This document shows positions 1 through 64,000 of a stretch of DNA of 64,000 nt, piece by piece. Position 1 is the first letter of the stretch. Each line of letters opens with the position of its first letter. This DNA is from Rhodothermales bacterium (GTDB lineage: Bacteria; Bacteroidota; Rhodothermia; Rhodothermales; VXPQ01): the NCBI GenBank assembly GCA_040904565.1, contig JBBDTI010000083.1:1-64000 (forward strand), given 5' to 3'. The position numbers were made by a program, and so were the translations under genes. The notes beneath the pieces were generated by a model. The model was not told where the DNA came from and ran no database searches. It saw nothing but the letters and a program-made list of their open reading frames with translations.

Positions 1-55
1 CAATCGTGCCAATGTTGACGTGCGGTTTGCTCCGCTGAAAGGTCTCCTTAGCCAT
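1..55 (-). CDS. tuf: Elongation factor Tu, N-terminal 18 codons (runs off window start)
   Basis: Reverse strand from ATG at 55 reads MAKETFQRSKPHVNIGTI, the canonical EF-Tu N-terminus; downstream of the Thr-Tyr-Gly-Thr tRNA cluster. Confidence 0.97.
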   Translation of the reverse strand, partial: MAKETFQRSKPHVNIGTI

Positions 56-717
56 TTTTCTGCTGCTTTGCTGCGCTGGACTGAATAATTAACACGTACT
101 GATTTACACGTACCGCTGCCGGGAAGGCTGCGAGCCGCGATGAAGCGGGGCGGTGCAGGCGGCGACCTCGCTGTATCTTCGAGCGATTACCATCCGTGCC
201 GACTACCCATCGGAAGTTCACGTCCCACCGAACCCTACCCGCACACTACAAAACCAAGTAATATTTTTCCGATCACACCAACCGTGCGGCACCTGAACGA
301 TTCTGCTGCGAGTGAGGATAACCTCCGGCAGCATCCCGGTGGGTGTCGTTCCATCAGGCGATGCTCCAATAAACCACGCTACCCGCGTATACGGGAACGC
401 GGCTCCTTTGATCGCCGGAATCGCCCATCAGACGCACGGCCTTCTGCATGGGACCTCCATCATCCGATAGACGTCATCGATAAGAATATACGCATGTGAA
501 CATCCGATCGCCTCACCCACGCGTCCTTCACGCACGATTAACCAATGACTGATTGGCGTATGCCGTTTACCGAATAACGCTCAGCAGTCGACACGTCTTC
601 GCGACCCGGAAGTTCAAATATCATGTTGATTAGGGAGCGCTGGGAGTGGCTGACGTATGCTCCGCCTTGTGGGAACGGGCACCTCCAAGCCGATTCCCGC
701 CGGCATCTCCCGTCAAC

Positions 718-749
718 AAAAAGCGCATCCCGGCTCCGCCGGAATACGC
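718..749 (-). terminator. Intrinsic terminator after tRNA-Thr(GGT)
   Basis: Minus strand GCGTATTCCGG-CGGAG-CCGGGATGCGC followed by TTTTTG: 11-bp stem with two G:U pairs plus U tract. Confidence 0.75.
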
Positions 750-759
750 CCGCTGCGTG

Positions 760-831
<72 letters not shown>

Positions 832-846
832 GCTGCGTCCTAGAAG

Positions 847-919
847 AGCGGAAGACGGGATTCGAACCCGCGACCCTCAGCTTGGAAGGCTGATGCTCTA
901 CCATCTGAGCTACTTCCGC
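847..919 (-). tRNA. tRNA-Gly(TCC)
   Basis: GCGGAAGTAGCTCAGATGGTAGAGC...loop CTTCCAA...GGTTCGAATCCC; CCA not encoded. Confidence 0.97.
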
Positions 920-993
920 ACTACATCGGTTGACAGATTATCCTGAGCCCGGCGATGTCTCCACGCTCCACTAACCGTCAACCGTCAAAAAAG

Positions 994-1075
994 TGGGCAG
1001 GGGAGGATTCGAACCTCCGAACCCTGAGGGAGCAGATTTACAGTCTGCCGCCTTTGACCGCTCGGCCACCTGCCC
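994..1075 (-). tRNA. tRNA-Tyr(GTA)
   Basis: GGGCAGGTGGCCGAGCGGTCAAAGGCG...loop CTGTAAA, long variable arm, GGTTCGAATCC. Confidence 0.97.
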
Positions 1076-1145
1076 AAAAATGGGGGTGCATAATAATGCG
1101 GGACGACTCCAGCGTGCTCCCACATAGAAAGAATTTCAAATGAAG

Positions 1146-1218
1146 AGCTGGCGAAGGGACTCGAACCCCCAACCTGCTCATTACAAGTGAGCTGCTCTAC
1201 CAGTTGAGCTACGCCAGC
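1146..1218 (-). tRNA. tRNA-Thr(TGT)
   Basis: GCTGGCGTAGCTCAACTGGTAGAGC...loop CTTGTAA...GGTTCGAGTCCC. Confidence 0.97.
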
Positions 1219-1260
1219 TTCTTCACTGCTGAGCCGCAGCAGCGAAGGCATAGGACGTTA

Positions 1261-1289
1261 AATCTACCTGCCTTCTCGTGCCATATCAA
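1261..1289 (-). promoter_or_regulatory. Putative sigma70 promoter of tRNA operon
   Basis: Minus strand TTGATA-17 nt-TAGATT, about 40 nt upstream of tRNA-Thr(TGT). Confidence 0.6.
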
Positions 1290-1342
1290 CCGGCTTTTCG
1301 AACAGCGAATCCAACTAATCCTCCATCTCGAATGAAGTTTCC

Positions 1343-1975
1343 TCATTCTCGACCGGAAGAATTACTTCCATATCTTTTCAAATACCAGCGAACGGTCTGC
1401 ACGATGAGAATAAGACCCAGGACAGCAAAGACGACTCGCCCATAATCGCGCAGATAGCGCCCGACAAGCTGCCAGTTTTCACCGACGGCATATCCCCCGT
1501 AGACGATGAGGGTCGTCCACACGAACGCACTCAGCGTGCAATATGCCGCGGTAAGTGGAGCGTTCGTTCGGGCGATTCCAACCGTAAGGGAGATTACAGA
1601 ACGAAGGCCCGACAGGAATCGGTTGGCGACGACGAGTCCATATCCCCAGCGTGAGAGCCACCGTTCCGCTTTGTCGATCCGCTCCGTAGATAGCCAGGAA
1701 AATCGACTCGGATCTCTGAGGGAGTCACCGACCAGGTATCCGAGCGCATACATGGACATGAATCCTGCCGTACCGCCGAGGGTCGAAAGCAGCACGACGA
1801 TAAAGAAGTTCAGCTCACCTATCCCGGCGAGGTATCCACCGAATACAATCACGATATCGCCCGGAATGGGCGGGACGACGTTTTCGCCGTAGGCAATTAC
1901 AAACAAGGCGATATACGTCCAGGTCGGTGGGAGAATCTCGATCCACTGGACGACGTCCTGCACCACCTCATCCAT
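1343..1975 (-). CDS. dedA: DedA family membrane protein
   Basis: [10 protein letters not shown] and NRFLSGLR motifs; start taken at MDEVVQ, overlapping the ispF stop. Confidence 0.9.
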
Positions 1976-2456
1976 TCGGCACCCCCGTCTCCTCAATCAG
2001 GCATACGGCGTGCGCGGCCGCGCCGTCCAATCGACCTATGGCATCAAGCTGCTCGTTCGTCGTCGCCTTCACGGAGACGAACCCCGGCCGGATCGACAGC
2101 GCCTCCGCGATGACGTGCTGCATTCGATCGATGTACGGCTTCAGCCTCGGCCGTTCGAGGACGACCGTAGCATCCACATTCTGCACGCGATACCCGGCAT
2201 CGTCGAGCAGGCGTGCCACGCCGCGGAGCAGGTCTGCGCTGTCAGCGTCCTCCCAGCGCGGATCCGTATCCGGGAAATGGCGCCCGATGTCGCCGAGAGC
2301 AGCGGCACCCAGCACGGCATCAGCGACGGCATGCAGCAGCACGTCGGCATCCGAGTGGCCCAGAAGTCCCCGTTCGCCAGGTATTTCCACACCACCGATA
2401 ATGAGCGGCCTCCCGTCGACGAGTCGGTGTACGTCGAATCCAAATCCGATCCTCAT
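1968..2456 (-). CDS. ispF: 2-C-methyl-D-erythritol 2,4-cyclodiphosphate synthase
   Basis: [25 protein letters not shown] motifs. Confidence 0.97.
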
Positions 2457-3184
2457 GAGTCCTCCGCACGGTTGGTTTCCCGCATCGCCCACAGCGCCTC
2501 GGCCAGCAGCCAGTCATCGAGCGTGGTGATCTTGATATTCATCGGGCTGCCAGCGACGATGGTGACCTCACGGCCCATTCGCTGAAGGAGCGCGACGTCG
2601 TCCGTTCCGATATACCCTTCGGCCCGCGCCGCGCGGTGGGCTTCCCGGAACCACGCCGCACGAAATGCCTGCGGCGTCTGCATACGATAGAGGCCGGATC
2701 GATCCACCGTCTCCCCGAAGACATCGTCCCGGCCGCGGCGCAAGGTGTCCGTTGCCGGGACTGCGAGCGACGCGGCCCCACCCCGCCGCGCCGTATCGAC
2801 GACGCGTTCGATGCACGACGGCGGCACGAATGGGCGCACGGCATCATGCACCACCACGATATCCGTCCCGTCCGGAACCGCCGCCAGCGCCGCCGCGACG
2901 GATGCCTGACGGCTCGCCCCGCCCCGAACCAGAGCGTGGAGTTTGTGGATATCCTGTGCGCCGAGGCGCTCGGTCAGGCCATCCACGTCCGATTCGGGCG
3001 CAGCCACGACGATATGATCGATGGCCGGGGACGCCTGCAGCACCTGCAGCGTCCGAACGAGCAGCGACGCACCACCCAGCATCCGATACTGCTTGCGCGT
3101 ACCGCCCATGCGGCTGCCACGGCCGGCGGCCGGGACGAGCACCGTCGCTCTCGGTGATGCGTGCTCCACCAGATCGGATTCCAA
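2453..3184 (-). CDS. ispD: 2-C-methyl-D-erythritol 4-phosphate cytidylyltransferase
   Basis: [34 protein letters not shown] motifs; exact start uncertain. Confidence 0.96.
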
Positions 3185-3210
3185 GGCCGGACGTGACGAG
3201 AGTGGTATCG

Positions 3211-4257
3211 CTAGAGGATAAGCATCGCGTCGCCGAACGAGAACATCCTGTATTTCTCTTCCATGGCCACCTCGTAGGCTTCGAATACGAAATCGTAACC
3301 GGCAAACGCCGCGGCCAGCATAAGCAGCGTGCTCTTAGGCATGTGGAAATTCGTAAACAGGCGCTCCGTAATACGGAACTCGTAGGGCGGATAAATGAAT
3401 TTATCCGTCCATCCCCTGTCGGATTTCGAAATATAATCCGCCGAAAGGCTCGACTCGATGGCCCGAACGACGGTCGTCCCTATGGCCGTTACCGTGTTCT
3501 CCTCGGACTTGAGCGCGCGATTGATCGCGGAGGCCGTCGCCTCCGGAATAATAAAATTTTCGGAGTCCATCCGATGCTTCGTGAGATCTTCCACCTCAAC
3601 CGGGCGAAACGTACCCAACCCGACGTGCAGCGTAATCGGAAGCAGTTCGACGCCCCTGTCGCGGATTGCATCGATCAGCTCCGGCGTAAAATGGAGTCCG
3701 GCCGTCGGCGCCGCAACCGCGCCGCGTTTCTCCGCGAAGATCGTCTGATACCGCTCCCGATCCTCCAGCTCTACGTCTCGCTTGATGTACGGTGGCAACG
3801 GGGTCTCCCCGATCTCGTCGATCTTACCGTATAGTTGTTCGTTCGTGCCTTCAAAGACGAAGCGAATCGTCCGCCCACGTGAGGTCGTGTTGTCGATGAC
3901 CTCAGCGATCAAACCGTTCTCGAAGTACAGCTTGTTTCCGATACGGATCTTGCGAGCCGGGTCGACGATCACATCCCACAGCCTGCTCTCCGGATTGAGC
4001 TCGCGGAGCAGGAAAACCTCGATCTTCGCGCCCGTCTTCTCCTTGTTTCCGTATAGCCGCGCCGGGAAAACCTTGGTGTCGTTCACGACCATGACGTCAC
4101 CTTCCGAAAAATACTCCGGAAGGTCAGCCACCGTTCGGTGCTGGATGGATTTGTCCTTGCGGTCGAGCACCATGAGACGCGCGGAATCCCGCGGTTCGGC
4201 TGGGTACGTCGCAATGAGGTTCTTCGGGTATTCGTACTTGAAATCCGAGAGCTTCAT
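3211..4257 (-). CDS. queA: S-adenosylmethionine:tRNA ribosyltransferase-isomerase
   Basis: PLPPYI, YQT, AAPTAGLHF, TLHVGLGTF, TNFH, FGDAMLI; start at MKLSDF. Confidence 0.97.
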   Translation of the reverse strand: MKLSDFKYEYPKNLIATYPAEPRDSARLMVLDRKDKSIQHRTVADLPEYFSEGDVMVVNDTKVFPARLYGNKEKTGAKIEVFLLRELNPESRLWDVIVDPARKIRIGNKLYFENGLIAEVIDNTTSRGRTIRFVFEGTNEQLYGKIDEIGETPLPPYIKRDVELEDRERYQTIFAEKRGAVAAPTAGLHFTPELIDAIRDRGVELLPITLHVGLGTFRPVEVEDLTKHRMDSENFIIPEATASAINRALKSEENTVTAIGTTVVRAIESSLSADYISKSDRGWTDKFIYPPYEFRITERLFTNFHMPKSTLLMLAAAFAGYDFVFEAYEVAMEEKYRMFSFGDAMLIL

Positions 4258-4607
4258 GTAGTCTATACTATCGAGAGATATGCTAGATAAGTGGTGCCCG
4301 CAAGTGCCGCGCCACGGCTCCGTTGTCGCGTCGGAGAACCGGTGCCGCATCTTCAGCGTCGATCAATGGACGACCGGCAACCCGTGAAGATCCTCAACGT
4401 GAACCTCTCAAGGAGATCCTCACGTTCAACTGCTCCGGCGTGGGGTCACGCCGGCGCCGCATTGGATCGTGTAATCTCGAGCCGAGCCGAGCGGTTTCCA
4501 AACGCCTCAACGGGCGCTGCGTTTCCACGTGTTGTGAATCACGGTCGCCGCGCAGTAGCTTGGACACATTGCCGTTCGTTTATCGCGATTCTAACCGCGC
4601 ACCGTTC

Positions 4608-5105
4608 TTGCCGCACGTTCCCCGACAGTTCTCGAAATGGTTCGCCGCATTCCTTCTCGTGGCAGCCGTGGCGGTTGCCGCCTGCGATCACGGATTCGAG
4701 CCGCCGAACGAACCGACGACGGGGACGATTGTGGCGGACATTCAGTACGTCGGCCACCCGGATGCGTGGCCGCCGGAAAGCGAACTGCGCGAATTGCTCT
4801 TCATCGCGATGCGATTCGTGCCGCGGGACACGTCGGATTTTTTACAGCTCAACCGGATCGTGTTCAGCGATCGTCTCGCATTTCGGGTGGCCGGCGAGCG
4901 GGTCGTCCTTAGCGACGTTCCGACGGGCCCGTATCCCTATGCCGGCGTAGCACAGAAATTCGGCGGTGACCCGTTCGACTGGCGGCCGGTCGGACTCGTT
5001 GAGGATGACGGCGGCATGTTCGTGGTCACGGCACGTGAAACGACGTTCGTTACGGTCGAGGTCGATTTCGTGCATCCCCCCGACTTCCCTCCTGACGTGC
5101 CCTAA
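4608..5105 (+). CDS. Hypothetical lipoprotein
   Basis: Signal peptide with lipobox-like VAAC-DHG; stop overlaps start of TonB-dependent receptor (TAATG). Start uncertain (TTG 4569 or 4608). Confidence 0.75.
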   Translation: MPHVPRQFSKWFAAFLLVAAVAVAACDHGFEPPNEPTTGTIVADIQYVGHPDAWPPESELRELLFIAMRFVPRDTSDFLQLNRIVFSDRLAFRVAGERVVLSDVPTGPYPYAGVAQKFGGDPFDWRPVGLVEDDGGMFVVTARETTFVTVEVDFVHPPDFPPDVP

Positions 5106-7354
5106 TGTTCGGACGCATCACATATCGCTTGCTCGGCGCCGCGTGCCTCGTCGTTCTGCTGGGACCATCGGCCGCTTCCGCCCAGCATGGTACGCTCTTC
5201 GGGCACATTTCAGACGCCGAAGGATCGGCCGTTCCCGGCGCCCACGTTGTCGTGCAAGGAACGGCGCTTGGTGACGCGGCATCGACCGACGGATCGTACC
5301 TCATTCCGGGTATCCCCGCCGGCATGCATTGGGTGCGCGTCTCCGCCGTCGGGTATGCGACCGTCCGGCGCGACGTCGAGATCTCGGTCGGTGACAGCAT
5401 GCGGCTGGATGTCACAATCGCGGACGTCACGGTCGAGTCGGACGAGGTCATCGTCACCGCCGCCAGACGTGCCCAGACGACCGATGGCGTGGCGGCGAGC
5501 GTATCGACGCTCACCGCCCGCGAGATTACCATGCGAAATACCCTCGCGCTTGACGACGCGCTCCGCCACGTCTCCGGCGTCCAGGTGGCGGGAAACCAGA
5601 TCAACATTCGAGGATCGTCGGGATTCTCCTATAACACCGGAAGCCGCGTTCTACTGCTCGTCGACGGAATGCCTATGCTCCGCCCGGATACCGAAGGCGT
5701 TCCATTCGACGCGGTGCCCATCCACCAGATCCAGCGAATCGAGGTACTCAAGGGACCCGCCTCCGCGCTCTACGGCGGCGGTGCCCTCGGCGGCATCATC
5801 CACGTCATTACCAAGACATATCCCGACGAGCCGCAGACCTTCGTCGAGATCTATGGAGGCGCCTACGACCCACCCCGCTATGCGGTGTGGCGCCGCCAGT
5901 GGGACGGCGCCGCCGCGCCGCGTCCGCTCGGCGGACTCACCGTCGGTCACGGTCGGCCGCTCGGTGAACGGGTCGGGATGTGGACGAACGTCACCTACCG
6001 CTACGATGCCGGACACCTCAACATGAATCGCCGACGCAGCGTCCAGGCCTTTTCTAAGCTGACGTGGCGTCGGGCATCCGACGCCCGCCTTGACGTCCTT
6101 CTGGGCGCGAATCGCAGGAAATCGGACAGCTTCCTCTTCTGGAACGGGGCGCGAGATGCACTGAATCCCGGAAGCATCGAGGTGGGGCGTGCGACGGTCG
6201 GTACCGGCTCCGACGATAATCTCATCAACGAGATGACCTTTCAGCCATCGTATTCGGATGTTTTGACATCGGACCTACTGCTGGGCGTCCGCGCGCGTTT
6301 TATCGGGGTTCTGGTGCAGGCGCTCGATGAAGAGCTTCAGCCCAAGCCCCTGGCGGAAGGAACGATAGGCTTCCGGTATGGCGGTGAGGTGCAGCTCGAC
6401 TACGAACCCGCTTCGCGGCGGCGGTTTATCGCAGGTCTTTCTGCTGACGCCAATGCTACGCGGTCAGGCTTTTTCGACACCGACGACCGGCTCAGTCAAC
6501 CCGAGGCTGCCGTCTTCGGGCAATGGGAAGAAACCGTCGGCGGAAGCACCCGCCTGACAACCGGAGTACGGTTCGATACGTACCGCATTCGAGCCGGCCA
6601 TGTAGAACGGAAGGTCAGCCCGCGCCTGAGCGTTTCCGTGCCGCTCGCGTTCGAGTGGTCGATGCGGCTCGCTTACGGAGAAGGCTTCCGCGTACCGAGC
6701 GTAGCCGAGCGTTTCGTAGAAAACAGCGACTACCTCCCGGTCGTCTCGAACGTCGACCTGTTGCCCGAAACGAGCAGGAGCTACGAGGTCGGCGTGCACG
6801 GTGCAGGCCGCGCTCCGCGCACGCGATTCCAATACCGACTGGATGCGGCTGCATTCTGGAGCGACTACCGGCGCCTTATCGAACCGACGTTCCTTGCATC
6901 CAGGCGCGCCTTTCAGTTCGTCAATCTGACGAGAGCACGAATTCGAGGTGCAGAGTTGACCGCGGCACTCTCGACGCCATCCGAACGAACGGAGCTTGGG
7001 ATCGGCTATACGTTACTCGATGCACGCGACCTGTCGCTCGACCAACCTCTCTTCTTTCGATCACGACACGCCGTGAAGGCGACCGCCTCCACGCGTCTCG
7101 GCCCCGTCGAGCTCGGTGCCGACCTTCGATGGACGGCCCGGCCCGAAAGAGTGGATTCGGACTTCGCGCGTTTCGTTCGCGACGCCGAGATGATCGGGCC
7201 GACCCGGGTGCTGGATCTCCGAGCCGCGAGCAAGTGGCGTGGCGTGCGAGCTGCCCTGCACGTCAAGAATGCACTCGATTATTACTATCTAGAACGCCCG
7301 GCGCTCCTCGCCCCATACCGGCACGTCGTCCTCCAGATATCAACCACCTTTTAG
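5105..7354 (+). CDS. TonB-dependent outer membrane receptor with N-terminal CarboxypepD_reg-like domain
   Basis: Signal peptide, VIVTA TonB-box-like segment, plug motifs (IRG, LLLVDG, RIEVLKGPASALYGGGALGGII), C-terminal Phe. Confidence 0.93.
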   Translation: MFGRITYRLLGAACLVVLLGPSAASAQHGTLFGHISDAEGSAVPGAHVVVQGTALGDAASTDGSYLIPGIPAGMHWVRVSAVGYATVRRDVEISVGDSMRLDVTIADVTVESDEVIVTAARRAQTTDGVAASVSTLTAREITMRNTLALDDALRHVSGVQVAGNQINIRGSSGFSYNTGSRVLLLVDGMPMLRPDTEGVPFDAVPIHQIQRIEVLKGPASALYGGGALGGIIHVITKTYPDEPQTFVEIYGGAYDPPRYAVWRRQWDGAAAPRPLGGLTVGHGRPLGERVGMWTNVTYRYDAGHLNMNRRRSVQAFSKLTWRRASDARLDVLLGANRRKSDSFLFWNGARDALNPGSIEVGRATVGTGSDDNLINEMTFQPSYSDVLTSDLLLGVRARFIGVLVQALDEELQPKPLAEGTIGFRYGGEVQLDYEPASRRRFIAGLSADANATRSGFFDTDDRLSQPEAAVFGQWEETVGGSTRLTTGVRFDTYRIRAGHVERKVSPRLSVSVPLAFEWSMRLAYGEGFRVPSVAERFVENSDYLPVVSNVDLLPETSRSYEVGVHGAGRAPRTRFQYRLDAAAFWSDYRRLIEPTFLASRRAFQFVNLTRARIRGAELTAALSTPSERTELGIGYTLLDARDLSLDQPLFFRSRHAVKATASTRLGPVELGADLRWTARPERVDSDFARFVRDAEMIGPTRVLDLRAASKWRGVRAALHVKNALDYYYLERPALLAPYRHVVLQISTTF

Positions 7355-8277
7355 TCCAGCCGCACCATCTCATCAGATGCCACGCCGATTTCCGCCCGAT
7401 CGCCGTGCACCGCGGCGGCAAGCAGCTCGATGGAACGATAAAGCCTTGGACCGGGCCGATTGAAAAATGCATTCCCATCGACGAGAAACACGCGCCCGTC
7501 GCGTACGGCCCGGAGCCGGCCCCATTGCGGGCGTTCCGTCAGATAATGAAGATCATCCATTGCCGCCTCCTGGCCCACACCGCAAGGGCTCAATACCAGA
7601 ACGTAGGGGTCTTCCTGGACCATCTCCTCCCAGTTGAGTTGCACGGAACGCTCCCCGGGACGTGCGCAGACGGACCGAGCACCGGCCAACTCAACCAGAT
7701 CGGGCGTCCAGTGGCCGGCCGTCATGGCCGGCTCCAACCACTCGATGACGGCTACCGTCGGCGCCTCCGCCAACGACGTCGTTCGCTGAAGGCCGAGCCG
7801 GTCACGCAGCCGGCGAAGCCGCCTCTCCCCCTCGGCGACCACCTGCATTGCGGCGCTCGAGCGCCCCACGACACGACCGAGCGCAAGCGCGCTCTTGAGT
7901 ACTTCGCCGAACCTATACGCATGCAGCGAAAAAATCTCCACCTCGGGGCCCAGCGCACGGGCGACGGCCTGAGACAGCTGCTCCTCCGATACGGCACACA
8001 CGCGGCACTGCGTCTGGGTCAGGACCACGTCCGGAGCGAGATCTACCAGGCGATCCAGATCGACGTCGAACGGCGAAAGTCCCTCGCGGACCGCCTCGCG
8101 CACCTCCTCGTCCACCATCCGAGCGTCATCGGTTATCACCGCCGCGCTCGTGACGACGGGAAGGGCGTTGACTTCAGGGGGATAGTCGCAGGCATGCGAC
8201 CGCGCGACAAGATCATCCGTCCCCCCGAAAGCGGCGAGCCACTCGGTGGCGGCGGGCAGCAGAGATGCGACGCGCAT
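7351..8277 (-). CDS. ABC transporter substrate-binding protein, BtuF/Fe-siderophore class (cobalamin-binding-like)
   Basis: MRVASLLPAATE, SHACDYP, QTQCRVCAV, GHWTPDLVELAG, FNRPGPRL; no signal peptide seen. Confidence 0.85.
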   Translation of the reverse strand: MRVASLLPAATEWLAAFGGTDDLVARSHACDYPPEVNALPVVTSAAVITDDARMVDEEVREAVREGLSPFDVDLDRLVDLAPDVVLTQTQCRVCAVSEEQLSQAVARALGPEVEIFSLHAYRFGEVLKSALALGRVVGRSSAAMQVVAEGERRLRRLRDRLGLQRTTSLAEAPTVAVIEWLEPAMTAGHWTPDLVELAGARSVCARPGERSVQLNWEEMVQEDPYVLVLSPCGVGQEAAMDDLHYLTERPQWGRLRAVRDGRVFLVDGNAFFNRPGPRLYRSIELLAAAVHGDRAEIGVASDEMVRLD

Positions 8278-8474
8278 ATTGGGAGCTTCTATGGCCTTAG
8301 ATTCTACAAACACCCTAACTACGTGCGCGCTGGGGAGGTACGCGCTGGCGACGGGCCGCCTTTATGCACGCCTGCAACGGGCCCACACTGTGCGTGCTGA
8401 GAGCGGAACGTCAGTACGCACGCCGGCGACATGCCGCGATCGTTCACCTGCATCTGGAACCGAGTCGATCACAC

Positions 8475-9194
8475 TCACGGATTAGCGTCGTCTTCGACAT
8501 CTTTTTGCGATTCCGTCCGGCGTAGACGGAACGAACTCTCCGGCTCAGGCTGCCCCAGACCGGACAGGCGATTCCACTGCGACCTGCGCAGCGATAGACT
8601 CGAGAGAAAAGGAAGTTTCCGTACGGCGGGAAGGCTGTGACCGCCCTGCACCGATCTTACCTCTTCGATACTCACGAACGCACTGGGGTCCGACCGCCGA
8701 ATGATATCGATCACCTGAGACACGCGGCGACGCGGCACGACGACGTTGAGAATGTCTACGCTGCTCTCACGTCCCCGGCCCTCCAGCTCCGTCACGGCGA
8801 ATCCGCCGTCGCGAAGCTGCCTGGCGGCGGCGACGCTTCCCTGCTCCTGGTTCGAATCCGGCGCACTACGCCGCACGACGGCGTGAACGACGCTCGTGCC
8901 GAGAGCCACGTACTCTTCGAGCCAGATACCAACGTACGTGCCGACGGCGAATCCGCCTGCGTATCCGAGCACGTGGAGAATGGAGTTTAGGTGCTCGATC
9001 GCCATACCCACGGCAACCAGCCAGATCAGCACTTCCACGAACCCGAGCAGCGACGCAACGAGACGATGACCCCGGACGGCGAGGATCATTCGCATCATGG
9101 CCATCGACACGTCAGCGACGCGGAGCAGGGCGATAAGAAGCGCACCGATCGGCGCGGCGAATACAGAATCCAGCGGCATGAAGCCAGTCGACAT
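8475..9194 (-). CDS. UPF0316 / DUF5698-DUF2179 membrane protein
   Basis: RVADVS...R, GFVEVLIW, YAGGFAVGTYVG, C-terminal DPSAFVSIEEVR. Confidence 0.85.
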   Translation of the reverse strand: MSTGFMPLDSVFAAPIGALLIALLRVADVSMAMMRMILAVRGHRLVASLLGFVEVLIWLVAVGMAIEHLNSILHVLGYAGGFAVGTYVGIWLEEYVALGTSVVHAVVRRSAPDSNQEQGSVAAARQLRDGGFAVTELEGRGRESSVDILNVVVPRRRVSQVIDIIRRSDPSAFVSIEEVRSVQGGHSLPAVRKLPFLSSLSLRRSQWNRLSGLGQPEPESSFRLRRTESQKDVEDDANP

Positions 9195-9345
9195 CTTTCG
9201 TTCAGAACGGCGGCAATCAGTATGCCTCGTGTAATCGAGACACGATCTCATTCAGCGGTTGGTAGGCCGCACTGATGGGGATCCGACGGGTTTCACTACC
9301 TCTGCATCGATATTGCTCCTTATCGACATCGGTAGCGCGATGCCG

Positions 9346-11367
9346 TCACTCCGCCAGAAGCTGGCGGGCACGCTCGATCACGTTCTCGACCGTGAATCCG
9401 AACTTCTCCATCACGACCTCGACGGGGGCGGAGGCACCGAAGCGATCCAGCCCGACTACGACGCCGTCCAGTCCAACGTACCGCTCCCATCCCTTCGCCA
9501 CGCCGGCTTCGACCGCAAGCCGCCGCGTGACGCTTCGGGGAAGGACCTCTTCCCGATACGCTTCGGATTGTTCGTCGAAGAGCTCCCACGACGGCATGCT
9601 TACGGCACGCGCCCGAACACCGTCCGCCTGCAACCGCTCCGCGACGGCCGCTACGTGCTGAACCTCGCTGCCCGTGCCGATGAGAATGATCTCGGGGGTA
9701 CCGGCGCACTCGCGAACGACGTACGCACCACGCCGCAGACCGACGCCCGTCCCCTCAAGGGTAGGAACACCCTGACGAGTCAACGCCATAGCGATCGGCC
9801 CGTCGGTCCGCTCGACGGCGAGCTTCCATGCCTCCGCCGTCTCGGCGGCATCCGCCGGACGAATAGTCGTGAGGTGAGGGATGGCACGAAGAGACATCAG
9901 CTGTTCTATGGGCTGATGGGTCGGCCCGTCTTCCCCCAGCCCAATCGAGTCGTGCGTGAAGACGTACACGACTGGAAGCCGCATCAACGCGCTCAGGCGC
10001 ACAGACGGGCGCATGTAGTCGCTAAAGATCAGGAACGTGCCGCAGTACGGCCTCAGACCACCATGCAGGGCGATGCCGTTGCACGCCGCTGCCATCGCAT
10101 GTTCGCGGACGCCGAAGCGGATGTAACCGCCCGACGGTGAGTTCTTCTGGAAGTCCCCTCGACCCTTGATGTCCGTCTTATTCGAAGGCGTTAGATCGGC
10201 CGACCCACCGATGAGATTGGGCACGAAAGGAGCAATTGCATTCAGCACCTTTCCACCGGCGGCACGCGTTGCCATACTGCTTCCCACATCGAACTTCGGC
10301 ACGGCATCGTCCCATCCGCCATCCAGCGCGCCCCGTCGCCACGCGTCGAATCGGGCGGATTTCTCCGGGTGCGTATTTCGGTAGGCTTCCAGTCGGGACT
10401 CCCATTCGTCCTGTGCGGTACGCCCTTTTTCGAGCAGGGCATCCCGCATATGTCCGTAGACCCCGTCGGGAACGTAGAATGATACGTCCTCCGGCCAATC
10501 GAGATGCTTCTTGGCGAGAGCCAGCTCCTCTTCTCCCAACGGGGCGCCGTGAACGTCCGCCGTACCCTCCTTGTTGGGGCTGCCGTAACCGATCAGGGTG
10601 CGGACGGCGATAAGCGACGGTCGATCCTCGTCGGCTCGAGCCTCCTTTAGCGCGCGATCGATCGCCTCGAGGTCATTCCCGTCGTCCACCCGCCCGACAT
10701 GCCATCCGTAGGCCTCAAACCGGGCCGGCACGTCCTCCGTGAACGCGAGCTCCGTGCTGCCGTCGATGGAAATCTCGTTGTCGTCGTAGAGAAAAATGAG
10801 CTTGCCCAGACCGAGATGTCCGGCCAACGAGGCCGCCTCGTGCGACAAGCCCTCCATCAGGTCGCCGTCGGAGCAGATCCCGTAGGTATAGTGGTCGACG
10901 ACATCGAAGCCGGGCTCGTTGAACTGCGCGGCCAGGTACGTTTCGGCAATCGCCATGCCGACCGCATTCGCGAAACCCTGTCCGAGCGGCCCCGTCGTCG
11001 TTTCAATACCGTCGGCGAGAATATTTTCTGGATGACCCGGCGTGATGCTCCCCCACTGACGGAAATTCTTGAGCTCCTCCATAGGCATGTTGTATCCGCT
11101 GAGATGCAAGAGCCCATACAGCAGCATCGATCCGTGTCCGGCCGAGAGGACGAACCGATCCCGATCGAACCACGCCGGATCGGCTGGATTATGCTTGAGA
11201 TGGTACCTCCAGAGCACGTACGCCATTGGCGCGGCTCCCATCGGCATGCCGGGATGGCCGCTCTCAGCCGCCTGAACCCCGTCGGCCGCCAGAAATCGCA
11301 GCGTGTTGATCGTGAGCCGGGACGTGTCGGAAACAGCGATGTGATCGGGCCTGGAAACGGCAGTCAT
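9346..11367 (-). CDS. tkt: Transketolase
   Basis: [38 protein letters not shown] motifs. Confidence 0.98.
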
Positions 11368-11455
11368 GCGAACTGGAAGTTTGTATGATACTCCCTCGTC
11401 ACGAGAGCAATCGGACGTGTGTAGGAGTCGAAAAAAAGCGATCGCGTGCGTCGAA

Positions 11456-12802
11456 TCAACCGTTGCCGGCTTCCTCGATCATTCTTCTCAGGCAATCCGC
11501 CGTACGCGACCGCGGAGCAACAAACCGGCCGTTGATGATTACCGTCGGCGTACTGTTTACTCCGATATCGACCGCTTTCTGCTTTTCCTGTGCGAGCGTG
11601 CTCTGATAGATCCCGCTCTCGAGCCGCTGGGAGAGCGTCGTGGCGTTCATTCCTATCTCTTCAGCAATCGTGTGGAGCCGATCGGGCCCCAATCCCGTCT
11701 GAGGCTGCTGGTTTTCGTACTGCGCCTCCAACATCTCGAAGAACTTGCCTTCCTGCGCTGCCGCATAGAGAGCCTCGGACTGCGCGATGGAATGGCGCCA
11801 TAGCACGAACGGCTTGAAGACGAAATGTGCTTGATCGGCATGAGAGCGAATGACGGGCGTCATGATCTCATGGAGCGTCTTGCAATGCGGGCAGTTGGGA
11901 TCGAAATACTCGATCACGGTAACCGGCGCGTTGGGATCCCCCACCGTGGGATCGAAGAAATTAACGAGGCTCTCATAATTCTCAACCGTTCCTTTCTCAA
12001 GATCGTAGGTGCATTCGGCCGGGAGGGACGAGGGCTGCGCAGGCGAGGCGGATGAACTCACCGTGGGCGCCGCCGTCGCACCTTCGACCGTATCACCAGC
12101 GAACACATCCTCCGCGTCCGCCTTGCTGAAGAAGGCTGCATCGGCTCCGATGATCAAGCCCAGAAGCACGACAAGGACACTCATAAATGCGATCTCACGT
12201 GATGGCTTCAACTTCATGGTACCGGACGCACTGGATTGGATGGACGATGACGTAGCAAAATCAATGACATGGAGCACCAGCAGCGTGGTGACGATCGCCG
12301 CGGACAACAGGCACAGCGCACAGAGCTCCTCAAGAACAAAAAACTGGTAGAAAACAAGATACATCGAATACAAGAATCCGGCTGACACGAGCACACCCCG
12401 GGCCGTCTTGAAATCCGATCGACGTCCTCTGACATTCCATGCTGCTGTCGCCGTCAGCACACCGACGAAGAAATAAAAAAGGAGTCCCCATACCGAATTC
12501 GAGATGCCCAGCAGGGTGCCGGCACCACTGCTCGTCACGGCCCCGCAATCGAACGACGAGCCCGCAAACCAGGACGTGGAGAAGCCCGTACATCCCTGTT
12601 CGAATCCGCGTTGCTGCTGAATGCTCAGGTGGGCTGAGGTTAGCAGGCCCAGAACGGCCAGCCCGAACACGGCACGGTCGAGCACCGGCCGGTAGGCGTT
12701 AAAACGCTCGGAAACACGGCGAATTATCGTCACGACGGTAGAAAGGTGCGGGATGCGGGATGCGGAATTCGGATGAGTAGAACGCTCGAGATTTCGAAAC
12801 AA
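11456..12802 (-). CDS. Vitamin K epoxide reductase (VKOR) - DsbA/thioredoxin fusion
   Basis: Membrane domain with loop Cys pair and CALC; C-terminal domain with CPHC and TPT cis-Pro loop. True start probably downstream of 12802. Confidence 0.88.
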
Positions 12803-12959
12803 GTTCGGACCTTCTTATGATCCCGCGGCATGATTCGGTTCCGCCGTCCATGCAGGCGGACGCCAGACCTTTGCGCCCCCCTCTGGCCATCGCCTCTTTG
12901 TCAGGTCGACGCGTTGGCGCGCTTTTCCTACCTTACTATTCTCAACGTCGGGGGACGGC

Positions 12960-13928
12960 ATGTCACCACAAAGATTGCTTCAGAACGAACGATTTCAGCA
13001 GTTTCTTTCGGAGGGTCCGGGGACGGCATTACTCGTCTCCGCTCTGATCGTCCTGGGGGCCTTCGTGCTGTCACGTATGCTGAAGCGAATCATCCCCCGG
13101 TACATCGACGATCCCGACCGTCGCTACCGCGCCTCGAAACTAACGGCCCGCCTGGTCGGCTTCGCTGCCGTCGTGGCCATCGTCTTTGTCTGGTCGTCCG
13201 GGGACGGACCCGGTTTGGCCACCATCCTCACGCTGATCGGTGCGGGTCTGGCCATCGCGCTACGCGAGGTCGTGCTCTCCTTCGTGGCGTGGATAAATAT
13301 TGTCATCCACTCCCCCTTCGAACAGGGCGACCGCATCGAGATCAACGGCATTCAGGGCGACGTTATCGATATTCGGCTGCTGCACAGCACGCTGATGGAG
13401 ACGGGAGGGTGGGTAAACGCCGATCAGAGTACAGGCCGCATCGTACACTTCCCCAACGGCTGGCTGTACCAGTACGGGATCTACAACTACACGCATGGAT
13501 TCAGATTCTTGTGGAACGAGATCCCGTTTACCATCACGTTTCGATCTGACTGGAATGCGGCGCGCGAGATCATGCTCGACCTCGCCTCCGAAACGGCCGA
13601 AATCGTCGAGCAACAGGTGAAGCGAGAGATTCAGCAGATGTCTCGAGAGTATCTCGTTCACTACAGCATCCTGACTCCGTTCGTGTATGTGCGGGTTACG
13701 TCGAACGGCGTGCAGCTGACCCTGCGCTATCTGGCCGAAGCGCGCAAGCGGCGCGGAACCGAGCATGCGCTGACCATGAGCATTCTGAACGCGTTTCGCG
13801 ATCACGGTCAGATCGAGCTGGCCTACGGCATGGTCGGTGTGGCACAGATGGACTCGCCGCAGTTCGGACCGATGCCGGGGCCGGGCGGCCGGACGGGCGG
13901 ATCGGCCGGCGGCGAAACGCGCCGGTAG
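12960..13928 (+). CDS. mscS: Small-conductance mechanosensitive channel (MscS family)
   Basis: Three TM helices, PFEQGDRIEI, GDVIDI, FPNG motifs; TTGGCG-17-TATTCT candidate promoter at 12914-12942. Confidence 0.9.
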   Translation: MSPQRLLQNERFQQFLSEGPGTALLVSALIVLGAFVLSRMLKRIIPRYIDDPDRRYRASKLTARLVGFAAVVAIVFVWSSGDGPGLATILTLIGAGLAIALREVVLSFVAWINIVIHSPFEQGDRIEINGIQGDVIDIRLLHSTLMETGGWVNADQSTGRIVHFPNGWLYQYGIYNYTHGFRFLWNEIPFTITFRSDWNAAREIMLDLASETAEIVEQQVKREIQQMSREYLVHYSILTPFVYVRVTSNGVQLTLRYLAEARKRRGTEHALTMSILNAFRDHGQIELAYGMVGVAQMDSPQFGPMPGPGGRTGGSAGGETRR

Positions 13929-14040
13929 TCGGGTTTGTAACCCGGTCTTCCCGTCACGTCCGTTGTGATGAACGTTCTGAGAATCCGCCGCCGGGGCAGG
14001 AGAGACGAGGCCTGATGCGGCCACCCACGCAGCGTACCTG

Positions 14041-14069
14041 TTGCAATTCGCGCTCCCCACGCGTACCTT
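14041..14069 (+). promoter_or_regulatory. Putative sigma70 promoter of trp operon
   Basis: TTGCAA-17 nt-TACCTT, ending 7 nt before the leader-peptide ATG. Confidence 0.65.
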
Positions 14070-14076
14070 CTCGTCG

Positions 14077-14172
14077 ATGATCGTCAACGACCTGCATAGC
14101 GCCCGTTCCAACCGGTGGTGGTGGCATCCTACCGGACAGTCTACCGGACAGTGGGGCAATACGTGCACGTAA
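14077..14172 (+). CDS. trpL: trp operon leader peptide, 31 aa (MIVNDLHSARSNRWWWHPTGQSTGQWGNTCT)
   Basis: Three tandem TGG codons at 14116-14124 plus a fourth Trp; directly upstream of terminator and trpE; too short for the ORF track. Confidence 0.9.
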   Translation: MIVNDLHSARSNRWWWHPTGQSTGQWGNTCT

Positions 14173-14215
14173 GTTGTCGATGATCGTACCGAATTGACGG
14201 CGACAGCCGCGGCCC

Positions 14216-14250
14216 CCCACTGTTCAAGCGAGCAGTGGGTTTTTTTATTT
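14216..14250 (+). terminator. trp attenuator terminator
   Basis: CCCACTGTTC-AAGC-GAGCAGTGGG followed by TTTTTTTATTT; left arm can alternatively pair with GGACAGTGGGG at 14146-14156. Confidence 0.9.
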
Positions 14251-14311
14251 CATCCCGGTGTGTTTTGTGGGACGACCGCGAAGCGCGCAGAATCTCATAC
14301 GACGCATACAG

Positions 14312-15802
14312 ATGCATCTTGATGAATTCGAACAGCTGGTAGAAGCGCACCGCAAGCGCGGTGCCGGGAACGTCGTCGTGCCGGTGTTTCGGCGTCTCAG
14401 CGCGGATCTTCTTACGCCCGTTTCGGCCTTCCTAACGCTGCGCCGGAGGAGCCGGTACAGTTTCCTCCTCGAAAGCGTCGAAGGAGGCGAGAAGCTGGCC
14501 CGCTATTCGTTCCTCGGAAAGAACCCGTTCCGCATTTTGCGGGCATACGGCGGACACGTCACGGCGGAGGACGCAGGCGGCTCGGAGGAAGCGGTGGATG
14601 GGGACATTTTCGAAGCCGTGCAGCGGGAGCTCGACCGGTATACGGAGATTAAAGTCAGCGGGGTGCCGCGATTCACGAGCGGTGCCGTCGGGTACCTCGG
14701 CTACGACGCCGTTCGCCTTATCGAACATCTGCCCGACGTACCGGAGGACGACCTGAAGTTACCGGATGCCACGTGGTGCTTTTACGACACCTTCGCGGCC
14801 TTCGACCACGTTAAACATCAGCTCGTGCTGATGTCGGGCGCTTTCGTCGACACGGATGCGGATCCGGCTGACGCGTATCACCGAGCCTCCGAGCGTATCG
14901 ACGCGCTCGAAGGCGAACTTTCCGACACTACGATCCAGAGCCCGGATCCCGTTCGTATCCTGGACGAGGAAATGGATTCTAACTTCAAACGTGACGACTT
15001 CGAAGCAGCCGTCGAGCGCATCAAACGATATATCTACGAGGGCGATATCTTTCAAGCCGTGCTCTCGCAGCGTTTTTCAATGCCTTTCCGCGGCGATCGA
15101 ATCAATCTCTATCGAGCTCTCAGGCAGGTCAATCCGTCCCCCTATCTCTTTTACCTCGACTTCGACGGCTTCGCGCTGATCGGCTCCTCACCGGAAGTCC
15201 TGGTTCGCGTCGAAGAAGGGACGGCGGAAGTGCTCCCCATCGCCGGCACGCGTGCTCGTGGATCGACGGAGGATGAGGATGCTCGTCTCGAGGCTGAGCT
15301 TCTTGCCGATCCCAAGGAACGTGCGGAGCACCTGATGCTTGTCGACCTCGGTCGCAATGACCTCGGTCGCGTGTGTCGATACGGATCCGTCCACGTCGAT
15401 CGGTATGCCTACGTGGAGCGTTATTCCCACGTCATGCACATCGTATCCTCCGTCTCGGGACGCCTGGAGCGCGATGAAGGCGTCATGAAGGTTCTGGGCG
15501 CCTGTTTCCCTGCGGGAACGGTCAGCGGTGCACCGAAGGTACGAGCGATGGAAATCATAGACGAACTGGAGCCGACGAAACGCGGCGCGTATGCCGGCGC
15601 GGTGGGTCACGTCGACTATTCGGGCAACATGGATACGTGCATCGCCATTCGAACGATGGTCGTTCACGACCACCGCATCTACGTCCAGGCCGGCGCCGGC
15701 ATCGTGGCCGACAGCGACCCGGAGCGTGAATACGAGGAAACGGTTAACAAGGCTCGCGCTTTGAAGGAAGCGATCTTGATGGCCGCCGAGGGCCTGCTTT
15801 AA
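14312..15802 (+). CDS. trpE: Anthranilate synthase component I
   Basis: [50 protein letters not shown]. Confidence 0.97.
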
Positions 15803-15873
15803 GGAACGGGGGACCTCATCCCGAACGGGCGATACGGTGAAAGGAATTCTATCACGGAACGAGCAAGGTAAGC

Positions 15874-16338
15874 ATGGGACTCAAGGAACTCTTTCTCAAC
15901 AAGGGCTGGGCCGGCAAGACACTCTCCCGGCAGGAAACGGTTGAGCGCATCAATCCGCTGCTCCGAACGCACTACGAGCTCAATCGGGCCTATGAATATG
16001 CCATCCGGAATCTGTCGGACGCCGAGACGGCCGACCGGCTCGAGGTCTTACAAAAGACGGCAAGGGGCGACGTCGGCAAATTAAGTGAGACGGTGCTGAG
16101 CGCCGGCGGCGTAGCCTACAACGGCACGGATCTCGAGCCGGGTGACGTCGACCTCGGCTCGAACGATGCGTCCATCTTAGGCGAGCTGGAGCGCCTCGAG
16201 TCCGCCCTCGCGGCAGCACTCGATGAGGAGCTGGAAGAGGAGCACCAGATTCGCACGCGTGCCATTCTGGGCGTCGTACGTAATAACAGCCGCGAACGAC
16301 TCGACTACGTCCGTCGCGCCGCGAGAAATGCCCAGTAG
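15874..16338 (+). CDS. Hypothetical helical protein, possibly ferritin-like fold
   Basis: 154 aa with AAGG upstream; helix-helix-GG-linker-helix-helix pattern (VLSAGG); lies inside the trp operon. Confidence 0.7.
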   Translation: MGLKELFLNKGWAGKTLSRQETVERINPLLRTHYELNRAYEYAIRNLSDAETADRLEVLQKTARGDVGKLSETVLSAGGVAYNGTDLEPGDVDLGSNDASILGELERLESALAAALDEELEEEHQIRTRAILGVVRNNSRERLDYVRRAARNAQ

Positions 16339-16406
16339 CCGCTACCTACCCTGCCTGTTCGTCCGCTTGCGCCGCCCCCTTCCAACCACCACGACATCCC
16401 CAACCC

Positions 16407-17462
16407 ATGAATGACGTACGGACCCGACCCGGGCGCACACAACCGAGCGACGAGGTGGCCCGTTCACCCGTCGTCGTTTCTGGAATCCAGCCGTCGGGCA
16501 CCCTCCACCTGGGGAACTATTTTGGCGCTCTCCGACAGCATATTCAGCTGCACAGGCAGCACGAGGCCTTCTACTTCATCGTTAACTATCATGCATTGAC
16601 GACGATGCAGGACGCGGACGAGCTCAGGCGCTACACGTTGGACGTCGCGCTCGACTACCTCGCACTGGGATTCGATCCGAACCAGGCCCATTTGTTCGTT
16701 CAGAGCGACGTGCCGGAAGTTACGGAGCTCGCCTGGATATTCTACAACCTCACGACGGTCTCTCAGCTCGAGAAGGGGGTGGCGTATAAGGACAAGGTCG
16801 CTCAGGGACTCGTGCCCAATGCCGGACTCTTTAATTACCCGGTCCTTCAGGCGGCGGACATTCTCATTTATGGGGGGTCTCTCGTTCCCGTGGGCGCGGA
16901 TCAGAAGCAGCATATCGAGATGACGCGCGATATCGCCGAGCGCTTCAATCGAATATATTGTGACGATGACGAACCCCTGTTTCCCGTGCCGGAACCGCAT
17001 ATTCTGGACGACGTCGCCGTCGTTCCCGGTATCGACGGGCGTAAGATGTCCAAGAGCTACGGCAACACGATCGCTATTTTCGACGAAGGTAAGACGTTGA
17101 AAAAGAAGGTCATGAGCATCGTGACCGATTCCACGCCGCTGGACGAACCGAAGGACCCTGACCGGGACAACGTGTTCGCACTCATCAAGCTGTTTGCCGA
17201 CGACGAGACGCGGGACCGCATCGAAGCGTCATATCTCCAGGGCGGATACGGTTACGGCCACGCCAAGAAGGAGCTGATCGGGTTGATCGACGACTATTTC
17301 GGCGAGGCGCGCGAGCGTAGAAAGGAACTGGCCGGCCGTCCCGATTTCGTGCGGGACGTGCTCCGCGACGGTGCGCGATCGGCCAGACGGCGAGCGGCCG
17401 GATGTATGGCGAAGGTGCGCGACCACGTCGGGCTTATAACGACATACGGTGAGGCGCCATGA
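16407..17462 (+). CDS. trpS: Tryptophan--tRNA ligase
   Basis: SGIQPSGTLHLGNY, YPVLQAADIL, VPVGADQKQH, KMSKS. Confidence 0.97.
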   Translation: MNDVRTRPGRTQPSDEVARSPVVVSGIQPSGTLHLGNYFGALRQHIQLHRQHEAFYFIVNYHALTTMQDADELRRYTLDVALDYLALGFDPNQAHLFVQSDVPEVTELAWIFYNLTTVSQLEKGVAYKDKVAQGLVPNAGLFNYPVLQAADILIYGGSLVPVGADQKQHIEMTRDIAERFNRIYCDDDEPLFPVPEPHILDDVAVVPGIDGRKMSKSYGNTIAIFDEGKTLKKKVMSIVTDSTPLDEPKDPDRDNVFALIKLFADDETRDRIEASYLQGGYGYGHAKKELIGLIDDYFGEARERRKELAGRPDFVRDVLRDGARSARRRAAGCMAKVRDHVGLITTYGEAP

Positions 17463-18049
17463 TTCTCATCATCGATAATTACGACTCGTTCACGTACAAC
17501 CTCGTTCACCTGGTGGGAACGCACACGGACGATTTAAGGGTCGTTCGAAACGACGCCATGACCACGGAAGACGTGATGGACCTCGCTCCCGAGGGACTCC
17601 TGATTTCTCCGGGGCCGGGCCGTCCAGTCGATGCCGGGATCTCGGAATCTCTGATCCGGCATCTCGGAGCTACGACGCCCATTCTCGGCGTGTGCCTCGG
17701 ACATCAGGCCATCGGAGAGGTATACGGCGGGCGGGTTACGTATGCCCCCACGCTCATGCACGGTAAGACCAGCCGAATCAAGCACGACGGCCGAACCGTC
17801 TTCAGCGGCATCAAAAGTCCGTTCACGGCGACCCGGTATCATTCCCTGGTCGTAGACCCTAGCGGTCTGCCCGACGAGCTGGAGATTTCCGCGCACACCG
17901 AGGACGGCGTCATCATGGGCCTACGCCACCGGAAGCATCCCGTTGAAGGCATACAATTTCATCCGGAGAGCGTCCTGACCAGTGTCGGGCCGCGCATCAT
18001 CGACAACTGGTTGGAGCGTGTTCTGGCACCGTCCGCGCATACGCATTGA
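17459..18049 (+). CDS. trpG: Anthranilate synthase component II (glutamine amidotransferase)
   Basis: IDNYDSFTYNL, SPGPG, GVCLGHQ, RYHSL, QFHPES. Confidence 0.97.
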   Translation: MILIIDNYDSFTYNLVHLVGTHTDDLRVVRNDAMTTEDVMDLAPEGLLISPGPGRPVDAGISESLIRHLGATTPILGVCLGHQAIGEVYGGRVTYAPTLMHGKTSRIKHDGRTVFSGIKSPFTATRYHSLVVDPSGLPDELEISAHTEDGVIMGLRHRKHPVEGIQFHPESVLTSVGPRIIDNWLERVLAPSAHTH

Positions 18050-18097
18050 TCCTCCGCACAGGCACAACGTGAATTACTACGACCACGCGACCTGACT

Positions 18098-19177
18098 ATG
18101 AACGAATTTCTTTCGACGATAGCGGACGGCGGCACTCTCGGCGTCGAAGAGGCCGAGTCTGCCATGCACGTGCTGATGAAGGGGGTATCCGATCCTGCCC
18201 TCGTCGCGGCATTTCTGGTCGGACTCCGAGCGCGGGGCGAGACCGTCGACGAACTGGTCGGATTTACGCGCGTCATGCGAGACTATGCTGTTTCCGTCGA
18301 CGCAGGCGACCCGGACGCGGTCGACCTCTGCGGCACTGGCGGTGACGCGAGTGGGACGTTCAACATCTCGACGGCCGCCTCGCTCGTCTGCGCGGGGACG
18401 GGGATTACCGTCGCCAAGCATGGAAATCGATCGGTTTCCTCGAACTGCGGATCCGCCGACGTACTGGAGGCCCTCGGCGTGCAGGTAGAATTGAAAAAGC
18501 CCGGCGTGGAATACTGCTTCGAGAAAGCGGGCATCGCCTTCATGTACGCCCCCTTCTTTCATCCGGCCATGCGGCACGTCATGCCCGTCCGCAGGAAACT
18601 GGGCATCCGCACCTTCTTCAACATTCTAGGCCCCCTCTGCAATCCAGCCGGCGTCCGCCGGCAGCTCGTCGGGGCCTTCGACGCGCAAACGGCGCAGACG
18701 ATCACGTCCATCCTCGAACAGCTCGACGCGCGGCACGTAATGGCCGTACACTCCGCCGACGGGATGGACGAGGTGTCCCTGTCGGACGAAACGATCGTCT
18801 TCGAGTTTGCCTCGGGCGACAATGGTGAAACGTGGCTAACCTTCTCGGGTGAGGACGACGATGTCGCCGATCGCGACGTGACCAAGAAACGCCGTATCAG
18901 TCCGGAAGACTTCGGATTCGGCCGTTTCCCGCGGAAGGCACTTCGCGGCGGCAACGCCACGGAGAATGCACAGATTCTGACGTCTATTCTCGTGGGAGAG
19001 CCCGGCCCGGCCCGGGACGTCACGGTCATGAACGCGGCCTGTGCCATTCACACGAGCGGCCGTTATTCAGGCATGGAAGCGTGCCGGGCCGCCGCCGAGG
19101 AAAGCATCGACTCCGGTCGTGCCCGCGATGTCTTGAAGAAGCTGGTCGAGGCATCCAATAACGCGCCCGCGTCATGA
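18098..19177 (+). CDS. trpD: Anthranilate phosphoribosyltransferase
   Basis: DLCGTGGD, TFNIST, KHGNRSVSS, GSAD, HPAM, DGMDE. Confidence 0.97.
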   Translation: MNEFLSTIADGGTLGVEEAESAMHVLMKGVSDPALVAAFLVGLRARGETVDELVGFTRVMRDYAVSVDAGDPDAVDLCGTGGDASGTFNISTAASLVCAGTGITVAKHGNRSVSSNCGSADVLEALGVQVELKKPGVEYCFEKAGIAFMYAPFFHPAMRHVMPVRRKLGIRTFFNILGPLCNPAGVRRQLVGAFDAQTAQTITSILEQLDARHVMAVHSADGMDEVSLSDETIVFEFASGDNGETWLTFSGEDDDVADRDVTKKRRISPEDFGFGRFPRKALRGGNATENAQILTSILVGEPGPARDVTVMNAACAIHTSGRYSGMEACRAAAEESIDSGRARDVLKKLVEASNNAPAS

Positions 19178-19971
19178 CGATTCTCGATCGCATCGTTCAG
19201 GACACGAAGGAGCTGGTCGCCGAGCGTAAGAACGTTCGATCCATCTCGCACCTGGAGACCCTCCCGCTTTTCGATCGCGTTCCGCTGCCGCTCGAGGCGG
19301 TGCTTCGCGGCGAGCAGCTCGCCGTGATCAGTGAAATCAAGAAGGCATCGCCGTCGAAGGGCGTCATTCGGCATGAGTTTCACCCTGTTGAGATTGCACG
19401 ACAGTACGTCCGGGGGGGGGCGGCCGCTATATCGGTTCTTACGGAGCCCGATTATTTTCAGGGGTCCATCGAAACGCTCGCCGCCGTGCGCGAGCAGGTG
19501 TCGATCCCTCTTCTCCGAAAGGATTTCATCGTCGACCCGTATCAACTTGTGGAGGCCAGGGCGTACGGCGCCGACGCCGTACTCTTGATTGCCGCCGTAC
19601 TCGACCGCGGCAGGCTGGCGGATCTGCTTCAAGCGGCCGGATCGCTCGGGCTCTCCGCCCTCGTCGAGGTGTACGACCTCCAGGAGCTCGACCGGATCGA
19701 TTTCGACGACGTTTCGATTCTCGGCGTTAACAACCGCGACCTGCGCACGTTCGAGGTAGACATCAATCATTCCCTGACTGTCTTCGCTCACGTTCCGGAA
19801 TCGATACTGCGCGTTTCAGAAAGCGGCCTCCGATCGGCCCGGCAGCTGAGGCACCTCCACGATCATGGCGTCGACGCCGTACTGATCGGCGAGACCTTCA
19901 TGCGGGAAGACGATCCCGGCCAAGCGCTTGCATCTTTGCGACGAGACGTCGAACGGACACCTGAAGTATGA
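19174..19971 (+). CDS. trpC: Indole-3-glycerol phosphate synthase
   Basis: EIKKASPSKG, LRKDFI, GVNNRDL, SESG. Confidence 0.97.
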   Translation: MTILDRIVQDTKELVAERKNVRSISHLETLPLFDRVPLPLEAVLRGEQLAVISEIKKASPSKGVIRHEFHPVEIARQYVRGGAAAISVLTEPDYFQGSIETLAAVREQVSIPLLRKDFIVDPYQLVEARAYGADAVLLIAAVLDRGRLADLLQAAGSLGLSALVEVYDLQELDRIDFDDVSILGVNNRDLRTFEVDINHSLTVFAHVPESILRVSESGLRSARQLRHLHDHGVDAVLIGETFMREDDPGQALASLRRDVERTPEV

Positions 19972-20621
19972 CGATACGGCTTAAGATATGCGGCATCACG
20001 CGACTTGAAGACGCCCGGTATGCCGCCGCGGCCGGGGCCGATTATCTTGGATTCATACAGTACCGGGAAAGCCCGCGGTACATCGAACCGGCCCGCGTAC
20101 GTGAGATCGTCGACTGGATCTACGGACCGGATCCGGTGGGCGTCTTCGTCGACGAAACGGCAGCGGACGTCAATCGCATCGCCGACGAAGCGGGCTTCAC
20201 GCTGGTTCAGCTGCACGGAGACGAGCCCGTGTTCGAGGTGGCCCGGATCGACCGTCCCGTCATCAAGGCGATCCGCGTCGCTCCCGACACGACGACGGAC
20301 GCGTTGCGGAGACAGCTCCGCGCGTATGAGAACGTCGTAGATCACTTTTTGCTGGATACCCACTCGGCGGCGCTCCGCGGCGGTACGGGCGAGGCATTCG
20401 ACTGGGAGGTCGCCCGGGGGCTGTCGGCGGACTATGACCTGTTTCTGGCGGGGGGCGTTGGTGCCGACAACGTGCAGCAGGGCGTCCGTCTGCTGGATCC
20501 CTTCGGCGTGGACGTATCGAGTTCGCTCGAGGTCGAACCCGGGATCAAGGACTTTACGAAGATAGACACCTTCATGCGTGCATTCGACACCCTTTCCTCC
20601 ACGTCTCGAACCAACAGCTGA
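19968..20621 (+). CDS. trpF: Phosphoribosylanthranilate isomerase
   Basis: KICGIT, QLHGDE, GGTG, LAGG, GVDVSS. Confidence 0.97.
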   Translation: MTIRLKICGITRLEDARYAAAAGADYLGFIQYRESPRYIEPARVREIVDWIYGPDPVGVFVDETAADVNRIADEAGFTLVQLHGDEPVFEVARIDRPVIKAIRVAPDTTTDALRRQLRAYENVVDHFLLDTHSAALRGGTGEAFDWEVARGLSADYDLFLAGGVGADNVQQGVRLLDPFGVDVSSSLEVEPGIKDFTKIDTFMRAFDTLSSTSRTNS

Positions 20622-20624
20622 TCC

Positions 20625-21815
20625 ATGCCGCAAGCCCACCCCATCCCCGACGAGCGAGGCCACTTCGGCGTGTACGGAGGCGTGTTCGTCCCCGAGATAC
20701 TCATTCCGGCGGTTACGCGCCTCCGTGAAGCCTATGAAGAGGCGCGTGACGACGAGTCCTTCCAGGAAACCTATCACGAACTCCTGGAAACGTACGTAGG
20801 TCGACCGACCGCCCTTACGTATTGCAATCGACTGACCGACGAGCTCGGGGGACCGAAAATCTACCTGAAGCGCGAGGACCTGTGTCACACGGGGGCGCAC
20901 AAGATCAACAATACGATCGGACAGATTCTTCTTGCTCGCCGGATGGGCAAGACACGCATCATCGCGGAGACGGGCGCGGGCCAACACGGCGTCGCCACCG
21001 CCACCGTATGTGCGAAGTTCGGTATGCAGTGCATCGTATATATGGGGGACGAAGATGTAGAGCGTCAGCACCTGAATGTATTGAGGATGAAACTCCTCGG
21101 CGCTGAGGTCCGAGCGGTTTCCAGCGGAAGCAAGACGCTGAAGGACGCAACGAACGAGGCCATTCGCGACTGGGTTACGAACGTCTCCGACACGTTCTAC
21201 ATTATCGGTTCAGTCGTCGGCCCGCACCCGTATCCCATGATGGTGCGCGACTTCCAACGTGTCATAGGAGACGAGACACGGCGCCAGCTTCTGGAGGCGG
21301 AAGGTCGCGAAACCCCGGACGCCGCACTGGCGTGCGTGGGCGGCGGGTCGAACGCCATGGGGCTCTTCTATCCCTTCCTGCGCGACGCCGGCGTTCGCCT
21401 GCAGGGCGTTGAAGCGGCCGGTGAAGGACTCGACAAACGCCATGCGGCAACGCTCACCAAGGGTACGCGCGGTATCCTCCACGGTACGATGAGTTATCTG
21501 CTCCAGAATGACGAGGGGCAGATCGAGCTGGCCCACTCGATTTCGGCCGGACTCGACTATCCGGGGGTGGGTCCCGAGCATGCCTTCCTGCGTGACGCCG
21601 GCCGCGTCAATTATGCGTCGGTAACGGACGAGGAGGCCATGGAGGGCGTTAAGCTGCTCTCGCGTACGGAGGGCATCATCCCGGCACTCGAAACCGCCCA
21701 TGCCATCGCCTACCTCCCACAGCTCGCATCCGAGATGCGGCCCGACGAGATTATTGTCGTCAATTGTTCCGGTCGCGGCGATAAGGACATGGGTACGATC
21801 TCCGGGTATCTATAG
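20625..21815 (+). CDS. trpB: Tryptophan synthase beta chain
   Basis: [44 protein letters not shown]. Confidence 0.98.
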
Positions 21816-21877
21816 GAATATACCGAAAACGCCCGATCTCACACAGGTACTACCAACAGGAGCGCCCCGCGGAATAC

Positions 21878-22717
21878 ATGTCACGAATTCGAGAAACGCT
21901 AGAGACTTGCCGGCAGCGTGGTGAGAAGGCGATGGGCCTGTTCCTTACGAGCGGATTCCCGGACGCCGAGAGCACGCTTCCGATTCTCAGGGAAATGGAC
22001 CGGGGCGGCGCAGATTTCGTCGAGCTGGGCATGCCCTTCAGCGATCCGCTTGCCGAAGGATTGCCCATTCAGCGCTCCAGCGAACGTGCCCTCCGTGGGG
22101 GCGCGCGCATGAAAGATGCGCTGGAAACCGCACGCTCCTTTCGAGCCGAAAGCGATACGCCGCTCCTCCTGATGGGCTACGTCAATCCAATCCACCGATA
22201 CGGCATCGCCTCGTTCTGCCGGGATGCCCGAGATGCGGGCGTTGACGGTCTCATCCTCGCCGACCTGCCGCTCGAAGAGTCGTCCGTCATCGCGGAGGCC
22301 GCGGCCTCCGCCGGGCTCGGACTCGTCAACCTGATCGCCCCAAACAGCGGCGAGGAACGGATCCAGCGTATCGACGACGTCACGACGGCATTCGTGTATG
22401 CGGTATCGGTCACCGGACTGACGGGATCCGGATTCGGATCGGTTGAGAACGTCGAAGCCTATCTGCGGCGAGCGCGGCAGCTCGTTACAGCCAATCCACT
22501 CCTCGTAGGATTCGGCATCAAAACCCACGAAGACGCGGAGCGATTGAGTCAAAACACGGACGGTTTCATCGTCGGATCGGCGCTCATCGAGCACGTGGAA
22601 AAACTCTGGGCCGACCGTTCTCTGTCCACGAAAGCGCGCCTCAGTGAGGTTCGCCGCTTTGTCGCCGCACTCAAACATGGGAACGAGGTGTCGGCCGCCG
22701 GGACGCCCGGCGCATAA
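21878..22717 (+). CDS. trpA: Tryptophan synthase alpha chain
   Basis: [34 protein letters not shown]. Confidence 0.96.
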
Positions 22718-22774
22718 GCAACTCTCCGGCGTCCGTACGCGTTGCATGGCTGACTTTACCACCAATTATAGCTC

Positions 22775-23932
22775 GTGAACAGGATGAAGCGATTCTTGCG
22801 TAGGCGTTTCGTGCGTAGCGGTGCCGCCGGCATCCTCCTCTCCGTGCTTGTGCTGGCCGGTGCGATCGTCTCGGGGTGCGGATCAGCAGACTATCGTCCC
22901 CGTGCCGTCGGTCAGGAAGGCGAAATCGTCATCGTGATCGACTCCACCGACTGGAGTGGTTCGATCGGAGAGGCTATTAAGGGCACGGTTGGTCGGTATA
23001 TTAAGACGCTTCCAGCCCCCGAACGCCAGTTCGACCTGCGTCAGGTAGATCTGGTCTCGGAGCGCGACCTGGAGATGGCCCGGCGCCACAAGAACGTCAT
23101 CTTCGTGGCGTCGCTGAGCGACTCCACGAACGAGGCCCGCTACATGAAGAACGTATTCGACTCGACGGCCCAACAGGCGATCCGCGAGGGAGGCGGCACA
23201 GCCATATCCCGCGAGAACATTTTCCGGCGAGACCAGCAGGTGTATTACATCACCGGCGTCGACACGGACGACGTGGTGGACGTCATCGAGAGCCGGTCAG
23301 ACGAACTTTCGCGAGCCTTCAACACGATCACGCGTCGCCGGCTCGAAGCCGACATGTTCGATCGGGGGCGACAGCACGAGATTGAGGACTACCTGATGGA
23401 GGAGCACGGCTTCGCCGTCAACGTGCAGCACGACTACCAGGTCGCCATCGACACGACGAACTTCATCTGGCTTCGACGCATTCTACCGGAAACGTGGCGC
23501 AGCCTCTTTATTTACTACGTCGATAATGCCGATCCCGCCCAGCTGGACCCCGAATGGGTGCTGGCAACGCGGGACTCGCTGACGCGCGAGCACGTTCAGG
23601 GGAATCTGGGGGGATGGGTCGAGGTGGACCGACGCGACATTCAGCCTCTCGAGAGCGAAAATATCGGTTTTCTGGGTCGCTACGGGTTCGAGACCCGGGG
23701 CCTCTGGCAGATGGTCGGCCTCGAAGGCGGCGAGCTTATTCAATTCGGCATGGGCGGACCGTTCCTGAACTATTCCTTCTACGACCGAGAGACGGGGCGC
23801 CTCTACATGATCGACGGGATGGTCTTCGCACCCGGATACAACAAGCGCGAATTTCTCCGTCAACTCGAAGTCATCGCTCATACGTTCCGGACGCGGGAGG
23901 AAGCGCAGCCGGCCGTCGCTCGCAGCGAATAG
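22775..23932 (+). CDS. DUF4837 family lipoprotein
   Basis: Lipobox VSGC; [19 protein letters not shown] motifs. Confidence 0.82.
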
Positions 23933-24008
23933 CCGGGCCTCCCGTTGTGCCGGCCGTTCGAGCAAGGCACGACTCCTTATCATCAGACATACGATACGTT
24001 TAGAATAC

Positions 24009-24938
24009 ATGGCAACCGACACCCAGATCGCCGAAACCACGGTTGATGACGTCGACGGGGAACAGCCCGTACTGAAGCTTGGCCTTCCGAAGGGAAGCCT
24101 GCAGACGTCGACCTTCGAACTTTTAGCCAAAGCCGGATTCAACTTCTCCGTCAGCAAGCGCTCGTATTTTCCCTCGACGGATGATGAAGAGTTGACCGCC
24201 ATGCTCGTACGCGCTCAGGAGATGGCGCGCTACGTGATGGACGGCGTGTTCGATGCCGGCATTACCGGAAAGGACTGGGTCATCGAAACGGATGCGGACG
24301 TACACCCCGTCGCCGATCTGATTTATTCCAAGGCCAGCATGCGACCGGTTCGCTGGGTACTGGCCGCTCCGGAGACGTCCGACATTCATTCCGTGAAGGA
24401 TCTCGAAGGTAAGCGCATCGCGACGGAGGTCGTTAATATTACGAGGAAGTGGCTGGCCCGGAACGACGTCGAGGCCGAAGTGGAATTTTCCTGGGGTGCC
24501 ACGGAGGCGAAATGCCCCGATCTCGTCGATGCCATTGTTGAAGTGACGGAAACCGGTTCCTCGCTGCGCGCCAATCAGCTGCGCATTGTCGAAGTGCTGA
24601 TGGAGTCAAACACCCAGCTCATCGCCAATAAGGAGGCGTGGGAAAATCCGTGGAAGCGTCGCAAGATCGAAAGCATCGCCATGCTGATGCAGGGCGCTAT
24701 ACGAGCTGAGGGTCGCGTAGGGCTTAAGCTGAATGCCCGCAGCCAGGATGCCGAGCGTATCATCAACGTGCTCCCCGCACTCAGGCGTCCGACCGTCTCC
24801 TCGCTCGCCAACGGCGACGATTGGGTTGCTATCGAGACCGTGATCGAAGAGCGGCAGGTTCGGCGCCTCATACCCGAGCTGAAGCGTGCGGGCGCGGAAG
24901 GCATCATCGAATACGAGCTGAATAAAATTATCCCCTAG
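24009..24938 (+). CDS. hisG: ATP phosphoribosyltransferase (long form)
   Basis: [32 protein letters not shown]-terminal regulatory domain. Confidence 0.96.
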
Positions 24939-24939
24939 C

Positions 24940-25455
24940 GTGCCCCGAGCATCAGCCACCGGCGCGCACCGCGCACCGGATCACAGGAGTGATCCGGCCG
25001 CAGACCGCGTGACAGGCGGCACGACGGCCTGCACAACGGACCGCACCTTAGACCGTACCGTTCGCCGGAGGACGGGTCGCACCGGTGACCGGTCGCTTCG
25101 GGTTCTAGCGGCCACCTGGGTCCTTGTATTGACGCTTGCCGCGTGCGGCAGTGAGCGGCGGAACGCGCCCGTGGCCGATACGACGATGGTCGACGTGCTG
25201 GTAGAGCTTCACCTTCTGAATGCGCGCGAGGAAACGCAGGGGCGGCCGCTCCTGAGAGCACGCGACTCCCTCTTCTCTAGATATGGCATCGACAGCACCG
25301 CCTATGCGGAGGCCGTGACGTATTACGCCGATCGGCCAGGCGAGTACGGAGACGTTTATGGTCGCGTCGTCGATGAACTGGCTTCCTCGCCTGTTCCGAT
25401 CACGTATCCGGACTCCGCGTCGCCGCCTCCAGGGCTGACTCCGCCTTTTCCGTAA
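24940..25455 (+). CDS. DUF4296-like lipoprotein
   Basis: Lipobox LAAC; MVDVLVELHL, YGID and YY pattern; start uncertain; 3' end overlaps convergent recQ by 56 nt. Confidence 0.7.
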   Translation: MPRASATGAHRAPDHRSDPAADRVTGGTTACTTDRTLDRTVRRRTGRTGDRSLRVLAATWVLVLTLAACGSERRNAPVADTTMVDVLVELHLLNAREETQGRPLLRARDSLFSRYGIDSTAYAEAVTYYADRPGEYGDVYGRVVDELASSPVPITYPDSASPPPGLTPPFP

Positions 25456-27373
25456 GCTCGAAAGAGCTCCCCAGGGGACTGACCTGGCGAAGATACGCCT
25501 CGTTGAGAAGCCAGGTGATGAGTCGGTCGACACGATACGCCGGAGGATCGTCGCCGTCGAACCATGCGCTCCGGGGCTTCTTCTTTGAGATCTGACGCAG
25601 TATGTGACGCACGACGGGCCGATCCGTCGCCGTCGGCACGTACGGTTCGTGGCGGCCCAGGCACACGTCGCAGCTCCCGCATCGCTCCGGTGCATCCTCT
25701 CCGAAATACGTAAGCAGGAATCGTCTTCGACACACGTCCTCACGGGCGTACCGGATCATGTCATCCAGTCTCGCCTCCGCCCTCTTGCGAGCACGCCGGA
25801 CTCGATCACCGTCGACCGGGAGCTTACCGGCACGCGCGTGCAACAGCTCAAGTCGCATCCCTCTATCCGGTGCCATCCAGTCGAACAGATCGTGCGCGCG
25901 AAAATAGTCCAACCCCCGGAGCAAGCGTGCCCGATCCAGGCTCGTCCGACGTTTCAGAAGCCGCAGGTCGATCTCCCACCAGTCCGAAAATGCGTCGGCG
26001 TGCACGGTCCGAAGCAGCTCGTTGAGAAAGGAGCGCAGCGCGTCGTTCGACAGGCGGGCGGCGTAATCACGTACGTTGCCCGCCGTCTGGGTGAACCGAA
26101 TGAGACCGTAGTGCTTCCGGACCGGCAGGACTCTCCACGCCCCTTCCTGCTCGATGAACTGCACGGCCGTTCTGATCTTGCCCGCCGAGAAACCGGTCAG
26201 CTTCGACACGGCCTGAGGCCGCACGACGACCGGTCCGGCGGGTTCGGCTCCGACGGCGATCTGCGCCAGGCTGCACACGGCCTCGTATACGCTGCGGACC
26301 TCTTTCGCCGACGGATGCCCCTCGTCGATCAGAAGTCGGGGCGTCTCCTCGTCGCTCGGATGATAGAGGAGAATGGCATACGAGGTACGTCCATCACGCC
26401 CGGCCCGGCCGGCCTCCTGATAATAACCTTCCAGCGTACCTGGAAGGTCGACGTGAATGACGAAACGCACGTTCGATTTGTCGATACCCATGCCGAAGGC
26501 GTTCGTGGCCACCATGACACGCTGCTCACCGGCGATCCAGCTCTCCTGCATGCGCTCGCGAACCTCCCCGTTCATTCCTCCGTGATAGGCCGCCGCCGAA
26601 ATACTCCTTCTGTTCAACCATCGAGCCCAATCCTCTACGCTCTTTCGCGTAGCCGCATACACGATGCCGGGACCTCGTACGCTGTCCAGCACGTCGACCA
26701 CCTTCGACCGCTTGTTCTCCGTCTGAAAGACGGACCAGACCACGTTGGGCCGATCGAAGCCTCGAACGAGAACGGCCGGCCGGCGGAGCTCGAGATACCG
26801 GAGAATGTCCTTTCGAACGTGCGGCGTGGCCGTGGCCGTTACGGCCATCGTCGGCGGATCACCCATGTACTTTCTCGCCTCTGCGATCTCCAGATAGGCA
26901 GGCCGAAAGTTATGCCCCCACTCCGAGATGCAGTGTGCTTCGTCGACGGCCAGGAGCGATATCTTCATCCGAGCTGCTCGCGCGAGAAACAGCTCGGAGT
27001 TCAAGCGCTCGGGTGCGACGTAGAGCAATTGGTACCGTCCGTGCTCCGCGTCCGTCCACCGCTGATCGATCTCCCTTCGCGTCAACGAACTGTTGATGAA
27101 CGCCGCTTCGATCCCGTGGGCTCTGAGGGCGGCAACCTGGTCCTGCATCAGCGCGATGAGTGGAGATATGACGAGGGTCAGGCCATCTCGCAGCAGTGAG
27201 GGGATCTGGTAGCAGACGGACTTTCCGCCTCCCGTTGGGAGAATGGCGAGCACGTCTCGATCCTCAAGGATGTGTTCGATGATCTCCCATTGCCCCGGCC
27301 TGAAGTCAGGGTGACCCCAGTGAGTACGCAGCGCGTCACGCGCCTCCTCATATGTCGGCTTTCGTGCAGTCAC
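25400..27373 (-). CDS. recQ: ATP-dependent DNA helicase RecQ family
   Basis: PTGGGKS, DEAHC, TATA, AFGMGIDK, QEAGRAGRDG, Zn motif CRR...CGSCDVC. Confidence 0.95.
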   Translation of the reverse strand: MTARKPTYEEARDALRTHWGHPDFRPGQWEIIEHILEDRDVLAILPTGGGKSVCYQIPSLLRDGLTLVISPLIALMQDQVAALRAHGIEAAFINSSLTRREIDQRWTDAEHGRYQLLYVAPERLNSELFLARAARMKISLLAVDEAHCISEWGHNFRPAYLEIAEARKYMGDPPTMAVTATATPHVRKDILRYLELRRPAVLVRGFDRPNVVWSVFQTENKRSKVVDVLDSVRGPGIVYAATRKSVEDWARWLNRRSISAAAYHGGMNGEVRERMQESWIAGEQRVMVATNAFGMGIDKSNVRFVIHVDLPGTLEGYYQEAGRAGRDGRTSYAILLYHPSDEETPRLLIDEGHPSAKEVRSVYEAVCSLAQIAVGAEPAGPVVVRPQAVSKLTGFSAGKIRTAVQFIEQEGAWRVLPVRKHYGLIRFTQTAGNVRDYAARLSNDALRSFLNELLRTVHADAFSDWWEIDLRLLKRRTSLDRARLLRGLDYFRAHDLFDWMAPDRGMRLELLHARAGKLPVDGDRVRRARKRAEARLDDMIRYAREDVCRRRFLLTYFGEDAPERCGSCDVCLGRHEPYVPTATDRPVVRHILRQISKKKPRSAWFDGDDPPAYRVDRLITWLLNEAYLRQVSPLGSSFELTEKAESALEAATRSPDT

Positions 27374-27455
27374 GTTGAATCGAACGATATGGTTTGCCGG
27401 ACGTTCGGAGAACGCTTAAAATCAACATCCTATCGTCGGGACGCCTCTTGACGGC

Positions 27456-28532
27456 GTGACCTCTCATAATACGGCCGAAGAACTCGAAGCCCAATTCGCC
27501 ATGCCGGACGACCGTCCCCGCGTTTCCATCATCATCGTCACATGGAATGCCCTCCCCCTGCTAAAGAAGTGCCTGCCGTCCGTAGCAGCAACGTCGTACG
27601 ATGACCTGGAGATCATCGTCGCCGACAATGCATCCTCTGATGGTTCGGCCGAGTGGATTGAAGCGACATTTCCCGACGTCACCATCGTACGTCATCCTGA
27701 AAATTGGATGTTTTGTCGCGGGAATAACGCAGCCATTCCGGAGGCGACGGGTAAGTACGTCGTCCTGCTCAATAACGACGTCGAGGTACCGCGGAACTGG
27801 CTCGATCCGCTCGTCGAAGCACTCGAAACGCATGACGACATTGGTGCCGTACAGCCCAAGCTGCTTCAGTATGACGACCGGTCTCGCTTCGAATACGCAG
27901 GGGCCAGTGGTGGTTTTCTCGATCGGTATGGATATCCCTTTACGAGGGGCCGCATCTTCTTCGAGGTCGAGGTCGATGGCGGACAGTACGACGATCCGTC
28001 CGACATTTTTTGGGCTACGGGGGCTGCCCTGATGCTTCGCCGCTCGGCACTCGACGAGGTCGGACTCCTGGACGAGCGCTTCACGATGCACATGGAGGAG
28101 ATCGACCTCTGCTGGCGTCTCCGACGAGCCGGCTACCGGATCCGCGTCGTGCCGGCAAGTAAGGTATATCACATCGGAGGCGGCTCGCTGCCTCAGGGAA
28201 ACACCCGCAAGGTATATCTCAATTTTCGAAACAGCCTCCTGCTCCTCTACAAGCACCTTCCCGTCGCGGAATGGCGGCGCGTGTTCGCCTTCCGATGCGC
28301 ACTCGACGCTGCGGCTGCTGCTCGCGCTCTCGCAGCCGGTCGGCCCGTAGAGGCCGCAGCTATCATGCGCGCCTATACCGACGCGCACCGGATGAAGGGC
28401 GACTACGACGACATCCGGCCGGCAGATGAGGAGGATACCGTACTGCCGACCTACAGGCGATCCATCGTGATCGACTACTTTCTCCGGGGCCGCAGGCGTT
28501 TTTCCGATCTTCCGACGGATGCGTTCACCTGA
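27456..28532 (+). CDS. Glycosyltransferase family 2
   Basis: SIIIVTWN, DNASSDGS, LLNND, EEIDLCWR, YHIGG. Confidence 0.92.
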   Translation: MTSHNTAEELEAQFAMPDDRPRVSIIIVTWNALPLLKKCLPSVAATSYDDLEIIVADNASSDGSAEWIEATFPDVTIVRHPENWMFCRGNNAAIPEATGKYVVLLNNDVEVPRNWLDPLVEALETHDDIGAVQPKLLQYDDRSRFEYAGASGGFLDRYGYPFTRGRIFFEVEVDGGQYDDPSDIFWATGAALMLRRSALDEVGLLDERFTMHMEEIDLCWRLRRAGYRIRVVPASKVYHIGGGSLPQGNTRKVYLNFRNSLLLLYKHLPVAEWRRVFAFRCALDAAAAARALAAGRPVEAAAIMRAYTDAHRMKGDYDDIRPADEEDTVLPTYRRSIVIDYFLRGRRRFSDLPTDAFT

Positions 28533-28583
28533 GCACTGCGAGATCACACGGGATTAGAGGCCCGTTGAAGAACCAACGGCCCG

Positions 28584-29507
28584 TTAGTCCACTGCAGGTA
28601 TTGCCGCCCGGTCCCGGCGCCGGGCACGAATGGCGAAGGCGATGGCACAGAGCACCACGACCATGCCGGAGATGGCCAAAGCTCCCGGCACCTCGTCAAA
28701 CAGTACGAATGCAAGTATCGAAGCGGCGACCGGTTCGATGAGAGAAAGCAATCCCAGCATCGCAGCAGGCATGTACCGGATCGCATAATTGAAGGAGCCG
28801 TGTCCGAATAGCTGCGGCCCTACCGCCATGGCCAGGCAGAGCAAGTAGAACGAAGGGCTAAAGCCGAGCAGCGGGGTATCCAGAGCTATCGCGGCGATGA
28901 GCGCCGTGAGCCCGGCAACCGCATAGAGCGGAAAAACATAGGCGACCCACGATGTCTTCTGTCTTACGACCCGTCCGACCAGCAGGTAGATGCTGAATAC
29001 GAGGGACGCCGTGAGGGCGAGCGAGTTGCCGAGAAGCGGGGCCCGCGCGGACTCACCTGATGCGTCGCCGAGTCCGATGAGCACCGCCCCGGCGACGGCC
29101 AGAAGGATGGCCGACGTGACGCGTCTCGAAAGCCTTTCATCCAGAAATACGTACCCCAGAATGGCGAGGAATATGGGGGCCGTCGTAACCAGAACGGACG
29201 CGCTCGCGACGGTCGTATGATAGAGCGATTCGATCCACGTCACGAAATGAATCCCCAGCAGGACGCCGGCAACGGATATCAGCAGCAGGTCCCGCCGATT
29301 CAGCTCCCGCAGTTCGTCACGCGACCGGACAAGAGCCACGGGAAGGAGAAGGACGGCTGCGATCGTCGTCCGCCAGACGGCGATGGTCAGTCCGGGCGCT
29401 TCCGAGGCGAAACGCACCAGAATGGGACTGATGGAGAAGCTGCAGAGTCCGAAAACGAGTACCCAGTAGACAGAACGCGGTCTTTCCTCCATCTCACGTG
29501 CCGACAT
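28584..29507 (-). CDS. DMT/EamA family transporter
   Basis: About 10 TM helices in two repeats; EPV motif. Confidence 0.9.
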   Translation of the reverse strand: MSAREMEERPRSVYWVLVFGLCSFSISPILVRFASEAPGLTIAVWRTTIAAVLLLPVALVRSRDELRELNRRDLLLISVAGVLLGIHFVTWIESLYHTTVASASVLVTTAPIFLAILGYVFLDERLSRRVTSAILLAVAGAVLIGLGDASGESARAPLLGNSLALTASLVFSIYLLVGRVVRQKTSWVAYVFPLYAVAGLTALIAAIALDTPLLGFSPSFYLLCLAMAVGPQLFGHGSFNYAIRYMPAAMLGLLSLIEPVAASILAFVLFDEVPGALAISGMVVVLCAIAFAIRARRRDRAAIPAVD

Positions 29508-29518
29508 GATCGTCCTAC

Positions 29519-29938
29519 CTATCGCAACCGGTCCATAGAACGAACCAGCTCGATGTCTGCCCTGATACCCCTTCGTGCCAGATAAAAGAACAGATACGCG
29601 AGGAACGGCATGCCGATCGCGGCCGCACGTCCCACCGCGCCGCTCCCGACGAGGTCCAGAGATCCGGCAAGCATCATCCCGGACACGAGCAAGACGATGA
29701 CGATCAGATCCAGTACCTGCGTTACGAGCACCAGCTTCTGCTGCAATGGACGGTTCTCGTAAAGAAAGATGGTGATCACGGCTAGAATAGCCGTTGCAGC
29801 GCCCGAGGCGATCAGGCCGGGCCGGAACCAGATCAGGGATTCCGCGGCCCTACCGTTCAGCACGCCGTCCAGCGTGAACATGACGGACAACGCGACAGCT
29901 CCGAGAAGAAGATAGAGGGATTGTTTGCGTTGGATCAT
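29519..29938 (-). CDS. DUF4293 family membrane protein
   Basis: MIQRKQSLYL N-terminus and DIELVRSMDRLR C-terminus. Confidence 0.88.
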   Translation of the reverse strand: MIQRKQSLYLLLGAVALSVMFTLDGVLNGRAAESLIWFRPGLIASGAATAILAVITIFLYENRPLQQKLVLVTQVLDLIVIVLLVSGMMLAGSLDLVGSGAVGRAAAIGMPFLAYLFFYLARRGIRADIELVRSMDRLR

Positions 29939-30088
29939 CTCTCCAGGAGAAATCTGAGGGTCAATGGAACGGCATATTGAAGCAGGTGAGCGCGTCCGTC
30001 AAGGAGGCAGGGGGCGAAATGGTGCGCTTTGGATCGGTCGGACAGCCCACCGGTACGGGCGGCAGCCTTCGGCGCCTGCAGCGTCCGG

Positions 30089-31117
30089 TCATGCGGCCTC
30101 CTCCATAAGGCGCGCCACGCGTGACGCGACGTGCGCCCCGAAGTCCGTCGTCGACGCCGTTCCCCCAAGGTCACGCGTCAGGCACGCACCTTCGTCAAAC
30201 GTATCGTACAATGCAGACCGCACGGCATCGGCCGGACCGTGTTCGCCGAGGTGCCGAAGCATCATTTCCGCCGACCGCAAGAGGGCCGTCGGATTCGCGA
30301 TATTCTGTCCGGCGATATCCGGCGCACTTCCGTGAACGGCCTCGAAGACGGCACATTCATCACCCAAATTCGCTCCGGCCACCACACCAAGTCCGCCAAC
30401 GAGCCCGGCGCACAGATCGCTCAGGATGTCACCGAAAAGGTTCGTCGTAACGATACAGTCGTAGTTCTGAGGGCGCATGACGAGCTGCATGCACATGTTG
30501 TCTATGATACGATCGTTGAACTCGATGTCCGGGTAGTCCGCCGCGATCTCTTCCCCGATGCGAAGAAACATCCCCGACGTAACTTTAAGAATGTTCGCCT
30601 TATGGGCCAGCGTGACCATGTGACGACCATGCGCGGCCGCATATTCGAAGCAAAAGCGGATGATACGCTCCGTGCCCGCGCGCGTTACGCGGGCCGTCGC
30701 GTCAGCAATTTCCAGACGCTCGTCGTAGGTCTCTATCCCCGAATAGAGCCCCTCGGTATTCTCACGAAAGATCACGAGATCGACATTCTTGAACGGACCG
30801 GCCACTCCTGGAAGTGTGTTGCATGGGCGAACGTTGGCAAACAGATCGAGCTTCTGGCGAAGCTGGACGTTCACGCTCTTGAAGCCTTCCCCCACCGGCG
30901 TCGTGACCGGACCTTTTAACGCCACGCGGTTGGCACGAATCGAGTCGATCACCACTTCCGGCAGCGGTTCACCCATCTTCTTCAGCGAAGCCTCACCCAC
31001 GCTCTCGAGTAGATCCCATTCGAAGTCGAGCCCCGTTGCCTCGAGCACGTTTAGCGTCGCCTGGGTGACTTCCGGACCGATACCATCTCCCGGAATCAGT
31101 GATATGCGATAGGCCAT
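30089..31117 (-). CDS. Isocitrate/isopropylmalate dehydrogenase family (NAD-dependent IDH-like)
   Basis: PGDGIGPEV, KGP, SVNVQLR, RENTE, HKANI, NLFGDILSD, EAVHGSAPDI; start MAYRIS. Confidence 0.92.
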   Translation of the reverse strand: MAYRISLIPGDGIGPEVTQATLNVLEATGLDFEWDLLESVGEASLKKMGEPLPEVVIDSIRANRVALKGPVTTPVGEGFKSVNVQLRQKLDLFANVRPCNTLPGVAGPFKNVDLVIFRENTEGLYSGIETYDERLEIADATARVTRAGTERIIRFCFEYAAAHGRHMVTLAHKANILKVTSGMFLRIGEEIAADYPDIEFNDRIIDNMCMQLVMRPQNYDCIVTTNLFGDILSDLCAGLVGGLGVVAGANLGDECAVFEAVHGSAPDIAGQNIANPTALLRSAEMMLRHLGEHGPADAVRSALYDTFDEGACLTRDLGGTASTTDFGAHVASRVARLMEEAA

Positions 31118-31275
31118 GGTATTCTCGTGTCGAAGTAGTACATGTTCGAATGCCGCAACAAGATAACGGGTCGCCGACGCCTCAATCGTATATACTCTGT
31201 AAAATAGAAGGGGCGCAGGACACGTGGTAGCGCGAACGGACGCTACGATCCGCGCCGTCGTCGCCATGAAACGAC

Positions 31276-31302
31276 AAAAGCCTCGCCGTAAACGACGAGG
31301 CT
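31276..31302 (-). terminator. Intrinsic terminator after exbD pair
   Basis: Minus strand AGCCTCGTCG-TTTA-CGGCGAGGCT followed by TTTG. Confidence 0.65.
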
Positions 31303-31353
31303 CTGTCTCTTAAGCAATATGGATGACGCAAACCGTCGGAAATCCCGGTAGAC

Positions 31354-31809
31354 TCAACCGGTCTGCTCGGTACGACTGGAGTAGTTTATCCGTAGCGTAC
31401 CGGCTTCACGAAGCTCCTGCTGTACGTCCGTCACGATGCCCATGGACGCCTCCTGATCCACGCGGAGGGACACGATGAGCCTCGGCTGATCGAGCAGCTT
31501 CCGGTACATCACACTTCGGATGGTCTGAATGTCTTCAATCAGCGCATCGTCGATTTGTATGGCCGTTTCACCGAGCTGATTGTTGCCAAGCCTGCGAGGG
31601 CCGATATAGACATACGATACGAGCCGCTTCTGCTCGATCTTCGTCAGCGCCTCGGCCTGCGGAAGCGTCGTACGCACCTGGATTTCCTGCTCGCGCAGCA
31701 CCGTCGTCACCATAAAGAAGATGATGAGCATAAAGATGATGTCCGGCATGGACGCCATCGGAATCGACGGCTGCGACTTGGCGCTTTTCTTCTGAAAATG
31801 TGTAGACAT
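31354..31809 (-). CDS. exbD: Biopolymer transporter ExbD/TolR
   Basis: SMPDIIFMLIIFFMVTT transmembrane Asp motif. Confidence 0.92.
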   Translation of the reverse strand: MSTHFQKKSAKSQPSIPMASMPDIIFMLIIFFMVTTVLREQEIQVRTTLPQAEALTKIEQKRLVSYVYIGPRRLGNNQLGETAIQIDDALIEDIQTIRSVMYRKLLDQPRLIVSLRVDQEASMGIVTDVQQELREAGTLRINYSSRTEQTG

Positions 31810-31873
31810 GAAACTCTAGTCGCTTAATGGATTCCTCATCCGTGTAGATCGGCGCGTTCCGCGCGAACCTCAC

Positions 31874-32434
31874 TTACCCTTCCGGCTCCGCGATGGAGAT
31901 CTGGGCCTTGATCTTCTCGCGGATGGCGTTCTCTTCGTCGTTCTCGTCGATGTAGTCCTTATAAGCGTCGTAACTCGGGAATCCCATCGAACGCGCTTCG
32001 GAATCCCACATCTCGAAATACGCCATCCAGATCTCGTCGAGCACGTTGATGTAGGTATCGTACGGCGTCTCGCGGTCCGTCTTTAAGGACACGATGGCCA
32101 TTTCCATCGACTCGGCGTAATTAGGATCTTCGCCTTCGTTGAGCGTGTGTTTCTTGACCTCATCCCGCACCATGGGTACGGACGCCGGACGCTCCTCGAT
32201 CAATACCTGACCTTGAGCATTGACGAGAATCTTGAGCATGTTCCGCTCCCGTACGGGCGGCGGCTCCTGATCCTCTTCGAGTTTCGGAGGCAGCGTCATG
32301 CCGATACCCGTATCGACATTAATCGTCGTCGTCACGAGAAAGAAAATGAGCAGTAGAAACGCGATGTCCGCCATGGACGCGGTCGGAATCTCTCCCCCCT
32401 CTCTCTTTTTCTTCTTCTTAAGCAGTCCAGCCAT
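31874..32434 (-). CDS. exbD: Biopolymer transporter ExbD/TolR
   Basis: SMADIAFLLLIFFLVTT motif. Confidence 0.92.
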   Translation of the reverse strand: MAGLLKKKKKREGGEIPTASMADIAFLLLIFFLVTTTINVDTGIGMTLPPKLEEDQEPPPVRERNMLKILVNAQGQVLIEERPASVPMVRDEVKKHTLNEGEDPNYAESMEMAIVSLKTDRETPYDTYINVLDEIWMAYFEMWDSEARSMGFPSYDAYKDYIDENDEENAIREKIKAQISIAEPEG

Positions 32435-32534
32435 GATGCTCTAAAATATCTAACGGAAAACGCTGTACGACGGAATGGGAATGTGGACAGCCGGGCGTCA
32501 TGCGCCCGATGCTCTCCGCGAGCCCGCCGTGATA

Positions 32535-32807
32535 TCAGGTAAACAGGCCTCTAATGCCGGACAGCAGCAAACCTACGGCAGCGAGTCCGAACATCGCAAC
32601 AACCGTCCAGATGCCGGCCACGGCCCAGTCGCCGAGCACGAAACCCAGCACGGCTAGCAGTACGATCGGTATGAGAATGATGCCCCCGGTTACCGGGTTG
32701 ATTTTGCCGTGGATGATACTCTTCACACCGAAGAGGGCCATCCCGAGGATGCCGAGCCCCATGATAATGAGGGCGGCCCAGATTGCGTATGGAACTATCG
32801 TGTTCAT
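32535..32807 (-). CDS. Small three-TM membrane protein between exbB and exbD
   Basis: 90 aa, three hydrophobic stretches, co-oriented in the operon. Confidence 0.8.
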   Translation of the reverse strand: MNTIVPYAIWAALIIMGLGILGMALFGVKSIIHGKINPVTGGIILIPIVLLAVLGFVLGDWAVAGIWTVVAMFGLAAVGLLLSGIRGLFT

Positions 32808-32826
32808 CGTATGCGGGGTTTACGGA

Positions 32827-33582
32827 TTAAGAGGTCGTCGTATCCGGGCCTGTCTGCTCGGTCTCGGACGTTCGCTTGCGAACGGTCTCCGACGTGATAG
32901 AGCGCCCTGACTCGAGCAACACAAGCGAATCGATCAATTCGATGGAGGCATCTTCCATCTCTACGACGATGCGATCAATTTTGGAGACGGCATAATTGTA
33001 GAAGAACTGGAGGATGATCGCCACGATGAGGCCGAACGCCGTCGTAAGAAGGGCGATCTTAATACCCCCGGCCACGAGACTCGGCGAAATATCACCGGCC
33101 GACTCAATGGCGTCGAACGCCGCGATCATACCGACGACCGTGCCGAGGAATCCGAGCATGGGAGCGAGGCTGATAAAGAGCGACAGCCAGACGAGGCCGC
33201 GTTCCAGAAAGCTCATTTCAATCGAACCATACGATACGACGGCCTTCTCGACGGCCTCGATCCCCTCATCCGCCCGAAGCAGACCGGCCTGAAACACGGA
33301 GGCAACGGGACCGCGGGTCGTAGCGCACGTCTCTTCTGCCGCCGTGATGCCGCCTTCATCGAGAGCACGCTTCACATCGACGATGAACTTACGCGTGTTG
33401 ATATCGGCACGATTGAGCGTGATGATGCGTTCGAAAGCGATTGCAAGCCCAATGATCAAACAGATGAGCACAGGCCACATCCACGGACCGCCCTCGTTGA
33501 ATCGCTCGACAAGGACATTGATAACACCGTCTGCACCTGCTGCCTCTTGCAGGAGCAGCATCATCAGGGTGAGAAGCTTCAT
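32827..33582 (-). CDS. exbB: MotA/TolQ/ExbB proton channel
   Basis: APMLGFLGTVVGMI, ALLTTAFGL; GGAGG upstream. Confidence 0.94.
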   Translation of the reverse strand: MKLLTLMMLLLQEAAGADGVINVLVERFNEGGPWMWPVLICLIIGLAIAFERIITLNRADINTRKFIVDVKRALDEGGITAAEETCATTRGPVASVFQAGLLRADEGIEAVEKAVVSYGSIEMSFLERGLVWLSLFISLAPMLGFLGTVVGMIAAFDAIESAGDISPSLVAGGIKIALLTTAFGLIVAIILQFFYNYAVSKIDRIVVEMEDASIELIDSLVLLESGRSITSETVRKRTSETEQTGPDTTTS

Positions 33583-33731
33583 GGACTAGTTCCTCCGAAA
33601 AAAAAGATGTTTGCTGTTACCTAGAAAGAATTTGGGTCGTGCGGCCGATCCATGATACGGACAAAATATAACGGATGTCCGCCTTGAATCGCCATGGTGA
33701 GACGCTCGTGCCGGTATCGCCGCACCGGCAA

Positions 33732-33760
33732 AGTATACCCATAATGGGCAGGATTGTCAA
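33732..33760 (-). promoter_or_regulatory. Near-consensus sigma70 promoter of exbB operon
   Basis: Minus strand TTGACA-17 nt-TATACT. Confidence 0.8.
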
Positions 33761-33840
33761 CGAGCGCCGGATCCGCGAACGCGCGAAACCGGCAAGCTAG
33801 CGCCGCTGCGGCATCGGACTCATCCCGGCTCTGGATCCCA

Positions 33841-35535
33841 TTAGCGTCGCAGCGCCAGGTGTTCGGCGCTATCCCATAAAGTCATCGCTTCAAGAAGAAC
33901 GGTGTCGACATCATTCATGACGGCCCACCATACGCTTCGATCGAATATCCGCTGGCCGATCCGGGCCTTGATGCGCGTCTTAAAGAGATCCACGTCCGCC
34001 TCGGCTTCCGATTGTGCCACATAGACGACTTCGTCGCTGCGCTCGTCGTTTGCGTCGGAGAGCAGTGGACTCTCGTCCGGCACGACATGGATGTCGCGCT
34101 CTTCGAGAAAAGCGAGGAACCCATCATAGTCCGCCTCGCTCAGTTCGAATTCACGAATGAACTCGTCACGCCGATCGCTCCATTCCTCCTGAAACGAATC
34201 GCCATGCCGGTCGAGCCAGAGACGGGCGTACTCGTTGTCGAACTGCCGTCCCAGAACCGCCCTGGCGACCGCCGAAGCAGAATCCGGATTGACGATGATG
34301 TCCGGCAGGATCCCCCCGCCTCCGAACACGGTCCGACCCGTTGCCGTCGTATACCGCAGCGAATCCGGCATCGCCTCCTTGATCTGCTCCGTCGTCAGCG
34401 TCCGCTCCCTCCTGAACTGGTCGGCCTTCGTCTCATAGTAATCCATTCGTTCTCCATCGTCGTACGGAGTCTGTATCAACCGGCCTGAGGGCGTATAGAA
34501 GCGGGAGATCGTCATCCGCAGTACGCTGCCGTCTCGCAGCGGAAACTGCTTCTGAACCAATCCCTTTCCGAACGTCCGTCGTCCGACGATCAGCGCACGA
34601 TCGTGATCCTGGAGCGCACCGGCCACGATCTCACTCGCCGACGCCGAAATCTGGTTGACCAGCACCATGACCGAGCCGGTCTCGAACTCGTCACCGTCGT
34701 CGGCGACATTCTGCTGATTGTATTCATCCAGTCGGCTGCGGGCCTCCACGATGACCTCACCCTCCGAGAGGAACTCGTCAGCGATCCGAACGGCCATATC
34801 CATAAAGCCACCCGGATTGTCCCGAAGATCGAGGACGAGGCGTTCCATGCCTTCGTCCTGGAGATCGCGAAGACCGGACATGAACTCGGAGTACGTCGTC
34901 CGCGCGAAACGATCGATCCGGATGTATCCCGTCCGTTCGTCGATCATGTGAGCGGCATCCACCGTAAAGAGGGGGATCTTATCCCGCGTGATCGTGAAAT
35001 CAAGCGTTCGATCGTAGCCCGGCCGGCGGACGGTCACGTCGACCTCCGTACCGCCTGGCCCCTTGAGCGTCCGCTGCACGTCCGCCGACGAGAAACCGAT
35101 GGCCGATGAGTCATCGACGGCGATGATGCGATCGCCGGAAAGAATCCCCGCTTCTTCACTCGGCCCCCCCGGAAGCGGATTCAAAACGGTCACGGTATCC
35201 TTCCCGTCGACGCCGTCGATGATCTCGAACGAGATACCGATGCCCTCGAATGACGCATTGAAGTCCTCTCGGACCTGATTCATTTGCTCGGCATCGATGT
35301 AGACGGAATGCGGATCGAGCTCTTCCAACATACCCTCGATGGCCCGCTCGGAGAGAACGGACGAATCGACGTCTTCCACGTACCGCTCGTTGATGATCAG
35401 GAAGGCGTTTTCGAGCTTCTTGAGCGACTCGACCGTATTATCACTCGAAAAAACGGCTCCGAGCTCGAATCCCAGTAATACGCCGACGGCCAGAACGAGA
35501 AGACCCAAGGTCGCAGGCTTGCGATACCGCTTCAT
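33841..35535 (-). CDS. S41 family C-terminal processing peptidase
   Basis: LDPHS, PDZ (GIGI), DLRDNPGG, SASASE, TFGKGLVQ, YTPSGR. Confidence 0.95.
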   Translation of the reverse strand: MKRYRKPATLGLLVLAVGVLLGFELGAVFSSDNTVESLKKLENAFLIINERYVEDVDSSVLSERAIEGMLEELDPHSVYIDAEQMNQVREDFNASFEGIGISFEIIDGVDGKDTVTVLNPLPGGPSEEAGILSGDRIIAVDDSSAIGFSSADVQRTLKGPGGTEVDVTVRRPGYDRTLDFTITRDKIPLFTVDAAHMIDERTGYIRIDRFARTTYSEFMSGLRDLQDEGMERLVLDLRDNPGGFMDMAVRIADEFLSEGEVIVEARSRLDEYNQQNVADDGDEFETGSVMVLVNQISASASEIVAGALQDHDRALIVGRRTFGKGLVQKQFPLRDGSVLRMTISRFYTPSGRLIQTPYDDGERMDYYETKADQFRRERTLTTEQIKEAMPDSLRYTTATGRTVFGGGGILPDIIVNPDSASAVARAVLGRQFDNEYARLWLDRHGDSFQEEWSDRRDEFIREFELSEADYDGFLAFLEERDIHVVPDESPLLSDANDERSDEVVYVAQSEAEADVDLFKTRIKARIGQRIFDRSVWWAVMNDVDTVLLEAMTLWDSAEHLALRR

Positions 35536-35779
35536 ACTGATTCGGTTTTAATCTCTGACTGCTGATACCCTGCCCGATGGGTCGTCCGAAACCGGTACGC
35601 AGGAAGTAGACGGCGGATCACGGGCGCGAGCCAACGTAAATCGCTGATTCTCACGCGTCGGGAAGTTACCATCGACCGGAACTGACAGGCCAATCGGGCG
35701 GATTCCAAGAATTCTTCTTACAGATAATACAGGGGGATCCTTCATAGGATCCCATACGGTGTTCACCCGTGATAACCTT

Positions 35780-37480
35780 ATGCTGACCAACAAAGACGTA
35801 GCACGGAAGCTTAAAACGACGGCGGCACTGATCGAGCTGACCGGCGGAAATGAATATCGGGCGCGTGCGCTGTCCAACGCGGCGCGTACGGTCGAGCGAC
35901 TCGACGAGGCTGTAGCCGATCTAGCCGCGGAGGGACGACTGGAAGAACTTCGAGGGATCGGATCCGGCCTGTCCGTGCAAATTCAGGACCTGCTCGATAA
36001 GGGTACATTCGATCTATACGATGACCTGGTCAGCGCCCTCCCCCCCGGGCTTACCGAAATGCTGCGCGTCAAGGGGCTTGGGGCGAAGAAAGTCCGAACG
36101 ATCTGGCGCACGCTCGGCATTACGACGATCGAGGAGCTGGAAGAGGTGGCGACGATCGGACGCCTGGCAGATCTCGACGGCTTCGGTGAAAAAACGCAGG
36201 AGAACGTTCTCGCCAACATCCAATTGCTGAAGAAATATTCGTCACGAAGGCGGTTCGATCAGGCGCTGGCGGAAGCGACGCGGGCTCTAGAATGGATCCG
36301 CAACCTGGACGAAGTGGTCCGCGCGGACGTGTCCGGCCCGCTCCGCAGGCAGTTCGAGACGGTCGACCGGGCCGATTTCGTCGTCGGGACCGAGTCCGTC
36401 GAGGCTGTCTGCGAGCGGCTGCACGAACGCTGGAATACGGCCAGAACGGAAGCGGGTGATGCAGCGCGTCTCGATGGGCAGATAGCGAATGGAATGCCGG
36501 CGCGAATCGACATCGTTCGACCTGACCGCTTCACACTGCACTGGTGGCGGGAGACGGGTTCGACGGATCACGTCGCATACGTCGAAAAAACGTTCGACCT
36601 TCCATCCCTCCCGTCGGAAGAAGCGGCGATATATAAGGCGGCCGGTATGCCGTTTATCGCAGCGGCGTTGCGGGAGGACGTGGGTGAATTCGAGGCGGCA
36701 GCCGCCGACGAGCTGCCCAATCTACTGACGGTGGAGGACCTCCGCGGGACCATCCACAATCACTCTCGATACAGTGACGGCGCGCATTCGCTTCGGGAGA
36801 TGTCCGATGCTGCCCGCTCGATGGGCTTCTCGTACTACGGTGCGTGCGACCACAGCCGATCCCTCGCGATAGCCGGCGGTCTCAGCATCGAACGCGTGCG
36901 TGAGCAGCAGGAAGAAATTCGTCTGCTCAACGAGGCCTACGGCGACGACTTTCGTGTCTTCAGCGGAACGGAGAGCGACATACTGGCTGACGGTTCGCTG
37001 GATTATCCGGATGACGTTCTCGCCTCGTTCGATCTGGTCGTGGCCAGCATCCATACCCGTTTCAATATGTCGGCCGACGAAGCGACGGTCCGAATCATAC
37101 GGGCCGTCGAAAATCCATATACCACGATTTTGGGGCATCCCACCGGACGTTTACTTCTCCAGCGCGAAGGATATCCGGTCCATCACGAGCGCGTCATTGA
37201 TGCCTGTGCGGCGCATCGCGTCGCCATCGAGTTGAATGCGAATCCGCGTCGACTGGACCTGGACTGGCGCTGGATCCGCCGTGCGACCGACCGAGGCGTC
37301 CTCATCTCGATCAACCCGGACGCACATTCGATCGACGAGCTCCATTACATGAAATGGGGCGTTTCCGTCGCACAGAAAGGATGGCTCACGCCCGAACAAT
37401 GTCTGAACGCCAAAAGCCTGTCGGATTTTACGGCATGGCTCGAATCCAGGCGATCCCAGCAGGGCGTCGGCCAGGTGTAA
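35780..37480 (+). CDS. polX: DNA polymerase X / PHP-domain protein (non-canonical polymerase site)
   Basis: HhH motifs (GIGSG, GLGAKK, GFGEK); intact PHP motifs HNHS..SDG, DHS, GHPTGR, DAH; start MLTNKD. Confidence 0.92.
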   Translation: MLTNKDVARKLKTTAALIELTGGNEYRARALSNAARTVERLDEAVADLAAEGRLEELRGIGSGLSVQIQDLLDKGTFDLYDDLVSALPPGLTEMLRVKGLGAKKVRTIWRTLGITTIEELEEVATIGRLADLDGFGEKTQENVLANIQLLKKYSSRRRFDQALAEATRALEWIRNLDEVVRADVSGPLRRQFETVDRADFVVGTESVEAVCERLHERWNTARTEAGDAARLDGQIANGMPARIDIVRPDRFTLHWWRETGSTDHVAYVEKTFDLPSLPSEEAAIYKAAGMPFIAAALREDVGEFEAAAADELPNLLTVEDLRGTIHNHSRYSDGAHSLREMSDAARSMGFSYYGACDHSRSLAIAGGLSIERVREQQEEIRLLNEAYGDDFRVFSGTESDILADGSLDYPDDVLASFDLVVASIHTRFNMSADEATVRIIRAVENPYTTILGHPTGRLLLQREGYPVHHERVIDACAAHRVAIELNANPRRLDLDWRWIRRATDRGVLISINPDAHSIDELHYMKWGVSVAQKGWLTPEQCLNAKSLSDFTAWLESRRSQQGVGQV

Positions 37481-37481
37481 G

Positions 37482-39650
37482 ATGGCTAGAATGCTTGCGA
37501 TCGCCGCGATCGTCGTGCTGTGCGTTGTCGGCGCAGCCGGTACCCTGCTCTTCCTTGCCTACGGACTATCCAACACGCCCCCTCGGAGCGTCGCCGTATC
37601 CCGGTTGAACGATTCGACGGTTGTAACAATGTACGAGAGCGGGTCGGCTTCGATACGAGCTCGTTCTCGCGAGGATGCCTATGCAGCGCTCGGCTTCCTG
37701 CACGCTGCCGAACATGGGTGGACCATGACGCTCTGGCAGCGAACCGCTCGAGGCCGGCTCTCGGAGTGGCTCGGCGAGGCGCTGCTCCCGATAGACCGAC
37801 TCACCCGTCGACTCGGCCTCGCGGCGTTTGCGGAGGCTGCCTATCTCGATCTACCGTCCGAGGAGAGAAGGCTGCTGGATGCCTACGCCCGTGGCGCGAA
37901 TGCCGCCCTGCTGCGCACGCGTGCAGGGCGAGCCAGGGAGTTTTCAGCGCTCGCCGTCACGCCCGATTCGTGGCAGCCGTGGTTCAGCCTGTCGATCGAT
38001 CGACTCTTCGCGTGGCTGTCGGCAACGGTCCCTCCTGAGGACAGGCTGAAAGAAGCTCCGCGCGAGCTCCGAGACTTCCTGGATACAGGCGATCGTCTCA
38101 AACGTTTGCTTCACGTTCACGGCTTCGATGCCGGATTGGCGTGGACGTTTCGGGACACGGCCGAAACCGTGCTGGCGCAGCGGCACGTGACGGGGGCCTC
38201 GGCGCCGGCGGTGTACCAACCGGTGGAGCTCGCCTTCCCCACGGCAGGATCCCTTGCCGGGGCGACACTTATCGGCACGCCGTTCATGCCCGCCGGACGA
38301 AACGCCCGCCATGCGTGGGCCGTATTGTTTTCCGGCTCGGCGGAGGTGGTAGCGACCACGAGAGACTCGTCCACCTTCCCGCTCCAATTCGAAAGGCTGA
38401 ACACCATCGACGGTGACGAACATGTCCTTCGCTTCCGTCGCGAGGCGGGCGCGCTCTACTTTCAGCCGGATCCGCCCTCAACGCCCTGGATCGATGTCGA
38501 TTCGCCTCTCGCGGCTGCGCAACCGGAAGACGGACGTCAGGCTCCACCAGGATGGCTCGTCCGGTGGCGCGGTCTGGATTCTATCGAGGATGCGACCGCC
38601 TGGATGCACCTTCAGGCTGACGGACCCGCTGCATTTCGGATTTATGAGGGTGACGGATTGATCATGTACAGAGACGGGTCCTCGGACGTCCTCGGAACGC
38701 CGCGCTTTGTCTACGAGCACGACCGTGGCGTGGCCGTAGGCAATAACGCCTGGACCCATTATGCCGTAGAGCGTCTCGACTCCATTTCTACCGTGGATAC
38801 GGCACCTCAGGGTACGCCGGCTTACTTCGATGATGTCCGCAGCACGTGGGCCTCCGTGCGCGCCGCGGGTCTGATCGCGGAAGCAAGCGCAGCAACAGAC
38901 CCTATCCCACTCGTACGCGAGGCACTCACCTATCTTCGCAACTGGGACTATAGCTACGATCGGGCAAGTATTGCGGCATCCATTTTCGATGCGTGGACGA
39001 TCGCCTTGCGCTCGGCAGCGCCGGACTCGTCGCGACCAGACTCGTCACCGCCAGACTCGTCACCGCCAGACTCATCATCGCCGGACTCGTCCTCGCCAGA
39101 TCCATCGGCGGCAGAGGGTACCGGCGCGGCGCCGGACGCTCGGGTGGCTGGGGATGGCGGTGGCTCGTCGGACTCCCTGGCGGCAGGGGTTGCCGGGTCG
39201 CCGTCTCCGGTGCGGCCGGCTGCCTACGTTGCGCTCGAAGACGCCGTTCGGACGCTGGCGTCGGAATACGGTGAGGATCCGAGCCAGTGGCGGTGGGAAC
39301 AGACGCAACCGCACCGTTATCACTTTCCCCTCTGGTCCTCCGACGCCTCGCTCGCCGTCGACCTCGAGCCTCTGGCACGTACGCGGTATGCGCCCATCAC
39401 CCTGCAGGGATCGGGACACGAGACCACCCTGTATCATGGCCCTTCGAGGATCTCCGGAGGGGCGGCTGCACCATCTCGCTTTGAGGCGTGGACGTCCACA
39501 GCTCGATGGGAGGCCTTCAACTACCGCAGCCGGCGCTTTCCCGTACACCGGTTCCTCGGAAGGTATCTTGTCTCGGACCGTATCCCCGACCCCGCCGCCG
39601 TTCCGGCGCGGGGTCGGGTCGCGTATACAACCACACTGCTTCCCGACTGA
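37482..39650 (+). CDS. Penicillin acylase family-like protein (divergent)
   Basis: N-terminal TM anchor; DAYAALGFLHA, ARGRLSEWLG, LDAYARGANA, LRNWD, WRW motifs. Confidence 0.78.
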   Translation: MARMLAIAAIVVLCVVGAAGTLLFLAYGLSNTPPRSVAVSRLNDSTVVTMYESGSASIRARSREDAYAALGFLHAAEHGWTMTLWQRTARGRLSEWLGEALLPIDRLTRRLGLAAFAEAAYLDLPSEERRLLDAYARGANAALLRTRAGRAREFSALAVTPDSWQPWFSLSIDRLFAWLSATVPPEDRLKEAPRELRDFLDTGDRLKRLLHVHGFDAGLAWTFRDTAETVLAQRHVTGASAPAVYQPVELAFPTAGSLAGATLIGTPFMPAGRNARHAWAVLFSGSAEVVATTRDSSTFPLQFERLNTIDGDEHVLRFRREAGALYFQPDPPSTPWIDVDSPLAAAQPEDGRQAPPGWLVRWRGLDSIEDATAWMHLQADGPAAFRIYEGDGLIMYRDGSSDVLGTPRFVYEHDRGVAVGNNAWTHYAVERLDSISTVDTAPQGTPAYFDDVRSTWASVRAAGLIAEASAATDPIPLVREALTYLRNWDYSYDRASIAASIFDAWTIALRSAAPDSSRPDSSPPDSSPPDSSSPDSSSPDPSAAEGTGAAPDARVAGDGGGSSDSLAAGVAGSPSPVRPAAYVALEDAVRTLASEYGEDPSQWRWEQTQPHRYHFPLWSSDASLAVDLEPLARTRYAPITLQGSGHETTLYHGPSRISGGAAAPSRFEAWTSTARWEAFNYRSRRFPVHRFLGRYLVSDRIPDPAAVPARGRVAYTTTLLPD
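39021..39110 (+). repeat. In-frame 15-bp tandem repeat x6 (PDSSx)
   Basis: CCRGACTCRTCnnnn-like units at 39021, 39036, 39051, 39066, 39081 and a degenerate sixth at 39096. Confidence 0.9.
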
Positions 39651-40567
39651 TGGTGGACAAAACGCCGATATATATTGGTATCGATGCGGGCGGATCCAAG
39701 ACCGAGTTGCTCGCCGCGCATGAACAATCCGACGAGCTCCTGAATCTGTTCGGCGCATCCGGCAATCCGGCCCGCGTAGGGTTCGACGGTTCCATCGACG
39801 TCCTTTCGGAACTCATCTTTCAAGCCACGGAACGCCTTCCCCATGGGGCGGTCACATCGGTCTGTGCAGGTGTCGCCGGCGCGGGCCGGGAGCGGGACCA
39901 GCATCGCATTCGAGAAGGCATCATGAACGAGTTGGGAGATCGCGCTCCTCATCGCCTCCGCATCACGCACGACGGGGACATCGCCCTGGAGGCCGCTTTC
40001 GAAGGCCGTAGCGGGATCATGGTTATCGCCGGTACCGGCTCCGTCACGCTCGCGAGAACGCGTGATGGGGCGTTTTTGAGAGCGGGTGGATGGGGATACC
40101 TGATCGGAGACGAGGGAAGCGGTTACGCGCTGGGAGCCGGCGGATTGCGAGCACTGGCGCACGCGTTCGACGGCGGGCCCGATACGGCCATTTCGGAGCT
40201 CCTCGCCGCCTCACGCGACGTCGCGACGCCGGATGACCTCAACGAGCTCGTCTATCAGAAGAAGGTCCCACTCCAGAAATTTGCCCCTCTCGTCATACAG
40301 GCCGCACGCGACGGTGATGCGATCGCCCGAGAGATCCTTTCGAGGGAGACTCGCGGTCTGGCACAACAGGTTCGCTGGCTTGCGGATCGATGCCCGAGCG
40401 TTCGTCCGCGTGTGGCGCTGCTCGGGGGCGTAACAAATGAACCCACGTATCGCGAGGCGCTCCGTGACGCCCTGCTGGAAGTGCTGCCGGACTGGAAGAT
40501 GACCGAGCCGCTCAATCGCCCCGTCGTCGGCGCGTGGAGAATGGCCCGCACGCTGTCCGGCGCATAA
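39650..40567 (+). CDS. BadF/BadG/BcrA/BcrD ATPase family, N-acetylglucosamine/N-acetylmuramic acid kinase-like
   Basis: GIDAGGSKT, IAGTGS, GGWGYLIGDEGSG; TGATG overlap with upstream gene. Confidence 0.9.
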   Translation: MVDKTPIYIGIDAGGSKTELLAAHEQSDELLNLFGASGNPARVGFDGSIDVLSELIFQATERLPHGAVTSVCAGVAGAGRERDQHRIREGIMNELGDRAPHRLRITHDGDIALEAAFEGRSGIMVIAGTGSVTLARTRDGAFLRAGGWGYLIGDEGSGYALGAGGLRALAHAFDGGPDTAISELLAASRDVATPDDLNELVYQKKVPLQKFAPLVIQAARDGDAIAREILSRETRGLAQQVRWLADRCPSVRPRVALLGGVTNEPTYREALRDALLEVLPDWKMTEPLNRPVVGAWRMARTLSGA

Positions 40568-40589
40568 CGACTTCCCGGATGCCGACGCC

Positions 40590-42251
40590 CTACACGTCTT
40601 CGTCGGACGACGCTTGCGGATACCTGACTTCTTCCACCAAATCCTGCACGCTCGCGGGAGGTGCCGACGTGGCCATCGAGACTCCTACCGTGATGGCGAA
40701 GTTCAGGAGCATGCCAATCACACCGATGCCCTGAGCATTGATCCCCATAAATGAATCGATGACCGGCTCGTCCATGCCGGGAATCACGTTCTGGGCGCGC
40801 ATCAGCGCGATCATGATAAAGGTAAAGGCCAGCCCGATACTCATACCCGCTATCGCACCTTCCTTATTGGCCCGCTTCCAGAAGATGCCGAGCACGATGA
40901 TCGGGAAGAACGACGCGGCGGCGAGACCGAAGGCAAAGGCGACCACCTCGGCCACGAACCCGAGCGGATAGATCCCCAGAAATCCCGCCAGCACGACGGC
41001 GAGAAAGATCATCATCCGCCCAACAAACAGCCTGCGCTTCTCGGTCGCCTCCGGATTGATGACGGATCCATAGATATCGTGTGCCAGGGACGACGAGATC
41101 ACGAGCAGGAGTCCGGATGCGGTAGAGAGTGCCGCCGCGAGACCGCCGGCGGCCACGAGGGCCACGACCACATTCGGAAGGTTGGCAATCTCCGGCGTAG
41201 CCAGGACGATAATGTCCCGGTTGACAGCGGCCAGAAACTGGTCGGCCGTCTGGATACCCCCTTCCGGAATCTGGATGAGTCCGGTCGCCGCCCAGTTCTG
41301 CACCCAGCTTTGATTCACGATGTCCGGGCCCAGCTCCGCGAACTGATTGAGCATGTAATATTTGGCAAACATGGCCACGGCGGGCGCCGTAGTGTACAGA
41401 ATACCGATGAAGAGAAGCGCCCAGAAGGCCGACCAGCGTGCCGCCTTGACACTCTTGACCGTATAGAAACGCACGATGACGTGAGGGAGTCCGGCCGTTC
41501 CGGCCATCAGACACAGCGTGATGCAGAATACGTTCAGCATCGAGAGGTTGGAAAACGGACTGGAATAGGCCGTCAGTCCGAGGTCGCGCTGAATGGCATC
41601 CAGTTTCGGAAGGATCTCCTCGATGGCTATCTGCGGAACGGGATTGCCCGTCAAAACGAGCGCGATCGCGATGGCCGGCACCGTATAGGCGAAGATCAGC
41701 ACGCAGTACTGCGCGACCTGCGTATAGGTGATCCCTTTCATACCTCCCAGCACGGCGAAGAAAGCGACGATGACCATGCCGATCCCGACGCCCATCTCGA
41801 AGGGTATCTCGAGGAAGCGACCGAACGCCACCCCTACGCCGGCCATCTGCCCGGCCACGTACGTGAAAGAGACGAATATCGCGGCCACGGCCGCCACGAC
41901 GCGCGCCGTTTTCGAATAGTAGCGAGCCCCGACGAAATCCGGGACGGTGTACTGGCCGAATTTGCGCAGAAACGGTGCCAGAAGGAGAGCCAGCAGTACG
42001 TATCCTCCCGTCCAGCCCATGAGATACACCACACCGTCGTATCCCATAAACGAGATCAGACCCGCCATAGAGATAAACGACGCCGCACTCATCCAATCAG
42101 CCGCCGTGGCGGCTCCATTCGCGATCGCCGGCACGCCCTGGCCGGCCACGTAGAAGCCTTTGGTTGAGGATACGCGGCTAATGTATCCGATGTAGATGTA
42201 GGCGGCGAAGGTAACGCCGACGATGATCCACGTCCATGCCTGGATACCCAT
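40590..42251 (-). CDS. actP: Cation/acetate symporter (sodium:solute symporter family)
   Basis: ADWMSAASF, GWTGGY, GTAGLPHVIVRFYT, AAALST; preceded by DUF4212 gene. Confidence 0.88.
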   Translation of the reverse strand: MGIQAWTWIIVGVTFAAYIYIGYISRVSSTKGFYVAGQGVPAIANGAATAADWMSAASFISMAGLISFMGYDGVVYLMGWTGGYVLLALLLAPFLRKFGQYTVPDFVGARYYSKTARVVAAVAAIFVSFTYVAGQMAGVGVAFGRFLEIPFEMGVGIGMVIVAFFAVLGGMKGITYTQVAQYCVLIFAYTVPAIAIALVLTGNPVPQIAIEEILPKLDAIQRDLGLTAYSSPFSNLSMLNVFCITLCLMAGTAGLPHVIVRFYTVKSVKAARWSAFWALLFIGILYTTAPAVAMFAKYYMLNQFAELGPDIVNQSWVQNWAATGLIQIPEGGIQTADQFLAAVNRDIIVLATPEIANLPNVVVALVAAGGLAAALSTASGLLLVISSSLAHDIYGSVINPEATEKRRLFVGRMMIFLAVVLAGFLGIYPLGFVAEVVAFAFGLAAASFFPIIVLGIFWKRANKEGAIAGMSIGLAFTFIMIALMRAQNVIPGMDEPVIDSFMGINAQGIGVIGMLLNFAITVGVSMATSAPPASVQDLVEEVRYPQASSDEDV

Positions 42252-42255
42252 CGGC

Positions 42256-42558
42256 TCAGCCCTCCTTCGGCTCAGGGGGAAGGGACATGTCGACGCGGCC
42301 CTCCCGCCGCTCTTCGAGCCCGGCCTGCCGATCCGCCCGCCCGCTAAGTACGGCGTAGATCAGGACCAGCACGATGAACACGAAGATGGATCCCTGCTGC
42401 CCCATCCAGAACCCGAGCGGCATATCGCCGAGATGAATTCGATTAAGCTGCTCGACGAAGAGGATACTGAGTCCCAATCCAACCACCGCCCACACGACGA
42501 GCAACAACGTCGTCCTCCGAAGTTGTCGTCGCCAGTACGTCACCCTATCTATCTGCAT
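42256..42558 (-). CDS. DUF4212 small membrane partner of ActP
   Basis: YWR, PLGFWMGQQGSI motifs. Confidence 0.9.
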   Translation of the reverse strand: MQIDRVTYWRRQLRRTTLLLVVWAVVGLGLSILFVEQLNRIHLGDMPLGFWMGQQGSIFVFIVLVLIYAVLSGRADRQAGLEERREGRVDMSLPPEPKEG

Positions 42559-42600
42559 GACCGCATCGTTCTTTCGCGAGTACCGTTTCGATCCGGCCGT

Positions 42601-42609
42601 AGTATAGCA
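42601..42609 (-). promoter_or_regulatory. Extended -10 promoter candidate for DUF4212-actP
   Basis: Minus strand TGCTATACT, about 43 nt upstream of the ATG. Confidence 0.5.
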
Positions 42610-42704
42610 TCGCGATTGGACTCATGCCACGGGCTTTAGGCCGTCGACGCTCGATTCGGACGAATCTCGCCACGCGGCCACGCCCGAACTCACGCTGACG
42701 CCGG

Positions 42705-44105
42705 TCAGGCGGTCCGTCTATTATGGATAACGGACGAGACGGCGGTAATTATTCCCAGGAGAACGAGAAGCAGAAGATCGAGACGCGCCGGGCCAACCAG
42801 TGACGGTACAAGTCCGACTAGAGAGAGAATGAAGAGGATGAGTCCGACGGCCGTAGCTACAACGACCTCCCTTCCTGGCGCACGTCGACATATGACGCCT
42901 GCGATCACCATGGGTCCCACCAGCGCGGTTCCGTTGAAGCTTACGCGGGCCAGCAGCACGAGTTGGTCGCTGCTCACTACCGAGAATATCAACGCCACCA
43001 GACCGAAACCCAGGATCGCTCGTTTCGTCTGCTTGAGGACGGCGGTCGTTTCGCCGGAAAGCAACGAGCGCAACTCCGTCCCCAGTGCAAATATCTGCGA
43101 GTCCGCCGTCGACATGGCTGCGGTCAGCAATCCGACCACGCAGGCGGCACCGACGATACCGCTCTGTTCGAACAGAAGCACATTTGCAAGAAACTCGCGG
43201 GTCGTCGCCTCCGGATAGCGCACGGCACCGTACATCCCGATCGCCGCAACGGGAATAAGAATGACAATGGCAAAACAACCGATGGACACGGCCATCCGAT
43301 TCAGCTCCTTTCGGTTTCGAATCACGATGAGCCGAGTCGTAAGCTGCGGCTGGGTCGCGGGAAGCAGCAGCACGCCGAAAAATGAGGCAACCAGAAACTG
43401 AACTGTAAAGAGGCCCTGCGGGCCGGGCGTAGAAAGCAGCTGCCGATCGACAGCCTCCGCCGCCGCAAAAAGCTCCCCGACTCCGCCGAACTGCATGATC
43501 GACGAAACGGCTACGATCCAGACCACCAGGAGCAGCGTAAGTCCCTGCAGAATATCGCTATATATGATTGCCCTCAGCCCGCCGATCTCACTATACAGGA
43601 GCATGACGGCAAGAATGCCCGCCGACCAAATCCAGGCGGGAAGGGCCTCCGGGAAAATCGCTTCAAGAAATATCGCCAGGCCGCGAATCTGAATGGCCAC
43701 GTAGGGTATCAGGAACAGGAAGACGCCCCCGAAATACGTGTAGCCGGCCCATTTGTCGTCGTAGAGGGATCCGAGAAGCCCGGCGGTACCGCGAAAACCT
43801 CGTGCACGCGCACGCTTGCGCAGATGATACCCAAACCAGATAATCAGCACGACCTGCGCACCGTCCGAGACGGCCAGGAAGATCCACGCACCTACGCCAT
43901 GCGTCCGAAAGAAATCGGGCATGCCCATCAGCGTAAACGTGCTGAAGAGCGTTGCGGCATACGTAAGGAGCCCAACAAGGGCCCCCAGATTCGACCCCGC
44001 CAGTACGTAGTCATCGGCGGTCTTCGTTCGTTTCCAGGAGACGTACGCGGCGAGACAGAGGAGGGCCGCATAGACCGAGCCGAGAATCCAAAGCCAGGTA
44101 ATCAT
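42705..44105 (-). CDS. Sodium:solute symporter family protein
   Basis: DYVLAG, GGLRAIIYSDILQG, AAMSTADS; start MITWLW with ATGA overlap. Confidence 0.9.
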   Translation of the reverse strand: MITWLWILGSVYAALLCLAAYVSWKRTKTADDYVLAGSNLGALVGLLTYAATLFSTFTLMGMPDFFRTHGVGAWIFLAVSDGAQVVLIIWFGYHLRKRARARGFRGTAGLLGSLYDDKWAGYTYFGGVFLFLIPYVAIQIRGLAIFLEAIFPEALPAWIWSAGILAVMLLYSEIGGLRAIIYSDILQGLTLLLVVWIVAVSSIMQFGGVGELFAAAEAVDRQLLSTPGPQGLFTVQFLVASFFGVLLLPATQPQLTTRLIVIRNRKELNRMAVSIGCFAIVILIPVAAIGMYGAVRYPEATTREFLANVLLFEQSGIVGAACVVGLLTAAMSTADSQIFALGTELRSLLSGETTAVLKQTKRAILGFGLVALIFSVVSSDQLVLLARVSFNGTALVGPMVIAGVICRRAPGREVVVATAVGLILFILSLVGLVPSLVGPARLDLLLLVLLGIITAVSSVIHNRRTA

Positions 44106-44356
44106 GCGCGGGACTCCTCGGACCGGCCCGCGTCTTCCGGATCCTCCGCGTCGGTCGGCGAGAGCTTCGCTGCGAGCGACGCGAGAAACACGAGTGTGAT
44201 GGTAACCACGATGCCGGCCCACATCGTGCGGGGCATGCCGAACAGCCAGGGTTCGATCACGCCGGACGGAATCACCAACGGTGTGAAAGCGATTGCCGAA
44301 ACGAGCGCGGCTGCCGCATACACGAGGTACAATCCTGCCTTACGACACACCGTCAT
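44102..44356 (-). CDS. Small two-TM membrane protein, probable symporter accessory subunit
   Basis: EPWLFGMP motif between two TM helices; ATGA overlaps on both sides. Confidence 0.8.
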   Translation of the reverse strand: MTVCRKAGLYLVYAAAALVSAIAFTPLVIPSGVIEPWLFGMPRTMWAGIVVTITLVFLASLAAKLSPTDAEDPEDAGRSEESRA

Positions 44357-45519
44357 GATTCCGCAGGCGCATCTGTCGATACTATGAGCGGCGGCACGTC
44401 GACCCAGGTTCGTTGATGCGACGCTTCATACCCTAGCTCCGCGAGCTGGACGCCTTTTGCCCCCTCCAGCAGGTTCCACCGGAACGGTTCGTCCGCGGCC
44501 ACGTGACGCAGGAAGAGCTCCCACTGTGCCTTGAACGCATTGGCGGTCGCGTCCCGCTCGGGCAGCAGCATCCAGTCGTCGTAAAACAAATGCTTCCGGT
44601 CGACATCAGGGTTCCAGACGGGCTTCGGCGTAGCCACACCGGGCTGTATCCGGCACTGGCGGAGTCCGGACACGGCCGATCCTTCCGTCCCGTCGACCTG
44701 GATCGTGAGGAGATCATCACGTCGTACGCGGACCGTCCACGACGAATTGAACTGCGCCACCACGCCGTTTTCGAGTCGAAAGATGGCGTACGCGGCATCG
44801 TCGGCCGTCGCCTCGTACGGCTCGTCGGCTTCGTCCCATCGCCGCGTGACGTTCGTCGTAGCGAGGGCTGCCAGCGACGTCACCCGGCCGAACAGATTAT
44901 CCAGCACGTACCTCCAGTGGCAGAACATGTCCAACATGATCCCGCCGCCGTCTTCCGCACGGTAGTTCCACGACGGGCGCTGCGCCGACACGCGATCTCC
45001 GTCGAAAACCCAGTACCCGAAGTCACCACGAACGGATAGTATGCGTCCGAAAAAATTGTAGTCTCGAAGCTCCCGAAGCTTCATGAGTCCGGGAAGCCAC
45101 AGCTTGTCCTGCACCACGCCGTGCTTGACGCCGCGCTCTTCGGCCGCGCGATACAGCTCGACGGCATCGTCCGTCGTAAGGGCAGTGGGCTTCTCGCAGT
45201 AGATGTGCTTTCCTGCCCGGATGGCCTTCCTGACGCTTTCGAAACGTACGTCGGTAACCTGCGCGTCGAAATAGATATCGTAGCGGTCGTCGGACAGAAC
45301 GTCGTCGAGCTGCGTCGTATAGGCTTCGATGCCCGTTTCTTCGGCCAGCCGCTTCAATTTCTCCGCACTGCGCCCCACGAGCACGGGCTCTGGAACAATC
45401 CGCTCATCGCCGACGAGGATGCCTCCCTGCTCGATGATCGGGAGAATGGACCGCTTGAGATGCTGATTCCGGCCCATGCGCCCCGTGACGCCGTTCATGA
45501 TGATGCCTACCTTACGCAT
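44353..45519 (-). CDS. Gfo/Idh/MocA family oxidoreductase
   Basis: GVTGRMG Rossmann loop, CEKP, GGIMLDMFCH. Confidence 0.92.
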   Translation of the reverse strand: MRKVGIIMNGVTGRMGRNQHLKRSILPIIEQGGILVGDERIVPEPVLVGRSAEKLKRLAEETGIEAYTTQLDDVLSDDRYDIYFDAQVTDVRFESVRKAIRAGKHIYCEKPTALTTDDAVELYRAAEERGVKHGVVQDKLWLPGLMKLRELRDYNFFGRILSVRGDFGYWVFDGDRVSAQRPSWNYRAEDGGGIMLDMFCHWRYVLDNLFGRVTSLAALATTNVTRRWDEADEPYEATADDAAYAIFRLENGVVAQFNSSWTVRVRRDDLLTIQVDGTEGSAVSGLRQCRIQPGVATPKPVWNPDVDRKHLFYDDWMLLPERDATANAFKAQWELFLRHVAADEPFRWNLLEGAKGVQLAELGYEASHQRTWVDVPPLIVSTDAPAES

Positions 45520-45961
45520 CGTTTACCCTGGTGTGCTGGGGATGGGCACCATCGGGAAGCGAAGGCACGTCCACACCGGCTCTAGGAAGCGTGCCCGACA
45601 GCTCTTGACGCCAGTGGTCGACGTCTCCGGCCGGCGCGTAGCAATACAACATCCTGAGCGGTACATCGCCCGTGTTCGTGAGCTGATGATACGCATCCGG
45701 GGGAATGAAGACTGCCTGACCTGCTTTCAGGGTTTGCCGCTCGTCACCGATGCACATTTCTCCCGTTCCCTCGATCACGAAGTAGACCTCTTCCTGAGGG
45801 TGGTTATGCCACGGTACCTGGCCGCCGCGCGGTTCGAGGACGGCCACGCCCATACTGAAATGCTCAGCTTCCACTGGAGACGCTCCACCGACCAGGTTCT
45901 TCGTCAATCGTCGGGCCGGGTACGTCCGCCCTTCCATCGTCTCTAAATCGGCTATCGTCAT
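45512..45961 (-). CDS. Cupin domain protein
   Basis: HNHPQEEVYFV...G...IPPDAYHQLTN metal-binding motifs. Confidence 0.9.
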   Translation of the reverse strand: MTIADLETMEGRTYPARRLTKNLVGGASPVEAEHFSMGVAVLEPRGGQVPWHNHPQEEVYFVIEGTGEMCIGDERQTLKAGQAVFIPPDAYHQLTNTGDVPLRMLYCYAPAGDVDHWRQELSGTLPRAGVDVPSLPDGAHPQHTRVNDA

Positions 45962-46006
45962 CCAGACGCTCTATCAGGTTGGAAAATGACTTAGATCAAT
46001 GTTAGA

Positions 46007-46975
46007 TCAGTGCATGAGGCCGAGTCGATCGGCGATATCTCTGAGCACCGCCGCGTCCGACGCCGAACGCCGTTGGCCGTCCGGGTGGGGCGCGTCGCTG
46101 CCGATCCAGCCTCTTACCTTCAGAAACTGGGCGGCGCTGTGCTTATAAGCCGGTACGGGAGGTCTAAATGCAAAAAAGCCGAGGTACTGGAGCACGTCGT
46201 TGATCTCATAAAAGGCGGCATCGCCCGCCTCCCACAACGCGTCCCGACGCGCGAACACGTCCGGCGCGAAGGTGCTCAGGCCCAGCAGATAGTCGCTTCC
46301 ATACATCACCATGTCGATGGCAAGATCGTTGCCGGTATACACCTTGAAATCGGGGCGCCGATCATCCCGCAGCGCAAGCCGCTTCCACTCCAACTCGCGA
46401 TTCAGGGATGAGTGCTTGGCACCGCTGCAGGAAGGAATGTCTAGCAATTGGGCATACGTTTCAAGCTCATAGATCTTGCCGAAAGACGCAAACATCCGGC
46501 CCAGCTCGAACGCGATAAAATCGTCGCACCACTCCCCGATACGCGCATACGCGTCGACGACGGCCTGGGGCGACCGTGAGGTAAGCCCGTACGACTGAAA
46601 GATGATCGGGCGCCCGCCTTCCTGCAGAATCTGATCGACCTGATTGCGGTAGGCGCGTTCATTCCAGGCGTCTCCCGGCTGGTCCGTGACATAGGCGCCC
46701 GCGACGAAATCCGATCCCTGCACGACATCCCGCGTCTCTCGAAGCACCCGCCGGCGCGTCGACTCATCAATGAGATTAACGTAGCCGGTATCCATATTAA
46801 CGGCCGGCGTAAGGCCCGCCTCGTGCGTCCGCCCTACGTGCTCACGCAGGTCATCCCACGCCACGCAGCCTTCGTCATCGAAGGGTAGAAGAATGGCGGA
46901 TATGCCCGTAATGCTGCGCCGCGGGCGGATTCGTAGAGCCGGATGCACTATGTCTTCCACGTCCTCGTCCGCCAT
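46007..46975 (-). CDS. Dihydrodipicolinate synthase-like TIM-barrel aldolase/lyase
   Basis: LLPF, NMDTGY, GAKHSS (candidate Schiff-base Lys), YTGND; start MADED. Confidence 0.8.
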
Positions 46976-46979
46976 CGCG

Positions 46980-47894
46980 CTACGCCTGCAGGGAACGCAG
47001 ATATTCGAGGCTGTTCCCGATGACTTCGATGGGATTCGTGTGCTCGTACTCGATAAAGTACAGTTCCGCACCTACCTCCTCCGCCTTGCGGAGAATGGAA
47101 GGCCAGTCCATCAAGCCCTCCCCTATCGGAACCTGCAGCTCCAGGGGGGCATGACCGGTAAGATCGCCGCCGGTCGTGCCCTGCCTCATATCTTTGATGT
47201 GCAATGAGGGGAAGCGCCCTGGATATCGCTCCATCAGGGCAATAGGATCCTGTCCCGGCCACCGCACCCAGAACACGTCGAGCTGTACGTCTACCACGCC
47301 TGGCTCGGTCTCCTCTATGAACCGGTCGAACAGCGTTCCACCTTCCTCCGCCTCGTGAAATTCATAGCCGTGCGCGTGATAAGCGAACCGGAGTCCTTCG
47401 CTCTGATACGCTTCACCGGCCGCCGTGAAGTCCGCGATGGCGCGGTTCATGTCATCCGACGAGAACGGCTCTTCGTGGGGGATCCACGGCACGACGACCC
47501 AGGGCGAACCGAGCGTCCGGGCTTCTTCCGCGACAGCCTCCGTCTCGCCGACGGCGCGTTCGTAAGACATGTGCATGCTCTGCACGTCGAGTCCCACGTC
47601 GTCGAGGAGGCCGCGGTACTCCGCCGCCGCCATATCGTGAAGGCTGTAGGTCTCTACGATGTCGAACCCGGCGGACTTCACGGCGCGCAGCGTGCCTTCA
47701 AGATCTGCATCCAGTTCGTTTCGGACGCTGTAGAGCTGCACGCCGACGGGTCCGTCGAACGCCGTGGCCTCGCCCGCACCGGCAGCGGACGATTCGACGT
47801 CGCCCGCCTGTTCGCCGCATCCCGCTACCGACAGCGCCGCAGGAACGGCAAGTACGGATCCCAGTCTCGTCAGAAAGTCGCGTCGATTCGTCAT
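46980..47894 (-). CDS. Tat-exported lipoprotein, xylose-isomerase-like TIM barrel (sugar phosphate isomerase/epimerase)
   Basis: NRRDFL Tat motif, VAGC lipobox, [29 protein letters not shown]. Confidence 0.9.
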
Positions 47895-47946
47895 GGCATA
47901 TCCCTCCGGTTCAATGAAGCGTCACAGAGATTGTACGTGGCAAAGA

Positions 47947-48822
47947 CTAGACGTCGCAAAGCTCGACGGCTTCGCGCAGACTGACGAGCGGCGTGCGGGC
48001 CGGAATAAATTCCTGCGCCACGTACCCTTCGAAACCCGTCTCCTTGATGGCTCGCATGATGGCCGGGTAGTTTAGCTCCTGAGACTCGTCGATTTCATTG
48101 CGCCCCGGGTTCCCACCCGTGTGGTAGTGCCCTATGTACTGATGGTTGTCACGAATCGTGCGGATCACGTCGCCCTCCATGATCTGCATGTGGTAGATGT
48201 CGTACAGCAACTTGAACCGGTCCGAACCCACGCGTCGAACGAGTTCGACCCCCCATTCCGTGCGATCGCACATGTAATCCGGATGGTCGACCTTGCTGTT
48301 GAGCAGCTCCATGCACACCGTTACGCCATGCCGTTCCGCCTCGCCTACGATCTGCCGGATCCCGACGGCGCAATTCTCCAGTCCCGTTTCGTCGTCCATC
48401 CCCCGGCGATTTCCCGAGAAACAGATCACGTTGGGAAATCCGGCGTCGGCTACGTGCCGGATAACCTCCTTATACCCGTCCACCATCCGGGCATGGTTCT
48501 CGACGCGGTTAAAGCCGTCCGCGATCGTACTGGGCCCCATCGTCATGGCACAGACGAGTCCATGCTCCTTCAGGGTCGGAAAGTCCTCGACGCCGAGCAG
48601 CTCGACGGACTGCATGCCTATCGAGCTGGCAAAAGCTGCCAGCTGATCGACCGTCAGGTCTCCGTAGCACCACTTACACACCGAATGCTTGATCTGGCCG
48701 GCTCGTCGACGGCGTGCCGACGCGTTACCCGCACCGGCCGCCTTTACGGATCCGGCCACGAGGGACGATCCGGCCGCGGCGATGCCCGACTGCAAAAACT
48801 CTCTGCGTTTCATGCGACTCAC
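47947..48822 (-). CDS. Tat-signal hydroxypyruvate isomerase-like TIM barrel
   Basis: KRREFL Tat motif, [26 protein letters not shown]; start at 48822 or 48813. Confidence 0.88.
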
Positions 48823-50792
48823 CGGTTCTGTCTGTTGTCTACGAGGTCGGCGACGACGCCGGCGTCGGCCAGCGTGGACGTATCGCCGAGATCCTGATGT
48901 TCGTTAGCGGCGATCCTGCGAAGTATACGGCGCATAATCTTGCCGGACCGTGTCTTGGGCAACGAGGGCGCAAACTGGATGAAGTCGGGCTTTGCAATCG
49001 GTCCAATCTCATTGCGGACGTGCTGGACGAGCTCGTCGCGAAGGGCGCCTGTCGCATCGACTCCGGCGACGAGCGTCACGTAACAGTAAATCCCCTGTCC
49101 CTTGATGTCGTGCGGGTAGCCGACGACGGCCGCTTCGGCGACAAGCTCGTGAGAAACGAGAGCGCTCTCAATCTCCGCCGTACCCATGCGATGGCCGGAT
49201 ACGTTGAGCACGTCGTCTACCCGCCCGGTAATCCAGTAATAACCATCGTCGTCCCGGCGGCACCCGTCGCCTGTAAAATAATTCCCTTCGAACTGACTGA
49301 AGTACGTGCGCACGAATCGGTCATGGTCCTTATAGACGGTGCGCATCTGGCCCGGCCAGGAATCCCGTATCACCAGCAGTCCCTCGGCTTCGCCTTCCTG
49401 CATCGTGCCGTTCTGATCCACGACCGCCGGTTGAATGCCGAAGAACGGTAGCGTCGCCGAACCCGGCTTCTGAGCGATGGCACCGGGTAGCGGCGTGATC
49501 ATGATCCCTCCCGTTTCCGTCTGCCACCAGGTATCGACGATCGGGCAACTGCCGCGGCCGATCTTTTCGTGGTACCATTTCCACGCCTCCGGATTGATGG
49601 GTTCGCCGACGGTGCCAAGTACGCGCAGCGAACCGCGGTCCGTCGTATTGACGTAGTCGTCACCTTCGCGCATGAGCGCACGGATGGCCGTCGGCGCCGT
49701 ATAGAAGATCGACACGTTGTGCTTGTCTACGACCTCCCAGAGACGGGAAGCGTCGGGATAGGTGGGCGTGCCTTCGAAGAACACTTGCGTCGCGGCGTTA
49801 ACGAGCGGACCGTAGACCATGTACGAATGGCCCGTGATCCAGCCCACGTCCGCCGTACACCAGAAAATATCGTCTTCGTGATAGTCAAAGACGTACTGAT
49901 GCGTCAGCGACGTAAAAACGAGGTATCCCGCCGTGGTGTGAAGCACCCCCTTCGGCTTGCCGGTGGAGCCGGAGGTGTACAGAATGAAGAGTGGATCTTC
50001 GGCCTTCATTTCTGCCGGCTCACACACGGCGTCGACGTGCTCTCGCAGATCGTGATACCAGGCATCCCGTCCGTCGACCATGTCAACGCCCGATCCCGTG
50101 CGCTCCACGACGACGACGGTATCGACGTCGGGGCAACGCTCGAGCGCCTTGTCGGCGTTCTTCTTCAGCGGGACGTGTTTCCCGGCGCGAACGCCTTCGT
50201 CGGCCGTGACGAGCACGGTCGAATCGCAGTCCAGCATGCGATCGGCGAGGGAATCCGGAGAGAACCCCGCGAACACGACCGAGTGTACGGCGCCGATCCG
50301 CGCGCAGGCCAGCATCGCGTACGCGGCCTCAGGAATCATGGGGAGATAAATCGTAACCCTGTCTCCTTTTTCTACACCCGCGTCCTTCAGGACATTGGCG
50401 AACGTACAAACCTCTTCGTGCAGCTCGGCGTAGGAGATGCGTCTCGACGCCTCTGTCGGGTCATCCGGCTCGAAAATGAATGCCGTTCGGTCGGCGTGCT
50501 GATCGAGGTGCCTGTCAACGCAGTTGTAACAGGCGTTCAGCGTTCCCCCTTCATACCAGCGAACGTGCAGGTCTCGCGTGGCATACGACACGTCTTTCAC
50601 TGTTTCGTACGGCCTGTACCAGTCGATCCGTTCGGCCTGTTCAGCCCAGAATCCTTCCGGATCTTCAACGGATCTACGATACATCTCGTCGTATTCCTCG
50701 CGCGATGAAATCCACGCCCGCTTTTTAAAATACTCGGGGGCGTCATAGACGTCGGCATTTCCGGAATACGCGGCGGTTACTTGGTCAGACAT
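48819..50792 (-). CDS. acs: Acetyl-CoA synthetase
   Basis: [36 protein letters not shown]. Confidence 0.97.
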
Positions 50793-50836
50793 TACGTAAA
50801 GCCTCTATTGAGTTGCTAGCGGTTGGTCGGTGCCTG

Positions 50837-50872
50837 CTGTCGGATGCACTGTTGGATGCACTGTCGAATCCA
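50837..50872. repeat. 12-bp direct repeat x3 upstream of acs
   Basis: CTGTCGGATGCA / CTGTTGGATGCA / CTGTCGAATCCA. Confidence 0.8.
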
Positions 50873-50982
50873 CGGAGCCATCGGGCCGCCGAACCGGACA
50901 GCCGGGGGCGCGATACCGCCGGAGACGACGGTTCGCGCGCACGAATCGACATCCAGCACGGCTGTATTACAGCCAGCGAGCA

Positions 50983-52926
50983 CTATCTGCGGTGGAGGGT
51001 ATATCGTTCCGCAAGCCCGTCCTGCAGATCGGCCGCACGTGAAAACGCGTCGCGCAAAAGACGCTGCTGCATTTTATTCAGCGTGGATGCATCGATTTCA
51101 TTCACGGGCGGGTCCCCCATTTCTACGGCGTGCAGCTGACTTTCGAGCCGAAAGTCAACCAGGTACTGGAACGCTTCGAGGGCGTGGTCGATGGTTTTCC
51201 GCATATCGTCCAGTTCATCAGACGCATGCCGGAGCCGGTCGAACGTGTTCGACGATTCGAGATACCGAAGCTCGAGCGCGAGGACGCGCGCAGCGGCTTC
51301 GATGGGACGAATACCGCCTTCCACGACGTCGAACGTGTGGCGACCGTCGCTTACACGATCCAGCACCATGCGAATCAGTCCGGTCGGCGGGCGGAATTCC
51401 ATGGCATTTGCCGCCATCAATCTAAGAAACGTACGGCTCTCGTCCATAGCCTGAACGTTTAGCGCATCCAGGATGTCTTCTTTCAGCGCGTCGACCAGCG
51501 TGTCATCGCCGAAAACACACCGAAGATCGAAAAACATGGGTGTCGGCGACAGCGATTTCTTGTCAGATTGCAAGATCCATTCACGGTACGTCCGCTTCCA
51601 GGCACCGATCGGCTGCCTCCAGCGGGCGTCCTGCGCTACGTATTCGCTCGGCGTAAAGCCGATTTCGGTTAGTGCGTCGTTGACGTACTCGGCGATGCGA
51701 TTGAACCACGTCTCCGCGCGCGCCTTTTCCTCGTCGGATTTCGGGTCGGAATAGACCAGCGCGTTGTGCTGCTCGGAGTTGAGCGCCATTTCCTGTCGCC
51801 CGCCGCTGCCGAGGCGGATCCAGGCCCACGACAGGTCTACCCCGTCACCAAATTCTTCCTCCCGCATCCGTTGGTCGACGAGATCCAGGACGCGCAGCAC
51901 GAGACGATCGTAGAGTTGCATCATGGTTCGATTCAACATCTCCGGTAGCGCCCCCTGTCCGTACAGGTTCAGCAAGTGTCCGTGGATCGCCGGACGGATT
52001 CCCGCAAGCTCGGTGACGCTGGACGCACGATCGATGCGGTCCGCCGTCGCGACGAGATCCTCGCCTCTGAAATGGGCGAGGTCACGATCCGAGAGGATGC
52101 CGATCGGCTTATCCGATCCCTCCGATTCGACCATAACGACCCGACGCACGCGTCGCGTGAGCATCGTCATCATCGCCTCGTAGAGATTCGCTTCCATGGA
52201 AATGGTGACGGCGGGCGACGTCATGAGATCGCCAACCGACGAAGGTCCGGACCATCCGTGTGTCGCTACGTGACGAAGCAGATCCGCGCCCGTGAGGATG
52301 CCGACCAGTGCGTCGTTCTCCACGACCGCGATAGCCTCCACGCCGAGGTCGTCCATCGTTCTGGCGGTCTCCTCTACGCTGGAGGTCGGTTCACAGCAAA
52401 CGAGTGCTGGATGCGCGAACTGACCGAGATTACGGCTAAATAGAAGATACTCCGCGGATACGTCCGTGGCGGATCCCATACGCCGCACGAACATCCGGAT
52501 CTCACCGTCGAAGTGGGCCGCGAACGACTCCTGCGTGTCGTAGAGCTTCTGAAATCGGTCACCGCTTACCTGCACGCAGACCGTTGGCGTGACGGCCTTC
52601 GCTTGGTAGATCGTCGTTCCGCCCTTGATAAGTCCGAAAGAGCCGAAATGCTCACCCTCACCGACCTTTCCGATCAGTCTCTGCCGCATGACGTCCATCA
52701 GTCGCACGAGCCCGGATTCGATCAGATACAGGTTCGGGTGACTCGTAGAACCATGCTCGATGATGATTTCGCCAGCATCGAAATACTCGATCGACACGTC
52801 CGTTAGAAGCTCCCGTCGAGCCTCGTCCGGAAGCTGATCGAACGGTGGGGTCGATTCAAGCACCACCGAAATGCGTTCTATGATCGGGGACGAACTCATG
52901 TCGTTCTTCTTTCCATTCTCGATCAA
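50983..52926 (-). CDS. cNMP-binding / CBS / DUF294 nucleotidyltransferase-like protein
   Basis: N-terminal cNMP domain, CBS pair, LGSGGRQE...NAL, FFDLR. Confidence 0.9.
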   Translation of the reverse strand: MIENGKKNDMSSSPIIERISVVLESTPPFDQLPDEARRELLTDVSIEYFDAGEIIIEHGSTSHPNLYLIESGLVRLMDVMRQRLIGKVGEGEHFGSFGLIKGGTTIYQAKAVTPTVCVQVSGDRFQKLYDTQESFAAHFDGEIRMFVRRMGSATDVSAEYLLFSRNLGQFAHPALVCCEPTSSVEETARTMDDLGVEAIAVVENDALVGILTGADLLRHVATHGWSGPSSVGDLMTSPAVTISMEANLYEAMMTMLTRRVRRVVMVESEGSDKPIGILSDRDLAHFRGEDLVATADRIDRASSVTELAGIRPAIHGHLLNLYGQGALPEMLNRTMMQLYDRLVLRVLDLVDQRMREEEFGDGVDLSWAWIRLGSGGRQEMALNSEQHNALVYSDPKSDEEKARAETWFNRIAEYVNDALTEIGFTPSEYVAQDARWRQPIGAWKRTYREWILQSDKKSLSPTPMFFDLRCVFGDDTLVDALKEDILDALNVQAMDESRTFLRLMAANAMEFRPPTGLIRMVLDRVSDGRHTFDVVEGGIRPIEAAARVLALELRYLESSNTFDRLRHASDELDDMRKTIDHALEAFQYLVDFRLESQLHAVEMGDPPVNEIDASTLNKMQQRLLRDAFSRAADLQDGLAERYTLHRR

Positions 52927-54779
52927 CCTTCCGTTTGGGCGATGATTTGCGAATAGACAACCTCCGCTCGAACGAGTCCGCGAAGGGCGTTACAGAAATA
53001 GACGGCATCCGCCCGCTCAAGGTCCGGCTGCGTCAGGATAGATTCGCGCATGCGCGGGTCCGTTTCGAGAAGATACTGCCGGTACACGCCGGGGAGCGCG
53101 CCGCTTTGGACGGGCGGCGTGATACGGGCTTCGCCGAACTCGGCGATAATGTTCGAACGGGCCCCTTCCGCCACGTCGCCGCGCTCGTTCAAGAAGATCA
53201 CCTCGTCGTATCCCTCATGCATCGCCGCTCGGAGCGCTTCGTCGTATCGATCTCTCCGCGTCGTCTTGTGTCGTCGAAAAACGTTTCCCGCGTCGATAGG
53301 ATCGTCTGATATTCGTGCCCGCCACCGGCGTCCGTCCGCTTCATCGAGTGGACTCGTTTCCACGAAGACGCTGCCTTCACGCGACAACGTCGCCCGCACC
53401 CGGTAGACGCCTTTCTCGGGCACGGCCTCGACGACGCCACCCCGGTACGACGCCTCGTCGAACGCAAACCCAAGCATTGTCGCAGACGACCTCAGCCGAT
53501 CGATGTGTCTCTCCAGAAGCGCGATGTCCCCAGCTCGACTCTGCATCGTCTCAATTAGCAATAACGGAGGTTTGTTCGCCGCACGCTCCCCCTTCGGGTC
53601 TATGCCGTCCATCTGGGCTGTAAGGAAATCGGCCTTGAGCAGGCATTCGTCGTATTCCGCGGCCGGGTCCGAATCCCATACGATGCCGCTGCCGATGCCG
53701 AGGCGTGCCGTACGGCAGCGTACTGTCGTCGTCCGAATCGCTACGTTAAAAATGGCTCGCTCCCCGTGCATGTATCCGACGGCACCGCAGTAGACCCCGC
53801 GCGACTCCGGCTCGTATCGGTCGATAAGCTCCATCGCTCGGATTTTTGGGGCACCCGTAACCGATCCACAGGGAAACAAGGCCTCGAAAACGTCCGGCGT
53901 TCGCATCCCGGTGCGAAGACGCCCCTGCACTTCCGAGGTCATCTGAATAACCGTACGGTATCGCTCCGTGGCAAACAGCTCGGGAACCTGCACGGAGCCC
54001 GGAATGCAGCACCTGGACAGGTCGTTCCGCAGCAGATCGACGATCATCAGGTTTTCGGCGCGACTCTTCTCATCAAGCGACAGCCACCGTTCCAGCGCGT
54101 CGTCCTCGTCCGGGTCTTCGCCGCGTCGTACCGTACCTTTCATCGGCCGGGTAACGACGAACTCGCCGCACCGATCGAAGAAGAGCTCCGGCGAACAGCT
54201 CACTACCTGAATCTCCCCGGTGTCGACGAAGGCCGCGTATGGGACGGGCTGGCGTGCCGTGAGCAGCTCGAACAGCCGGTACGGCGCCGATTCCGGTACA
54301 AAATCCAGAGGACCCGTAAAATTAATCTGATAAACGTCACCCTCCCGGATGTGCTCGCGGAGCCGCGCAATGGTGTCACGATACGAAGCGGCATCGTAAG
54401 CGAAGCGGGCGTCCGCCAAGGCAGCACTCGGACGGCCTGAGGCCCCATCAGGAACGTCGGCGGAGCCGCGGCGAGCGGGACTGGAGGCGAACGAGCGGTC
54501 GTAGACCCCCATCCAAACGAGTGGACCGTTCGGCTCCTTGGCCCGATACGCACGATCGAACGCCGGCGCGGCCTCATACGCGACAAATCCGGCTACGTGC
54601 ATGCCGCTTTCCGCTGCCCTGCAGGCACGAGAGAGCACGTGCCGGACGTCCCGCACCTCCCGCGCGACGAATACCTCTACGGGCGAGCGAAAGGTGACGT
54701 CGCCGAGACCGCGCCATCCCGGGCCGAATCGTATCAAGCCTGCTTCTTCCGAAGCCGTGAAATCGTTCGGTCTATTCAT
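52923..54779 (-). CDS. pabB: Aminodeoxychorismate synthase component I fused to class IV aminotransferase (PabB-PabC)
   Basis: SPELF, PMKGT, ENLMIVDLLRND, GSVTGAPK; C-terminal ETM, HKTTRR, EGARSN, LPG, NALRG. Confidence 0.92.
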   Translation of the reverse strand: MNRPNDFTASEEAGLIRFGPGWRGLGDVTFRSPVEVFVAREVRDVRHVLSRACRAAESGMHVAGFVAYEAAPAFDRAYRAKEPNGPLVWMGVYDRSFASSPARRGSADVPDGASGRPSAALADARFAYDAASYRDTIARLREHIREGDVYQINFTGPLDFVPESAPYRLFELLTARQPVPYAAFVDTGEIQVVSCSPELFFDRCGEFVVTRPMKGTVRRGEDPDEDDALERWLSLDEKSRAENLMIVDLLRNDLSRCCIPGSVQVPELFATERYRTVIQMTSEVQGRLRTGMRTPDVFEALFPCGSVTGAPKIRAMELIDRYEPESRGVYCGAVGYMHGERAIFNVAIRTTTVRCRTARLGIGSGIVWDSDPAAEYDECLLKADFLTAQMDGIDPKGERAANKPPLLLIETMQSRAGDIALLERHIDRLRSSATMLGFAFDEASYRGGVVEAVPEKGVYRVRATLSREGSVFVETSPLDEADGRRWRARISDDPIDAGNVFRRHKTTRRDRYDEALRAAMHEGYDEVIFLNERGDVAEGARSNIIAEFGEARITPPVQSGALPGVYRQYLLETDPRMRESILTQPDLERADAVYFCNALRGLVRAEVVYSQIIAQTEG

Positions 54780-55773
54780 TGCGGCATGCACGTTCGTCAC
54801 CGCAAGAAGAGGCGGCCGCACCGGAAGTGGAGCCGGTCGTGCCCTGCAGCGGGCGAACGTCGCGCCCGTACTCCGACACGCCGAAATGGTCCAGGACCGC
54901 CATCATGCGATCGACGGCCTCGTCATCAAAATACGCCATCCACTTAGAAAGCTGCCGATTTACGTCGTCGTTGAACGTTGCGCGCCTCGTCGTGCTGCTC
55001 GCTCGTCCGGCAGCCGCAAAGATGCCCGGCGGCGGCTCCATCCTCCAGCGATCAAATATCCGTCGAATCTGGGCATCGGAATCCGCAAGCAAATCCTCAT
55101 AGTAAACGGTAATCCAGTCCACGTCGTTACGCGGGCTGCGCAGCGGCACCAGGTTGGTCAGACACCACTGCGCCACCAGTCCCTCGTACACGGTTTCAAG
55201 GCTCTGGACGTAGGCTTCATGCTCGCGGTAATAGCTATCGAACGGGCCCTTCGGCACCTCGAAACCCTCGTAATCCTCCCAGGCCCCATAACGCAGCTGC
55301 GAAGCCACGACGGCAAATGGATGACGTACCAAGTAGACGGGCTCGTAAGCCAGGTCGAACGTGGCCGACATCCAGGGGAGCAACGCATTGCCGCGGCATA
55401 CCTTCACGACCATTCGCTCCGCCCGCGCGAGCCCGATCGGATCCTGGCACGTCCAGTGATCGATGAGGTCTCCTCGAAACAAACGTTCGAACCGCTGCCG
55501 TGCCTCCTCCCAGTCGGCGTCGGGCGGCACATACTGACGCAGCGAAAAATTCAGATCGTCGAAGAAGGAAACGTTCGCGACGTTCAGCGGCTCCCACAGG
55601 AGCACGGTCCGCGGCACGGTCATCAACATCTCCGCCAGCCACGTACTTCCGCCCCTCGGATCGCTGAATACGAGCAAGTTCTCGGTCGGATCGAAGCGCG
55701 CGAACGGGCGAACCAGGTTGCACGCTCCCTTCAACAGCCACGTTCGCGCCGTATATAAAAGCTTGTGCATCAT
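54772..55773 (-). CDS. PAPS-dependent sulfotransferase family protein
   Basis: PRGGSTWL (5'-PSB), RHPFAVVAS (3'-PB), YEDL. Confidence 0.85.
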   Translation of the reverse strand: MMHKLLYTARTWLLKGACNLVRPFARFDPTENLLVFSDPRGGSTWLAEMLMTVPRTVLLWEPLNVANVSFFDDLNFSLRQYVPPDADWEEARQRFERLFRGDLIDHWTCQDPIGLARAERMVVKVCRGNALLPWMSATFDLAYEPVYLVRHPFAVVASQLRYGAWEDYEGFEVPKGPFDSYYREHEAYVQSLETVYEGLVAQWCLTNLVPLRSPRNDVDWITVYYEDLLADSDAQIRRIFDRWRMEPPPGIFAAAGRASSTTRRATFNDDVNRQLSKWMAYFDDEAVDRMMAVLDHFGVSEYGRDVRPLQGTTGSTSGAAASSCGDERACRNE

Positions 55774-55818
55774 TCCGATTCCCTCGCCGCGATGAAATCC
55801 GGCCGGGCCCTTCGATCG

Positions 55819-58800
55819 CTACATATTGCGTCGATACTCGCCTCCGACGCCGAACAATGCTTCCGTGATCTGGCCGAGCGAGCAGACTTTTACGGTCTCC
55901 ATCAATTCTTCGAAGACGTTGCCGCCGTCGCGTGTTACCTGCTGCAGGCGGTGCAGCGCTTCGGGAGTCCGGTCTGCATTCCGACGGCGGAACGCATCCA
56001 GATGGCGCAGCTGATGCTGCTTCTCGTCGTCGGAAGAACGCATCAATTCCATGCTTCCTTCGACCTCCTCCTGCCCGTTCTGCGAGACGAACGTATTGAC
56101 GCCCACGACGGGCAGGTCACCCGAGTGCTTGCGTCGTTCGTACTCCATCGACTCCTGCTGAATCTTGCCCCGCTGGTACATCGTTTCCATCGCGCCCAGA
56201 ACGCCACCCCGATCGTTGATCCGGTCAAACTCCGAAAGGACGGCCTCTTCGACCAGGTCCGTCAGCTCGTCGATGATGAAGGACCCCTGCAGTGGATTCT
56301 GGTTCTTTGCCATTCCGAGCTCCCGGTTAATAATGAGCTGGATGGCGATGGCACGCCGGACGCTCTCTTCGGTCGGCGTCGTTATCGCCTCATCGTAGGC
56401 ATTCGTATGGAGTGAGTTGCAATTGTCGTACACGGCCATGAGGGCCTGAAGGGTCGTACGAATGTCGTTGAACTGAATTTCGCGGGCGTGCAGGCTGCGG
56501 CCTGACGTCTGAATGTGGTACTTAAGCTTCTGGCTCCGATCGCCGGCTCCGTACCGTTCCCGCATGGCGACCGACCAGATCCGCCGAGCCACGCGTCCGA
56601 TCACGCTGTATTCCGGATCCATTCCGTTCGAAAAAAAGAAGGACAGGCTCGGCGCGATGTCGTCGATGTCCATCCCCCTTCCGAGGTAGTACTCCACGTA
56701 CGTGATTCCGTTGGCGAGCGTGAAGGCCAGCTGGGTGATGGGGTTGGCCCCCGCCTCCGCGATGTGATATCCGGAGATCGATACGGAATAGAAATTCCGA
56801 ACGTCTACGTCGATAAAATACTGCTGGACGTCGCCCATAAGACGCAGCGCAAACTCCGTCGAGAAGATGCACGTGTTCTGTGCCTGGTCCTCCTTCAGGA
56901 TGTCCGCCTGCACGGTACCCCGGACGACGTGTAGGGCGCGGCTCTTGATGCGCATATAATCATCGGGCGGAAGCACATCCCATTCGACCAGTTCGCTGCT
57001 GCTGGTACCGAGGAGGCCCAGTCCGGACCCCTCGTGCGTCGGCGGCAGATCGTCCATGGCGCCCGACGGACCGTACGGTTCGTAGTCGGGGCGCTCCGTG
57101 CCCAGCTTGTCCGCAATCACGCGGTCGGCCTCCGTCCATCGCCCGTTTTTCCTGAGATAGCGCTCCACTTCCTGGTCGATGGCCGTATTCATGAACATAG
57201 CCAGTATCATCGGAGCCGGACCGTTGATCGTCATCGAGACGCTGGTCGTCGGATCGCAGAGATTGAAGCCGGAGTACAGCTTCTTCATGTCGTCCAGCGT
57301 ACAGACGGATACCCCCGCATTCCCCACCTTTCCGTAGATATCCGGCCGCTCGGCCGGGTCGAAGCCGTAGAGCGTTACCGAGTCGAACGCGGTCGAGAGA
57401 CGCTTCGCCGCCATGCCCTCCGAAACGAGATGGAACCGCCGGTTGGTGCGTTCCGGCGACCCTTCCCCAGCAAACATGCGCGTGGGATCCTCACCGAATC
57501 GCTTAAAGGGGAAAACGCCCGCCGTGAAGGGAAAGTATCCGGGAAGGTTCTCCAGCAGCGCGAATCGCAGTCGCTCTCCGGGATCCTCCGTGCGCGGGAG
57601 GGCCACTCTCGGTATGCGCGTCCCTGAAAGCGACTCTTCGAACAGGTCAACGGCGATGTCACGTCCGCGGACCGTATAGGTGAACGTCTCCGCCCGATAA
57701 CGTCGAGCCGTATCCTCCCATTCCTCAAGAATATCCCGGCATCCCGCGTCGAGTCTCGCCCACCAGTAGTCGACCATCTCATCCAGCCGTCCCACGAGCG
57801 CGCGGCGATCGTCCGGATTCCATGCTTCGATCTGATCCCGCGCGCCGACGGCGTGGCCCCACTTTCGGGCGATGTCGACCTGTTCTTCGGCCCAGGTCCG
57901 GTAGGCGCGGCACGTTTCCACAATCGCTCCCAAATACCGCTGCCGGCCAGGCGGGATAACGGAGAGCGTCGCCGGATCCATCTCGGGCAGATCGGCTGCC
58001 CGGTACAGCGTCGACGAGCGATCAAACGCATGGGCATCGTTGAGCTTCTCGAGCAACGCGAGATAGAGTCCCGTAACGCCCGGGTCGTCGAAATGTGAGG
58101 CCATCGTCGGGAAAACGGGCATCGTTTCGGGATCCGCATCGAACGCACCCCGGTTTCGCTGCACCTGTTTCTGGATGTCGCGGAGGGCATCCCTGCCGCC
58201 CCGTTTTTCAAACTTGTTCAGCACGACGAAGTCGGCCAGATCCAGCATCCCGATCTTCTCGAGCTGCGTAGGAGCCCCGTAGTCGTGCGTCATGACATAG
58301 ATCGACACGTCCGCCATATCGACGATATCCGTGTCGCTCTGTCCGATGCCGGCGGTTTCAAGAAGGATCAGGTCAAATTCCGCGGCCCGGCAAACGCGAA
58401 CGGCATCCTTCAGGGCGACGGACGTGGAGCGGTGTGCCCGGCGTGTGGCGAACGATCTCATGTAGACGCGTTCGGTATATTTGCCGTAGATCGCATTCAT
58501 GCGAATTCGATCGCCTAGCAGCGCACCACCCGTGCGCCTCCGCGTCGGATCCACGGAAAGCACGGCTACGGAGACGTCGTCGAAATCGTTCATGAACCGG
58601 CGAATGATTTCGTCGGTCAGGGTCGACTTGCCCGCACCACCCGTGCCGGTGATGCCGATCGTCGGAGCGTGCGTCGTCCCGGCATCTGGCTGACCGAAGA
58701 CATCTTCCAAGCCGCGACCGCTCGCTTGCGCCGAAGCCAATACCCCCTCGGCATGCCGCGATTCGACGTCCGATATGGCACGCGCCAAGACGAGCGGTCG

Positions 58801-59289
58801 GCCGGTGTGAACGTGCTTGACGCCGTCGATCTGACGCGGCGTCTCGAAATCCGCCTCTCGGAGCATGAAATCAATCATGCCCTGCAGGCCCATCTCCATG
58901 CCGTGCTGCGGATCGAAAATTTTGGCGATTCCGTACGCTTCGAGCTCCCTGATCTCCTCCGGCACGATAACGCCGCCGCCACCGCCGAAAATCCGGATGT
59001 GGCCCGCGCCGTACTCCTCCAGCAGATCGTGCATGTACGTAAAGTACTCCATGTGTCCGCCCTGATAGGACGATACGGCGATACCCTGAACGTCTTCCTG
59101 AACGGCCGTATCAACGACATCTCGTACCGACCGATTATGCCCGAGGTGAATGACCTCCGCGCCGCTCGACTGCAGGATACGACGGATGATATTGATGGCT
59201 GCATCGTGCCCATCGAAGAGAGAGGCAGCGGTTACGAAGCGAATGGGACGCTGTGGGACGTATGAGGTGGATTCCATGCGTTCGCGCAT
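55819..59289 (-). CDS. icmF: Fused isobutyryl-CoA mutase / G-protein chaperone
   Basis: N-terminal B12 domain (FDGHD), GTGGAGKS and NKFE G-domain, mutase barrel with RMFAGEG, 1156 aa. Confidence 0.95.
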
Positions 59290-59387
59290 AGGTCGAAGCG
59301 AAGCTAGAGCGCCGTCATTTGGTGTTGGTAGGGACGCGGCGAACCCATAAGGCGGGCCGTTTCCTCCTTACGCACCTGCACCACGCG

Positions 59388-59454
59388 GGTTCATGACGCC
59401 GGTTCATGACGCCGGTTCATGACGCCCTATCAGGACGGACGATCAGGACGGACG
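59388..59454. repeat. Two adjacent 13-bp tandem arrays
   Basis: GGTTCATGACGCC x3 (59388-59426) and ATCAGGACGGACG x2 (59429-59454). Confidence 0.92.
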
Positions 59455-60105
59455 CCCCTCTTCGAAAGCAATGGCGACGTAGTATCCGTCCCATTCCTCG
59501 AAATAGGCGGTCCACGTAGCACCACAGTCCACGTTACTGTCTACGTGACCGTCTACGTGGACGGTCGCGCGCTCGGACGCGAGGTCGACGTCCAGGCGCA
59601 GCTTCTTAGGCGAAACCCGCAACCCCGTCCGCATGGCCTTCAGCGTCGCCTCCTTGAGCGTCCAGCACAGGATGTGCGATCGTTCCGTATCCAGCGGCAT
59701 CGCGTCGATCAGGCCGTGCTCGTCCGGGTGCAGCATAAAGTCCGCCAGACCCGCATGCCGCGCCCGAATGCCTTCGATATCTACGCCGAGCATTCGCGGA
59801 GCTGCTGCCGCGATAGCGTGGCTGCCCGAATGAGCTATCGAGATATGCAGATCCATGCCGACCACGTCTACGGCACCTCCTTCAGCGACCTCGAGTCCGA
59901 CGTCGACCGGATTCGTCCCGATGCGCTCGGCGAGCATCAATCGCGCCGCAGCACGGCCAAGCACAAATTCCTCTCGACGCTTGGTGCGTGGAAATTCCGC
60001 CGCCCGCTTCGCCTCTTCGGGAGACAGCAGCGCTACCCAACGCTCCAGCTGGTCCGGATCGAAGCGAAGATGGTGAAAGGTAATGTCGGAAGGAAGATGG
60101 CGCAT
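59443..60105 (-). CDS. 4'-phosphopantetheinyl transferase (Sfp type)
   Basis: LSPEE, SIAHSG, GVDIE, WTLKEATLKA. Confidence 0.92.
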   Translation of the reverse strand: MRHLPSDITFHHLRFDPDQLERWVALLSPEEAKRAAEFPRTKRREEFVLGRAAARLMLAERIGTNPVDVGLEVAEGGAVDVVGMDLHISIAHSGSHAIAAAAPRMLGVDIEGIRARHAGLADFMLHPDEHGLIDAMPLDTERSHILCWTLKEATLKAMRTGLRVSPKKLRLDVDLASERATVHVDGHVDSNVDCGATWTAYFEEWDGYYVAIAFEEGRPS

Positions 60106-60335
60106 CCCGGCGCGTACGCTCGTGGAAATGTGTACTCAGATCACAAATATGTATTTAGATCACGTCTAAAGTTACCATTTAGCACGCTCCCGGATTCATT
60201 CGGCTGGAATATGTGAGGTACATAGAATAGTATGGCATCGCACGCTGATAAAAATTATCGACGCAATCCTCGCCTCCGTTGAATCCGGCGGGATGCCGGA
60301 TCGTGTGACGGACGATACACCAGACATTGCTGATT

Positions 60336-60737
60336 ATGCCCGACAAGAACCAGATCGACACGGACCAGAACACGTCCAGACGCAGTTTCCTGCAGAAGCT
60401 AACGGCGCTCGGCACGGCCGGCGTGATCACGCCCGTCGTCCTCTCCGCATGCGGTGGAGGAGGCGATGAAGCCGCCAGCGGCGACGCAGCGACCGGCGGG
60501 GAAACCTCCGAAGCGGGATTTTCCTGCATGGATACGTCCGGTCTCACGGACGCCCAGATTCAGCAGCGAGAATCTACGAACTACGTGGACGAATCGCCGA
60601 ACCCGGATCAGCTCTGCTCCAATTGCCAGCTTTATACGCAGCCGGAAGCCGGTGCGCAGTGCGGTGGTTGCCAGGTCGTTCCGGGTCCGATCCACCCGGA
60701 CGGATACTGCGATCTCTGGGTGGCGGCACAGGCCTAA
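60336..60737 (+). CDS. High-potential iron-sulfur protein (HiPIP), Tat lipoprotein
   Basis: SRRSFL Tat motif, LSAC lipobox, CSNC...GGC...GYC..W cluster ligands. Confidence 0.92.
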   Translation: MPDKNQIDTDQNTSRRSFLQKLTALGTAGVITPVVLSACGGGGDEAASGDAATGGETSEAGFSCMDTSGLTDAQIQQRESTNYVDESPNPDQLCSNCQLYTQPEAGAQCGGCQVVPGPIHPDGYCDLWVAAQA

Positions 60738-60819
60738 TTAGCCGGCGGCTAACCGGGGTCCTCGTCGTCCTTTCGGCTTAGTCTTTCGGCTTGGGAGATC
60801 TCTACACAGAACGATACAG

Positions 60820-60855
60820 AAAGGGATGGCTTCGTTTCGACGGGCCATCCCTTTT
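60820..60855 (+). terminator. Intrinsic terminator after HiPIP
   Basis: AAAGGGATGGC...TTCG loop...GCCATCCCTTTT. Confidence 0.75.
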
Positions 60856-61006
60856 ACGTTAGTTCCTTTCCCGCGTCGCCGATCCCCGTGGACGGACTCC
60901 TCGTCACGATTCGGCTTCCCGAGCCCACAGCACATCTTGCGTCGATGTCCCGGCCCGCGTATGGTAATACGTGTATCGACCTCACTCGCATCACAAATCC
61001 ACGCAC

Positions 61007-62506
61007 ATGTCGTATTTTATCGGTATCGACGTTTCAACGACCGCCACCAAGGCGCTGTTGATCGACGAAGACGGCGCGGTCGTCGACACGGCCGCTACGG
61101 AATATTCCTTCGAAACACCCCACTCCTTGTGGAGTGAGCAGGATCCGGCACTCTGGTGGGACGGGGCGGTAGGGAGCATTCGCGCCGTCCTTTCCGAGTC
61201 AGGTATAGACGGCTCGAAGGTTTCCTGCATCGGCCTGACCGGCCAAATGCACGGTCTGGTACTACTCGACGAGAGAGGCCGGGTGCTTCGCCCGGCCATT
61301 CTCTGGAACGACCAGCGAACGGCCGCGGAATGTGATGAGATCAGGGACAGAGTGGGCCGTTCGACTCTGATAGACATCACCGGTAACGATGCCCTGACCG
61401 GTTTCACAGCCCCCAAGCTGCTGTGGGTCCGCAACCATGAACCCGACGTGTTCGCGCGCATCCGGCACGTCTTGCTTCCCAAAGATTACGTTCGCTACAG
61501 ACTTACTGCGACGGTGGCGACGGACAAGGCGGGGGCCGCGGGAACGCTCCTTGTAGACATCACGAAGCGAGACTGGTCTGAAGCGATTCTCTCGAAACTG
61601 GACCTCCCTCGCGACTGGTTCCCCCCCACCTTTGAGGGACCCGAGGTAACGGGAACCGTGTCGACCGCCGCCGCCGAGGCGACGGGTCTGCAGGCCGGTA
61701 CGCCGGTGGTTGCAGGAGGTGGCGACCAAAGTGCCCAGGCCGTCGGCGTCGGCGCCGTTACGGAAGGGGTCGCGGCCCTCACGCTGGGGACCTCGGGCGT
61801 CGTCTTTGCGTCGACCGGCGAGCCGTTCCTCGACCCGGAAGGACGACTTCACGCCTTCTGTCACGCCGTTCCCGGCACCTGGCACCTCATGGGCGTCATG
61901 CTGTCGGCGGCAGGCAGCCTTCGGTGGTACCGGGACACGCTCGCACCGGACGTCGAATACCAGGCGCTCCTCGAGCCCGCTGCCGGCGTCGCTCCAGGCT
62001 CAGAGGGACTCATCTTTCTGCCTTACCTCACCGGAGAGCGTACGCCGCACGCCGACCCGACGGCGCGTGGTGCCTTCGTCGGCCTCACCGTTCGCCATAC
62101 CCAACCGCACATGACGAGGGCCGTCCTGGAAGGCGTCGCCTTCGGTCTTAAGGATAGTTTCGAAATCATGCGGAGCGCCGGCGTGCGGTCTTTCGATCAG
62201 GTCCGCGTGTCGGGCGGCGGCGCACGGAGTCCCCTGTGGCGCAGCATTCTGGCCAACGTCCTCGAAACGAACCTCGTTACCGTCAACACCACGGAAGGGG
62301 CCGCATTCGGCGCCGCCCTGCTTGCAGCCGTAGGCGCCGGGCGCTGGCCCGACGTGCCGTCAGCCTGCCGTGAGGTCGTACGGATTACGGGCGAAACGCC
62401 CGTCGACCGTGCGGAGGCCGATCGCTATGCATCCGCCTATCGTCTCTATGGCGACCTTTACCCGGCGCTTCGCGAGACGTTCGCCGCGATGGCCGACCTG
62501 GAATAA
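61007..62506 (+). CDS. xylB: Xylulokinase (FGGY family)
   Basis: [42 protein letters not shown]. Confidence 0.93.
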
Positions 62507-62673
62507 TCACGCGACGTTCGTGCGGGAGCGACCGATACGTCCTGCTCGACGGAACCGCTTCCGTCAGCCTCATGTTCGTGAGAGCGCTCCGATTGGGCGG
62601 CGTTGCAGCAGCCGCGTGGACGCCGCCCAATCGCAGCGTCATCCTATCGTATACAGTAGCAGCTCGTCTCACT

Positions 62674-64000
62674 ATGCCGCATCCCATCTCGCTCGAATCG
62701 CTTGGACTCCACGTGGATACCGTCTACCGCAACCGTGCACCGGCGGCACTCTACGAGGATGCCCTTCGGGAAGACTCGTCAGCCGCCATTGTAGATAGCG
62801 GCGCGCTGGCCATCGAGTCCGGCGAGAAGACCGGACGGAGCCCGGCCGATAAGCGCATGGTGGAACACCCCGACAGCGTGGACGACATCTGGTGGGGACG
62901 GATCAACATCCGGCTGGATCATCATACGTTTCTGGTCAACCGGGAACGGGCCATCGATTATTTGAACACGCTACAACGTTTGTACGTCGTAGACGGCTAT
63001 GCCGGATGGGATGAAGAGCACCGAATCAAGGTCCGCATCATATGCGGGCGCCCGTACCATGCCCTCTTCATGCACAATATGCTGGTTCGCGTGCCGCCCG
63101 ACCGGCTCGACGATTTCGGGGAGCCCGATTTTACGGTCGTCAATGCCGGGGCCTTCCCCTGCAACCGCTACACGTCCTACATGACGTCCAAGACCAGCGT
63201 CGACGTGAGCTTCGAAGACGGAGAGATGGTCATCCTCGGCACGGAATACGCCGGCGAGATGAAGAAGGGGGTCTTTACGGTCATGAATTACCTGATGCCG
63301 CGCAAGAACGTGCTGTCCATGCATTGCTCGGCCAACGAGGGGGAGGACGGGGACGTCACCCTGTTCTTCGGCCTGTCGGGCACGGGCAAGACGACGCTGT
63401 CCGCCGACCCTCGGCGCCGTCTGATCGGAGACGACGAACACTGCTGGAGCGGCGACGGCATCTTCAATATCGAAGGCGGATGTTATGCCAAAGCAATCGA
63501 TCTGTCCGCCGAAAAAGAGCCCGAGATATTCGATGCGATCCGGTACGGCACGGTGCTAGAGAACGTCGTGTACGATGGGGAGACGCGTGCCGTCGATTAT
63601 ACGGATACGAGCATTACCGTAAATACGCGGGCCTCCTACCCTATCGAATACATCGATAACGCAAAGATTCCCTGCAAAGGTGGACACCCCGGCAACATCA
63701 TCTTCCTGACGTACGACGCCTTCGGCGTTCTTCCCCCGGTCGCGCGGTTGACCCCCGAACAGGCCATGTACCACTTCGTGAGTGGATATACGGCAAAAGT
63801 AGCCGGGACCGAAGTGGGGATCGACGAGCCGGAAGCCACATTCTCAGCATGCTTCGGCGCGGCCTTCATGGTCTGGCATCCCGCCAAGTATGCAGCGCTT
63901 CTGGCCGAGAAGATGAGGGAGCACAGGAGCCAGGCCTGGCTCGTCAATACCGGCTTGACCGGAGGGAAGTATGGGGAGGGTCATCGCATCGACCTCGCCT
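62674..64000 (+). CDS. pckA: Phosphoenolpyruvate carboxykinase (ATP), runs off window end
   Basis: Own translation from ATG 62674: MPHPISL...TGRSPADKR...YAGEMKK...MHCSAN...[11 protein letters not shown]...IGDDEH; missing from the ORF track because it has no stop in the window. Confidence 0.96.

Follow-up and report, generated by a model that had tools for sequence, protein, structure and literature searches.

The trp genes in the window (the whole stretch of DNA that was analysed, 64,000 nucleotides) are preceded by a short open reading frame (ORF) with three tandem Trp codons and by a hairpin followed by a T tract, an arrangement that raises two questions: whether translation of the short ORF decides if RNA polymerase enters trpE, and on what kind of transcript such translation would begin. 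As far as this can be read from sequence, our results strongly support a genuine ribosome-mediated Trp attenuator upstream of trpE-orf154-trpS-trpGDCFBA, and expression of the operon in vivo would accordingly be expected to depend on Trp. The genome concerned was assembled from a sediment metagenome (4.0 Mb, 95 contigs) and encodes 25 T9SS C-terminal sorting domains; a search of sequencing runs for its DNA returned four DNA runs, all from one sediment-metagenome study, and no RNA run. The best named relatives of its TrpE come from Rhodohalobacter and Balneolaceae (57 to 58% identity), in which the same leader element is present.

The trp operon and its leader ORF

The genes behind the leader are as follows.

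14312 to 15802, plus strand: trpE, anthranilate synthase component I, the first gene predicted to be regulated (TIGR00564, 576.9 bits, above the cut-off)
15874 to 22717, plus strand: orf154, trpS, trpG, trpD, trpC, trpF, trpB and trpA (profile matches)
15874 to 16338, plus strand: orf154, 154 amino acids, with a weak, sub-threshold match to DUF2383 only
16407 to 17462, plus strand: trpS, tryptophanyl-tRNA synthetase (TrpRS), inside the putatively attenuated operon

The order-level loci keep these genes as trpE-orf154-trpS; at the Balneolaceae loci the retained order is trpE-trpS-trpG. The trpS gene is the only TrpRS match in this 95%-complete genome, and its position behind an attenuator poses the question of how basal trpS expression would be secured. 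Upstream of the leader lies an MscS-like gene that ends at 13928. Between this gene and trpE, the coding part of the leader contains the following features.

14077 to 14172, plus strand: leader peptide ORF of 31 codons and a stop codon, with homologous ORFs in relatives
14095 to 14098, plus strand: CATA (His codon 7 plus A), near-invariant columns of alignment A1
14129 to 14152, plus strand: tandem duplication of 12 nt, two copies of CTACCGGACAGT, visible as an alignment gap in relatives

The leader ORF, whose translation is MIVNDLHSARSNRWWWHPTGQSTGQWGNTCT, lies directly upstream from trpE, 140 nt ahead of the gene, and its codons 14 to 16, at 14116-14124, are the three Trp codons; the ORF and Trp codons described in an earlier, sequence-only reading of this region are present base for base. 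Searches of the leader peptide against Pfam and NCBIfam gave no matches. The Trp codons are equalled in conservation by CATA, in which AT never varies among the 22 order-level leaders of A1 and the C and A on either side reach at least 90% conservation. We found neither a pairing partner nor a function for CATA at 14095-14098; its retention in DNA of about 60% G+C suggests a constraint at the nucleotide level.

Two repeats were also observed in the leader. The CTACCGGACAGT duplication, present in this genome but not in its relatives, lengthens the ORF by four codons (TGQS/TGQW) and creates a second, partial copy of the segment designated region 2 below. An exact 12-nt direct repeat of the nearly palindromic GTCGATGATCGT occurs at 14073-14084, spanning the leader ATG, and at 14176-14187, just past the leader stop codon; one copy is paired with the other in the full-length minimum free energy (MFE) fold, and the repeat is not evident in the leader of the closest relative.

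Conservation of the element across the class

From the T9SS sorting domains and from the named Balneolaceae and Rhodohalobacter loci that share the element, we read the class as Rhodothermia-like, comprising Rhodothermales and Balneolales. Of 30 TrpE loci compared at the family and order levels, our own genome included, 22 have a short WW or WWW ORF with a CCCACTG...CAGTGGG hairpin and T tract behind it, and a locus with a WGW leader (L105) brings the number with the element to 23 of 30; the remainder are L090-L094, which are without the leader, and two truncated loci. A homologous element is present at four named Balneolaceae loci. A covariance model, R1, built from 26 of these sequences (alignment A2), matched 103 of 151 genomes of the class, a count in which the 26 training sequences match by construction; matches were nearly always one copy per genome, and in family f29 they extended to 65 of the 66 genomes. 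In a sample of the phylum, R1 matched 31 of the 37 genomes that belong to the class but only 1 of the other 114, a partial match with an E value of 1.2e-4. Across the class, the element is a single-copy feature upstream from trpE. Aligning the relatives' trpE upstream regions, a check proposed along with the sequence-only reading, showed that the Trp codons are conserved and that the terminator and antiterminator covary; the attenuator suggested there was borne out class-wide in its leader ORF, Trp codons, terminator and antiterminator.

The loci without a leader belong to genus g8. In these loci (L090-L094), the MscS-like gene and trpE are still neighbours, the leader ORF and the CCCACTG terminator are missing, and the site of the leader is occupied by another short hairpin that has its own T run; the attenuator was apparently lost within this genus. 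Searches of four relatives (L090, L092, L093 and L105) against Rfam gave no matches, T-box included.

Short WWW or WWWW ORFs were also seen upstream from trpE at four named loci in other phyla (L011, L033, L042 and L062, with titles reading Gemmatimonadaceae, Syntrophales or Syntrophaceae, and delta proteobacterium). The terminators at these loci show no relation to the one described here, so these are probably independent trp attenuators. A scan for short ORFs with amino acid runs before terminators covered 331 terminator-like sites and yielded 18 candidates, among them the trp leader and two polycysteine ORFs; the others look like chance. The polycysteine ORFs, at G000:C83:73088 (plus strand, outside the window) and G000:C84:44405 (minus strand), each contain five Cys codons in a row ahead of a strong terminator; the ORF downstream from one of them resembles uroporphyrinogen methyltransferase and that downstream from the other sulfite/nitrite reductase, names that were read from the translations. 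We regard the two as candidate cysteine attenuators; their promoter-to-ATG geometry is not clearly leaderless.

Promoter and predicted transcription start

Upstream from the leader ATG, three features bear on where the transcript would begin.

14041 to 14046, plus strand: -35/-33-like element TTGCAA, its TTG invariant in A1
14064 to 14071, plus strand: -10/-7-like element TACCTT(CT), a TAnnTT(TG)-type box whose geometry was set against that of the Bacteroidetes -7 box
14075 to 14077, plus strand: predicted transcription start, from the geometry of the -7 box

The promoter from which a leaderless start had been argued is there in the sequence as described, with TTGCAA (14041-14046) separated by 17 nt from TACCTT (14064-14069), which ends 7 nt before the ATG. 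The same type of motif, TTG-N19-21-TAnn[T/C]T, lies upstream from the Trp codons at 40 of 50 distinct loci. Measured from the box to the first ATG that follows it by 5 nt or more, the distance is 6 nt at 5 loci, 7 nt at 11, 8 nt at 10, 9 nt at 7, and 10 nt at 7. At all 40 loci this ATG shares its frame with the Trp codons, where one in three would be expected if the two were unrelated, and all 40 motif-bearing loci keep the tandem Trp codons, the in-frame ATG and the open frame. Ten loci did not pass the automatic rule, namely L090-L094 (without the leader), L097 and L106 (truncated), L105, L109 and L127; of these, L105 and L109 show the same promoter-ATG arrangement by eye. In A1, the motif is the sole conserved sequence upstream from the ATG, and its spacing to the ATG has held across two orders while the flanks diverged.

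Excerpts of two studies (PMC6847099 and PMC9723704) give the Bacteroidetes -7 box as T-12 A-11 .. T-8 T-7 T-6 G-5, with 4 to 5 nt from the box to the transcription start site (TSS). If T14064 is taken as -12, +1 falls at 14076 and the 5' untranslated region (UTR) is 1 nt long. Applied to the 40 loci, this published geometry predicts UTRs of 0 to 4 nt; at the 14 loci with a box-to-ATG distance of 9 to 10 nt, the predicted UTR is 3 to 4 nt and thus not zero. Within the genome, TTG-N19-21-TAnnTT occurs within 120 nt upstream from 5 of 34 tRNA genes versus 0.4% of random 120-nt windows, and by this measure the motif behaves as a real promoter type.

The best-surviving alternative, which we consider unlikely, retains the Trp attenuator and gives it a conventional leadered transcript: transcription would come from a promoter farther upstream or by read-through from the MscS-like gene, the leader ORF would be initiated internally and independently of a Shine-Dalgarno sequence, and TTG...TAnnTT would be a weak or secondary promoter. 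Several observations favour this version. Initiation without Shine-Dalgarno sequences is normal in the group: Bacteroidetes are described as lacking them in part of PMC6847099, Rhodothermus marinus and Salinibacter ruber show no Shine-Dalgarno logo in a portion of PMC3155529, and trpE, orf154 and trpS in the window also start without one. The sequence-only reading had counted the missing Shine-Dalgarno sequence as a sign of leaderless translation; it is indeed absent at the leader, but the argument is weak, because such sequences are usually missing in this lineage and in Bacteroidetes generally, and their absence is uninformative about a leaderless start. Short-UTR or leaderless mRNAs are moreover rare in Bacteroidetes, making up about 3.7% and 5.5% in TSS maps as excerpted (one map is that of PMC9723704), and genome-wide we found no leaderless peak behind the promoter motif, with 6 of 277 motif sites lying 6 to 9 nt before long ORFs. 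Taken together, the rarity of such mRNAs and the lack of a genome-wide peak indicate that leaderless starts are not a habit of the lineage. The strict motif plus ATG occurs at 33 sites in the genome, and these include no further amino acid leaders. A generic sigma-70 scan of 13500-14800 also detected no promoters, since TACCTT fits TATAAT at only 3 of 6 positions.

Against a leadered transcript stand the promoter-like motif as the one conserved feature before the ATG in A1, the 6- to 10-nt spacing to an in-frame ATG that all 40 loci of the two orders maintain between diverged flanks, and the enrichment of the motif type before tRNA genes. On balance, the leader ORF is very probably leaderless or nearly so, and there is a good likelihood, slightly above that of the complete reading, that the transcript starts at or 1 nt before the leader AUG. 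We accordingly favour, as the likely complete reading, a classical ribosome-mediated attenuator with a leaderless or nearly leaderless leader RNA. Of the earlier leaderless claim, the promoter geometry has stood, at 40 of 40 loci; the TSS itself is predicted from that geometry.

Terminator, antiterminator and a possible 1:2 stem

The downstream part of the leader contains four segments with the potential to form alternative structures.

14101 to 14124, plus strand: candidate region 1, GCCC at 14101-14104 and CCGGTGGTGGTGG at 14112-14124 (MFE fold of 14100-14160)
14146 to 14156, plus strand: region 2, antiterminator 5' arm, GGACAGTGGGG (complementarity and fold)
14215 to 14225, plus strand: region 3, antiterminator 3' arm and terminator left arm, CCCCACTGTTC (pairing and covariation)
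14230 to 14246, plus strand: region 4, GAGCAGTGGG, with a T7 tract, terminator right arm and U tract (fold and covariation)

The terminator hairpin and U tract were found where they had been placed: a 10-bp stem (14216-14225 with 14230-14239) is followed by T7 at 14240-14246, the fold has an energy of -17.5 kcal/mol (z = -4.68, with none of 200 shuffles as good), and RNAalifold recovered nine consensus pairs, three of them with compensatory changes. The proposed antiterminator, in which 14146-14156 pairs with the left arm of the terminator, also withstood examination. ACAGTGGGG (14148-14156) is 100% complementary to CCCCACTGT (14215-14223), and the full 11-bp pairing of 14146-14156 with 14215-14225 forms when 14140-14226 is folded. 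Across the relatives in A1, 88.4% of 241 cells were paired at the antiterminator, compared with just 38 to 55% when the partner was slid by 1 to 3 columns, and there were 15 double-change cells, with compensatory changes at three pairs (for example, AU 12 and GC 7 at columns 131:226). None of 500 shuffles reached the observed value, a control that overstates the case because the sequences are related; the slid-partner control is the safer one.

The position of the antiterminator relative to the Trp codons is also consistent with attenuation. A ribosome covers about 12 nt downstream from its A site, and in all 26 sequences region 2 starts 12 to 24 nt after the last Trp codon's first base; its start would thus lie level with, or past, the front of a ribosome stalled on that codon. 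Masking a ribosome there left the left arm of the terminator paired upstream by at least 6 bp in all 26 sequences, and with the mask on the stop codon this was still so in 23 of 26. In full-length MFE folds, the terminator is present in every state, and masking a ribosome at the stop codon failed to yield the terminated state at equilibrium. As equilibrium folds do not reproduce the switch, it would have to be kinetic, as in the classical model.

The third structure of the earlier reading, a 1:2 stem, is one of its weaker arguments. CCGGTGG over the Trp codons does pair with CTACCGG in the MFE fold of 14100-14160, but this fold is no better than those of shuffled sequences (z = -0.78, with 42 of 200 as good), and RNAalifold gave no consensus 1:2 stem on sub-alignments upstream from region 3. 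In 21 of 26 single-sequence MFE folds, region 2 has at least 5 nt paired upstream. A 1:2 anti-antiterminator at this position is therefore putative.

Two further explanations deny the leader ORF its role, and we regard both as highly improbable. In the first, which has no specific observation in its favour, the terminator would be controlled by some other factor, protein or RNA (TRAP-like, T-box-like, or a riboswitch), and the WWW ORF would be incidental. TRAP sites have about 11 (G/U)AG repeats. Between 14077 and 14215 we found a single such triplet, with one TAG and no GAG (TRAP sites are named in the available part of PMC4027176), and a cmscan search of 13500-14800 against Rfam, up to an E value of 10, returned no meaningful match and no T-box in this region of the window, the matches to TCV_H4 and mir-2110 being due to chance; the tandem Trp codons, in-frame ATG and open frame at 40 of 40 loci likewise argue against an incidental ORF. 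In the second, the hairpin and U tract would be a constitutive terminator or insulator of the upstream gene with no regulation, which agrees with its constant formation in full-length equilibrium folds but not with its location about 290 nt past the upstream stop codon and behind a conserved promoter, with the covariation of its left arm with a segment inside the leader ORF, or with the single-copy occurrence of the element upstream from trpE throughout the class.

A model for the switch

The preferred reading, an attenuator governed by the ribosome on the leader ORF, can be put together as follows. The TTG-N20-TAnnTT promoter would start transcription at or 1 nt before the leader AUG, so that the RNA on which the 31-codon leader is translated would be leaderless or nearly so. 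A shortage of charged tRNA-Trp would stall the ribosome on the three Trp codons (14116-14124) and leave region 2 (14146-14156) free to pair with region 3 (14215-14225); with regions 2 and 3 paired, the terminator could not form, and RNA polymerase would enter trpE. When tRNA-Trp is plentiful, the ribosome would advance, and region 2 would be covered or re-paired with upstream sequence; regions 3 and 4 would then form the terminator before the U tract, and transcription would stop. On an RNA without a ribosome, candidate region 1 would pair with region 2 and its flank.

A bolder version of this model, which we regard as a rather improbable speculation, would hold that, across a whole class of the Bacteroidota-like FCB lineage, in which Shine-Dalgarno sequences are not used and leaderless mRNAs are rare, Trp is sensed by the loading of ribosomes directly onto a 5'-terminal AUG, that CAUA at +19 to +22 (14095-14098) is a new signal, for example for pausing or coupling, that takes over from the 1:2 pause hairpin in synchronising the ribosome with RNA polymerase, and that the same switch sets the level of the sole TrpRS.

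Comparison with known systems

Attenuation by this mechanism is familiar from other bacteria, and the novelty lies in the family and in the lineage that carries it. The element adds a class-wide trp leader RNA and peptide family that is uncurated and absent from Rfam, Pfam and NCBIfam, and it offers a clean comparative case in which the leader start codon stands at the predicted transcript start in a lineage with atypical translation initiation. The sequence-only reading had professed no knowledge of a description in this lineage. Our literature search found no report of such an element in Rhodothermus, Salinibacter or Balneolaceae and nothing useful on Bacteroidetes, trpE and leader peptides in combination, but the concept itself is published for Deinococcus and Actinobacteria. 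Earlier attenuator predictions by Vitreschak et al. in 2004 and by Merino, Jensen and Yanofsky in 2008 are said to touch on Bacteroidetes/Chlorobi.

The closest classical parallel is trpL of Escherichia coli, with which the element shares a short ORF just before trpE that contains tandem Trp codons, together with a mutually exclusive antiterminator and intrinsic terminator. The two differ in that the element has no Rfam match (the family of the E. coli leader is Trp_leader, RF00513) and no Shine-Dalgarno sequence, its ATG lies 7 nt past a -10-like box, and the operon also contains trpS. The leader stop codon, moreover, lies at least 13 nt past region 2, so that a terminating ribosome would cover region 2 only marginally, again unlike in E. 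coli. In Sinorhizobium meliloti, a ribosome-dependent Trp attenuator (trpL/rnTrpL) likewise precedes trpE(G), and the excerpted account (PMC6614838) describes the attenuator RNA and the peptide as acting additionally in trans. A passage of PMC9723704 mentions leader-peptide attenuation before amino acid operons in Flavobacterium psychrophilum.

Leaderless leader ORFs have been described in Actinobacteria. The ilvB leader of Corynebacterium diphtheriae is given as leaderless in part of PMC5784534, where no TSS is recorded for the trp leader MTNMNAHNWWWRA, and mycobacterial polycysteine leaderless upstream ORFs act as attenuators according to a portion of 10.1101/834739. These are likewise short cis attenuators rich in the sensed amino acid, whereas they come from a different phylum and sense amino acids other than the one considered here.

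The geometry that we predict has a counterpart in Deinococcus deserti. The sections of PMC4007540 available for this comparison report that 60% of its mRNAs are leaderless, that 14 putative attenuation leader peptides begin at the 5' end of the transcript, and that the trpEGD leader has a TSS, measured by dRNA-seq, 1 nt upstream from the start codon. This is the arrangement predicted here, with the differences that our TSS is derived from promoter geometry and that our lineage has no general leaderless signal. Confirmation of the TSS would extend the range of leaderless leader peptides from Deinococcus and Actinobacteria to a lineage related to Bacteroidota, and cultured relatives would then provide a simple system for leaderless initiation coupled to transcription.
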